Positions 1 to 64,000 of a DNA stretch of 64,000 nt are shown one piece after another. This stretch comes from Basidiobolus meristosporus CBS 931.73. Its lineage: Eukaryota > Fungi > Basidiobolomycota. The stretch spans positions 62,001-126,000 of the forward strand of contig MCFE01000079.1 in assembly GCA_002104905.1 (NCBI GenBank), given 5' to 3'. The notes under the pieces are model-generated. The model had not been told where the DNA came from, ran no database searches, and was given only the letters and a program-made list of their open reading frames with translations. A program made the translations under genes and the position numbers. The first letter of the stretch is position 1. Each line of letters starts with the position of its first letter.

Positions 1-190
1 TCCTGATGTAGGTTGTAGCTGATGACTCATTTGATTGCACCAGCATTGCTCAATAAGATCCTGCTTAATATATCCATTTCTGTCTGATAGGATCTACTGA
101 TTCATTTGCGGACTAATGCTACTGATTTGATAGATAACACTGATTTACTGATAGGCTAAATATATAACTAATTGATTTAACTAAAATGCA
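1..190 (-). repeat. Partial LTR, family A (Ty3/gypsy)
   Basis: Matches the internal part of the LTRs at 4587-4942 and 16731-17100 (gatgactcatttgattgca...gataacactgat...). Cut by the window edge; the right terminus is degenerate. Confidence 0.75.
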
Positions 191-3100
191 GAATGATACC
201 AAATAGTCCAATATTTCAACAGTTGCAATGATACATTTATACTTTTTGCAGAGCTATGTAAATATAACTATTTGGTCAATATAAGGCAGTCTTAGAAGTA
301 CATGTGTCAAGTTTCTGCTCATTTAGACAAGTTTTGGATTTACAGATGATTCTGTACTGTACTAATCCCAAATAGTTAGCAAATATCTCACAAACTAATA
401 TCTAAATTAATATTCTTTTATGTGCCACCTTGACTGAGTGCTTGTTCATAAATACTATTCATTAGGTGGGCTACTAACTATTTCAGCACTCTTGCTCACA
501 TAATATGTTTATATGCTTATAAGCTTGCTGTGATGTTGTGTATTTTTAGGTTAAAATTAAACAGGCAATTGACTATTAAACCTATTGGACTAAGACATTT
601 TCCAATATATGTTAGGGATTGTATAGTATATGTAATAGTTAAGTATAAGCCTGTACTATTGATTATATACTTCAGATCAAATTACTTTGAGTGTGAATCC
701 TGATTTCATTATATAATATCAGTGGATGAGTATCATCCATTCAGGTGGAGCAAAATTTCAGAGATACTTATCATATCCTGTCATACTTCCTACCATTAGG
801 TAACTGCACTCTCAGGCTTTCTACAGCTTCTTATTCAGACATAATTGGCCCATGGTTGGCAAAGCTTGGATGTAATTTCTCTACGGTAGATCTTGAATAT
901 CCACAGTTGCAGTACATAGTGTATTCCACTTAGACTCTTCTTCATTTACCCATAACTGAATTGGGATAAGAATTTTTTTATATTTTCCATACAGCATCTG
1001 TTGGGGCCAATACTGTGCAGCTTTATGATAGCCTTATTCTTCTCTGGTTGACCTGATGTTCTAGTTTCAGAATAGTACTTTGAATGATATTTAGCCTATG
1101 TATTCTTTATCTCTGATTTGTTATATTAAACTAACTCCACCATACTGTGCCCATGTGTTCACCACAGTGGTAGTGTACAAGTACAAGGGAGAGATATGTC
1201 CATCACTTTGCAAGTGTTTTGAGTGTAGGGTTAAATACTATAGGCATGTCTAAGTATTCCTAAGAGGGAGTTTGCATCAAGGTTGTGAATATTTCCATGG
1301 GAATGGTGCAGCCAAAACTCATAGCCAGGTAGCAATAAAGTCCATAGCTAGTTTTAAATGATGTGTTAGAGATATCTTCAGGTTTCATCCCAATCTGGTT
1401 GAAACATGACATGAGGTCAATGTTGTTAAGTATGGTGAAACCATTAAGTAGGTTCAAAACCACATTGATCCAAGGTATGAAGTAATAAAATGTTATGGTA
1501 ATTAGGCCCAGGGGTTTGTAGTCAATGCATATCAAAAGTGCTCCATCCTTTTACTTTGCAACAAGCACTGGTATACCCCATGGTTACTTGCTGGGTTCAG
1601 CATATCTTTGCTCCATTGACTGATCAACCTATTGATTGATTGCTTCCAATCCCAACTGACTCATTTGGCAGGCTGACTTGCTTATAGGAGGACTATTCCA
1701 TGTGTCAACAGCGTGATTGGCTTTTTTGACTGATGCAAGACCTACTAGCCCATCCAGATACAGATCTGTATACTCCTTCAAAAGAGTCTGGAATTTCTGT
1801 GAAGCTGAGGCAGCAAGATCCCCCTGAGATACCACTGTGGGAGACAGTGAAATACCCTTTCTAAGTCCTCTGCAGTACTACACCTTGCTAACCTCACTTG
1901 TGCCATGTACACCAGAACTGGCCAGGCTAGAAAGTATCCTTGTTGATGGTGGCTTATAAGTCTGATTGCCTCTTTTGATCCAAGTGGCCTAGGGACTCCA
2001 GTTGATTGATGGATAACAGCAGAATAGCTATGTTTTTTCAAGTTACATAGTTATGTAGGCCTGTAGAGTTTCTGTATGTTCATTGAATTTCACTCTGACT
2101 GGCTGAGTAATATAGCTGATTGTGTAAGTGCCACCATTGGCTACATTACACTTTTTGACTTTGTGGGCTCTGAGTTGATTTCAGCTCTCAAGGCACATTG
2201 ATCTGGAATATACTTGTGTAAGGCTCCAGAATCAAACATAATCTTGGCATGTACTCTATTGATTAATCTATCCAAGTATACCAGCTTCTCTAAGATTGAG
2301 GTCATTTGGGATCAGTATTCTGCTATCATACAGAAGGTGAGTTCCAAGTATGTTTCTATACTCAAGGGCTTCAATGTGTTGAGGGTTCTTGTTGACTGCT
2401 GTCATTTCTTCTCTGAGGGCATTTCTTTGATATGTGCACATGATGATGGCAATTAAAGCATAGTCCTTTGTTTATACATTCTGCCAAGGACAGTTTCTTC
2501 TGAATTGCATCTATTTCTACTGATACTGCTTCTGATTAGCTTCTTTCATAGTGTTTGTAGTCAGTCACTGAGGTTTTCCAATTCCAGGTATAGTTGAGCC
2601 ATGGTCAATAGCAAACCAATGGCTTCTTTTGTAGTCTGATACTTCATGATTCAGTTCCTTGTAAGCTCTTTTCTTTAGCCTATCAACTGATTGTTTAGTA
2701 AGATCATGGGGTTTGGTTTTTTCAATTTGGTCAAGTGGCAATTGTTACTTGTAGATGTATACTTGAACCATTCCTTTCTATTTGAGTGTCTTCAGATCCC
2801 TCCTTATTGGTTTCTACTAATGTGGAAAACTAATGGCATTATGAATTTTGAACATAAGCTGATCCCAGGTAGAGATAGTACAATGACCATTATCCTGGCC
2901 AACCAGATCTTATTGTAAATCCACTTTTAAGCTGCATCTGCCAAGTAAGGATCTGCATAATGCAACTTTTTTCTGGGCCAATTCCTTTATCCTAAAAAGC
3001 CCTTTGACTTGAAAAAGACAAGTACTTGGGTTTTCATTTAGTTTACCATGGTGCCACCTATCTTTGACATTAAAGTTACTCTAGACAAGGCTTAGCTGGC

Positions 3101-3281
3101 TCTGGGCCATTGTGATCATACACAGATGCTGCAGGCTGGAGATTAGCAGTAGTTGTGGCTGTTGGGCTTGGAGTTGTTGTGTGGCATTGTTTCATTGTTA
3201 TTTTCTTAACATCTTGAGGGGGGCCTTGACTTTCTTCAGAAGGGGATTTTTGATTTTTGCTGCTACCTATGTAACCAGTCT
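191..3281 (-). mobile_element. Decayed Ty3/gypsy internal region (gag, protease, RT remnants)
   Basis: RT fragments on the minus strand: MICIDYKPL...KPEDISNTSFKTSYGLYCYLAMSFG (1260-1535) and LLKEYTDLYLDGLVGL...NHAVDT (1629-1835). Many stops. Lies next to LTR-A at 3282. Confidence 0.8.
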
Positions 3282-3552
3282 TGTTACAAGATTTGTAGCA
3301 GCATGGAGAGTTTAGCTAGTGTTGTATTATTAAGTGCAGCTTGTGGCTGATGACTCATTCAAATACAATACTGTCACCCAACTATAGTTCATATATCATA
3401 GGTACATCTATTTCATAAGGATCTGTAGCTGATCAACTCACTTATAATACTGATTTGATAGACAACACTGATGTAATGTCAGGGTAATTATAAAACCACC
3501 TGATTTGACTAAAAGCTGTTCCCAGTCATACATTCACATGACAGACCATACT
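3282..3552 (-). repeat. LTR family A (internally deleted), probable 5' LTR of the element to its left
   Basis: Begins tgttacaag like the other A copies and shares the gatgactca and gatagacaacactgat blocks. Right end approximate. Confidence 0.65.
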
Positions 3553-4577
3553 GTGAGTATCTAGCAACATTTTTGATTGATGTGTTCTTTAGGAAAAGTC
3601 ATAAACAGCTGGCTGATGGCAAAGAGGCAACAGAGTGTTGCATGCACTTACTTCAAGGCTGGTAAATAATGACACCATTGCAAACTCAAGCTGATCTGCC
3701 AGATCAATCTGCAACTTTGTGGCACAATCTGGAATAGTAATCTCCGCAATGGTACCAACGGTGGACATAGGTACTGGAAATTATGCTCAATCCTATTTAT
3801 ATTGCACAGCACAGTGCTTTTCCTGCCATATTTACTCATTATAATGCTTCACAAACTGTCCTCTTAGTGAATATTGTTTTGTATGAGTCTACTAGGCATG
3901 GATAGACTGGTTCCATTGAGTCATGCCAGTGTATGCTGTACAGTAAATGCTTATTAGTAATAAGTCAACACAACATTGTAGCTGTCAGTAAGCAGGGTTG
4001 CTCTTGGACTGTTTGGCACTATTGAGGACAATCTTGCACACTATGGTATTGTGAGGTTGGCACTGAGGATTGCCCAAACTTTTAATGCTTGAATCATGTG
4101 CATTATTGGATACCACTATTATGGTTGGAAACTCCAGTATTTGGGTATGCTGCTTCAATGTAGATGGAATTAAATGTGTAACAGACTATACATTATACTG
4201 ATAATTATAACTTTGGTTAGCATCACTCCAATTGGATAGTTTTATAGTTATTGATTGGTCTAAAAGAATCCCAAATATGTGAGCTTCCAATAGGCTCATT
4301 GACTAATGCACAAGCTACCTGAGTTGTCATCAAATATCACATTCTGCCTATTCAGCAAGCAAATCTGTGAATTGTGTGATTGGACAAGATATCACATCTA
4401 GCACACAACCAATTTGGGAACATGTAAAACTATTCAAATACCTGCACTGGTTTTACAGATGATGTATAATTAGATTGGATGCTTGACTTGGGGGTTATGC
4501 CTCAGTTTGCAGACAACCTTGATATTGCTTATATCTGAGGTTTTGAGTTGACTGGAGTGCAATAATTTGATTTGGGT
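3553..4577 (+). mobile_element. Highly decayed Ty3/gypsy integrase remnant
   Basis: Conceptual fragments DSFIVIDWSKRIP (about 4235) and FTDDV*LDW (about 4455) resemble the integrase motifs D.ILVIVDRFSK and Q.DW. Confidence 0.45.
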
Positions 4578-5304
4578 TCTTACAAGTGTTACAAGTCTTG
4601 GTATTAGAGTTGTAGAGGAATAGGGAGTTTAGCTAGTATTGTATTCACTAAAACTTGAACTGATTTTTATTGAGGTTCCAGCAGCTCCTTATATACATTT
4701 TGCCAGATCAATTGCTGACTAATTGTATTTCCTAATGTAGGTTGTGGCTGATGACTCATTTGATTGCATCATCATGACCCAATAAGATCTTACTTAATAT
4801 ATCTATTTCTGTCTGATAAAGATCTGCTGACTAATGCTACTGATTTCATAGATAATACTGATATGCTGATAGCCTAAGCATATACTAATTGATTTGACTA
4901 AAAACTGATCTAACTTAAACATTCAAGCGGCAGATCATAACACAAGTCTTGATATAGGAGTTGTAGAGGAATAAGGAGTTTAGCTTATAGTGTACTTGCT
5001 AAAACATGTTCTGATTTTTATTGAGATTCCAGCAACTGCTTATATACATTTTGCCAGATCAATTGCTGTCTAGTTGTATTTTGAAATGTGAGTTACAGCT
5101 CATAACTCACTTGATTGCATAATCATTACCCAATTAGATCCTACTTAATAGATCCATTTCTGACTGATAAGGATCTGCTGATTCATTTGGTGACTAATAC
5201 TACCAATGTGATGGATGCCACTGATATACAATAGGATGAGCTTAAAGCTAGTTGTTTGACCAATGACTAATGTTACTTGAGCATTTGAGCAGTGGATCAT
5301 AGCA
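4578..5304 (-). repeat. LTR family A (3' LTR of a minus-strand gypsy element) interrupted by a second A LTR
   Basis: The outer LTR starts t(c)ttacaag at 4578, resumes at 4947 and ends gatcatagca at 5304. A purine-rich PPT (minus strand CAGGGGAGAA) is adjacent at 5305-5314. Confidence 0.7.
4587..4942 (-). repeat. Solo LTR family A with 4-bp TSD CAAG
   Basis: TGTTACAAG...GATCATAACA flanked by CAAG at 4583-4586 and 4943-4946. Confidence 0.85.
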
Positions 5305-6645
5305 TTCTCCCCTGCTGGGGCTGACAGGGTACTCCAAAGTCTCTTTTCTTGTGATTTCAATATTTAGCCTGTTCAGTATTTGTCATTATGTCTAATATGC
5401 TTGAGTCACTCTATGCACTAGAGCTTTCAGATATTCCATTACTTGACCACTACCTGGTGAGTTGCAAATGGACACTCTCTGATGATCTTATGTGGTCTTG
5501 TCCACTGTGGCTCAAGCTTCTTGCAAGTGTTGTTTCTCAGCAGTAGAGTTTGCAACTGTCAATGCTTTTGGTGATTTTGTCTCATCAGATATCTGCTTCA
5601 TCTTTTTGTTGCTTTGAGACACTTTTTGCCTGTGCCTCTTGGTTGATCCGCACTGTTTTTCCCAGGGCAGAAGAAATCTCCAAATCAAATTGCTGAATGT
5701 ATTCACTCCATCTGGTGGTTCTTCTAAATATTACCTTGCATGTAAACATACTTCTGAGTGAGGCATGATCAGTTTGCACACTTCAAACAGTGTATTATAG
5801 CAAGCATCTCCTTCTGCTATACTTGTAAAGGACTTGACAAATCTTCAATAATAGGAAACCATTACAAGGAATGATGTTAGTTCTGATATTGTGTAGGGCT
5901 ACTTCTGATTCTTGATGACTTCAGCATTCTTGAGGTCTAAGTTCAATCTTGTGCTAGTCACTATGTGTCCCAGGTATTCAAAATGTTCCTTGAAGAAGTT
6001 ACACTCTGCTAGCTTGCCATGTAGCTTGTTCCCTCTTAGCATCTTCAGGATCTTTTCATTGTGCACCAAATGGTCATCTTCTGTCTTGCTGTATATCAGT
6101 ATGTAATCTAGGTAGAATACCACAGACTTTTCTAAGTACTCCTGGAAGATGATTTGCATCAAGGTCATGAATGATGCAGGGGCATTGGTGAGGCCACAAC
6201 TCATGAGCAAGTACTTGTAGTATCTATATCTGGTCCTTAAAGCCATCATTGGGATGTCTTCTGGTTTCACCATCATCTAGTTGTATCCAGGAATGAGGTC
6301 AATCTTGCTGTATATGGTGGCTCCATTGAACTGGTCCAAAAGCTCATCACTCTAGTGTATAGGGTACTTGATCTTCTGGGTAACTGAGTTGAGGGCTCTG
6401 TAGTAGATGCACATGATAGGTGTTCCATCCTCCTTTTTCACAAAAAGCGCTGTGGCTCCTCAAGGAGACTTGTGTGGTCTAATAGATCCTTTCTCCAATG
6501 ACTGATCTCTTTGTCTCTTGTTCTATTCCAATTCCAATGGACTCAGTCTGTAAGGCTTCTTGCTCATCAGAGGGCAATATCCCAAGTCAATTGCATGACC
6601 TATAAATCTGATTGATGGTAGGCTTACTAATATGCCAGGAAACTT
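5305..6645 (-). mobile_element. Ty3/gypsy pol remnant (RT and RNase H)
   Basis: KPEDIPMMALRTRYRYYKYLLMSCGLTNAPASFMTLM...YLDYILIYS (5899-6276) and TDHASLR...RWSEYIQQFDLEI (5585-5779). Confidence 0.88.
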
Positions 6646-9600
6646 TTAATATATAGGACTAGTGGGTGGCATTCAGCAGTTTTGAACTCACTTAATAATT
6701 CTGGACTACTCTTGATCACTGCAGCACTAACCTACATCCTATCTTTGCCGCCATTTTCACAACTATGATCCTATGATTATTCCCTCATAGTCAAGATCAA
6801 ACTAGCACCGTTACCAAGCATTATGTACTAACCCTGAACCAGTTGCAGAATGCTCCTAAATGTTGAAAAACCCTCCTTACTTAGTTTTAAAATTGTATTA
6901 CATCTACAAAGGTATAAATACTGAGCTTCTTACAGATGAATAGCAATTCAACTATTATCACTATTTCTTGTTAAGTTCCTTATGTCCAAATTGCTCCTTG
7001 AATTGCTAAAGGTTATGAGCCCTAACTGCCTTATTCAATCCTAAATATGACATCTATCAGCAATTAGAACAATACAAACATCTTCCCTCTAAAGGAGAGG
7101 CTTAATGAGAAAAACTAAAAACTATGGAGAATCAATATGCAGATCCACCTGAGAAAAGAAAGCTGTAGATAATGGTAACAGAAAAGGCACTTGTGCCCAA
7201 AGGAATTGCAAAAGAGGTGGAGAAGTCTCAAGTGAGGGACAGAAAGGCCTTCAATGCCATCTGTAGCAATGTTCAAGATTCCTTAACTGGACAAATTCAT
7301 GCTTCCAACCCTTACATAGCAGCATTGTATACATTGGAGAAGATGCTTAGAACAAAGTCAGTGCCAAGCAAGCTTTAGTAATCAAAAGTTTTTCAAGACA
7401 AGAAAGAAGTCAGATGATGACTAAGCTACAGTTCATAACCATAGATGGAGATACTTGCAGAAACACTTTACAGTGTTTATGCTGGTAAATGATGAGAAAA
7501 ATATACTCTATTTGCTTTGCAGCTTATCAGGGGAGTATGAGCCACTCATATATTTTTTGAAAGCAGAGAAGACAATTTGAATTTAGCATGGGACAAGCAA
7601 AGAGATCTCCATTCAGAACTCAGATGCAATGATGAAATAGAGAAAATGTAACAGAATGCTGTATTCAGCTTAGAAAGGCACACAAAATGGAAGGGAAAGC
7701 AACAAAACCAAAGAAATCCTGGTTACTGTAACTATTGTAAGAAGCCAGGACACTGGGCAAGAGAATGCAAGAAAAAATAAGCAGATAAAAAGCACAAACT
7801 GGAGCAGGCAAACCATCAAACCACTGATGAACAATTTTTTGTAACTGTACAAGGGAGTGCAAGTACTAATTTAATGAAAGATACATTGACTCTGGAGCAT
7901 CAAAGCATATGTGCAGTATGAAGGAGTAGTTCAGCTACTTAAATGCTATTGCTGCAAGAAAGGTTATCTGTGAGACAACTCTGAACTAGAAGCTACCACC
8001 AGTGGTTCTATGCAGCTAAATATGAGTGATATTTCAGGAGCAACAGCACAAAAACTGACTAATGCACTCTTTGTGCCTGGAATAGATAAGAAACTACTCT
8101 CAGTCAGCAAAGCAACTACTCAGGTACTGAAATTTTTTTTACTAGGCTGAGCTGCATTATATTGAGTGAAAACAGACAAAAACTAGCTTTGCAAGCCAGA
8201 TATCACAATACATATAAGTTACAATGCAAGGTCATGGTACTTAGGTATGTCAACATTGCTCAAACTGATGAAACTAGCTGGCAGATGTGTCATAAGAGGC
8301 TGGGACATATTGGGCAACAGAAAATGAGCTAACTGGTGAAAAATCAACTAGCTTTGGGCCTAAATTTCTTAATTCTGATTGAATTGAATGTCTGTCAGGG
8401 TTGTACATATGGCAAACAAGCTGGGCAACATTTTAGAAGCTCAGGAGGCATCAACTACACCAAAATGTTGGCTATTGTTCCCTCAGATATATATGAATCC
8501 ATGAGAACACTATCCTTTGGAACTAAGAGATACTTTTTGGCATTTGTTGATGACAAGACAAGATATACATGGGTGTACTTCCTCAAGACAAAGGATGAGG
8601 CTTTGAGATGCTTAAGCACATCAAGAGTAGGCAGAAACACAAACTGGGTCTACATGGAAGATACTTTGAGCTGCAAATGAGGGGGAATACTGCTCAAAGG
8701 TGCTTGCAAAATACCGCTCATCTACTGCTATATCTCAACAGACCACTGTTTACATGCCTTCTAGCAAAATGGAGTAGTAGAATATGTAAATAAAACAATA
8801 GTGGGGATGAGAAGATTTATGCTTCATGATAAGGGAATAGACTACAGGTTTTTGGCCAAATCTGTTGCTACCATGGTATACATCCAGAATAGATACTAAA
8901 CAACAGCCCTACATGATTCTACACTCTTTGAAGCAATTACTGGCAAAAAACTGGATCTCCAGCATCTCAGGATCTTTGGTAGTGATAATTTTTATCACCT
9001 CCCTAACAAAATATCCTCAAAGTTGGATACAAAGAGCAGAAAAGGAATTTTGTTGGGTATTGTAAAGATACTGAAGGGTACACAGTTTATGGTGGCAAAA
9101 TTCAGAAGCCACTCAAGAGCAGGGATATTGAACTGCAGGAGAATTCAAGTCTGAGAGCCACTGAAGTCATTGGCCTGCTGCCCAAGAGTGCTATCAACAC
9201 TAATGAAAGAGATAATACCTAATTCAGCCAGACATGGAGAAAAACTCTTCCATCTTCAATTCAGAGCAAAATATCACAGCCAGGAGAGCTACCAGAATCA
9301 GAAATGCTCATGGTTCCTGATGGTGGACACTCAATCATCATGAAGAAGCTTATCTTGTCTGATATGCCAACCTCAGAATTTGTTGCAAGCAATGCAAATT
9401 CCAGATGCTACCCATGTGGCAACAAGCCATGCAGGAGGAGTACTAGTCACTGATCAGGGCAAACATGTGAGAGCTGGTAAATGTATCAAATGGGAGAAAG
9501 CCAATAGGTTGTGGAAGGGTCTAAAAGAACTATAAAACCTCCAATGGTACTGTTGAATAGTACACAGCTAGATTGGTGGCTAGAGGTTATTCCCATATCC

Positions 9601-11042
9601 AGTGACTAGACCTTAAGGATACATATGCACTGATTGCCACATTTAAGTCCATTGGTGAGTTCTAGCCCTGGCAGCTGTACACATTCTAGATCTACACCAA
9701 ATGAACATCAAAACAGCCTTTCTAAAAGGGGATTGTAAGAAACTGTATATTTGGAGCAACCAAAAGGTTTTACTGATCCAAAGGCCCCATAAAGTGTGCA
9801 TACTTAAGAGCTTGTTGTATGGGCTTGAGCAGGCACCTAGAGCATTGTATAACAAGATTGATATATCTCTAGAAGAGATTGGGTATATTTGCAGCACTGC
9901 AGATCATAATTTATATCTGATACAGCTCAAAGAGGAAGGTTCATCTTTTTTCTCTATGTGAATACCCTAACAATGGCTACAAGTGACAAGTAGGCACTTA
10001 AGCATAAGAAATCTGATCTCTTCAGGAAGTTTGACATATAAGATCTTCAGAAATAAAACTATTTTCTTGGAATTGAAGTCAAATTTGACATATCTACTCA
10101 GATAATTGTGCTAGGTAAGTGTAGGTACATTAGGGTTATTCTTAAATGCTGCAACAAGGAAAATTGCAAGCCAGTAGCCATCCCCATAGATGGTAACTGG
10201 AAATTAAGCAAATCTTTACCTGTTTGGGTGACAAAGGCTCAAATATTCACCAAACTTTCCCCACCAATTAATGGTCAGTAGCCTGATGTACTTGATGGTG
10301 TCCGCATGTCCAGATATTGCAGTGGCAGCTGGAATAGTCTGTAAATCTAAGCAAAATTATGGATCAGATCAAATTATAGCAGTGAGGTGGATTTCAGATA
10401 TCTACAAGGTACCAGAAATATGGTACTGGAATACTCTGGAGCAGCTAGTAGGCAAAGATTTGATGGTTATAGTGGTACAGATTAGGGTACAGATCTGATG
10501 GACAGATGCTCTACCACTGGGCTTATATTTCTTCATACTGGTGCAGCTATTATTTGCAATTGCAAGAAACACCCAAATGTAGCCTTATTTACAACTGAAG
10601 CTGAAAATGTGGTTGCTTGTCAAGCATCTAATGAAGCTATATGGAAACAAGATTTATTCAATGACTTAGGTTTTAATTCAAGTGAGCCAACATTTAATTA
10701 CAAGGATTATCAAAGCTGTATTTCACTAGCTTGGAATCCTGCTAACCATGGCAGAAGCACATATATACATAACACCATTTTGTGAGGGAAGCTGTAGAAA
10801 ATAACTTGGTAGAGTAACTTTATTGCCCAACTGACAAAATGGTGGCAATTATATTGAGAAAGCCACTGGCCAGTCCACAATCTGAGAATCTCAGAGAGGA
10901 ATTAGGATTAAAATATTATTTAGGTAGGGGGAGTGTACTAATATTGGACTATTTGGCATCTTTCTGCCGCTGAAGATTTTCTTAACAATTCTACACTAGT
11001 GTTGGTCACTGTAGGACTAATTTACAGCCCTATCTTTGCCAC
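6645..11042 (+). mobile_element. Old, decayed Ty1/copia element (family G)
   Basis: PBS GGTTATGAGCCC at 7011-7022. Gag zinc knuckle CNYCKKPGHWAREC (about 7730). Integrase FLAFVDDKTRYTWVYFLK (8336-8680). RT ..KTAFL.G...LYGLEQAPR (9701-9961). RNase H VALFTTEAE (10498-10785). PPT AGGTAGGGGGAG followed by an LTR from 10934 that is only loosely similar to about 6645-6770. Ends approximate. Confidence 0.85.
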
Positions 11043-11044
11043 TA

Positions 11045-11700
11045 TGGGGTACTTATTCTTCATGGTAACTGAGTTGAGAGCTCTGTAGTCAATGCATATG
11101 CTGAGTGTTACATCCTTCTATTTCACAAAGAGTACTGGTGCTCCCCAAGGTGACTTGCTGATTTTATATACGCTTGCTCCAATAACTGAACTATTTGTCT
11201 CTTCATCACTTCCAACTCCAATGGACTCATTCTGTAAGGTGTCTTACTCACTGGAGGGCTATCTCCTGTGACAATGGCATGATCCACATTTCTGGCTGGT
11301 GGTAGGCTTACAAGGTCATCTGGAAATACATCTGAATACTGCTTCAAGAGAGTCTGAACCTTCTGGGGTACTGGAGTAGAGGAATCCTGCTGTAATACTG
11401 CCATGAAGAACATCTGTATGCCTTTTGTAAGTGCTCTACAGAACTGTATCTTGCTAAGTTCACTTGTTTCACACCCACTAGTACTATCCAGGATGAAATC
11501 CAGTCTGGCTTGTAGGTCTTGGTGTCTTTTTAGATCTGGGTGGCATGGGTTCTCCAGTTGACAGATGGATTCCAATGGAATAGACATGTTTTCTCAGGTA
11601 CAAGGACAATTTTGCAGTTGCCTGATTCATAGGCCTGTTGGTCTTCTACATAGTCACTGATCTTCATTCTTACTTGCCAAGTAATATGGCTGATGATGTG
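11045..11700 (-). mobile_element. Ty3/gypsy protease-RT junction fragment
   Basis: LLKQYSDVFPDDLVSLPPARNVDHAI...KTPYRMSPLELE (ORF 11123-11587), followed by CIDYRALN-like sequence. Confidence 0.85.
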
Positions 11701-12221
11701 AGAGTTACCATCAGCCTGTTAAGACTGAAGCTGGTTTAGTGGGTTTCAAGTTGATTCCAGCTTTCAAGACAAATTGCTCTGATATATACTGCAAGTGATG
11801 CTCATGAGTCAAATACAATATTAGTGAGCACTCAGTTGACTACTGTATTCAAGAATTATAGCTTTCCTGGGTTTGAGATAATATGGGATAAGGACTCTGT
11901 TGTGTTAAATTGTGATTAGTTTGGGGCTTATTCTACCACACAGAGGCTAATCAACAATATACAAAAACTTTCAGTATGCTAATACTGAAATAGTTTATTG
12001 GGAGTTTGATATACTGATAGAAGATATAACTTTCACTGATATCCTCAATCTTAAGCTCAAAATATGCTATAGGCAGTGTTTCTCACTTCTACAGCAGTGT
12101 TCTGGCCTTCTGTTGACTAATAGGCTTATTTACTTCTATGGTAGATTTTCCTTATTTGGAAGTCACTTAACTTTCTGTGAAGATATTCCCTAATATGGAA
12201 ATTCTGAGCTCCCCTTTAACT

Positions 12222-12435
12222 TAAAGGGGTGTATGGTAGAAGTCTCTAAAGAGGTCTTTCGGCATATAGGGGTGTCTAAAGGGGTGTCTTTAGAGTACAG
12301 GGACTTCTTGTAGTGGTCTCTAGAGTGGACTTTGCACTAAAGGGGTGCCTAGAGGGGCTTCTTCAGAGTAAAGGGGTTTCTTGAAGGGGTCTCTAAAGAG
12401 GTGTCTTTAGAGTAAAGGGGCTTCTTAGAGGGGAC
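12222..12435. repeat. Degenerate tandem repeat of short (about 12-15 nt) units rich in GGGG runs
   Basis: Recurrent aaaggggtgtct, tttagagtaaagggg and cttcttagagggg units. GGGG at 12342, 12354, 12373, 12386, 12417 and 12430, among others. Confidence 0.7.
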
Positions 12436-13199
12436 TTTTCCAACAGAAAAGTGGTAGTTTCTTGTAGAACTTAGATGGATTCTTGTGAACTTTGCAGTCT
12501 CTTTACTGATATAGCACAAATCAAAGTCAGAATACTCAACAGTGCAAGTGATGCAGGGGAAGTATTATAACCTTTAATCTTATAAATGTAATGTGGAGAT
12601 TCTGGAAAGAGAGGCTCTCCTTTATTTTTCAGCTGGGGAAGTCATATATATTATATTTCTTAAGGATCAAAGTTTTTGAGAGATTGCGCAAGCAATACAC
12701 ATGAAACAATGCTGAACTTAGTAGTAGCACAGATTGGACATAGGCGCAGCACCTGTAAAAGTTTAACGTGATTTGATTGGCTGGTTCAAAAGTTACACGC
12801 AAGTCAAAGTCACCAGAGTAATCCTAGCAATAGTTGCCTAGTATATATAATAATTGAACTCTTTTGGTCATAACTCCTTAAGGACTACTTCAAATGAGCT
12901 GTAATTTGAAATATGTGTTGGCTACTGCGTGGTCTGTATGACATATTATTCTTGGGTAGATTGTTTCTCAGAGTCTGGATTATTTGTCCGTTAAAGTTGA
13001 ATTTCTTGATCTTTCACTTGTGTGTTACAATAGCAAAAAGCAAAATAAAGAAATGAGTGCAATATTGGTTTTGAGAGATTGTAGTAATGGAATACTTTCC
13101 ATTACCGCAACTCTGGCATACAGAAGGTGGGTACTGAGTCTTCCTCAAGTGCATCCTCCACATTACTATGCTCAAGGGCATCAATGTGGCTTAGGGCTC

Positions 13200-14328
13200 A
13201 TGTTGGCTAGTTTCCATTTCTTCCCTGTGGGCAGTACTCTGAGATACACCCTGGCTGGTGGCAGTTAAAATAAAGTCCTTTCTTCTAATATTCTTCTGAG
13301 ATGGGGTTCTTCAGCATATCATCTTTTGCCATTGTTACTGCTTCTGACTGTCTTCTTTCATTATAATTGTAGTCTTTCTGATTAGTCATTGTAGGCTTTC
13401 CAACTCCTGACACAGCTGAGTCATAGTCAAGGGCAGTCTTGATTGCTACTTCAATTGTCTGATGTCTTCAATAATTCACTTCCTTCCAATTATTTTCTTT
13501 CAACCCATCAATAAAGTATTCAACATGATGAACAGAGTCCTTTCCTTCAACTTGCTCAAGTAAACATGTATACTCATACATGTATTCTGGAACCACTCCT
13601 TTTGGTCTGAGTGTCTTCAGCTTCCTTCTTAGTAGTGTCTGCTGGTGGGGTGGCTCAAAGGCATATTGAATTTCCAGTACAAACTCTTCCAGGTAGAGAT
13701 AGTAGAGCTTCCCATCATAGTAGCTGACCTGACCTTATTGTGGTACTACTGCAAAGTTGTATCTGCCAGGTAAGAGGGTGCATAATGTAACTTGCTTTCT
13801 GGTGCAATCCCCTTAGCCTGTAAAGCTACTTTAATTCCAAAGAGCCAAGTTCCCAGGTTATCATTGACTCTATCATGATACCAGTTAACCTTAGCAATAA
13901 AGTTGCTGCTGACAGGGCTTTGCCAGTTCTGGTCCATGGTAGTAACTCCTTGTTGCTGCTGGCTGAGGACCATGAGTAACTGTTGCTCTTGGGCCAGGAT
14001 TTGCTGCATTGATACATCCATTGTTGATTTTCCAACATCTGAGCAAGGCTTCACTTTCTTTAGGAGGGAGGTTTGTTGTTATTGCTGCTACCAATGTTAC
14101 AAGTATTAATATAAGAGTTGTAGAAGAATAGGGAGTTTAGTTTCATCATTGCCCATTTAAATCTTTCTTAATATATCTATTTCTGCTGAGTGGGGATCTG
14201 CTGATTTATGTGCTGACAAAAACTACTGAACTGATAGATAACAATGATATACTGATTGGATGAATATAAAGCTGATTGATTTGATTAGAAGTGATCTACC
14301 TTAAATTTTCAAGCAGCAGAGCATTACA
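13200..14328 (-). mobile_element. 5' part of a Ty3/gypsy element: gag remnant plus shortened LTR-A (14095-14328)
   Basis: Gag-like NLGTWLFGIKVALQAKGI (13746-14054). tRNA-iMet-like PBS TGGTAGCAGC on the minus strand at 14084-14093, adjacent to the LTR terminus TGTTACAAG at 14095. Left end approximate. Confidence 0.75.
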
Positions 14329-14329
14329 G

Positions 14330-15190
14330 GCAGACAGCATTCAGGACCAGATATGGACATTATACGTATCTTGTCATGAGTTTTGGCCCCACCTGAGCCC
14401 CTGCAACATTGATGACCTTGATGCAAATTGTTTTCTAGGAGTACTTAGATAAGTTTATGGTAACCCATCTAGATGACATATTAATATACAGCAAGACAGA
14501 AGAGGGCTACTTGGTGCACATTGAAAAGGTCTTGAAGAAGCTGAGAGAGAACAAGCTATATGGCAAGCAAGCAAAGTGTGAATTCTTCAAGGAGCATGTT
14601 GAGTATCTAGGACACATAGAGACTAGCACAGGAGTGGCTTCAGACCCCAAGAAGGTTGAAGTCTTGAAGAATCTGAAGCAGCCCTCAAGCATTTCAGAAC
14701 TCATATCAATCCTTGGAATGGCTTCCTATTCTTGGAGATTAGTCAAGTTCTTTGCAGGTATTAAAGTCCCATTGACTGACATCCCCAAGAAAGAAAACAC
14801 ATTGAAGTGGCTAATGGCCTGTGAGACTGTCTCTCAGAAGCTCAAGAAAGAACTTTATAATCTGTTAAGCTTAAGAATAGCAGACTTCATAAAAGAGCTT
14901 ACTCTGTGCACAGATGCTACAGAATATGCAAATAGTAGAGCACTGAGCTAAGAACATGAGGGAAATGACTACCCAGTTGCTTTTGAATTCATGAAACCAA
15001 GCTCAGCAGAACAAAACTCTCCAATACATGAGCAGGAGATGCTTGCCATCATACACTGCTTAAAGACATGGAGATGCTAAATTGAGAGGGTCAAGTGCAG
15101 TGTGCCCACTGATCATGCCTCACTCAAGTGTTTATTTACTCAGAAGGTACTATCAGGAAGAATGACACAATGATTTCTAGCAGCCACTTG
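14330..15190 (+). mobile_element. Ty3/gypsy RT and RNase H remnant
   Basis: FRTRYGHY (about 14340), HLDDILIYSKTEE...KCEFFKEHVEYLGH and LCTDATEYA (14457-14951), then HEQEMLAII and TDHASLK. Confidence 0.88.
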
Positions 15191-18100
15191 AATATTAGCT
15201 CACTCATCATCATTACACTCAATGGCATCACTGATCTTCGATGACTTTTGATCATTAAGCTTGGGTGTAAATGCCACAGTGTCTCCCTTGCATGTTGTGA
15301 TAGGTTTTTCTGTTGGCTTTATCTCTGGATGCTGTTGTTTTGAATCTAAGGCTGCATGGTGTTCTTCTGCTGTTACATTAGGAAATAGCTCAGTTCTTAG
15401 CTGTGACATTGAGCTACTTTAGTTCTTTCTTTGCAGCAAAGATACATTGTTCTCTGCCTGGGATATTAATTGCTCTACACATATTTTCCACTCATCTTGC
15501 CTCTTGACTACTTACTAATTTCTCTGGGTCATTGCATCTATCTTTCAGCCACTGTAACTAATTGCCTCACTAATGCTGTAGTATAAGCTGACAACATACT
15601 TGCTAATATGGGTGGTGGTGATGTTATGACAGCCACTTTCTGGCTTTCAACCCAGGGTACTGTGTTTGCTACATTCTCATTAGCCTGATAATTATGGTTC
15701 ACCATTAGCTCCACAGAAATTTTCATTTGCCAACTTGACTGGAAGCCTGAGGATTCTTCATTATTACCTTAAGTGGGTACACTGACATCATGGTTTTTTT
15801 TGGGTGTTAGCCCTGCTTGTTGTAAAGAATGTCAAAGCAAGCTGTTGTCCAACTGTTCTTCTGCTGCTGTCAATGGTGGGGCTTTGTTGGAAACCATACA
15901 ACTTTGCTTTATTTTTTGGCATTATATATATGGAAGTGAGTCAAACCAAAGGGGATATAGTGTTATATATATGTGTATGTGGTGCCCCAATTTTACTTAT
16001 AATGCTTACTATGGCAGGCCAGCATTAGATCTTACATACATGTGGGTGCAGTGTCTCAATTACAATACTGTCTTAAGTTCACATGAGTATTGACAAAAAA
16101 GTGATATTACAGTGTTACATTGCTGAGTGTCAACCTGTTTGCCCCATGGAGAAGACTACTTTGATTCAACTCTTTAAGAGAAGAGGGAAAAGATTATGTG
16201 GCTATTGTAACAAGCCTCTCAGCCTTGAAGTATGCAGACAGCATAGGAAGTATTGCAAGGATCATATATAGTGTATTGCCACACAAGTCATATTTGACCA
16301 TTCATCAGTTACTACTGTACCCATCTAAAGAAGTTTATACAGCTCAACAAGTATTATAAAGCTGTAAAGTGCTGCAATCAGTATTGATCAAATGCAAGCA
16401 TTTCTGATAAATAAGATTGGAAAAATTACAAACCAGTGAGAAGCAAGGGCTACTCTGAAGGTATATATGATTAATGCCTATGCCTTAGCACTTAATAGAT
16501 TCTCATTAAGCAAATACTCAACTAGAAAATCCTGCTGGCCACTGATTCTCATCAACCTTGATCTGCCACCATTGCATAGTATCAGAGCCAAAATGTGATA
16601 GTAGTCTCACTAGTATCTGGGCCTTGATCACCATCCAAGCTTAACAACTACCTGCGTTCATTGCTGGATGAGTTTTGTGTGCTTTCCAACAGATAACACT
16701 AAATGGCAGTCCTATCAAAATGCGTATTATTGTTACAAGTCTTGATATAGGAGTTGTAGAGGAATAAGAAGTTTAGTTAGTGTTTGTATACACTAAAACT
16801 CAAACTGATTTTTATTAAGGTTCCAGCAGCTCCTTATATAAATTTTGCCCAATCAATTGCTGACTAATTGTGTTTCCTAATGTAGGTTCTGGTTGATGAC
16901 TCATTTTAGTGCATCATCATCACCTAATATAATCCTACATAACATATCCATTTCTGTCTGATAAGGATCTGCTGACTCATTTGCTGACTAATGCCACTGA
17001 TTTGATAGATAACACTGATATACTGATTGGCTAAACATATAACTAATTGACTTAACTAAAATCTGATCTAACTTAAACATTCACGTGGTAGATCATAACA
17101 TTATTATCTCCATTGCAGATACCCCCACCATCAGCAAGAAAGCTGGATTTTCTGAGCACAATGTATAGTATTGCTGTCCAATGTGTCAAAACTAGGGGAT
17201 TTACTCCATAACTCACACACATTATTATTATCTAAATACCAACACTTAGGACATCATTCTCACACAGAGGGAATATGCACTAGTCAGCATCCAGTTGCAG
17301 CCAAGTTGGCAAGCTTTACACCATTGGCTTGGATCATGAATAATTGGAAACCAGAGACATATATAGAGTGTATTTGTGGAGAAAAAGCTTTCCACTGGGA
17401 GCAGTGCCTTTGTTTCTAAACAATATCCCAACACTAGTGACCAAGTTGTACATAGGGCATTTCAAGCTGCATAATCCTTTTGAGGTACCAGAGAAGCTTG
17501 AAAGAACTAGTAAATTATCATCAAGTATCCACTACCTAAAGTACTGCTCATGGGCTCCAACACACACTCATATGCATATGCAACAATACAAATGCAAGAA
17601 CTGGATAAGTATTTATTGCAGTGGCCTTCTGAAGACATTTCTACCAAGAGTGCATTGGAAGCATTGGGAGTCATATGTTCACATCAAAGGAGAATTTATC
17701 CCAAATTGGATCACCAAAGCAAACTTGAAAAATATACTGCTTTTATTCAAGGGGTTTGTAACAGGACTTGAGCAGCTAAATTACTAACATATAGCTTAAC
17801 ATGTAGATCTCTGCTGCTACTGTACTCATTTACTTCTCCCTCTTGCTTGGTGTATTGAGAATATTGGCCCTTGCTTCACCTTTTGGGAGTTTCCTATGGT
17901 GTGGATGTGGCAGATATAGGAAGACAAGTCAAGTTGCAAGTACTACCATATTCCAATCTCATCAAGAGTGTTTCCTTCAAGTCCAACATAGTTGTGATGA
18001 GTTTGCACATGGAGGACAGCCAGGAAGAGTTGGAAAATACTGGGGACAGATGTGCATATGGAGACACTTATGCCTTTGGCATTATGAAGCTATGCAGCTC

Positions 18101-18240
18101 CAATGTGTGGGTAATCAGTTAAGTGATGTAAAGTTGGTTTGGGTGCATAAAGCAACTAATTTTTTAGTAGGATAACATTACCAAAGTACACTAGGCTTCT
18201 CCTAGACACAAACTAATTTCTACACCACTCAGTATGGAAA
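15190..18240. mobile_element. CACTA/En-Spm-like DNA transposon relic, copy 1 (plus-strand Tnp2-type transposase pseudogene and a divergent minus-strand ORF remnant)
   Basis: 16330-18240 is colinear with 20985-23320 (KSCWPLILINL; GHFKLHN; WCGC...IGRQVKLQVLPYSNL). 15190-15510 is homologous to 20060-20370 (IKPTEKPIT...IECND). No TIRs found. Confidence 0.75.
16731..17100 (-). repeat. Solo LTR family A with 4-bp TSD TTAT, inserted in the CACTA transposase
   Basis: TGTTACAAG...GATCATAACA. TTAT at 16727-16730 and 17101-17104. The homologous site in copy 2 (about 21383) has a single TTAT. Confidence 0.92.
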
Positions 18241-18699
18241 TCCCACAAATAAGGGCCAGAGCACACCTAATGGCAACTAGAATTCAGCAGGTAGAAGGAA
18301 TTTATTGGTCAAATGCCAAAAAGTTCTTTGCAGATACTCAGGAGGTCCATATGGAAAAGTTGTAGCAACCAAGCATAAGCCCTATGAAAAATAATTGTTA
18401 TGATCCCATTAAAAGGCCATCACTAATTCTAAGTCCCATGACTGAAAGGTATTGTTACCATTAGGACACCATGCAAAGACCATCAAAAAATAATTGCACA
18501 CCAGATTTTACAAAAGACTTGGTCATAATTTTTCATCACAACAATTCAAAAGTGGCTTTTGATAGGTTTTCTGCTAATTATCTCCCTTTCTGATCCAGTA
18601 CACTTGCCTCCTACTTTGTGTGCACTGAATGGCTATTGCCTCTTTTTCACATTCCTTACTTCCTGATTCAGCCATTTCTCTTACTTTTCAAGCGTACAT

Positions 18700-21600
18700 A
18701 TTGATTTATCTCTGTTGAAACTTTGGTTGTACCTCAATTGCCAATTTGATTGACCTATACAAGCTCCTATACCTTACACTAACATTAGGTTCAGCCCCAC
18801 ATTCAACAAGTAACTCCATTAAAATTCCCCTCTCTATAAGTATCTCAGCTGTAATGCTGTGTTTCCATGACTTTGGTGGGAACCCTACAGCTTTATGCCA
18901 CTCTTTATTTACTGGTTCCCATACATCCTGGGCTTCAGCTGGCACTACAAGATCTAGCTCCTCATCTACCAGTCTTTGCAATAAATTCTTGCAATATTCA
19001 AGTGCATTTTCTTGAGAACTGCTGATGAAGAAGTGCTGCAACCTTGTAGTGTGGCTATCAATGTTCCAAAACTCCACTGAAGGCATTGCAATAACCTTTA
19101 GAGTTCTTGACATTGCTTCTTTGTCTTTCAGTGGGATCTCCACTCTGTCAAAAATGGGGGATGTGGAGGCTGTGATAGAAAAGTTGCCTTTCTCTGCAAA
19201 CTCATCTACTTACCTGGAGTGTAGCTCAACTGGCTGTGCTTCCAACTCTTGTAAAGCAGCTGTTTTCTTGCTGGTAACTTACTTGGCTATGATAAGATTA
19301 AGTCTATTCCTGGTTTACATATTAATTGGCAAGAACTGCAGCTTTTTTCTCATGCTTCCCTCTCTCCAGCTTGGGTGGGCTCTCTTCCCTTTACCTTTTT
19401 CTTCATCACCTCCAGGCCTTTCACTGCTACTTTGTCTGAGTGCTTATTGTATTGAACAACATTTTCTCCTTGATAATTGCTATTCTGATGTATCTGTTCT
19501 GGCCTGCTTGTTCCTTGCTGGTACTCTGCAGGCAACCTGATGCTTCTTTTTCACTTGTTTCAAGCTCTCAGCCCATGTTGTGACAGGCTCCTGAGGTAGC
19601 CCTTTGTTTTATCAATGCCAGGGCCTTCACTGCTACTCCAACAGAGTGCATTTGGAGTAGCACCATGCATTTTTCTTGGTATATGTTGTTCTGGTGCTTT
19701 TTTGCATGCCTGCTTTTCCCTTATTGGCACTCTTCCAGCAAGCTGATGTCTCTTTGACACTTGTTTGGAGCTTTTGGCCCTGCTTGTAACAGGCTCTTGA
19801 GGAAGCCACTGATTTTTAGCCATTATAACCTTGTTCTTCTCTTCTTGATAGTTTCTGCTATTCTTGAGATACTTTCTTGACATAACAATGCTGGCCAAAA
19901 ATATATTTGCTTGTTTGAATGAAGGATAATGGTCATGGAGCAAGGCAAGCACATTTTGCTTTGCCTTGAGTTCCTTATGGTCCAATGGTATGCTGGCCTT
20001 AAGGTGTTGGCATGCTAGACTTCTAGCGGCCACTTGAATATTTGCCCAGTGTTCATCATTGCACTCAATGACATTACCAATCTTCAATGTCTTGTGATTT
20101 TTTGGCTTTAGTATAAATACTGCATTTTTTCCCTCCCATGCTGTGATAGGTTTTTCTGTAGGCTTCATCTTTAGTCACTGCTTGTTGTGCATCAAAGACT
20201 GTACAGTATTCATCTGCTGCTACATTGAGAAATGGCTCAATTCTTGGCTGTTACAATGCGCTACTTGGGTTCCTTCATTGCAGCAAAGATATTGCTTTCT
20301 TCATCTGGAATAATGATTGCTCTATACCTTTTATCTACTCATCCTGTTTATGGACTATTTCCAGATATCTTGCTGGCTGCTTGACACTTCAACAACAACA
20401 CCTAGCCATACATGTCACCTTGCACAAACTGAGTCAGGTGAGTTTGTGACACCTTTAGGCTCACCCCATCCATCTGAATATGGCACTCAAAGTGATGCTT
20501 TTAAGGAGCAGGCTCACTGATGGACTGTGAGCCTATCTTCCCTAACAACAGTGCCCTGCATGGGCCCAACAAAGTCCCATTATATAATGCAACAACACCT
20601 GTCAAAACAAATGCCAAGGATACTTTATGTAGTCAAGTGAGCCAAGTAGTTACTCTACTGGTGAATCATGCGATATTGTGGGTTGAGAAGTAGTGCATTT
20701 CCACCAATATCAGTAATGGGGGCTTTGAGGACCCACTACTACTTCTTGCCAAAATCATTCCAAGATGCAACTTACCATGTACACAGTACAAGTGGACAAC
20801 CATCATGCAGCTGGCAACATATGATTCTGAGACTGTCCTGATTCCAGCATGTGTTAATAGTTGCATGGCATTCACATCCAAAAATGCTACCATTGCAACG
20901 TGCCCAAATTGTCAGGAATCAACCACCATTGAGGGAAAACATCATTCACACTCCAGATATATTTTGGTCATACCCTGTCTGAGGAAGCTAATGCAGTCCA
21001 ACAAATAATGCAAAGCTATTCAGTACTGCACTCAGTATAAGTCAAGCACAAACATATCCAATATATTTAATGGCAAACATTACAAAGTGCTAGAAGCAAG
21101 GGCTACCTTGAAGGTATGATATGACTATGCTTTGGCCTTAGCACTTGATGGATTCTCATTAAACAAGTACTCTACCAGCAAATCCTGCTGGCCACTGATT
21201 CTCATTAATCTGAATCTGCTGCCCATCTTACAGTATCAGAGCAATAATATGATGGTAGTCTCACTAGTATCTGGACCTAAATTACCGTCCAACCTGGATA
21301 GCTACCTGTATCCATTACTGGATGAATTTGTATGCTCTCCTTTGGGATAACAGTAAATGGCTATCATGACAAAGCCCATCTTATTATATGAGTTGGAGAT
21401 ATCCCAGCCATCAGCAAGAGAGCCAGCTTTTCTGGGCACAATGAGCAGTATTGCTGTTGAATTATGTGAGATTCCAGGGACTCACTCCATAACTCACACA
21501 CATAATTATTGCCCTAACTCCTACACTAAGAATATCATCTGTCTGCAGAGAGAATATACAGAAGTCAGCATGCAATAGCAGCAAAGTGGGCAAGCTATAA

Positions 21601-23570
21601 GCCATTGGCCAGAATTTGGAATTAATTGGAAACTGGTGATACTTAAGATCAAAGGTATCTGTTGGAGCAAAAGCTTTCCACTGGGAGGAATGCCTTTGCT
21701 TCTCAACAATATCCTATACTGATGACCAAGTTGTTCATGGGCATTTCAAGCTAAATGAGCTCTTTGAGATACTGGAGAAATTTGAATGAAATGGCAAGAA
21801 AATCACAGAGTATCTGCTACTATATGTACTTCTCATGGGCTCCAATCAGCATTTATATGCATATGCAGCAATACTAGTGCAAGGACTGGATGAGCTGGAT
21901 ATGTATTTATTCAAGTGGCTGTCTGAAGCCATTTCAATCTAGAGTATATTGGAAGTGTTGTGATAAGGTAAGCATACCTCCCACAGACAAGTTTATTCAT
22001 ATAGCCATTATGATATACTTATCCATATTTTATCTTATCAGTGTTATCCCATTCTTCTTTTGCTCATATTATTCAGTATTATCCCCATATGATGTTTACC
22101 CTGATTAGTTATTAGCATTAGTTATCCCAGATGTTATTCAGCTTTGTGGTCAGTATATGTATCTAGATAAGGCAAGTACCTGCATCAGCACCTGTGACAT
22201 GTGACCTAGGTCTGTGTTACCACCCCTACCATTTCAATACCATATATGGTGTTCCTATGTTGCACAGGTTTCAGACTACTGATTCCTGATTGGTTGGATG
22301 TGCTGTGCCTTTTAGAACCTTCCTGGACATTCTTGGCATATTTTTAGCTCAGAGTGATGTCATCAAGAATTCCACTGATGCCTAGAATCTTCTCAAGCCT
22401 TGTCATTAGTAATCACTTGGCAATCAGAAAGAGTATTTAAGGGAAAGGCAATCCCTCATCAATAAATCATCCCTTCTATCAGTAACACTTCTACCTTATT
22501 GATTAGCAGTTGATCACTGCACCTGCCTTCAACAGTACATCTCAGACCTGCCACCAAGGAGCTTTTCAGGGTAGTGCACAAGACATGGAGGCCTTTGGAG
22601 ACACTTGGAGCACCTAGGAAGCTAGCAAAGCAGGACCTTCTACCATAGTGACATATTGACAAAGACACCAGCAGATTAGACACAGAGGTTATTGCAGCCA
22701 TCAGAAACCTCACACACCTTGAGTTGTGTAGCTTCTCCCAGGAGTACCTCTACACCACCACAGCATTGGGGGTCTTATATTTACCTTGTAGGAATATTTA
22801 TCCAAAAGCAGATCACCAATGCCAACTTGACACATCTACAGCTTTTGTGCAAAGAGTTTGTGGTGAGATTTTGACCTGCAATGCTACAAACATAAAGCTG
22901 GGCCTGTAGATTCTTGCCACCACTGTATCCATTTGCTACCCCATCTTACTTGGTGTATTGAATATAATGGACCTTGCTTCATCTTTTGGGAGCTTCCTAT
23001 AGAGCAGATGTGTGGGGAGATAGGAAGACAAGTCAAGTTGCAGGTAAAACCTTATCCCAATCTCATCAAGAATATCACCTTCAACTCTGTTGTGGATGTG
23101 ATGAGTTGGCCAGTGGAGGACAGCCAGGAGGAGTAGAAAATACAGAGGACAAATGTGCACATTGAGACACCTATGCCTATGGCATTATGAAGTTATGCAG
23201 CCCCAATGCGTGGGTAATCAGTCAAGTAATGCAAAGGTGAGTTGGGTGCAATTAGCAAATAACTTTTATTAGGAAAATTCTACCAATGTATGCTGGGTTT
23301 CTCTTGGTCACAAGCCAATTTCAACACGATTAAGTGCATGTATTAAACTAAAAAGCCATAAAGTTGAGGTGATAGAAGTCTGTCAATTGCAGCAGGTGTG
23401 CATGTATGTAGAGGTAAATAAGCATGAGGCCATAGTTTTTTGGATTCAGGCTATATGTGGAATACCCAAGGTAGTAGTGGGTAAGCAAAAAGTGAGGGGC
23501 AATCTTGCAGTGGAAGATATGAATAGCATAAGAGGAGGTATAAAAAGAAAATACTGTTGGGTAAATTAGT
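18700..23570. mobile_element. CACTA/En-Spm-like DNA transposon relic, copy 2
   Basis: Plus strand: ACVNSCMAFT...TCPNCQE (20805-21008) and LALDGFSLNKYSTSKSCWPLILINLNL...VSGPKLPSNLDSYLYPLLDEF (21132-21350), matching Transposase_21 (tnp2) motifs. Minus strand: fragmented second ORF (18706-19143, 19560-20168). Boundaries approximate. Confidence 0.82.
21959..22762 (+). repeat. Solo LTR family B (804 bp), inserted in CACTA copy 2
   Basis: Reverse complement of the LTRs at 29366-30169 and 32178-32981, and the same length. Flanks are GTGT (21955-21958) and GCAT (22763-22766). The empty site in copy 1 reads ttggaa-gcat-tggg. Confidence 0.93.
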
Positions 23571-24027
23571 ATGGTAGCATTATACAGAGCTATTTGTAGG
23601 CTGCTGTATTGCTGTTATAATGCCAGCAGAGGTTTACAATGAGGCTGTCAGAATACCGTCAAGTTTTTGCTATATAAGGCATTTGGATGTATTAGTCAGC
23701 TAGGTCTACTCAAATAAATGAAGGATGCTTCAAAACTGTTGGAATGCCTGGCAATTCTTGTCAAAAGACCTCAAAAACACTGTCAAGTCTTTACTTTATT
23801 TGGCAGTAAAATTAGCAAAACACTGTTACAATCCAATCATAAGATTTTTGTATGGAGGGTCAGTAATTCCAAGCTGCAAGGATTTTGACAAACTCCGTGC
23901 TGGAGCCTGATGGCTGATCTGGACTGGATTGAAACATAAGTCTAAATTATCTCTCATAGGGACAGATGCATCAGTGCAGCATTTATGAAGGAAAAAATAT
24001 AGTACCATACAAGAAGCACCAAGTCAA

Positions 24028-26183
24028 TGTTATGAATAGACACAAGGTAGGAGGGTAGAGCTAGGCAAGGCAGGACCAGGAAAGGATTTAGGTGTGAATC
24101 AACAAGGCTAGGTAGATTCCAAGGCAAGGATGTCTATTCAAGACCTGTATGTATCCAACTGAGGAATACATAAAGAGGGATAGAACAATATACACTTTTT
24201 AGCAATATGGATGCTAAGGGATAATGGGTAATACTCATGAGGTTGTGTGGTGAGGCACAGTAAGTGTGCCAAGATAGATATAATCTAAAGAACAGACTAG
24301 AGCATTACATGTTGATAAACCTGGTCTCAGCTGATCATGTGAATAGGTCATGTGACATGCAATTACTCTATAGGGTATTTGGCTACATAAATTCCAAAGG
24401 GAAGTTCTATAAAATATTCCATTGTGTAATTTTGACTTGGAGCTTTTAAGAAGTTGCTGGAATGTAATAGAACTCTCTAGAAGGAGCTGGGAATTCTTCC
24501 CAACTTGATTTCGCTGCATCATGAAAGGTCAAGGATGTCATGTGATCATGACACTATTCTCCTCCTCTGAGGGGCTTTCCTCAAGCTTTTGGCTTTGGCT
24601 TGCTGGGGTATGTCTGATGAAATAGCACAACTAGATCTTGGCAGTTTGTTAAGTTTGTTGCTGGTTCCCAAGTTTGATCACTTGGGCCAAAACCAACCCT
24701 GTCTACTAGGTAGTGATATTGGTATCTGATGGACTTTGAACTTAGTACTTGCTGAACCTCAAACTCTTGATGTTTGTCTACTTGAATGGCTGGGAGATTT
24801 ACCAGGTGCTGGTTGGTTAATTTACTCTCATGGATTGATGCTTGGTTGTACCTGTAGTTAGTTTACAACTGGCTCTGTTTCTTCTTGATCCTGGATATAT
24901 CTAGTCTTTTGTAGTCCAACCTGGCACTAGAGTGGCTGGTAGCAGTGTTTCTTCTCAAGAACTATACTGAATCTCCTTCATTAAGCTTGGGGCTAGGCTG
25001 TTGTTTGTTATCTGACAACTTCTTCTACCCCTCATGGGCTAAGGATAGTACTTACTTGAGTGTTTCTTGGATTTCAAGAATTATTGACCCATACTTGGCT
25101 GCTGGGGGATTATAGGGTTTGTGAGAACTTGAATACTAAATTATGAATGAAAACCATATTTTGTATAGAATGGGGTCAGACCAATTGCACTAAGACATGA
25201 GTTGGTGTAGGCAAATTCTGCAAGTTGTAGCAGCTGGGTCCAGTTGTCTTGCTGATAGCTGATATAGCACCAGAGGTATTGTTCAAGTATCTAGTTAATT
25301 CTTTCAGTCTGACAATCTAATTGCAGATGGAAAGCAGTTGAGAGCTTGACTAGTATACCAAGATATTGCATGAAGTATTTCCAGAATTTCAATATGAACT
25401 GGGGCCCTCTATCAAATACAATTTCACTGAGGATACCATGAAGCTGGAAGTTATTCTTGATTACTAGGTGGGCAGTCTCCTTGGCATCTATATTCTTGGA
25501 GCATGGAATGAGGTGAGCTATCTTTGTGAGTCTATCTGTCACTGCCAAGACTGCCCTGAATTGGTTGGATTCTGGAAGGTTGATAAAGAAGTCCATTGAA
25601 ATTAACTTCCATTGCAAGTCAGGGATTGACCATGGTTGAAGAAGTCCAAATGACTGGGGCCTGCCAGATTTGGCACAATTACATGTATCACAGGATAGGA
25701 GATACTCCTTGACAAGGGATTTCATCTTTGGCCACCAGAAATCTCTCTTGATTGCATTCATGGTTTTGGCAGTAGCAAAATATCCTGCAGCCATTGAAGA
25801 ATGGCAAGAATGAATGATATCTAACTGAGTATCAGGTTTGGGATAGACAGTTTGTGCTTGTGGTATTTGATGTCATTGACTAGATGTAGGTACTGGAGGT
25901 CTGGGAACTTGGGTGAAGGGTTAGTGAGAGACTTGGGATATTCCTTGATTGTTGAGGATGTGTAATTGGTGGCTTTGCTTATCTTGACTTTCTCAAGGAT
26001 TAAAGAAGCTACAAGACAGGAGGACTGGGTTGCAACAAGCTCAAAGTGTCTTTTGTTGAGTACATGGTTTTTATTTGCAAATAGGTATCATCCCCTTCTT
26101 CAAGTATAACTCCACCTTCCTGGCCAGGGTATCAAGTTTTCCCTGCTTTACACCTGGTCTATAGCTGTTGACAAAGTCAAAAC
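24028..26183 (-). mobile_element. 3' part of a chromovirus (Ty3/gypsy integrase with chromodomain, PPT and 3' LTR 24028-24553)
   Basis: Integrase IKRDFWWPKM...SCDTC...ISMDFF...VTDRLTK (25291-25794). Chromodomain at about 24600-24790 (QEFEVQQVL...YLV...GFGPSDQTWEPATNLTNCQDLVVLFHQTYPSKP). PPT AGAGGAGGAGAATAG. LTR termini TGTCATGA...TCATAACA. Confidence 0.88.
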
Positions 26184-29100
26184 TGTTGTAAAAATTTGTA
26201 ATTCCACCTAAATATTCACCTAACTTAGTTACTTAGATCATTACCCTCAAATCCTAGAGAATACTGATCAAATTCCTTGTTGGGATTTACTTAGAATCTT
26301 TTCACCAAAATGCCAGGTACCCAGAACATGAAAATTCTCAAAGTTGTCCAAACAGCCCCAAACTTTGCACACATGTACTTGAGACCTTCCTTAACCTATT
26401 TTATGTGTTTTTTATGCCAAGATCATGTAAAAGTATAAATACTACTTTTGCATTCTATGAATCATTAAGTGAAAACCACATAATCTACTTGTTCTCCCAA
26501 TCACTCTCAATATTTCCAAGACTCTTTTAACAAAAACCTCATTATCTATTAGCACTCCTAATCACTTCCAATATATTCAATTCTCTTACAACAGCTTAGA
26601 GCCATGATGGAAAGAGAAACTGGTGAAAAAATCAAGAAAATATGCTTTGGCAATGAGGATGTTATACTTCAAAGCTCTTGATCCATTACTTTAAAGTTCA
26701 TGGGATAAATCAACAGATTACTGCACCATACTCCCCACAGCAAAATGAAGTAGCCAAACATTACAGTAGATCAATAATTGATATGACAAGATCTACGATC
26801 CATGATCATATATTATGTTATCATTTCTGGGTGGTATCAATTGTAGCTCAATTGTAGCCCAAATTACTATATCAATGAGGATACAAACCTAGACTATGCC
26901 TATTCAGTCCATATTAATGAGACCCAGACTGTAAAAGAGGCCCCAAATATCCCTCAGTCAAGGTTTTGGAGATCTGTAATGACTGATGAATATCAGGCCC
27001 TGATGGAAAATCAAACTTGGGACTTAGTCAAATTACCAATCCACCAAAAGTCCATTGGATGCAGATGGGTCTTCAAGACAAAATACAAGGCTGATGGTAC
27101 AGCTGAAAGATACATAGCAAGTCTTGTAGCCAAAGGCTACTCTCAAACAAAAGGACTTGACTATACTAATGTTGTAAGAGTCTTGAAGATATTGGAAGTA
27201 ATTGGGAGAACAAATAGATTATGTGGTTTCACTTAATGATTTATTGAATGTAAAAGTAGTATTTATACTTTTACCTGGTCTTGGCATAACAAGCATGTAG
27301 AATAGGCTAAGGAAGGTCCCAAGAACATGTGTGCAAAGTTTGGGGCTGTTTGGAGAACTTTGAGAATTTTGATGTTCTGGGTACCCGGCATTTTGGTGAA
27401 GATATTCCAAGTAAATCTTGACAAGAAATTTGGTCAGTATTCTCTAGGATATGAAGGTAATGCTCTAAGTGACTAGCTTAGATGAATATTTAGGTGGAAA
27501 TACAAACTTTTACAAACTCCCACACAGCTAAATGTTCTTACTTACTAGTCCTAATTTTGACCTAAGATATTCAAACTTGTCTCTGGCTAATGGTTCAGTA
27601 AATATGTCATCAATCATTTCATCTGTAGGACAGTAAACTAAGCTAACTAAGTTATTCTCTATAGCTTCACATATGAAATGATGTCTAATATCTATGTGCT
27701 TAGTTCTAGCTTGAAAAGTTGGATTTCTACCTAAATATATACATTCTTGATTATCTTGAAATAAAGAAATAGGCATTTATTGACATAGGTCTAAATCTGT
27801 AAAAAGTTTCCTTTGCCACATTGCTTCTTTTGTAGCTTCACAGGCTGCCATACACTCTGCCTCTGTGGTGGAAAGTGCTACAGTTGGTTGCTTTCTTGAG
27901 TTCCATGAAATTGCTCCTTGACAGTAAAGAATGGTGTATCCTGTGGTGGATCTTCTGTCATCTAAATTTTGTCCTCAATCAGCATCAGAGAATCCCACAA
28001 GATCCTGTTCTGAGTTCCTATAAGTGTATTTTAAGCAGATATCAGCAGTTCCTTTGAGATATCAAAATATCTGCTTAACTGCTACAATATGATCAGATCC
28101 ATAGTTCTGATTATGTTGGCTGACAACCCCCACTGAATATGAGATATCTGGATGTGTTCCAAGCATAATATACATCAGACTGCTGACTATAGATTGATAA
28201 GGAAATTCAGGGCTATCAGATGGCACCAAGCTCTCTTGATTTGGTTGAGTTTTGACCAAGTTAAGGTTTGCTTCCATTGGGGTAGCTGCCAGTTTACAGT
28301 CTTCCATTTGGTACTTCTTTAGTACATCTTGAATATACTTGGACTGGCTTAGGGTGATAGTCTTGGTACTTCTGTCTATGGAGAACTTAATCCCTAAGTA
28401 GTAACTGAGTTCTCCTAGATCAGACATCCTGAACTCCTTAGATAGGCTGGATTTAGTCTTTTCCAATGTTTCTAGGTTATTGGTGGCTATAATAAGATCA
28501 TCCACATATAGAGCTAATAGAACTTGATTTGCTCCATCTGGCTTATAGTATATACTATACTCTGCATTACTCCTTTTGAAACTCAAAGATTCCAAATGAG
28601 AATTTATCTTGCAATTCCAGGCTCTTGGTGATTGTTTGAGACCATATAGTGACTTTATAAGCTTGCAGACCAAATGGGGGCTATCTTGGTCAATAACCCA
28701 TCAGGCTGGCTCATATACACGTCCTTGTCATGTTCTCCATTCAAAAATGCAGTATTTACATCCATTTGATGAATAAGGAACTTATATTTGGCTGCAATAG
28801 CCAACATTAATCTGATGGTATTAAACTTGGCTACTGGTGTGGTGGTGTATAAGTCCAAAGGGCAAAATATGGCCAACACTTCTCAAGTATGAATGTGTGT
28901 GGGGTGCTCACTGGGTGCAATAAACTCTGGCAAAAGCTTGCTAGGAATACTGGGTCTTTGGTCTAATCTAATGTGAAAGGGGATAAAGCCTCAAGCTTGT
29001 CAAGGGAAAACTATTGAACTACAATCCCCAACTTAGTTGGCGTCTTAACAAAAGTTTATAATGGCTTTGATGTCCTTTGAGATGACAATGTACAAAAGCT

Positions 29101-30247
29101 TCCAAAGTCAAAACAACTGTAAACTCCACCAACAGGGACTTGATAAGAATGCAGCTTTGACCAATAGTTACAAAGACTGAAAAGTATCTTTGCCTGTACA
29201 AGAACAAACTTGGGAAAACAAACAAAATATAATAAAATATACCTACTCTGAGTATTCCTCACAAGTAGTACCTCCAAGGTCAGTTGGCTGTCAGCACGGT
29301 TTCCTGGGAGTATTGTTGGGTGTGAGTCAGAAAATAGTGGTAATAGGCAGGAAGTTTCCAGACGGTGTGGTGGTGTAGAGGTACTCCTGGGAGAAGCTAC
29401 ACAACTCAAGGTGTGTGAGGTGTCTGATGGGTGCAATAACCTCTGTGTCTAAACTGCTGGTGTATTTGTCAATATGTCACTATGGTAAAAGCTCCTGCTT
29501 CTCTAGCTTCCTAGGTGCTCCAAGTGTCTCCAAAGGCCTCTGTGTGTCTTGTGCACTACCCTGAAAAGCTCCTTGATGGCAGGTCTGAGATGTACTGTTG
29601 AAGGCAGGTGCAGCGATCAACTGCTAATCAATAAGGTACAAGTGTTACTGATAGAAGGGATGATTTATTGATGAGGGGTTGCTTTCCCTTAAATACTTTT
29701 CCTGATTGCCAAGTGATTAGTAATGTAAAGGTTCTAGAAGATTCTAGGTATCAGTGGAATTCTTGATGACATCACTATGAGCTAAAAATATGCCAAGAAT
29801 GTCCTGGAAGGTTCTAAAAGGCACAGCACTCTCAACCAATCAGGAATCAGTAGTCTGAAACCTGTGCAACATAGAAATACCATATATGGTATTGAAATGG
29901 TAGGGATGGTAACACAGACCTAGGTCATGTGTCACGGGTACTGACGCGGGTACTTGCCTTATATAGATACATCTACTGATCACAAAGCTGAATAACATCT
30001 GGGATAACTAATGCTAATAACTAATCAGGGTAAACATCATATGGGGATAATACTGATAATATGGGCAAAAGAAGAATGGGATAATACTGATAAGATAAAA
30101 TATGGATAAGTATATCATAATGACTATATGAATAAACTTGTCTGTGGGAGGTATATTTACCCTACCACATCCACCCCCCACTTGAGCTAAAAAGCTTCAG
30201 GGAACTTTGTAGCTAACCACTGTAAGTTTGCAGAACAAAGTGCTCTC

Positions 30248-31084
30248 TCAGTCTTCCTCAATGAAGCCACCTGTCCTTTCTTGAGATAGAAATGTAAATG
30301 ATGTCATTGATCGGATATTGTTTGAGTCCACACCACAGAAGGTTGCTGTTAGTCCTGGGCTCTCTGAGTATATAGTATACCATGCTGAACCATCTGGGTA
30401 GTTCACTGCAGTTGCTCTTGCTTTTACCTCCCATGGTCTTCCAAGAAGTAATTCAAAGTTAGCCTTTGCACAAATGAATACTGGGATCTCATGGGGTATT
30501 CCTTCAATGATGAGAGGGAAGCTGTGAATAATTCCTAAAAGCTTTGATTGCCCTGAGTTGGCATCCTTCATGCTCCAATTGATATTGGTGTCTATGGGCA
30601 ATAGGTCTTTGCATGGTAGTTGTTTCCAAGCCTCCAAAGGCATCACACATATCTCAGATCCACTGTCTATATGACATAGGATTTCTTGATTATGCACAGT
30701 TCCTGTAGTTGTTGCAGTTGCCACTGAGTAGTAGTGTTTCTGGCTTTGATGCAGCTTACTGATATCTTGGCTTCTTTGAACTGTCCTGACCTGGTTGCCT
30801 TGAGTTGCTTCAATTGGATGCTTTCTTATTCTGATATGCTCATCCAGAGTCTTTCTTACAGATGGTGATACACTGAGTAGCTCTCCAACCTTGATTGATA
30901 TGTTGCTTCCTAGTATATGACTTGTCAGAGCCTCTGGGGTACCATTTTGCTTGACTCTAGGCTGCATGTGGTAGTTGTTGGCCTTGGCAGACTCTTGTAA
31001 AATTAATGGGGGTGATGCTTTCTTCTCAATCACAACTTCTGGCTCACATCTTGGTACTTTTGTTGCTGGGCCTGGATTAGCCAT
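30248..31084 (-). CDS. Retropepsin (aspartic protease) ORF, 278 aa, in the -1 frame relative to Gag
   Basis: Catalytic CHIDSGSEI and C-terminal LLLGRPW motifs. Overlaps the Gag ORF by 55 nt. Stops 78 nt before the 3' LTR. Confidence 0.9.
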   Translation of the reverse strand: MANPGPATKVPRCEPEVVIEKKASPPLILQESAKANNYHMQPRVKQNGTPEALTSHILGSNISIKVGELLSVSPSVRKTLDEHIRIRKHPIEATQGNQVRTVQRSQDISKLHQSQKHYYSVATATTTGTVHNQEILCHIDSGSEICVMPLEAWKQLPCKDLLPIDTNINWSMKDANSGQSKLLGIIHSFPLIIEGIPHEIPVFICAKANFELLLGRPWEVKARATAVNYPDGSAWYTIYSESPGLTATFCGVDSNNIRSMTSFTFLSQERTGGFIEED

Positions 31085-32103
31085 TTTTTCAGGATGGTGT
31101 CTCTTTGAAGCATAAATTGAGCTATATGATCTTGGGCCTCTCTGGGGTCCTCATAGTCAAAGTTCAGAACTTCAGCTGGATCAAAGTAGTCAGGATCTTC
31201 TTCTTCATGGAGGTGAACCTTTCTTGTATGAGAGGTGACTTGCTTGTAGTGAACTCTCATTCCTCCTTGTCCAAATGCTGTGGATAATTTGTCACCATGC
31301 TTACTGACTATGTATCCCTGAGGATTATATAGGACATCACCTGTGGATAGTAATGACTGAAGCTCTTGGCAATTTCTTTTGGAATGGTTGGCAGAGTCAC
31401 ACCACATGCATGTATATTTGACTTCTTTCTCTACTGGCTTCTGACCATATGCTTTGCTGGCAAGTAGCAAAGAGAGTTTCTCTAGTTGCTGTGTCAGCTC
31501 CTGAATTTGAGTGCTTTGATTGCTGGGATTAAGTATGTCTTGGCTATCTTGGTTTTGTTCTGGGCTTGAAAGAAGCTTTCTGACTGGTGAGGTTTCTTCA
31601 GGGGCAAGTAGAATCTGCTTGGCTAACTGAAATGCAGGCAGTGAACTCATAGCTTTCACAGTAGGATTGTTTTCAATCCTTCTCACCAGGCCTTCTGGTA
31701 GTGCTCTGAGCAGATAGGCAGATAAAGTCAGATCAGTGATAATGCCTTGGGCTTTCAGTGACTCTCCAATTTGCTCAAGGCCACTCAAGTATTCTTTCAA
31801 TGGTAGCAGCTTAAACTTGCTATAAGCAAAGTTCTCCAAGTCTTTAAGTGTGTAGTCAACTTGTCTCTCTCCATATTCATCAATCAAGTAGCTCTTCAAG
31901 AGGGTCCAATTTGTCAGCAGATCATTTCTTTCATATAAAGAGAGCATGATCTCATCAGTGCTGTAGGGGGACATCTCTTCAGCCATAATGGCCTCAGGTA
32001 TTTTGTGGGCTCTGCAGAAAAGCTCCCACCTCTTGATGAAAGCTTTGACTTTAGTTCCATCAAAGAAAGGGGTTCCTTGCATTCCTGGTAAAGGTAGATC
32101 CAT
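31030..32103 (-). CDS. Retroelement Gag, 357 aa, with a CCHC zinc knuckle
   Basis: Uninterrupted ORF starting about 50 nt after the PBS. Contains C-x2-C-x4-H-x4-C (CMWCDSANHSKRNC) and an N-terminal TPFFDGTKV..FI..W gag-like motif. Confidence 0.88.
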   Translation of the reverse strand: MDLPLPGMQGTPFFDGTKVKAFIKRWELFCRAHKIPEAIMAEEMSPYSTDEIMLSLYERNDLLTNWTLLKSYLIDEYGERQVDYTLKDLENFAYSKFKLLPLKEYLSGLEQIGESLKAQGIITDLTLSAYLLRALPEGLVRRIENNPTVKAMSSLPAFQLAKQILLAPEETSPVRKLLSSPEQNQDSQDILNPSNQSTQIQELTQQLEKLSLLLASKAYGQKPVEKEVKYTCMWCDSANHSKRNCQELQSLLSTGDVLYNPQGYIVSKHGDKLSTAFGQGGMRVHYKQVTSHTRKVHLHEEEDPDYFDPAEVLNFDYEDPREAQDHIAQFMLQRDTILKKWLIQAQQQKYQDVSQKL

Positions 32104-35100
32104 GGTCTTGATAATTTGTTCTTTCTTAAGTCTTCTAGGGGCAGTTCAGTCAAACCCCCCACGTTGGGTGCCAAATATGGGGTGGTGTAGAGGTACTCCT
32201 GGGAGAAGCTACACAACTCAAGGTGTGTGAGGTGTCTGATGGGTGCAATAACCTCTGTGTCTAAACTGCTGGTGTATTTGTCAATATGTCACTATGGTAA
32301 AAGCTCCTGCTTCTCTAGCTTCCTAGGTGCTCCAAGTGTCTCCAAAGGCCTCTGTGTGTCTTGTGCACTACCCTGAAAAGCTCCTTGATGTCAGGTCTGA
32401 GATGTACTGTTGAAGGCAGGTGCAGTGATCAACTGCTAATCAATAAGGTAGAAGTGTTACTGATAGAAGGGATGATTTATTGATGAGGGATTGCTTTCCC
32501 TTAAATACTTTTCCTGATTGCCAAGTGATTACTAATGACAAGGTTCTAGAAGACTCTAGGTATCAGTGGAATTCTTGATGACATCACTATGAGCTAAAAA
32601 TATGCCAAGAATGTCCTGGAAGGTTCTAAAAGGCACAGCACTCTCAACCAATCAGGAATCAGTAGTCTGAAACCTGTGCAACATAGAAATACCATATATG
32701 GTATTGAAATGGTAGGGATGGTAACACAGACCTAGGTCATGTGTCACGGGTACTGACGCGGGTACTTGCCTTATATAGATACATCTACTGATCACAAAGC
32801 TGAATAACATCTGGGATAACTAATGCTAATAACTAATCAGGGTAAACATCATATGGGGATAATACTGATAATATGGGCAAAAGAAGAATGGGATAATACT
32901 GATAAGATAAAATATGGATAAGTATATCATAATGACTATATGAATAAACCTGTCTGTGGGAGGTATGTTTACCCTACCACAACGGTAGTAGACAGCCAAT
33001 CATGTCATTGTGTACTAAAAATAGCGCAAATTCTTGGCGGATTGTTCCATGAGTTATAGTAGCACCTAGCCAATTAGGTAGTAGTAATATGAAACCCCTG
33101 TGTCATGTAGTTGCCTCTTATGATAGTAGGATAGGAGGGTTATGAAACCATGATGGTCACATGACATGGGCACTGTTGGGGGTACTTGCCTTATATGGTA
33201 ACTATCTTATCTTGGTATCTTGGCAAGGAATAGGAATAGCTTGTACAATGGGTTAATAGTGACAAATAGTTTGTCAGGTTGCATAGTGATAATCACATAG
33301 ACAGAATAGAAATATTGCAACTTGGGATGATACTAATATAGGGGGGGTAATCCTTTTTAGGGAAGTAAACGTATGGGAATTAGCACATCTGCCTGTGGGT
33401 GTCACTGTGACCTCACTACACTGGTGCAAAGGTCTCAATATAGTCAAGTCCTTTTGTTTGAGAGTATCCTTTGGCCACAAGTCTTGCTTTGAGTCCTTCA
33501 ATTGTAACATCAGCCTTGTATTTTGTCTTGAAGACCCATCTGCATCCAATGGATTTTTGGTGGATTGGTAATTTGACTAAGTCCCAAGTTTGATTTTCCA
33601 TCAGGGCCTGATATGCCTCAGTCATTGCAGATCTCCAAAACTTTGTTTGAGGGCTATTTAGGGCCTCTTTTACAGTCTGGGGTTCATCAATATGGACTGA
33701 ATAGGCATAGGCTAAGTTTGTACCCTCATTGATATAGTAATTTGGTCAATTTCTTATCTGATTGGATCTCTTGGCATTCAATACTGGAATGATCACTTCT
33801 GGGATATTCCTGGGCACTGATTCTGACTGAGCCACAGTTATAGAGTCCTCTGGAGTGAAAAAATTTTCATTGTTTTGCTCTAATTCAATCTTGACAATTG
33901 GTGGATTTGAGATCAGATTTTTGTCATCATCTGATGTCTTTTTTTGTGAAAATTTTAAATTTTCATCAAACAACACATCCCTGGACATCATTAGCTTCTT
34001 TGCTTTTGTATTGTAGAGTCTGTGTGCTTTACTCTCATTGCAGTAGCCCAAAAATATGCATTTTACATTTTTTGGCTCAAATTTTGACTGATTTCCGGGC
34101 AGTTTCTTGGCATATGCTGTACACCCAAATATTCTTAGATGTTCTGCACTTGGTCTGTATCCATACCATGCTTCAAGTGGAGTAAAATCAAAAAGTATTC
34201 TGTTTTAACTCCTTTTTTTAAGCTTTACAGCAGCAGCAACTGATTCCACCCAAATATCAAAGGATAATTTTTGATCATGAATCATGGATCTTGCCATATG
34301 AATTATTGATTGGTTAACATGTTCTGCTGCTCCATTTTGCTGTGGAGAGTATGGTAGAGTAGTTTCTTGCTTTATCCCATGAATTTTGCAGAAGTGGATG
34401 AAGAGTTTTTATGTATATTCTCCACCATTGTCAGAGTGTATTTTCTTGATTTTTTCACCAGTTTCTCTCTCCACCATGGCTTTGAGCTCCCTGAACTTAG
34501 ACAGAGCTTCTTCTTTCTCTCCATGAAGTAGACCCAAGTGTATCTTGCATAATAATCAATAAAAGTGATTAAATACTTGATCCTGCCTAAGGATAAATAT
34601 TGCATAGGTCCACACAGATCTGAGTGAATTAGGTCTAATTTTTTCTTAGTTTTGATCAGCCCAGAGCTCTTGAACAGTTGTCTGGCTTGTTTCCCATATA
34701 TGCAGGCTTCACAGTGCTCCAAATTAGCTGGGGGATCAATTTTTTACTCCATAAATTAGCTGATCTTTGATCATTTTGCACAAATAATCAAAATTGATGT
34801 GCCCAAATCCCCAGTGCCAAAGCATTGGTGTTTCTTCATTTAAGTTACTTATATTGGCTTCCAGATATGATGGAATATAAGTCAACTTGTATAGATTCTG
34901 ATCTCTGATACCCAAAGCAATACAGGCACCATTCTGATCAGTGAAGTTGCATCCAGAATTGTCAAAGCTGAAACTGAGTCCTTCTGCAGTGGCCTTGCTT
35001 ACAGATAGTAGGTTCTTGGCTATTTCTGGTACATAGAGTACTTCTTTAAAGGTCAGTGTATGGCTTCCTTCACTGCTTCTAAGGTTTACTTGGATAGTTC

Positions 35101-35560
35101 CTTCTCCCACTGCATCAAGTGTTCTATCATCACCCATGAAAGCCTTCTTAATTGGAATTTCTTGATATTGGGTAAAAAGTTCTTTTTGGTGTGTAAAGTG
35201 TTGAGATGCTCCAAGTCAATATACCACGTTTAAGAATCCTTGTTTGTGGTCATATTTAGTGCAGATATGAATAGTCTATCTTCAGTTGTTGCAGCATTTC
35301 CATATTCAGGCTTCTTTTTCTGATAATCTTTCTTATTGAAGCACTGATCTGATGTGTCCTTTCCTTTTGCAGTAGTTACAAAGCAGGTTGCTGTTGCCTT
35401 TGTAGGGTTTTGAGTACCTCCTTTGTTGGTTATCATTGCTTATTAAAGCATTTTCTTCTTCCTTCTTATTGGGGCTTGATTTTCCTAATTCTTCAATCAG
35501 GAGCCTTCCATATATGTAATTTAAGGTCAAATCTTCAGTTCTGGACTCTAGGGCTCATAC

Positions 35561-38500
35561 TGTTGTAATTATTAAGTTGGCACCAAAACATTCATGCTAA
35601 CTTAGTCACATAGACCTTTTTCTTTGATTAGCATTTTGTCCTTGCCAGTTTCTTGTTGGAATTTACTTAGAATATTTTCACCAAATTGTCAGGTACCCGG
35701 ATTATTATTTTTCTCAAAGTCATCCAAAAGACCCCAAACCTTGCACACATATTCTTGGACCTTCCTTAACAAACTCTACACGTTTGTTTCCTCTACTTTA
35801 TCAAAACTATAAATACCATACTTTTGATCAATAAATCTACAAGTGAATAACATGTAAATCCTCTAGTTCTCCACATCATTTCCAATACTCCTCAGAATAT
35901 TGCAACAGGTTATGAGCCCCAAGCTTGCTGTCCTCTTGGTGTCTATTTTGCTTTGGATCCTTTTTTCTGCTAGTCTGGAGAAAGACTTTCCGCACTATTG
36001 CCCTGCTAAGGTTTAAGAAGACTACTGCTGCTAAAGGACTATGTTTATGAGAATATTGCTGTGGAGAAGAAGGCCTTGCCTTCAAAAGATACCTTCAGTA
36101 GCTACTCAAGTTAATTATGAAGAAGAGTCAATCAAACTGGCATGTAATTATGTCAAGAAATATAGTACCTTAGTGCTCTACCACTACTGAAGAGAATTGC
36201 GTAATTCCAGCAATTGAAGGGTTCAGATCTACAATGAAATATACTGCAATATGTATTCATATGACCCAACTTGACTGATAAATGAGCTTTTGGATAGGAT
36301 GTTATCCTCAATTGCAAAAAAAAAGATCATCATTGAATGATTGCCGGAGGAGGATTTTGCCAAAATCTGTTGCCACTCAAAATACAACTGAGAATGCAAG
36401 TACTGGAGTTGTTAACCACCATTCTGGACTATCTACTGATGGAAAAAGATCTCAGAAACAAGCTCCCTGAATTGTATGGATCCCAAAGATATATAATGCA
36501 AATATATCCACCTGGAGTACGGATATGTATTAGACAATCCATTGGAAGAAGGCTATAATTGTATCAAGTGTTTTGATACTGAAACCAGTGTACCAGGAGC
36601 TAAATATGAAGCTGTCAGACGTGCTATCACTCTGTTTAAGTCTCAAAACAGTGGGCAAAAGTATTATACAAATTTAGCAAAATCACCTCCAGAAGATTCT
36701 ACCGCCAGCCAAAAGAGCGAAGCATATAATTTCAAGCCTGATTGAAGTACACAACCAAGCAACAGTTGGTCAGTACACAGCTAAGAGCCACTCAGAAGAT
36801 AACATAGTACTTTATACTTGTTAAATATATATCACTTATTACAGTGGGAGAAAACACTTGGTGATATTTAACTACTCTGTATCAGATCAGAAGAATTTTG
36901 ATTGATCAAATCACTGCCAGGCTACACAACTCAGAATACTGATATATTGGAGTCTGATACCAAAGTATTGATGAAGCTAGCTATCAAATGCAGTTTATTT
37001 CATCAAATTTGGTCAACTCTATCAAAAGTTATGACTGATCTAAGTGGATGCCAATTTTGATCATTTCACTCTCAAATAGTCAGATATTCTGGAACTATGA
37101 TCTCATGGAGACTCTTGTGCTTAAAAACACTGTGGTACCACCTGCAAGGAAGTCCAGAACCACCCCACAAAAGGAATTATCCCTGGGTCATCAGCAGAAA
37201 AAGAAAAGAAGAAAAAATGGAAAATACCACTACCGCAAACTAGGGTACTTCCCAAATGCAGCCAAAGCTTATGTAGGCCATATTTGGACTATCTGGCAAT
37301 GCAGATATGTTCTATGGAGCCTCTTGTACAAAGTTCTTAAGCCAGAAACCCCAGAAGAGCCTTGAAATTTCAACAGGATCTGTCATATATTGTAGTATAA
37401 ATTGGAACAGATTATTTAATGCAGAAGTCTTGATGTCTGCTGTCTATGGAGCGGAAAGAAAAAGGTGCAAGGATCAACCAGATGGTTTTTATGGATTCTG
37501 AAGACACTGAGAAGATCAGTTAGCCTTGGAAACCAAGCTCAAGGCTCAAAATAACTATCAGGAGAATAAGGATAATTGAAGCCCTTGTTAAGGAGAATCT
37601 CACTTCTGGAAAAGCTCCAATCTCTATTCTACAAGTATATCCTGATAAGACAAAAGCAGCTGTATCAATCCAAATCAGTAGAAGCACTCTAAAAATAGCT
37701 ACCAAACAACCTATGGTGTTGTCCAATACCATACTGGGTAAATTAAGAAGCAAATGGACTTTGAATCTACTGCAAATGAAGTAATCAGTCCAAAGAAAGT
37801 TATTGCTATTTAAAGAAGACAAAGATGACCATTCTCAATCATATTTGTGGATCTGCATCACTATGCAGACGTGGTTCAAGTGGGAGCAGGCCATCCCAGC
37901 TCAGAGTTGAGCAAAAACCTTCTTTTTTGGCCATGTTATATGTGCCACAGAGCCAGGAAACAAGGATAATCTGGATCAGGTGTAAATGACAAAACCTTAA
38001 CTTGACCCAAAGTAGGTCACTATTTTTTACCTCATATAGCATCTACGTGCTGGAAGTAACTGTCCCTGAGCCTAATATGGACACACAGTGAAGTTGTCTA
38101 AATGGATTAGCCTGTTGGCCAGAAATAAGGAAACTCCAGATCTGCCATAAATGACAAAACTTTAACTTGACCAAAAGTGGGTCACATTTGCTCAAATAAG
38201 AAGCATTGGATAGCCCAGAGGCTATATATCATTATTACAATCTGTCAATTAGACTCAGCTTACTTTTCAAGCCAGTGCAACTGATCAAAGTTCATGATTA
38301 GTATTATGCTCAGATCATTCAAATTTTTAGGCATACTACCAAGTAGATTTGCACATTGAGTTCCAAGTTACTTGTTAAATTAAGATGAACACAAATGCAT
38401 ACACTGTTGGATAATACATTAGTCAAGTATGCAATATAGTCAAAATCTTACATGCTTATTACAGATTGCACACTCTCAATATGTATTTATTACTCATGAA

Positions 38501-41500
38501 TATTTTGTTGAGTGGGAGTGTTGTAATTATTAAGTTGTCACCAAAATATTCATGCTAACTTAGTCACATAGACTTTATTTTTTGAATAGCAGTTTGTCCT
38601 GACCAAATTTCTTGTTGGGACTTAGAATATTTTCACCAAATTGTCAGGTATCCAGATTATTATTTTTCTCAAAGTCGTCCAAAAGACCCCAAACCTTGCA
38701 CACATATTCTTGGGACCTTCCTTAACAGACTCTACACGTTTGTTTCCTCTACTTTATCAAAAGTATAAATACCATACTTTTGATCAATAAATCTACAAGT
38801 GAATAACATGTAAATCCTCTGGTTCTCCACATCACTTCCAATACTCCTCAGAATATTGCAACACACAATCCCTTGGAAGAATGCTATAATTGTATCAAGT
38901 GTTTTGATACTGAAGCCAGTGTACCAGGAGCTAAATATGGAGCTGTTAGATGTGCTATCACTCTGTTTAAGTCTCAAAACAGTGCAAGAATGTATTATAC
39001 TAATTCAGCAAAATCAACTCAAGAAGATTCTACTGCCAGCCAAAAGAGTGAAGCATATAATTTCAAGCCTGATTGAAGTATACAACCAAGCAACAGTTGG
39101 TCAGTACACAGCTAAGAGCCACTCAGAAGATAACATAGTACTTTATACTTGTTATATATATATCACTTATTACAGTGGGAGAAAACACTTGGTGATATTT
39201 AACTTCTCTGGATCAGATCAGAAGAATTTTGATTGATCAAATCACTGCCAGGCTACACAACTCAAAATACTGATATATTGGAGTCTGATACCAAAGTATT
39301 GATGAAGCTAGCTATCAAATGCAGTTTACCTGATCAAATTTGGTCAACTCTGTCAAAAGTTATGACTGATCTAAGTGGATGCCAATTTTGATTATTTCAC
39401 TTGCAAATAGTCAGATATTCTGGAACAATGATGCATGGAGACTCTTGTGCTCAAAAACACCGTGATCCCACCTGCAAGAAAGTCCAGAACCACCCCACAA
39501 AAGGAATTATCCCTGGGTCATCAGCAGAAAAAGAAAAGAAGAAAAAATGGAAAATACTACTACCGCAAACTAGGGTACTTCCCAAATGGAGCCAAAGCTT
39601 ATGTAGGCCATATTTGGACTATCTGGCAATGCAAATATGCTCTATAGAGCCTCTTGTGCAAAGTGTTCAAGCCAGAATCCCCAGAAGACCCTTGAAACCT
39701 CAACAGGATCTGTGAGATATTGTAGTATATATTGGAACAGATTATTTAATGCAGAAGTCTTGATGTCTGCTGTCTATGGAGCTAGAAGAAAAAGGTGCAA
39801 GGATCAACCAAGATGATTTTATGGATTCTGCAGACACTGAGAAGATCAGTTAGCCTTTCAAACCAAGCTCAAGGTTGAAAATAACTATCAGGAGAATAAG
39901 GATAATAAAAGCCTGTGTTAAGGAGAATCTCACTTCTGAAAAAGTGCCAATATCTATTCTGCAAGTATATCCTGGTAAGACAAAAGCAGCTGTATCAGTC
40001 CAAATCAGTAGAAGCACTCTAAGAATAGCTATCAAACAACCTATGGTGTTGTCCAATACCAAACTGGGTAAATTAAGAAGCAAATGGACTTTGAATCTAC
40101 CACAAATGTGTTGTAAAAGTTTGGAATTCCACCTAAATATTCACCTGACTTAGTCACTTAGATCATCACCTTCAAATCCTAGAGAATACTGACCAAATTC
40201 CTTGTTGGGATTTACTTAGAATATTTTCACCAAATACCAGGTACCCAGAACATGAAAATTCTCAAAGTTGTCCAAACAGCCCCAAACTTTGCACACATGT
40301 TCTTGGGACCCTCCTTAACCTATTCTACATGTTTGTAATGCCAAGACCAGGTAAAAGTATAAAAACTACTTTTACATTCAATAAATCATTAAGTGAAAAC
40401 CACAAAATCTACTTGTTCTCCAAATCACTTCCAATATCTCCAAGACTCTTACAACAGGTTATGAGCCCCAAGCTGTCACTCTCTGCAATGTCTACTACTG
40501 CAATTACTGGAATTTTTTCCTCTGCTGAAAAGTTGGATGGATCTAACTACCAAGTGTGGAAGGTGAAGATGAAGATGCTGCTACAAGAAAGGGGCCTTTG
40601 GGATATTGTCATGGGTGAAGAATGCCCTCCTAAAAACATGGGAGAGGAAGCCTTAAAGTACCAGAAGAAAGATCAAAGTGCCTTTAACTGCATTTGCCTT
40701 AATGTTAAGGACAAATTGCTAATTCAATGCTCAAGAGCAAAAACGGCAAAGAATGCCTGGAAAGCATTAGAGGACACCTACCAGTCATGTTCAGCTGCTA
40801 AGAAGATGTATCTGAGACAAAAATTCTTTACTACAAAGATGCTGCCAGGAGAAGAAATGAAAAATCTAATTAACAGAATTACCCTGCTGGTAGATGAGAT
40901 GGAATCTGTGGGCTTACCAACTACTGATGAGGATGTGACAGTTACCATCCTGAATAGCCTGACAGACAAGTTTCAGGGCCTTGTATCAGCCCTAGAGTTC
41001 AGAACTGAAGATTTGACCTTAAATACATATATGAAAGGCTCCTGGATGAAGAATTAAGAAAATCAAGCGCCAATAAGAAGGAAGAAGAAAATGCTTTAAT
41101 AAGCAATGATAACCAACAAAGGAGGTACCCAAGACCCTACAAAGGCAACAGCAACCTGTTTTGTAACTACTGCAAAAGGAAAGGACACACATCAAACTGG
41201 TGTCTCAAAAAGAAAGATAATCAGCAAAAGAAGCCTGAATATGGAAATGCTGCAACAACTGAAGATAGACTATTCATATCTGCACTAAATATGACCACAA
41301 ACAAGGATTCTGAGACGTGGTATATTGACTCTGGAGCATCTCAACACTTTACACACCAAAAAGGACTTTTTACCCAATATCAAGAAATTCCAATTAAGAA
41401 GGTTTTCATGGGTGATGATAGAACACTTGATGCAGTGGGAGAAGGAACTATTCAAGTAAACCTTAGAAGCAGTGAAGGAAGCCATACACTGACCTTTAAA

Positions 41501-44500
41501 GAAGTACTCTATGTACCAGAAATAGCCAAGAACCTACTCTCTGTAGGCAAGGTCACAGCAGAAGGACTCAGTTTCAGTTTTGACAATTCTGGATGCAGGA
41601 TCACTGATCAAAATGGTGCCCATATTGCATTGGGCATCAGAGATCAAAATCTATACAAGTTGACTTATATTCCATCATATCTGGAAGCCAATATAAGTAA
41701 CTTAAATGAAGAAACACCAATGCTTTGGCACTGGGATTTGGGCACATCAATTTTGATTATTTGCGTATAATGATCAAAGATCAGCTAATTTCTGGAGTGA
41801 AAATTGATCCCCCAGCTAATTTGGAGCACTGTGAAGCCTGCATATATGGGAAACAAGCCAGACAACTGTTCAAGAGCCCTGGGTTAATCAAAACTAAGAA
41901 AAAATTAGATCTAATTCACTCAGATCTGTGTGGATCTATGCAAAATTTATCCTTAGGCGGGATGAAGTATTTAATCACTTTTATTGATGATTATACAAGA
42001 TACACATGGGTCTACTTCATGGAGAGAAAGGAAGAAGCTCTGTCTAAGTTCAGGGAGTTTAAAGCCATGGTGGAGAGAGAAACTGGTGAAAAAATCAAGA
42101 AAATACGCTCTGACAATGGTGGAGAATATACCTCAAAACTCTTCATCCACTTCTGCAAAATTCATGGGATAAAGCAAGAGACTACTGTACCATACTCCCC
42201 ACAGCAAAATGGAGTAGCAGAACAAGCTAACAGATCAATAATTGATATGGCAAGATCTATGATCCATGATCAAAAATTATCCTATGATTTTTGGGCGGAA
42301 TCAGTTGCCACTGCTGTATACCTTAAAAATAGGAGTTATAACAGAATACTTTGTGATTCTACTCCATTTGAAGCATGGTATGGATACAGACCAAGTGCAG
42401 AACATCTAAGAATATTTGGGTGTACAGCATATGCCTAAAAACTGGCCGGCAATCAGTCAAAATTTGAGCCAAAAAGTGAAAAATGCATATTTTTGGGCTA
42501 CTGCAATGAGAGTAAGGCATACAGACTCTACAATACCAAAGCAAAGAAGCTTATCAAGTCCAGGGATGTGTTGTTTGATGACAATTCAAAATTTTCACAA
42601 AAAATGACATCAGATGATGACAAAAATTTGATCTCAAGTGCACCAATTGTCAGGATTGAATCAGAGCAGAGCAATGAAAGTTTTTTCACTCCAGAGGACT
42701 CTACAGCCATGGTTCAGCCAGAATCAGTGCCCAGGAACATCCCAGAAGTGATCATTCCAGTATCAAATGCCCGGAGATCAAATTGGACAAGAAATAGCCC
42801 AAATTACTATATCAATGAGGGTACAAACTTAGCCTATGCCTATTCAGTCCATATTGATGAACCCCAGACTGTAAAAGAGGCCCTAAATAGCCCTCAAACA
42901 AAGTTTTGGAGATCTGCAATGACTGAGGAATATCAGGCACTGATGGAAAATCAAACTTGGGACTTAGTCAAATCAATCAACCAAAAATCAATTGGATGCA
43001 GATGGGTCTTCAAGACAAAATACAAGGCTGATGGTACAATTGAAAGATACAAAGCAAGACTTGTAGCCAAAGGATACTCTCAAACAAAAGGACTTGACTA
43101 TACTGAGGCCTTTGCACCGGTAGCCAAGTTTAATTCCATCAGATTAATTTTGGCTATTGCAGCAAAATATAAGTTTTTTATTCATCAAATGGATGTAAAC
43201 ACTGCATTTTTGAATGGAGAACTTGATGAGGACATGTATATGGACCAGCCTGATGAGTTTGTTGACCAAAATAACCCCCATTTGGTCTGTGAGCTTAAAA
43301 AGTCACTGTATGGTCTCAAACAATCACCAAGAGCCTGGAATTGCAAGATAGATTCTTATTTGGAATCTTTGAGTTTCAAAAGAAGTAATGCTGACTATAG
43401 TATATACTATAACCCAGATAGAGCAAATCCAGTTCTATTAGCTCCATATGTGGATGATCTTATTATAGCCGCCAATAACCTGGAAACATTGGAAGAAACC
43501 AAATCCAGCCTATCTAAGGAGTTCAAGATGTTTGATTTGGGAGAACTTAGTTACTACTTAGGGATTAAGTTCTCCATAGACAGAAGTACCCAGACTATTA
43601 CCCTAAGCCAATCCAAGTGTATTCAAGATATACTAAAGAAGTACAAAATGGAAGACTGTAAACCGGCAGCTACCCCAATGGAGACAAACCTTAGCTTGGT
43701 CAAAACTCAACCAAATCAAGAGAGCTTGGTGCCATCTGAAAGCCCTGACCTTCCTTATCAGTCTATGGTCGGCAGTCTGATGTATATTATGTTTGGAACA
43801 TGTCCAGATATCTCATATTCAGTGGGAGTTGTCAGCCAACATAATCAGAACTATGGATCTGATCATATTGCAGCAGTTAAGCGGATTTTTAGATACCTAA
43901 AAGGAACTGCTGATATCTGCTTAAGATACACCTATAAGGACTCAGAACAAGATCTTGTGGGATACTCTGATGCAGATTGGGGACAAAATTTGGAAGACAG
44001 AAGATCCACCACAGGATACACCTTTCTTTACTGTAAAGGAGCAATTTCATGGAATTCAAGAAAGCAACCAACCGTAGCACTTTCTACTACAGAGGCAGAG
44101 TATATGGCAGCCTGTGAAGCTACAAAAGAAGCAATGTGGTTAAGAAAGCTCTTTACAGATTTAGGCCTATGTCAAAAAACGCCTATTACTTTATTTCAAG
44201 ATAATCAAGGATGTATACAATTAGGTAGAAATCCAACTTTTCATGCTAGAACCAAGCACATAGATATTAGACATCATTTCATATGAGAAGCTATAGAGAA
44301 TAACTTAGTTAGCTTAGTTTACTGTCCTACAGATGAAATGATTGCAGACATGTTTACCAAACCATTAGCTAGAGATAAGTTTGAATATCTTAGGTCAAAA
44401 TTAGGACTAGTCAGTATGAGCATTTAGCTGAGTGGGAGTGTTGTAAAAGTTTGGAATTCCACCTAAATATTCACCTAACTTAGTCACTTAGATCATCACC

Positions 44501-45875
44501 TTCAAATCCTAGAGAATACTGACCAAATTCCTTGTCAGGATTTACTTAGAATATTTTCACCAAAATACCAGGTGCCCAGAACATGAAAATTCTCAAAGTT
44601 GTCCAAACAGCCCCAAACTTTGCACACATGTTCTTGGGACCTTCCTTAACCTATCCTACATGTTTGTAATTCCAAGACCAGGTAAAAGTATAAATACTAC
44701 TTTTACATTCAATAAATCATTAAGTGAATACCACAAAATCTACTTGTTCTCCAAATCACTTCCAATATCTCCAAGACTCTTTCAACAAAATGAAGTAATC
44801 ACTCCCAAGAAAGTTATTGCTACTTAAAGAAGACAAAGATGACCATTCTAAATCATTTTTGTGGATCTGAATAACTAAACATATGTGGTTCAAGTGGCAG
44901 CAGGCCATCCTAGCTCAGAGTTGAGCAAAAACCTTTTTTTGGCCATGTTTGTATGTGCCGCTGTGCCAGGAAATAGGGACAATTTAGATCAAGCGTAAAT
45001 GACAAAACCTTAACTTGGCCCAATATAGGTCACTACTTTTACCTCATATAGAGTCTATATGATGAAAGTAACTGTCCCTGAGCCAAATATGGGCATACAG
45101 TGAAGTTGTCTAAATGGATTAGACTGTTGGCTGGAAATAAGGAAACTCCAGATCTGCTGTAAATGACAAAACTTTAACTTGACCAAAAGTGGGTCACATT
45201 TGCTCAAATAAGAAGCATTGGATAGCCCAGAGGCTATATATCATTATTACAATCTGTCAATTAGACTCAGCTTACTTTTCAAGCCCGTACAACTGATCAA
45301 AGTTCATGATTAGTATTATGCTCAGATCATTCAAATTTTTAGGCATACTATCAAGTAGATTTGCACATTGAGTTCCAAGTTACTTGTTCAATTAAGATGA
45401 ACACAAATGCATACACTCTTGGATAATACATTAGTCCAGTATGCAATATGGTCAAAATCTTACATGCTTATTACAGATTGCACACTCTCAATATGTATTT
45501 ATTACTCATGAATATTTTGTTGAGTGGGAGTGTTGTAATTATTAAGTTGTCACCAAAATATTCATGCTAACTTAGTCACATAGACTTTATTCTTTGAATA
45601 GCATTTTGTCCTGACCAAATTTCTTGTTGGGACTTAGAATATTTTCACCAAATTGTCAGGTATCCAGATTATTATTTTTCTCAAAGTCATCCAAAAGACC
45701 CCAAACCTTGCACACATATTCTTGGGACCTTCCTTAACAGACTCTACACGTTTGTTTCCTCTACTTTATCAAAAGTATAAATACCATACTTTTGATCAAT
45801 AAATCTACAAGTGAATAACATGTAAATCCTCTAGTTCTCCACATCACTTCCAATACTCCTCAGAATATTGCAACA
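35561..45875 (+). mobile_element. Three-LTR tandem of a non-autonomous copia-like family E, inserted in the D2 gag
   Basis: LTR-E at 35561-35907, 38519-38863 and 45531-45875. PBS GGTTATGAGCCC only after the first LTR. PPT GAGTGGGAG before LTR2 and LTR3. Flanks CATAC and GATAC (the empty site in D1 is GATAC). Internal 36534-38518 is repeated at 38864-40108 plus 44793-45530. Confidence 0.88.
40109..44787 (+). mobile_element. Full-length but frameshifted Ty1/copia element (D1), 5-bp TSD AAATG
   Basis: LTRs at 40109-40456 and 44439-44787. AAATG at 40104-40108 and 44788-44792 (single AAATG in the paralogous site at about 37773). PBS at 40457-40468. Domains: gag KLDGSNYQVWK, CNYCKRKGH, protease WYIDSGASQH, integrase IHSDLCG/RSDNGGEY, RT HQMDVNTAFL/YVDDL, RNase H YSDADW. 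Lesions near 41020, 41735, 42436 and 44284. Confidence 0.96.
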
Positions 45876-48441
45876 GATACAACGCCCTGAAACATGTCTG
45901 TCAGGCTATTCAGGATGGTAACTATCACATCCTCATCAGTAGTTGGTACACCCACAGATTCTGTTTCATCTACTAGCAGGGTAATTCTGTTAATTAGATT
46001 TTTCATTTCTTCTCCCGGCAGCATCTTTGTAGTAAAGATTTTTTGTCTCAGATACATTTTCTTAACAGCTGAACATGACTGGTAGGTGTCCTCTAATGCT
46101 TTCCAGGCATTCTTTGCCATTATTGCTCTTGAGCATTGAATTAGCAATTTGTCCTTAACATTAAGGCAAATGCAGTTAAAGGCACTTTGATCTTTCTTCT
46201 GGTACTTTAAGGCTTCCTCTCCCATGTTTTTAGGAGGGCATTCTTCTCCCATGACAATATCCCAATGGCCTCTTTCTTGTAGCAGCATCTTCATCTTCAC
46301 CTTCCACACTTGGTAGTTAGATCCATCCAACTTTTCAGCAGAGGGAAGAATTCCAGTAATAGCAGTAGTAGACATTGCAGAGAGTGACAGCTTGGGGATC
46401 ATAACCTGCTATAAGAGTCTTGAAGATATTGGAAGTGATTAGGAGAACAAGTAGATTATGTGGTTTTCACTTAATGATTTATTGAATGTAAAAGTAGTAT
46501 TTATACTTTTACATGGTCTTGGCTTAACAAACACATAAAATAGGTTAAGGGAGGTCTCAAGAGCATGTGTGCAAAGCTTGGAGCTGCTTGAACAACTTTG
46601 AGAATTTTTCATGTTCTGGGTACCTGGCATTTTGGTGAAAATATTCTAAGTAATTCCCAACAAGGAATTTGGTCAGTATTCTCTGGGATATGAAGGTAAT
46701 GATCTAAGTGACTAAGTTAGGTGCATATTTAGGTGGAAATACAAATCTTTACAACAACTAATACCTTTGCACAAGTAGCCAAGTTTAATTTCATTAAATT
46801 AATGTAGGCAATTGCAGCCAAATATAAGTTTTCTATACATCAAATGGATGTACAAGCTGCATTTTTGAATGAAGAACTTGCAGAGGACCTGTACATAGAC
46901 CAGCCTTATAGGTTTACTAACCAGGACAACCACCATTTGGTCTGCTAGCTTAAAAAATCTCTGTATAGACTCAAACAATCACCATGAGCCTGGAATTGCA
47001 AGATAAATTTTTAATAGGAATCTTTGAGTTTCAAAAGAATTACTGCTGACTACAGTATATATTATATGCCAGATAGGGCAAATCCAGTACTATTAGCTCT
47101 ACAGGTGGATAATTGCATTAGAGCCACCAATAATCTAGAAACATTGGAAGAGACTAAATCCAGCCTATCTAAGGAGTTCAAGAAATCCAATCTAGGAGAA
47201 CTCAGTTACTACTTAGGGATCAAGTTCTCCATAGACAGAAGTACCCAGACTATCACATTAAGCCAGTCCAAGTATACTCAAGATATACTAAAGAAGTACC
47301 AAATGGAAGACTTTAAACCAGAAGCTATCCCAATGGTGACAAACCTTAACTTGGCCAATACTCAACCTAATCAAGAGATCTTGGTGCCATCTGAAAGCCC
47401 TGACTTTCCTTATCAATTAATGATCAGCAGTCTGATGCATATCATACTTGGAATATGTCCAGATATCTCATATGCAGTGGGAGTTGTCAGTCAGCATAAT
47501 CAGAACTTTGGATCTGATCATATTGTAGCTGTTAAGCAGTTTTTCAGATACCTAAAAGAAATTACTGATATCTGCTTGAGGTAAGCCTATAAGGACTCAA
47601 AACAGGATCTTGTGGGATACTCTGATGTGGATTGGGGACAAAATTTGATGACAGAAGAAGCTACCATAGGATACACCTTTATGTACTATAAAGGTGCAAT
47701 TTCCTGGAATTCAAGAAAGCAACCATCCATGACACCTTCCACCACAGAGGCAGAGTATATGGCAGCTTGTGACACTGCAAAAGGATCACTGTGGTTAAGG
47801 AAGCTTTTTAAAGATTTGGGCTTATGTCAAAAAATGCCTACTACTTTATTTCAAGATAATCAAGGATGTATATGGTTAGGTAGAAATCCAACTTTTCATA
47901 CCAGAACAAAGTATAAAGATAGTAGATATCCTTTCATATGTGAAGCTATAGAAAGTAACTTTGTTATCTTAGTGTACTGTCCTACAGATAAAATGATTGC
48001 AGACATATTTACCAAACCATTAGCCATAGACAAGTTTGAATATCTTAGGTCAAAATTAGAACTAGACATTATAAGCATATAGTTGAGTGGTAGTGTTGTA
48101 GAAGTTTGGAATTCCACCTCAATATTGAGCTAACTTAGTCACTTAGATCATTACTTATGAGTTCTAGGGAGTACTGACCAAATTCCTTGTAGGGATTTAC
48201 ATAAAACATTTTCACAAAAATATCAGGTACCCAGAACATGAAAGTTCTCAAAGTTGTCCAAACAGCCCCAAGCTTTTCACACATGCTCTTGGACCTTTGT
48301 AAACCTATTCTACGTGTTTGTTATTCCAAGACCATGTGAAAGTATAAACACTACATTTACATTCAATGAATCATTGAGTGAAAGCCACATGATCTACTTA
48401 TTCTCCTAATCACTGTGAATATCTTCAAGACTCTTACAACA

Positions 48442-48890
48442 CAAACATCCCAAACTTCGCACTCAAGTTCTTGGGACCTACCTAGACATACTATACATGT
48501 TTGCTTTGCCAAGAGCATGTAAACGTATAAATACTACTTTTACATGCAATAAACCATTGAGTGAAACCACATAACCTTCCTGTTCTCACAATCACTTCCA
48601 ACATCTTCAAAACTCTTACAGCATGTTGAAGGTCAAGGTGGCATCTATTTGCTGACAAGGTCTTAGCAGAAAGCATGAAGTATAGATTAAAGAAGGTCCT
48701 AGGTGCATGTATGCAAAGCTCGAGGTCTTTGAATAACCTTGAAAACATTCATGTCCTGGGCACCCAACATTATGGAGAAAACGTTTCAAGAAAATGCTGG
48801 CAAAAAATAATCAAGTCCATAGGCTAGAATGTAGGTGACAAAAAGTTGATGTGGGCCCTTAGGTATATATATGGAATTCCCATCACGGTG
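48442..48890. repeat. Degenerate LTR-D-related fragments (direct at 48442-48623, inverted at about 48680-48890) at the edge of the TE block
   Basis: Contain gttcttgggacc, gtataaatactactt and tcacttccaa blocks, and the reverse complements of ggaattcc and aaagttgtcc-like blocks. Confidence 0.65.
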
Positions 48891-49191
48891 AAGTGGACAT
48901 TCTATTGTTGGGATTACCATTAATATGAGTCGACACAGTCAAGTAGATATCGTATATCTCGAGGGAATCCAAACAGCTACTTGGTAGTACAAGGCGATTT
49001 TTTTCTTTGATTCATATTTGCATCTGCCCCAGGATATCCACCGTAGTGCTCTAAACGGGAAAACAAGTCTTGAAAGCTGGACCCATTAGTAATCAGCGGG
49101 TGAGTCATTCTGCATCAGGCAAGCCAACCCTGAGGAGATATAAGCGGGCGAATCCAGACGTTGTTCTTCACTCTTACATCCCATCTTACTA

Positions 49192-49863
49192 ATGTATCCC
49201 ATCCCCGCCAACTCTGCCTGCACTTCGGCCACCCAGGAGCCGCCATCCTACACTCCGGATAGCAGAAGTCAGGCACAGCTGGAAGTGATGCCTCCGCCCT
49301 CCTATAGCTTAGTTGATATCCCGTTGATTATATTTAGTCTGAAGCTCACGTATTCCTCGGTACGGATGCGCTCAGCCAACCTTCCCGATCAACTTGATGT
49401 TAGATCGATCGAGAATAATTTGCCCTTGTATTTAGTTAATAAATGCTTCTTTGACAACATGACCTCGACCTTTTCTTTAGCCGATTCATTTACTAACAGG
49501 ACGATAGTCAATGCGACGAAAGACCTAAGGAAATCGAACCACTTCGTGATCCAAGACGAATCGCGGATGATCCCGTTGAAGTCGACATCGATCTTTCGGT
49601 CAGTCTACGAGTTTACCTGGAAAACTCGGAGGTTCCGATGGTGCTTTGACGAAGACGATCTGTGCTGTAGCTTCCTTTCAGTCGACCCACTGGGGAGGGA
49701 GGTTAATCGCCTAGTGGGTGGAGTGAGCTTCACCCGCAGGGAAACCCAGGTGGGCAGGTTGTGGATGTTTCAGAACGACTTGCTCATCAGCGCTCAATTC
49801 GAGCCCATCTTCATCATCACCGCAGCACTGGTGATGGTAGAAGCAGATAGACTAAGGATATAG
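49192..49863 (+). CDS. Uncharacterised 223-aa protein with two N-terminal PY (PPxY) motifs and a predicted beta-rich domain with a C-terminal helix
   Basis: Intact ORF with a TATA-like element at about 49138. Motifs EPPSY and PPPSY. A DUF6593/tubby-like fold is a guess only. Confidence 0.7.
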   Translation: MYPIPANSACTSATQEPPSYTPDSRSQAQLEVMPPPSYSLVDIPLIIFSLKLTYSSVRMRSANLPDQLDVRSIENNLPLYLVNKCFFDNMTSTFSLADSFTNRTIVNATKDLRKSNHFVIQDESRMIPLKSTSIFRSVYEFTWKTRRFRWCFDEDDLCCSFLSVDPLGREVNRLVGGVSFTRRETQVGRLWMFQNDLLISAQFEPIFIITAALVMVEADRLRI

Positions 49864-50597
49864 GTAAGCAACACGGCGTTGATTTTGTCTTGAACCAACT
49901 AACCCCTAACCACTTTGTTAGCATTGCCCTACACCTCCCCGCATAGATACCCATCATTGCTTCACCTCATCGTCAATAAATTCGATTTCAACTACCGCCG
50001 GTTGCTTACCTGAAATGCTTGTTTACCTGGATTTACTCCATAGCGCTGGTTAAATCTTCCATTTTCGGTATATTCATTGACTGCTAACTGGTCCAGTGAA
50101 ATTCCGATGATTTGCGATGCCCGGGGCCGACGGTCATTCCGTTGTCGGCAGTATTTCCTGTTCATCGCTACAATCCAGGAATTCTCTGGCTGTTGATTGG
50201 CAGTTCTACATTTCGCGTGTGAACCGCATATCACTGGTGTCGGTGTAGAGAACGGGCAACAGAGACGGGGATTTGAAACACCGATCAACACATGATGCCT
50301 GCAAGAAATGGGCCAGCCTTTGGCGAGCGGGTATGACGTTGTACAGCGGGTGAAGACCATATGATACCAGTGAAGAACATACGGTAGGATATTTATATTT
50401 GTGGCCCCTTTTTGCTGGATCAATCCTGGATTTGGGTGACTAGTTTTCTCACCCGTTATATATCTCCATCGTTGTCAGGTAGTCTTCTAGTAAGTGTAAA
50501 TCTTCCTACTCCTTGCTAAAGCTCAGCTCGGTTTATAGGTTGCAGTGCTGCTTTCCCTCCACCCACCCTCAGTACCAGTTATTATCTCCAGCTCAGT

Positions 50598-51434
50598 ATG
50601 GAATCCAGTACCACTGTAATCCCTTCCGCATTGACCAAGACTGCGACCTCAAATAGCGAAATGGAGCACAAGCCACGCTACGACCTTAAAGGGGTGCTCA
50701 TCACCGACGTTTCAGCAGCACTGGTTTCCTCAGCCTTCGTTGCTCCCTTGGTTGCCATCATCGATCGTTCCGTTGTCTCTAACGCCAGTGGACGGCAAAC
50801 CTTAGGCGAGGGTCTTCGCCAGGGGTTGAAAGACCTCTTCACCGCCCCGCACAAGTTCGTGCGACAGCCAGCTTTCATGATTATGTTTGCCGTGTATTCG
50901 GGCACCTATATCACAGCAAATACCACCGAGTCGCTGTGTAACCATTTTGATAGACCGTGGCAACTCCCCAAGTTCATCACGTCCTCTATTGCAAATATCG
51001 GCCTAAGCCTCTTGAGAGATAAGCTTCTAACTCAATGGTTTGGCAATTCAAAGCCTAAGCCCCTACCGCCACTATCTTATGGATGCTTCGTGGCACGTGA
51101 CTGTCTAACCATTGCCGCATCTTTCAATCTACCGCCCATGCTGGCACCGATGCTGGAGCAACGTATTAACCTTAAGCGTGATCAGTGCGAGATGCTGGCA
51201 CAGTTGGTAACACCGGTCGGAGTCCAACTGTTGAGCACACCCTTGCATCTTACAGGCTTGGATCTCTACAATCGCCCAGACGCCACAACATCTCAGAGGG
51301 CAGCGTTTCTGAAGAAGGAATGTCCGGCAACCACAGCAATCCGAATGGTCCGTATCTTGCCGGCATTCTCCCTGGGCGGGGTGGCGAACAAATGGATGCG
51401 TATGAGAGGTAAAGAGAAGTATCGGTTGAACTAG
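50598..51434 (+). CDS. Conserved uncharacterised fungal/protist sideroflexin- or carrier-like mitochondrial membrane protein, 278 aa
   Basis: Intronless ORF with family motifs VAPLVAIIDRSVVSNASG, RDCLTIAASFNLP, STPLHLTGLDLYNR and RILPAFSLGGVAN. Confidence 0.82.
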   Translation: MESSTTVIPSALTKTATSNSEMEHKPRYDLKGVLITDVSAALVSSAFVAPLVAIIDRSVVSNASGRQTLGEGLRQGLKDLFTAPHKFVRQPAFMIMFAVYSGTYITANTTESLCNHFDRPWQLPKFITSSIANIGLSLLRDKLLTQWFGNSKPKPLPPLSYGCFVARDCLTIAASFNLPPMLAPMLEQRINLKRDQCEMLAQLVTPVGVQLLSTPLHLTGLDLYNRPDATTSQRAAFLKKECPATTAIRMVRILPAFSLGGVANKWMRMRGKEKYRLN

Positions 51435-51649
51435 GGCTGAGTGGATTAGACACCATTTCGTTGGTGGCCATTGATGGTTCTTTTACAAATAAATGATTGT
51501 CTTTGTGTTGGACTCTACGTTTATTGCAAATAAGGGTTGAAGCATTGACGTTTGGTTGACTAAGGGTTGTTGATGGTGGCGATGAATGCAAATAATGTCA
51601 ATAGGTGAATGAAACTAGCTTCATTAGGCGCGCTATCTTAGCTACGAGC

Positions 51650-51944
51650 TTATCCACGAACTTTCTGCTCGGTGAAGAGAACATGTTGACGCACTGCGGG
51701 AGTGGTGGAGGATTAGTTGCAGTCAAACCATCGAGAAGATAAACCTCCGCTTACCTTTGGGATCATATTTGCGGAAGGAGAGCTTGGGGTTGGCTCTGGG
51801 TCTGGTTCTGGTGTAGAAAAAACCGGTGCCAGCGCTGCTGACAAGCTTCACGATAACGGTTCTGGTCTTTGCTTTGGCCACTGTGCAGAACGGGGGGTTA
51901 GAAGGTCGGTCGATAGCACAGGTGGGCTGGCATTGCTACTTACT
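51650..51944 (-). CDS. MRPL39: Mitochondrial ribosomal protein bL33m, 56 aa (exons 51944, 51880-51755, 51693-51650)
   Basis: Spliced product [56 protein letters not shown], with the L33 hallmarks L.S.AGTG.FY and KYDP.V..HV.F.E. Both introns are GTAAG...CTAA(C/T)...CAG. Not in the ORF track. Confidence 0.93.
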
Positions 51945-52203
51945 TGTGATAAGAGTTGTGGTCTACAAGTCGGTTGACAAGAGGAAAATATCTTCTGGTC
52001 AGATATCCGGAGCCTGGATAAAAAATTTTGTTCTGGATATTAAATAAGCAGCCTCGCTGTTCCGAGATCTTAGTGGCTGATAATTGGCTAATAGTGATGC
52101 GGCCTAGCTAGCATACGAACTGGGTAAAGTGGTGCACCGATTCCTATATATCCGATCATACCTTACTGTTCATACCCTTCATACCCTATTACTGTAGAAC
52201 AAT

Positions 52204-52885
52204 ATGTCCCTTCCTAAAAGAATCACCAAGGTTGGAATACGCTTTCAAATATGAAAGTTTGTTTTTTCGGGATCCGTGCTGATTTCTTGCCTTGACTCTT
52301 TGTCTATTTACGATTACCTAGGAGATCGAGCGTTTACTTGCCGACCCGGCTCCCGGGATAAGTGCAACTCCTCACGAAGACAACCTTCGCTATTTCGATG
52401 TTATCATCGCCGGTCCCTCTCAGTCTCCCTTTGAAGGTACCTTCCTTTTCCAAACCTTGCGAATACAGTGACTGACCAGGGTTGCGCTCGTTTCCCAGGA
52501 GGAACATTTAGCCTTGAGCTCTTCCTGCCCGAAGATTACCCTATGGCACCACCCAAGGTGCGCTTTTTGACCAAAATCTATCATCCTAATATCGACAAGC
52601 TGGGAAGAATCTGTCTCGATATCTTGAAGGATAAATGGTCCCCTGCACTTCAGATCCGCACGGTGCTGCTTTCCATCCAAGCCCTTCTTTCCGCCCCCAA
52701 TCCAGATGACCCATTGGCCAACGATGTAGCCCAACACTGGAAGGAAGATGAGAAAGACGCTATCGCCACTGGTAAGTCCATGTCGGATTTCGAGCGGTTT
52801 GCTGCAGTATTGGGCATTAACCCTTCTTTCTATTTCAATATGAACAGCTCGGGCCTGGACCATGAAGCATGCGGTTTCTAATTAA
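52204..52885 (+). CDS. UBC13: Ubiquitin-conjugating enzyme E2 N, 150 aa (exons 52204-52230, 52322-52436, 52499-52771, 52848-52885)
   Basis: [10 protein letters not shown]...HEDNLRYF...[48 protein letters not shown]. Confidence 0.97.
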
Positions 52886-53163
52886 TTATTCCACTACATG
52901 ATGGTCCCTTGTAAGCACTACAGCCAGACTACTGCTCTTCTTCCTTCAGGTATTTTGATACATCTGCAATGAAATAAACATGACGTGAAGATGAGAAACC
53001 ATTCCCTTTATTTGTCCTGTTGTTTGTCCCCCGATTGAACGCTCATTTACACCATCCTTTGTTAGCACATTTCTCGAGCATCTATACGTCATTCCGTCGT
53101 CTTAGTTACGCCCGACCTTGTAGTGTCGGGTTGGAGCTAGATCAAACGATTACTTAAGAGCTG

Positions 53164-54245
53164 TTACAGGATGGGGAGATAGGCGGGTTTACCTTTTTCG
53201 CTAAGATGGCTTCGCTTCACATGGCTCTGTAATTGGGGCGAAGTAGACCTGCGCTTAACGGATGGAGTCTCTGGCACTTGGCGGGTAACGTAACTAGTCG
53301 AGGTTCGTGTTGGGGTATTGGTCTGGGGCGTCAGAGTAGACTGAGAACCTTGTTTCTCCTGTGTTTGCGCCAAAAGCACGACAGCCTCATCAGCGGGATT
53401 CTGCGAAAGGATGAAGCTCGATCCTACTGCATTGCTTTGGCCTTGATGCTCCTCAAGCTTGACCATTCTCTCGTTGAGGAGGCATATCAGGTTTTGGATC
53501 TGCGGAGTTCGGTTCAAGAGATCAGCTCCAGTATTGCAATAAAGCCATCTGGCTCTTTACCTTGGCAATAGATACTTGAAACGCTCGGGCATCAGGGATG
53601 TTGATTCCCTGCTCCTCAGGACACTCGGTCTCTTTCAGGTTCCGGCCTAGTTCATAGCTGTTTACTTTCTACCTGACTGCAATCCGCTTTGAGATAGAAT
53701 ATCGCCAACATACCATGTGACTGAATCCAACATGAACGTATACATGTCCCTTAATAAAGCACTCCGTTAGTTCCTTGGGAAATTGTTTGCTTTACCAACG
53801 ACAGCCTACCTAACATTATCTAGAGAACGCGAGGTAGTCTTGTAGACCTTCCCTATGGAAGCATTACAACTGCAGCTCAGTGGAATATAGGTACTGTTGA
53901 AGTGGGATTAGCTCGATTTGTAACGCTACTCTGCAAATTTAGATATGCCGAAACACACTAACCTGCCAAGATCATAGCCAGCATTGGAAGTCAGCAGGTC
54001 CTCTCCAAGCTTCACCTGCTCACTTTTACCTTGATACTCGGGCTTGGCGTGAACTCGGGAATAAGGAAAAGTCAAATAAGTCACGTACCATATAAAGAAA
54101 CAGCGTTGAGTTCTCTGGTAGCGCACACCCAGGAAAACGAATCCCCAACGATGGCACGGCATTTGCCACATTGAAATACTAAGGGAGCAGAAATGTCCTG
54201 AGAACCAGGGTCTCGTTCAGGGTCCGGTGAGGCAGCTCTGTTCAT
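53164..54245 (-). CDS. MIS18: Mis18 (Yippee-Mis18 domain with C-terminal coiled coil), about 258 aa (exons 54245-54089, 54029-53963, 53893-53810, 53749-53714, 53657-53561, 53499-53164)
   Basis: Spliced product PLVFQCGKCRAIVGDSFSWV...LSCSCNASIGKVYKTT...LDNVRDMYTFMLDSVTCYELG...IQNLICLLNERMVKLEE. It matches the S. pombe Mis18 pattern (VFQC..C..IVGDS..W; IGKVY..T; RDMYTF..D....Y.LG). The intron 1 acceptor and the extreme 3' end are uncertain. Confidence 0.88.
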
Positions 54246-54548
54246 TAGTGCGATATGCTTGGGCTATACGAAGCGACCGAGGGGACACTTCAGTCATTGA
54301 CTTTTAGGATTTATCACCTCAAGTACCCAAGATCACATAAACCAAACATGACGATATTGTTTCGAATGATGATTTAATTCGGGTTTAACTATAACCAACC
54401 ATCTGATATATCTTGTGGGATGCCATATCAAATGAATTGTCGAGTAAAGAGAAAGAGAAAAAAAGATCAATGGAGCTGATAGAAACAGTCGCGAAGATAA
54501 CCAAACACTTAAGCACTCGTTGCAGTCCGTTTGGTACTTTTTGACGAA

Positions 54549-55413
54549 ATGACCTTGACCAGAACTGACGGACGCAAAAACGACGAAATCCGCCCACTCT
54601 ATTGTTCGCAGGGTCTCTTGAACCGTGCCGATGGCTCAGCTCGCTTTGAACATGGTCCGTTTCAGTATCCCCCCAGCAGACGAGTTTTCTTTAACACCCA
54701 TCCCTTCCACTCTCTAGGAAAATCTGCAGTGCTTTGCGGTATCAACGGTCCAATGGAGGTCAGGCTTACCCAAGAAAAGCTGGACAAGGCCACTTTGGAG
54801 GTAGTCTTTCGGCCCATGATTGGCTTACCTAGCACGCGGGAAAAGAAATATGAAGCGGTGATCCGGCGCACTTTTGAAAACGCCATCCTAACTGGCCTGC
54901 ACCCTCGTACTCTAATCCAGTTGAATGTACAAATTTTGTGGGACGACGGCTGTGTAAGTAGATTCACCCCGCCGGAAGGTTTTTTCACCAGTGAAATCTA
55001 ATCGGACCTTAACTGATATCCAGGCTCTTGCCACCGCCATCAATGCCGTTACTTTGGCGTTAATCGATGCGGGAATCCCCAGTAAAAGTATTATCGCAGC
55101 CTCTACCTGTTTGATCACTGACGCAGGTGAATTGATTGTTGATCCCACCGCAAAGGAGCTTGAGGTAAGCGTCTAGTAAAAAGAGCTATGAGCGCACTTG
55201 CTAACGAAATATTCCTAGGCCCCTCATTCATCCCTCCATACGTTTGCTTTCGATAGTGCCACACAAGAGGCAGTGTTTTCGGAGTCCATAGGTTCTTACA
55301 CTGAGGAGGAGTATTTCAGATGCCTGGATATTTGCTCCGCAGCAAGCGTCAAAGTCCAAGGCTTCCTGAGAACTGCACTGGAAAAAAAACTCGAGAAAGA
55401 AAACCAATACTAG
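54549..55413 (+). CDS. RRP46: Exosome RNase PH-like subunit Rrp46, 225 aa (exons 54549-54654, 54718-54953, 55024-55164, 55219-55413)
   Basis: RTDGRKNDEIRPL...LNRADGSARF...INGPMEV...HPRTLIQLNVQILWDDG...AINAVTLALIDAGIP...IVDPTAKE. Confidence 0.92.
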
Positions 55414-55629
55414 GCTTCAGCCACCTATAGACCCTAAGGAGATAGTTAGAAAACCTGTTAACAACGCATGACAGTGTAAAGCCAAACTCATGTACAATCC
55501 ATCAATCAATTTGGTGTATCGGATTTGTAATACATACTACCAATCATTGATGTTCGCGAGATTCTCAACACATATTCTTGTACTTCACACCTTGACTATA
55601 TTTTGTTTTAACAAATAAATACTCTTCCG

Positions 55630-56245
55630 ATGACTTCCCTTCGCACCTACGCAGTGGTGTCACTATTCTTCACCGTATCCTATGCATTATCTCTATTTTC
55701 TGTATTCAGCAACACTTGGCTTCACTTCAGAACCCCTGAGCCTTTCAGACTAAGCGAACGCTATGGTTTGTGGGAAAAGTGCGATCTATTCGGACAGTGT
55801 AGATATTTTCCTGATGCCTCCAATGGAGATTGCAAAGAATACAACTTCTGCACCAAGTGGCACATTGCTCAAGCCAGTATGGCCATCTCGGGTTTTCTAG
55901 GTGCCATGCTTTTGATCACCATACTTGGTCTGCTGTTTGCTAGCTACGCACGACAATATAAAGGTTGGCGCACGGTAGCCTCGCTTCTAATTTTGCACGG
56001 TAAGCTCGTTAACCAACACTATCATGATAACTGGACACTAAAACGGATTTTCTACAGCCGCCTGCCAGATTATTGGCATGGTGTTCATTTCCGATCTTTA
56101 CAACACCTCGTCTCGGTTTTATTATGGAACGAAGTATGATATATCCTTCATCTTTTGTATCCTCAGCTCGATACTTGATGTCGTTTTGGCAGTGGGTATT
56201 ACTGTGACGGCTATCACCAGCCCACCTGCTTATTATCCTTTATGA
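55630..56245 (+). CDS. Claudin/PMP22/SUR7-superfamily four-TM protein, 185 aa (exons 55630-55999, 56058-56245)
   Basis: Four hydrophobic segments and the W...GLW..C...C extracellular-loop signature (TW...YGLWEKC...C). One GTAAG...CAG intron. Confidence 0.85.
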
Positions 56246-56862
56246 GCGATGCGGAGGCTTTTCTTTCAAGAAGCCAAGAGGTCAATTGGATCATTTTCTA
56301 CATTAATCAGATATGCATGCACTTCTGCATTCATACAATCTCTATAATAAATTTCGAACATAGCATTATCCTCTGGCAATTCTCAAGCGAGGCGGTATTT
56401 TCTTATGCTACTTGAAGAGTTGATTATAAGCCTGGCGTTCAAGCAACGATGATTGTGACTCGAAGCTACGAGTAATCGAAACCATGGACCAATATGCAGC
56501 ATCTCAAGTAATATCATCGGAGTTGTTGAAATTCTAGCTGTTTCTTTTTCCACCATATCTATCGCCAAGATCTCTTATTGTATCTCACAACCTCACTGCC
56601 TTCATTGTTGCCTCTCCTCTTACCTTGCGATTTCCGGACCATATTCTCCACTATATGCTCCAGATGAAGTATTCTGAAATAGTGGGTCAGAGTATTCTCG
56701 AGTACCAGATCCAATGGACCCTAGATTCGAGTTTCCGATAGGATACCCCATCTCTTAAAATCCATACACCTACCCAAAGCTCAACGCTTAAATACGTGTC
56801 AACACCTTTTTTTATCCCATTCTAGCTTGGTTTTGGTGCTTGCTACCCTTTGCTTTATCAAC

Positions 56863-58419
56863 ATGTCTCCAGTCGAAAAAAAACCCACCAACGAACCAGA
56901 TGTCGTATCAAGGTGAATATTCTCTCTTGACGCTTTGCTGAAATCCAGTCTAGATTAAAACTCGTCGCCCTACTTTCCAGTGTGGAGACCACAGTAGACA
57001 CCCAAGAGAAACCAGCTGATACGGTTAGTCGCAAACGCGAGAGAAGTGAGGAGCCGGAGGTAAGTCGGATCAATATAAGACTCAAAGGATCCATAATAAA
57101 TTTCGTGCCGTTTGTGTTTCTTGGTCGCCCCTTCAACATAGGAACAAGCTGTATTGCCCGCGAAAAAGTAAGCACCGGACATCACTAAATATTCTAGTTC
57201 CATTCTTACTGATCAACTTTATTGCAGATCGTATGTAGCATCTAGCCAAAATGGAGCCAGAATATAACTGTTGACTGATCGATTTCCTTTCTAGCCGTGA
57301 GGGTTCGGTCGAGGGTGAGGAGAATGCCACCAAAGAGGAGGCTGGAGCTCAACAAGAGCAACCCAACAGCGAGGAGACTGTAGAGGAGAAAAAAGCTCTT
57401 GATGATACCAAGGCCGAAGATTCGAAAGAGGAGAAAGAAAATAGTAAGCCAGCGGATGAGGATAAGTCAAAATCAGATGAAGCTGCACCCAAAGATGAAC
57501 AGAAGGATAGCAGTGAGGCGAAATCGAGTGATGATTCTAAACCTGACGACTCGGAGACCAATGGCGATAAGCCAAAGCCAATTTTCGGGGCCAAGTTTAG
57601 CGGATTCTCCTTCGGAAGCGCCACTACCAGCGCAGCCTCTGTTTTCTCGAGCGTGACTGACAAGCCTGCGTCGTTCGAGTCATTGCTCATGTCTGGCTCG
57701 TCCGCATTGGATACGGAAGAGAGCAAAGAAACCAGTACAGCTAACAATGAGATTGGCCAAGGAAATACCCCCAAAATAGATCTCCAAAAAGTTGAAGGTA
57801 GACTATCCATCGAAGCTGTTTCCAATCTATCCTCGCCAGTGCTAAGTCATTCGTGCATTCTAGTTACTACTGGTGAAGAGGGCGAAGATACACTCTTTCA
57901 AGTATGCTATTCACAAATCACGCGTTAGAAGGATGACGAGTCGGTATTGACAATCGCTTTGTCTAAAAGGTTAGGGCCAAGCTGTTTGTCCTGGATGCAG
58001 AGACCAAGGGCTGGAAAGAACGTGGAATAGGATTTTTGAAGCTGAACGTCAAGCATAACGACAAGAAAAGCGCCCGCTTGAGTGAGAAACATTCATCAGA
58101 AACCATTTCCTTATGAGCATTCTTACTAAACCCCGGCTCTTTCTAGTCATGCGTACAGAAGGAGTTTTGAAAGCAATCCTCAATGTAGTTGTTTTCGCAG
58201 ACATGAAGTGTGAGTTGGTATCCGAGAAGTACGTGAGAATCGTTGCGTTCGAGGAGGGCCAGAAAATCGTTCAATACACAATCAAGGTAACGAGGGATGC
58301 TGCGCCTGAGCCCTTCGACATTCTCTAACGCGAGTTGCCACTAGGTTGGGTCGAAAAACTCGGCTGAAGAACTCTGTGACGCCATTGAGGGAGTCAAGAG
58401 CTCGCTCTCAGGGGAATAA
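56863..58419 (+). CDS. YRB2: Ran-binding-domain protein, Yrb2/RanBP3-like (multi-exon; internal exon structure at 57060-57295 not resolved)
   Basis: Basic NLS-like RKRERS, an acidic linker, the FG motif PIFGAKFSGFSFGS, and a C-terminal RanBP1 domain (TGEEGEDTLFQ/RAKLFVLD...WKERGIG.LKLN/VMRTEGVLKAILN). Confidence 0.8.
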
Positions 58420-58745
58420 TTGATGTCGATCCACATTATATGTATAGAATATGAAAATAGTACTTTTGCAAATAGATTACATATGGTTCAGTCGTCATTG
58501 TTGTCTCTTGTGGACGTTATGAAACTTCCTACATGCGTCTCATCCTCCTGAATGGTTTATTTTTATGAGTGTTTTAATCACGAAGCCAAGTGCGGGTCTC
58601 AAGTGCGGCTCAGTGTTTGGCCAGAGTAAAGACTAGGGGGGCCATATATCTCAAGAGAGAGATTAAAACGGTGGCCATCGGCCCATCGTTCCCATTTCAC
58701 CATGTCATTGCACTCCCAGTCGTCCTAAACCCCAAGAAAACAAGG

Positions 58746-60454
58746 ATGCTACTTGGAGTTCCTCTCTTGTATCTGATCCAGCTTTCCCAGTATTCTGAGG
58801 CGAGTTCCTTGTCTGCGGATTGTACATATTTAATCCAGTCCTTTTTCCGAAGTGTGGTTGTCGATCTCGGGAGCACTAAGCCCGATCAATCAAGTAACTG
58901 CTGTATACTTCCGGGTGTCAAGTGCGAAGAGGATCGCGTTACACAACTGGTGTTTTCGGGGAACATCTCTGGGAATCTACCTCATGATCTCGGGAGGCTG
59001 GACTATCTATCCGTAATCTCCTTCGTGAACACCCGGCTTGCTGGGTCTATACCTTCGTCCATTGGCGAGTTGAGGCGACTCAAATACCTGTAGGAGATTA
59101 ATGCGGCCTTCATCAGACGCCATTTCTGACAGCCTCCTTAGGTCGCTCTCGAGCTCCGGGTTCTCAGGAGCACTTCCACCAAGCTTGTTTAATCTACACC
59201 TTGAGTACCTGTGAGTGGAGTTTCATTTTCACATGGCTGTTTCCAATTCGCTAAACCTACCAGCAATCTGAGCAACAACCAGCTAAGTGGAGAAATCCCT
59301 GCGTCAATATCCAACCTAGTAGCCGCCTCGTTCATGTAAATCACGCTCGTCTCATCCCATCACCCTGATGTTGCTACTAAGAACTCTTCTTCAGCGGTTT
59401 GAGCAACAATCATTTCACGGGGACTCTTCCACCATTTCAACTAAGCAGCGAAGGGGTTTGTCAGCTGGATGGGAATAAGATAGAGTGTCGAAGTATTGAC
59501 GCGCCAGCGTGCAATTCAGCGAGTGCAATGGCAGTGTGTGCAACAGGTAAGTGGAGGTGCCAGCCTAGCCACAGACCATGGATTGACTATGATTGCGTAG
59601 AACCAGGTCAAAACTCGAGATTGGATGATGTCCCAGCTTGGGGCATTGCACTTATCATCCTAAGCTCGTGTGTATTGGTGCTTACACTTGCATTGATAAT
59701 ATGGGTCTGCCACGAAAGATATGAAATAGGTGAGCCACCAAATCAACCGGGCATAACTATGGCCAGACACTGATCTTTTTTAGCAGAGCTCAGCTTTAGC
59801 GAGGAAGAACACCACGAATCCAAAATAGCCATTACCTCGGAAGAAACAACCACCCCCACATCCGAAGAAACGACCACCCCCACATCAACTCTAAATGGTA
59901 TCGCCCCAATGGCCAGCGATGTATCAAGCGTACCCACAACAAATCCAACCGAGGATCGTGTTGCCAGAAACACCAGCTCTCCTGGCACCACAGCTACGAA
60001 TAGATCCGTTTCCAGCATCAAAAGAGGATCAGAGTATATGCTTCACGACACTTCGCCAACTTCCTCTTGCAAAAGGATTCGAATCTCCAATGAGAGCATT
60101 ATAAGAATATTTCCTAACCCTCCGGGCACTGACCAGTTTCGCTTTTCTACTGAAACGGTACACACCACGCCCCCAGCCAAGGCATTGACCATCGAGACCC
60201 CGAGCGATACAGACACTCTTGCTACATCAAGCGCCAGTCAACCACCAAGCCCTTGGGACTCTATATTCCGTAACATCATGACAAGATCCCAATCAACAGC
60301 GCCGCCAGTGCTCACATATCGCACAACTAGCGGCACCGTGGACAGACCCAACAGAAGATCAAATCTAGTGTACACCTCGAGGTCACCAGCCTATCTACGC
60401 CGTGCGAAATCCCGGAACCACTCTCGTCTTTCCCAGGTCTTCACGGAGATCTAA
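58746..60454 (+). CDS. Plant-type LRR single-pass receptor-like protein, about 478 aa, no kinase (exons 58746-59089, 59142-59210, 59264-59335, 59395-59546, 59601-59729, 59784-60454)
   Basis: Signal peptide, Cys cap (NCC..PGVKCE.DRVTQL), LRRs LAGSIPSSIGELRRLKYL, FSGALPPSLFNL and LSNNQLSGEIPASISNL, TM helix WGIALIILSSCVLVLTLALIIWVC, and an S/T/P/R-rich tail. All six exons join in frame with GT-AG introns. Confidence 0.85.
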
Positions 60455-60652
60455 TCCCCCAAGTCTCCACGAAGATCCAATCCACCCACCATTCAACGAC
60501 CTCATGTGATCTCGACTTCATTTTTCTTTTTTTTCCTGAATCCCTAACCAGAGGGGCCAATCATCTGAACAGGTCCTGAAATTAAATCCCCCCTTTTGAA
60601 CCACATTTTCTCCTTCTCTTCTTCCTACCTGACAGGTTGCTCCTTTTTTAAA

Positions 60653-61518
60653 ATGTAAGTTGCAGTCGGTGTACAGAAACAGATATGCTTTACTTTAAAC
60701 GATGGGTTTTATGAGGTTGGGCCAAGTGGTTTTGTTTTCGGAAGGATAAACACCGTCGACACGAACCCAAAAACATTGGGCAGCAGATACTGAGGCAGCT
60801 CGTAGACATCGCATTCATGTTACACCCAAACCAACGTACCTCCACCACCACCACCCCGTCTCTAACAACCAATTTTTCCAAAGGGTTTCTTTGAGCAGTC
60901 AGAAACGTTTGGCCGCTAGCGTCCTCAAGTGCGGTAAAAGAAAGGTCTGGATTGATCCCAATGAAGTTAACGAGATCGCTAACGCCAACTCTCGTGAGTA
61001 ACCACTCGACCTACTCTTGTTCAGCACCATCGACTCACCAGTTGTCTTCTGCCCTGCTAGGTCAAAACATCAGAAAGCTTATCAAGGATGGTCTCATCAT
61101 CAAGAAACCTAATGTTGTCCATTCTCGCTTCAGAGTTCGCGAGAAGCTCGCTGCCAAGCGCAAGGGACGTCACACTGGCACCGGTAAGCGTAGAGGTACT
61201 GCCGAGGCCCGTATGCCCACCCAGGTCCTCTGGATGCGCCGCCAGCGTGTCTTGAGACGCATGTTGAGAAAGTACCGTGAATCCGGCAAGATCGACAAGC
61301 ACTTGTACCACTCCCTCTACATGAAATCCAAGGGTAATGTCTTCAAGAACAAGCGCGTCTTGATGGAGTTCATCCACAAGGCCAAGGCCGAGAAGCTCAG
61401 AGCCAAGCTTATCGCTGACCAAGCCGAGGCCCATCGTCTCAAGTCCAAGGCTGCTCGTGAACGTCGTGCTGAGCGTATTCAAGCCAAGAAGGATGCCCTC
61501 CTTACTGGCGAGAACTAA
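60653..61518 (+). CDS. RPL19: 60S ribosomal protein eL19, 189 aa (exons 60653-60654, 60884-60993, 61061-61518)
   Basis: [28 protein letters not shown]...[17 protein letters not shown]...[18 protein letters not shown]. Confidence 0.98.
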
Positions 61519-61734
61519 ATGGCATTTCGAGTCCGATTGCTGGAATATTAATAAAGTCTTCAAAGTGCAATCCATTACTTTCATCTCCCACAGTCACTGA
61601 TCCCCGGTCACGTGAGCGGCTCATCCCCTGGCAAAGGATTTTTTTTGCAAATCAATGGATGATGGCAACAATAAATCTAGTCAAGTTCTGGAAAAAGAAA
61701 CCTTCTTTTCCACCTGGCCTGGTAGACGTGCAAA

Positions 61735-62412
61735 ATGGTAAGCAAACCTACAATGAACGGCCATTCGAAGCACAACCCATTAGTCAGTTAGTGAGTTCGA
61801 GGGTTATGCTAGGAGGATGGATGGATGGATGGATGTTTCGCTTCAGAGGACAGTTGAAGTTCTAAGAATTTTCCCCGTATTTTCTAGTCTCTCGTCGTTC
61901 CCGATAAGAATCAGTTCCAACACATTCTCCGTCTCCTCAATACCAACATTGACGGTAGAACCAAGGTCGTCTTCGCCTTGACCTCCATCAAGGGTGTTGG
62001 TAGACGTTACTCCACTATGGTCTGCAAGAAGGCCGATATCGACCTCACCAAGAGAGCTGGTGAACTTACCAACGAAGAGTTGGAACGTATCGTCACCATC
62101 ATCCAAAACCCTCTTCAGTACAAGATCCCCAAGTGGTTCCTCAACAGACAGAAGGATATTGTTGACGGCAAGTACACCCAAGTATTGGCTAACGGTCTCG
62201 ACAACAAGTTCCGTGAAGATTTGGAGCGCATGAAGAAGATCCGTGCTCATCGTGGTCTTCGTCACTACTGGGGTCTCCGTGTCCGTGGTCAACATACCAA
62301 GACTACTGGCAGAAGAGGCAGAACCGTTGGTGTCTCCAAGAAGAAGAGTAAGTCGTGTCGAATCGCTACCACCAACCTACATATGCTGACCATCCCCCTC
62401 CATTTAGACTAA
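61735..62412 (+). CDS. RPS18: 40S ribosomal protein uS13, 155 aa (exons 61735-61737, 61888-62347, 62408-62412)
   Basis: [24 protein letters not shown]...IKGVGRRY...[33 protein letters not shown]. Confidence 0.98.
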
Positions 62413-62639
62413 ACCTCTTGGACATCCCCAACCTTGCTTATTCTATCGTATTGATTCAAATCAACTCTGGCTGGTCTTGTATCAATGCATCTCTACATGC
62501 TACAATAAATCAAATTTTGGTAGTCAAGCAACCTATTCTAGCCACCTATTCTAGTTTCTTCTGCCTGGGTCTCCCCCTGAAATTGATAGCAGTACGTCAT
62601 TCGTTGTTTTCTAAAATCGAGATCTGCTACTCTTGACCC

Positions 62640-63298
62640 ATGATGTTTCCCTCACTTGATAAAAACCCTGCTTACCATCTGTTCCCTTACCATAAACCGA
62701 GCCGGCCAAGAACACTAGGTTTCGCCGAGTTCCATGCCGCTCACTTTCCCTCACGCGTTCACTTTTTCAGAGGCCTTGTGAATCCGTCCTTCACTGGTCC
62801 GTCCAATCCCAGCCAGCCTTGGCCGCAACATGATCGCCGAGTAGCGGAGCCATATGCTGACGACCAAGAGGACATTCCCGACGAGTTTACAGACGGCGAG
62901 GAAGGTGAAGAACTCAGCTTCCAGCTAAGCGAAGAAACTATTGCGATGTTCGCGTTCTCCGAGAAACACCGTTTAGAACGTAAGTGGTTGATTATCTTGG
63001 GCCTTGTATATCGCTTGTGGGATATTAATTCGTGAGTTCTGCAGGAGAGGCCCAGAGGCTAGTAGAAGCGGAAGCCCAGCGTAAGGAAGACTCGGAGGCG
63101 CTCACAGTAGCCTTGAACTCACTTCCTACAATGACCTACAATCGCACCTCACCAGAAGAGTATTCTCAGCTCTATGGTCCCTCTGGCACCAAAATCGCCA
63201 TGCTGGAGGCCACGTTAAACTTTGAGTACGAGAGGGGATGTTCTGAAGATGGGGTGAGGACTCCAAGCTTATGGCCAGTATTACCACTCCGTCTCTAA
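62640..63298 (+). CDS. GEMIN8: Gemin8-like SMN-complex subunit, 197 aa (exons 62640-62979, 63045-63298)
   Basis: F..SEKHR.ER and LYG....IAMLEATLNFEYERGC......WPVLPLRL match the Gemin8 C-terminal signature. Confidence 0.82.
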
Positions 63299-63329
63299 AA
63301 AGGTAAATTTATTTTCTGTAAGAATGCAC

Positions 63330-63473
63330 TGCGCGGTGATGACAGAACTCATCCTTGTTCTAAGAATGGAAGTGATTGAGCGATCCGACGTCTTTGGACA
63401 GCTCCATATGGTTGGCAATTCAATCACCTTCATGGCGAAGAAAAAACTGAGTGGGCCTTGAATTCTGAGCGCA
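63330..63473 (+). ncRNA. Box C/D snoRNA candidate inside a 3' UTR intron (63303-63526) of GEMIN8; predicted U6 A70 2'-O-methylation guide
   Basis: Box C GTGATGA (63336-63342), box D CTGA (63465-63468), terminal stem TGCGC/GCGCA with canonical K-turn spacing, and putative D' CTAA (63360) and C' GTGATTG (63372). Host intron: donor AG|GTAAAT, branch ACTAAC (63505-63510), acceptor CAAG. Confidence 0.75.
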
Positions 63474-63742
63474 TTCGTTACCCTTCACCCTAACCAAACC
63501 CATCACTAACTCTGTTCTTTACCAAGGGCTATCATTGTAAATAGTATATATCATAAATGAATAAATTCCTGATTAGAAGCCAATAAATTATGCACCTTTT
63601 TGTACAAAAAATTGATCCTCTTGATACACGCGACATCCACAAACATCAAGTTTGGTATATTTGATCAAGAGTTACTCCATTGTTACTTTACACTGGTTTT
63701 TTCTTTGTCCAGCTAGTAGTGTCATAGCTTTCTTCACGACAA

Positions 63743-64000
63743 ATGAGTGTACCAAATTCCTCAGCGACGACTTCACCAGATGCGGACAAAGTAGTTCTTA
63801 GTTATCTCAGCAAGAAGGGATATCGGCAGACTGAAACCATGCTTCGACACGAGGCGAAGGTTCAATCCCTGAACGAACTTGTAGCGACGGATTTTACTTC
63901 TCAGGACGAAGCTTCGGTGCCTGATTACCTACTCTTTTATAACGAGGCTGAACAAGGAAATCCAGACGCCTATGGCGATAGTTACCTAAGTTTAAGACGT
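63743..64000 (+). CDS. TAF5: TFIID subunit 5, 5' part (runs off the window)
   Basis: LisH-like KVVLSYLSKKGYRQTETMLRHE, followed by the NTD2 entry motif NPDAYGDSYLSLR. Confidence 0.88.
   Translation, partial: MSVPNSSATTSPDADKVVLSYLSKKGYRQTETMLRHEAKVQSLNELVATDFTSQDEASVPDYLLFYNEAEQGNPDAYGDSYLSLRR

What the first reader, a model, noticed from the sequence alone, without database searches (positions are those of the whole stretch)
63303..63526. Box C/D RNA in a GEMIN8 3' UTR intron whose guide predicts U6 snRNA Am70
Seen: a 224-nt intron starts 4 nt after the GEMIN8 stop; most introns here are 50-70 nt. It contains box C (GTGATGA, 63336), box D (CTGA, 63465) and a 5-bp terminal stem with exact K-turn geometry, including the A63342-U63464 pair. 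TCATCCTTGT (63349-63358) lies one nt upstream of a D'-like CTAA. Knowledge: U6 contains 5'-(A/G)CAAGGAUGA-3' in its internal stem-loop. By the D+5 rule, T63355 pairs with the A equivalent to human A70 (S. pombe A64), a known U6 2'-O-methylation site. U6-guiding C/D RNAs tend to be longer than typical ones, and this one is about 140 nt. Inference: a U6-modifying snoRNA is co-expressed from the gene of an snRNP-assembly factor. From memory, the S. pombe A64 guide was described only recently and no clear vertebrate A70 guide is established, so this could be a new family member or a missing orthologue. Caveat: the D' box is non-canonical and the guide overlaps a small AGAAC/GTTCT hairpin.
Basis: partly seen in the sequence, partly recalled or inferred. 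Interest (0 to 1): 0.88.

Follow-up and report, generated by a model that had tools for sequence, protein, structure and literature searches.

The report
Intronic snoRNA predicted to methylate U6
A Basidiobolus fungus carries, in an intron just after the stop codon of its Gemin8-like gene, a conserved box C/D small RNA whose guide should direct methylation of one adenosine in the catalytic stem-loop of U6; RNAs for this site are already described in fission yeast and mouse, so it is a new family member, not a new kind.

Summary

**What supports a real RNA gene**
- The same predicted 3' UTR intron exists in Basidiobolus ranarum, where the host protein is only 56% identical over exon 1.
- There, box C, box D, the terminal stem and a 20-nt block holding the guide and the CUAA D' box are kept (20 of 20 identical). 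Flanking intron sequence is 27-32% identical.
- A 68-nt internal hairpin is kept through compensatory changes; 7 of the 24 pairs counted changed on both sides.

**Predicted function**
- The guide UCAUCCUUGU pairs with the U6 sequence ACAAGGAUGA.
- The fifth nucleotide upstream of D' falls on the adenosine mapped as Am64 in S. pombe.

**What is already known**
- S. pombe sno530 guides Am64 (2023).
- Mouse Snord23 was proposed as the Am70 guide through its D' box (2025).

**What is new**
- A canonical fungal version of this guide.
- Its host, an intron 4 nt after the stop codon of a Gemin8-like gene.

**Not shown here**
- No RNA evidence: none of the four runs tried laid on the locus.
- This genome's own U6 could not be read.
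- Methylation is untested.

This scan has noted other intronic snoRNAs in this genome, but none at this locus.

The parts
62640..62979 (+). Gemin8-like host gene, exon 1
   Evidence: ORF. Its only homologue by word search is B. ranarum K7432_010542, 56% identity.
62980..63044 (+). Host gene intron 1, 65 nt, GT..AG
   Evidence: Sequence. The reading frame continues across the junction, and the B. ranarum gene has an intron at the same place.
63045..63298 (+). Host gene exon 2 with the Gemin8 C-terminal domain; stop TAA at 63296-63298
   Evidence: Pfam PF15348 GEMIN8, E 3e-5, 24.6 bits, below the 29.7-bit cutoff. It shares 47% identity over 57 residues, reaching the C-terminal WPVLPLRL, with P0007, a protein carrying PF15348.
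63303..63526 (+). Predicted 3' UTR intron, 224 nt, starting 4 nt after the stop
   Evidence: GTAAAT 5' splice site, CTAAC branch site and AG. B. ranarum has the same arrangement and a 226-nt intron at L001 5674-5899. No RNA-seq support was obtained.
63330..63334 (+). Terminal stem, 5' arm (UGCGC)
   Evidence: Pairs with 63469-63473. Four of the five pairs are kept in B. ranarum, one as G-C to G-U.
63336..63342 (+). Box C, GUGAUGA
   Evidence: Identical in B. ranarum.
63349..63358 (+). Antisense guide UCAUCCUUGU, inside a 20-nt invariant block (63346-63365). U63355 is the fifth base upstream of D'.
   Evidence: The block is 20 of 20 identical to B. ranarum while the intron flanks are 27-32% identical. 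The guide is complementary to ACAAGGAUGA of S. pombe U6, and U63355 lies opposite Am64 (oligonucleotides). Duplex energy is -14.8 kcal/mol against -8.2 +/- 2.4 for shuffled targets; 20 of 2000 shuffles did as well.
63360..63363 (+). D' box, non-canonical CUAA
   Evidence: Invariant in both species. Assignment as D' is an inference from position.
63366..63433 (+). Internal hairpin between D' and C' (three stacked helices)
   Evidence: Predicted by folding. Nineteen pairs were counted; 7 changed on both sides and 3 on one side between the two species. In controls with the 3' partners slid by 1-3 columns, 0-3 pairs changed on both sides and 25-42% of cells were paired, against 92% for the whole 24-pair structure.
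63438..63459 (+). Conserved 3' block GAAGAnAAAAyUGAGUGGGCCUU; candidate degenerate C' box UGAGUGG at 63448-63454
   Evidence: 20 of 22 identical to B. ranarum. The C' reading is an inference. The 5 nt next to box D (63460-63464) differ between the species, so no conserved D-box guide is evident.
63465..63468 (+). Box D, CUGA, preceded by the conserved U63464
   Evidence: Identical in B. ranarum.
63469..63473 (+). Terminal stem, 3' arm (GCGCA)
63506..63510 (+). Branch-site consensus CTAAC, 36 nt after the 3' end of the RNA
   Evidence: Conserved in the alignment. In B. ranarum the distance is 41 nt.
63560..63565 (+). AATAAA polyadenylation signal of the host mRNA, downstream of the intron
   Evidence: Sequence. 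There is no AATAAA inside the intron.

Best explanation
The stretch encodes an intron-borne box C/D small nucleolar (or Cajal-body) RNA of about 144 nt, at 63330-63473 on the + strand. It sits in an intron that begins 4 nt after the stop codon of a Gemin8-like gene in a Basidiobolus fungus.

**Inferred pathway**
1. The host pre-mRNA is spliced.
2. The lariat is debranched.
3. Exonucleases trim back to the particle assembled on the box C/D K-turn.

**Inferred function**
- The 10-nt guide next to the internal D' box (CUAA) pairs with ACAAGGAUGA in the U6 internal stem-loop.
- Fibrillarin then 2'-O-methylates the second A of CAAGG.

**Other parts of the RNA**
- A structurally conserved hairpin separates D' from a degenerate C' box.
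- The spacer next to box D is not conserved, so the RNA is probably a single-guide RNA.

**Shown versus inferred**
- Shown: sequence and structure conservation between two species, and guide complementarity to the published fission-yeast U6 sequence.
- Inferred: splicing, accumulation of the RNA, the target in this organism, and the methylation.
For: - **Motifs and geometry:** all motifs are in exact K-turn geometry. Chance expectation is 0.19 per window.
- **Orthologous locus:** the B. ranarum locus is syntenic (RPL19, RPS18, Gemin8, TAF5). It has the same intron 4 nt after the stop and the same RNA.
- **Conservation by segment:** guide and D' block 20 of 20; 3' block 20 of 22; stem and box C 11 of 13; box D and stem 8 of 9; intron flanks 27-32%; internal hairpin 37% in sequence.
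- **Structure:** 7 of 24 pairs changed on both sides, 92% of cells paired, against 25-42% in slid controls.
- **Target register:** the guide is complementary to the S. pombe U6 oligonucleotide UGGCCCUGCACA(Am)GGAUGACA, with Am opposite U63355, the fifth base upstream of D'.
- **Precedents:** sno530 deletion abolishes Am64 (PMC10484740). Snord23 has the same box C, short spacer, CAUCCUUG, 2 nt layout and was assigned to U6-Am70 through its D' box (PMC11863803; consensus shown).
- **Processing route:** the splicing-dependent pathway is described in PMC10557570.
- **Genome context:** intronic snoRNAs are noted repeatedly elsewhere in this genome (unchecked notes).
Against: - No transcript evidence. 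No RNA run was listed for the locus, and the four runs tried laid nothing on it.
- The duplex is only 10 bp.
- The D' box is CUAA, not CUGA, and the C' box is degenerate.
- No Rfam family reaches its gathering score.
- rRNA targets could not be screened, because no rRNA sequence of this organism or a relative was held.
- Only two species are available, so the invariant blocks cannot show covariation with a target.
Confidence: 0.7

Rival explanations
1. It is a real box C/D RNA, but its natural target is not U6. The target would be an rRNA or another RNA with a better match to the 14-20 nt invariant block, or the RNA would be an orphan or chaperone-type snoRNA.
For: - The invariant block (AACUCAUCCUUGUUCUAAGA) is longer than the 10 nt that pair with fission-yeast U6.
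- A second invariant block of 22 nt has no assigned role.
- rRNA could not be screened.
- The D' box is non-canonical.
Against: - The match places a known, conserved U6 methylation site exactly at the fifth position upstream of D'.
- Two experimentally linked guides for this site, sno530 and Snord23, share the same layout just after box C.
- Part of the extra conservation is the D' box itself.
Confidence: 0.15
2. The RNA is real, but it is not released by splicing of a 3' UTR intron. It would be made from its own promoter, or cut out of the 3' UTR by endonucleases.
For: No RNA evidence for the 63302/63527 junction. The B. ranarum annotation gives no UTR.
Against: - The GTAAAT 5' splice site 4 nt after the stop, the CTAAC branch site and the AG are kept in both species, while the surrounding intron sequence has diverged.
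- The host polyadenylation signal lies downstream of the intron.
- The RNA ends 36 and 41 nt before the branch site in the two species.
- By eye, I saw no TCCCAY-type snRNA promoter motif, as noted for this genome's independent RNA genes, just upstream in the printed sequence (motif from the unchecked notes). No pattern search was run.
Confidence: 0.1
3. It is not a stable RNA. The conserved blocks and hairpin would be a cis-regulatory element of the Gemin8 3' UTR intron, for example controlling splicing or mRNA stability, and the C/D motifs would be fortuitous.
For: No expression data. Only two species were compared.
Against: Box C, box D, the U before box D, the stem with a G-C to G-U change, and a guide-plus-D' block are exactly the parts conserved. 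A generic regulatory hairpin would not explain this pattern.
Confidence: 0.05

Closest known systems
Vertebrate SNORD23 (Rfam RF00603), proposed guide for U6-Am70
   Same: - Box C is followed after a short spacer by CAUCCUUG, then 2 nt, then the D' box. The same U6 adenosine therefore falls at the fifth position upstream of D'.
- The 5' 30 nt are almost identical to the Rfam consensus.
- Both are intron-encoded.
   Different: - It scores only 12.6 bits against a gathering score of 64, and SNORD23 is not among the weak hits for the B. ranarum copy.
- It is longer (144 against 110 nt) and has a large internal hairpin.
- The host gene differs: it is not Gemin8 in vertebrates (own knowledge).
- Homology as opposed to convergence on the same target is not shown.
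S. pombe sno530 (SPNCRNA.530), guide for U6-Am64
   Same: - It targets the same adenosine in the same U6 sequence, and its deletion removes the methylation.
- Its RT-PCR forward primer begins with a C-box-like ATGAGGA, followed 9 nt later by TTGTCATTC. This suggests the guide also lies just after box C.
   Different: - sno530 has a one-off C box and 12 nt of pairing with one non-Watson-Crick pair. Its predicted fold does not bring boxes C and D together.
- The Basidiobolus RNA is canonical: perfect boxes C and D, a terminal stem and 10 Watson-Crick pairs.
- The full sno530 sequence and its genomic context were not available here.
Other U6-specific box C/D guides (mgU6-47/snoZ30, N. crassa CD11)
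   Same: They are box C/D RNAs that direct 2'-O-methylation of the Pol III-made U6.
   Different: They target a different U6 position (A41 in S. pombe, A47 in mammals) with different guides.

Membership tests
Box C/D snoRNA | Box C (RUGAUGA) near the 5' end and box D (CUGA) near the 3' end | tested here: met
   GUGAUGA at 63336-63342 and CUGA at 63465-63468, identical in B. ranarum.
Box C/D snoRNA | A short terminal stem that sets boxes C and D into a K-turn | tested here: met
   A 5-bp stem with a 3-nt bulge and the A63342-U63464 pair. The stem is kept in B. ranarum with one G-C to G-U change. Chance expectation is 0.19 per window.
Box C/D snoRNA | Internal D' and C' boxes | tested here: inconclusive
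   CUAA at 63360-63363 and UGAGUGG at 63448-63454 are invariant between the species, but both depart from consensus.
Box C/D snoRNA | A guide of at least 10 nt ending 1-2 nt before D or D', with the target nucleotide opposite the fifth base upstream | tested here: met
   The guide forms 10 Watson-Crick pairs with S. pombe U6 ACAAGGAUGA, and U63355 lies opposite Am64. This genome's own U6 was not available.
Box C/D snoRNA | A stable RNA bound by fibrillarin, Nop56, Nop58 and Snu13 | not testable with these tools
   No RNA run was listed for the locus. Four runs laid nothing.
SNORD23 (RF00603) | Reaches the Rfam gathering score | tested here: not met
   12.6 bits against 64, E 9.6, covering only the 5' part. 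No SNORD23 hit for the B. ranarum copy.
SNORD23 (RF00603) | A D'-associated guide CAUCCUUG in the register that selects U6-A70 | tested here: met
   Consensus alignment. The D' positioning at Am70 is stated in PMC11863803.
U6 Am64/Am70 guide (functional class: sno530, Snord23) | Loss of the RNA removes the methyl group on that adenosine | not testable with these tools
   This needs a deletion followed by primer extension or RiboMeth-seq.
Gemin8 (PF15348), the host gene | The C-terminal Gemin8 domain | tested here: inconclusive
   Pfam gives 24.6 bits, below the 29.7-bit cutoff. Even so, it shares 47% identity over the last 57 residues with a PF15348 protein, and both end in WPVLPLRL.

The most novel reading that the evidence does not exclude
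The Basidiobolus RNA, S. pombe sno530 and vertebrate SNORD23 would be one ancient family, present since before fungi and animals split, that methylates the U6 internal stem-loop. The canonical Basidiobolus form would be the link that makes the aberrant sno530 intelligible.

In addition, its hosting in the Gemin8 gene would couple output of an snRNP-assembly factor to U6 modification. The second invariant block (GAAGAnAAAAyUGAGUGGGCCUU) would be a further functional module. It could make a second contact with the GGCCC strand of the U6 stem-loop, or be a binding site for a LARP7/Pof8-type adaptor.
Probability: 0.2. Interest if true: 0.6.

Novelty: new member of a known kind. Interest (0 to 1): 0.45.

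Why it matters
Methylation of this adenosine in the U6 internal stem-loop is conserved from fission yeast to human. In human cells it promotes installation of m2G72 and affects splicing (PMC13109388).

Its guides were found only recently:
- The yeast guide is structurally odd.
- The vertebrate assignment fell below the significance cutoff in the chimeric-read data and lacks a knock-out.

A canonical guide with the same register in an early-diverging fungus has three uses:
- It supports the idea that the D'-guide assignment is right and old.
- It gives a clean sequence pair for building a covariance model to find the family in other fungi.
- It adds an annotated snoRNA and a 3' UTR intron to two Basidiobolus genomes.

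The Gemin8 host is a neat association. With only one genus showing it, it may be coincidence.

Tried and rejected
- **Rfam, gathering scores, whole window:** no match.
- **Rfam, E-value mode:** only sub-threshold hits, namely SNORD23 in the window and snoR69Y, TtnuCD17 and others in B. ranarum. None is evidence of membership.
- **RNA evidence:** no RNA run was listed for the locus. A second search with the neighbouring RPS18 gene listed 20 runs, but the best share of words was only 0.65. Laying X6, X13, X4 and X8 at 80% likeness gave nothing. This says nothing about absence.
- **More relatives:**
  - Word-based protein searches with exon 1 and with the B. ranarum protein found only B. ranarum.
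  - A profile search of 1.84 billion representatives found three more distant Gemin8 proteins. Their loci (L002-L007) carry no such guide. The higher-scoring long proteins in that search matched only the EAEAQRKE coiled-coil stretch.
  - The metagenome pattern scan gave one hit (L008). It has no box D or terminal stem, and by my own rough estimate one such hit would be expected by chance.
- **Second pattern match in L001 (2968-2987, minus strand):** it lies antisense inside the span of the RPL19 gene model and is taken as chance.
not conserved.
- **A conserved box-D guide:** rejected, because the 5 nt next to box D differ between the species.
- **This genome's U6:** earlier notes say it lies on another piece of the genome. 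No tool could fetch it.

Full report
**1. The observation**

- The host ORF ends with TAA at 63296-63298.
- GT follows at 63303, 4 nt later. AG is at 63525-63526, giving 224 nt. A CTAAC branch site lies at 63506-63510.
- Inside the intron, box C GTGATGA is at 63336-63342 and box D CTGA at 63465-63468.
- TGCGC (63330-63334) pairs with GCGCA (63469-63473).
- One nucleotide lies between the stem and box C and none after box D. This is the K-turn arrangement, with a 3-nt bulge and the A63342-U63464 pair.
- TCATCCTTGT (63349-63358) is followed by one T and then CTAA (63360-63363), so T63355 is the fifth base upstream of that D'-like box.

A scan for this exact geometry with a stem of at least 5 bp finds 0.19 cases per shuffled window on both strands. 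The real window has two. The second, at 40169..40008 on the minus strand, lies beside a copia-type gag ORF and was not pursued.

**2. The host gene**

- Exon 1 (62640-62979) and exon 2 (63045-63298) are joined across a 65-nt intron.
- The C-terminal part hits Pfam GEMIN8 at E 3e-5, below the curated cutoff.
- A profile of the C-terminal part found three proteins that match end to end at their C-termini. PF15348 hits are on record for all three, though only faintly for P0010.
- One of them, P0007, shares 47% identity over the last 57 residues and ends in the same WPVLPLRL.
- The stop at 63296 is therefore the natural end of a Gemin8-like protein, and the intron lies in the 3' UTR.

**3. The organism and its relative**

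- The only close homologue is a hypothetical protein of Basidiobolus ranarum, 56% identical over exon 1.
- Its contig (L001) is syntenic: RPL19, RPS18, the Gemin8-like gene, and a TAF5-like gene.
- Earlier follow-up notes of this scan name the present genome Basidiobolus meristosporus. I did not verify this independently.

**4. Conservation**

B. ranarum has the same layout: stop, 4 nt, GTAAAT, a 226-nt intron, CTAAC, AG. In the alignment identity is strongly mosaic:

| Segment | Identity |
|---|---|
| Guide plus D' block, 63346-63365 | 20 of 20 |
| 3' block, 63438-63459 | 20 of 22 |
| Stem plus box C | 11 of 13 |
| Box D plus stem | 8 of 9 |
| 5' intron flank | 32% |
| 3' intron flank | 27% |
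| Internal region, 63366-63433 | 37% |

The internal region folds into the same three-helix hairpin in both species.
- On the 24 pairs of terminal stem plus hairpin, 92% of cells are paired and 7 pairs changed on both sides.
- With the 3' partners slid by 1-3 columns, 25-42% of cells are paired and 0-3 pairs changed on both sides.
- The structure was derived from the window sequence, which favours it. The compensatory changes in the second species are still independent evidence.

This is the signature of a structured RNA gene, not of a neutral intron.

**5. Architecture**

- The order is box C, a 17-nt spacer holding the guide, D' (CUAA), the long hairpin, a 14-nt A-rich linker, an invariant UGAGUGG that I read as a degenerate C' box, an 11-nt spacer, and box D.
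- The five bases next to box D differ between the species (GAAUU against AAAAU). No conserved box-D guide is evident, and the RNA is probably a single-guide RNA.
- ACUCA just 5' of and within the guide can pair with UGAGU in the 3' block in both species. Because both are invariant, this can be neither supported nor dismissed.

**6. The target**

- Table S3 of Porat et al. 2023 prints the S. pombe U6 oligonucleotide UGGCCCUGCACA(Am)GGAUGACA and chimeric probes covering the same region.
- The guide 5'-UCAUCCUUGU-3' forms ten Watson-Crick pairs with ACAAGGAUGA, and the methylated A lies opposite U63355. The fifth-base rule therefore selects Am64.
- The duplex energy is -14.8 kcal/mol against -8.2 +/- 2.4 for shuffled targets.
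- The same paper shows that deleting sno530 abolishes Am64. It also shows that sno530 is non-canonical, with a one-off C box and with C and D not juxtaposed.
- In mouse, chimeric eCLIP linked the orphan Snord23 to U6 and placed its D' box so as to select Am70. The site is highly methylated in RiboMeth-seq, although the interaction peak fell below their cutoff. An earlier CLIP study had seen SNORD23-U6 chimeras but predicted another position.
- The only snoRNA model among this window's weak Rfam matches is SNORD23. Its consensus UGCCCagUGAUGAcACCAUCCUUGCUCC aligns with UGCGCGGUGAUGACAgaaCuCAUCCUUGUUCU. Box C, guide and register are the same, but the score of 12.6 bits is far below the gathering score of 64.
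- The match is therefore a lead about function, not proof of homology.

**7. Likely mechanism**

- The RNA lies in the sense strand of a conserved intron. It ends 36 nt (window) and 41 nt (B. ranarum) before the branch site. The host polyadenylation signal is downstream of the intron.
- The likely route is the splicing-dependent pathway reviewed in PMC10557570: splicing, debranching, then exonucleolytic trimming to the assembled particle.
- From my own knowledge, an intron starting only 4 nt after the stop should not trigger nonsense-mediated decay under the 50-55-nt rule. The host mRNA could therefore remain productive.
- All of this is inference.

**8. What could not be done**

- No RNA run was listed for the locus, and contigs of four runs found through the neighbouring gene did not lay on it.
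- This genome's U6 lies on another piece of the genome and could not be fetched.
- No rRNA was available to screen rival targets.
- More distant Gemin8 loci (a Glomeromycotina-like AT-rich contig, marine metagenome contigs and a transcript-like contig) have no such guide.
- The metagenome pattern scan gave one hit that looks like chance.
- Conservation therefore rests on two species of one genus.

**9. Verdict**

- A real, conserved, canonical box C/D RNA: about 0.9.
- Intron-encoded in the 3' UTR of the Gemin8-like gene: about 0.8.
- Guide for the U6 adenosine equivalent to S. pombe A64 and human A70: about 0.7.
- It is a new member of a known kind. The function is already assigned to sno530, and provisionally to SNORD23.
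- The new elements are the canonical fungal form, the conserved large hairpin and second invariant block, and the Gemin8 host.

Noticed in passing
L001:5526-5528 (B. ranarum), aligned with window 63154-63156: The B. ranarum Gemin8-like gene has an in-frame TAA where the window has GAA. The 46 codons after it remain 72% identical to the window and end in the Gemin8 C-terminal motif. The annotated 155-aa protein is therefore truncated. This could be an assembly error, a very recent mutation, or read-through.
   Followed up: partly
window 40008-40175, minus strand: A second RTGATGA...CTGA arrangement has a 6-pair terminal stem, three of whose pairs are G-U. It lies just upstream of a copia-type gag ORF (40329-41057) and is probably chance or part of the element's LTR.
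   Followed up: partly
window 63625-63680 and L001 6035-6100: Two short motifs upstream of the TAF5-like gene are kept between the two species in otherwise diverged intergenic DNA: ACGCGACAT and TTGATCAAGAG. They are candidate promoter elements.
   Followed up: no
window 63438-63459: The invariant block GAAGAnAAAAyUGAGUGGGCCUU has no assigned role beyond a possible degenerate C' box. Its GGGCC could pair with the GGCCC strand of the U6 stem-loop, but 5 bp is within chance.
   Followed up: partly
window 54366-54569, plus strand: A third C/D-like motif pair (ATGATGA...CTGA, 4-bp stem, 200 nt apart). It is at the level expected by chance and was not examined.
   Followed up: no
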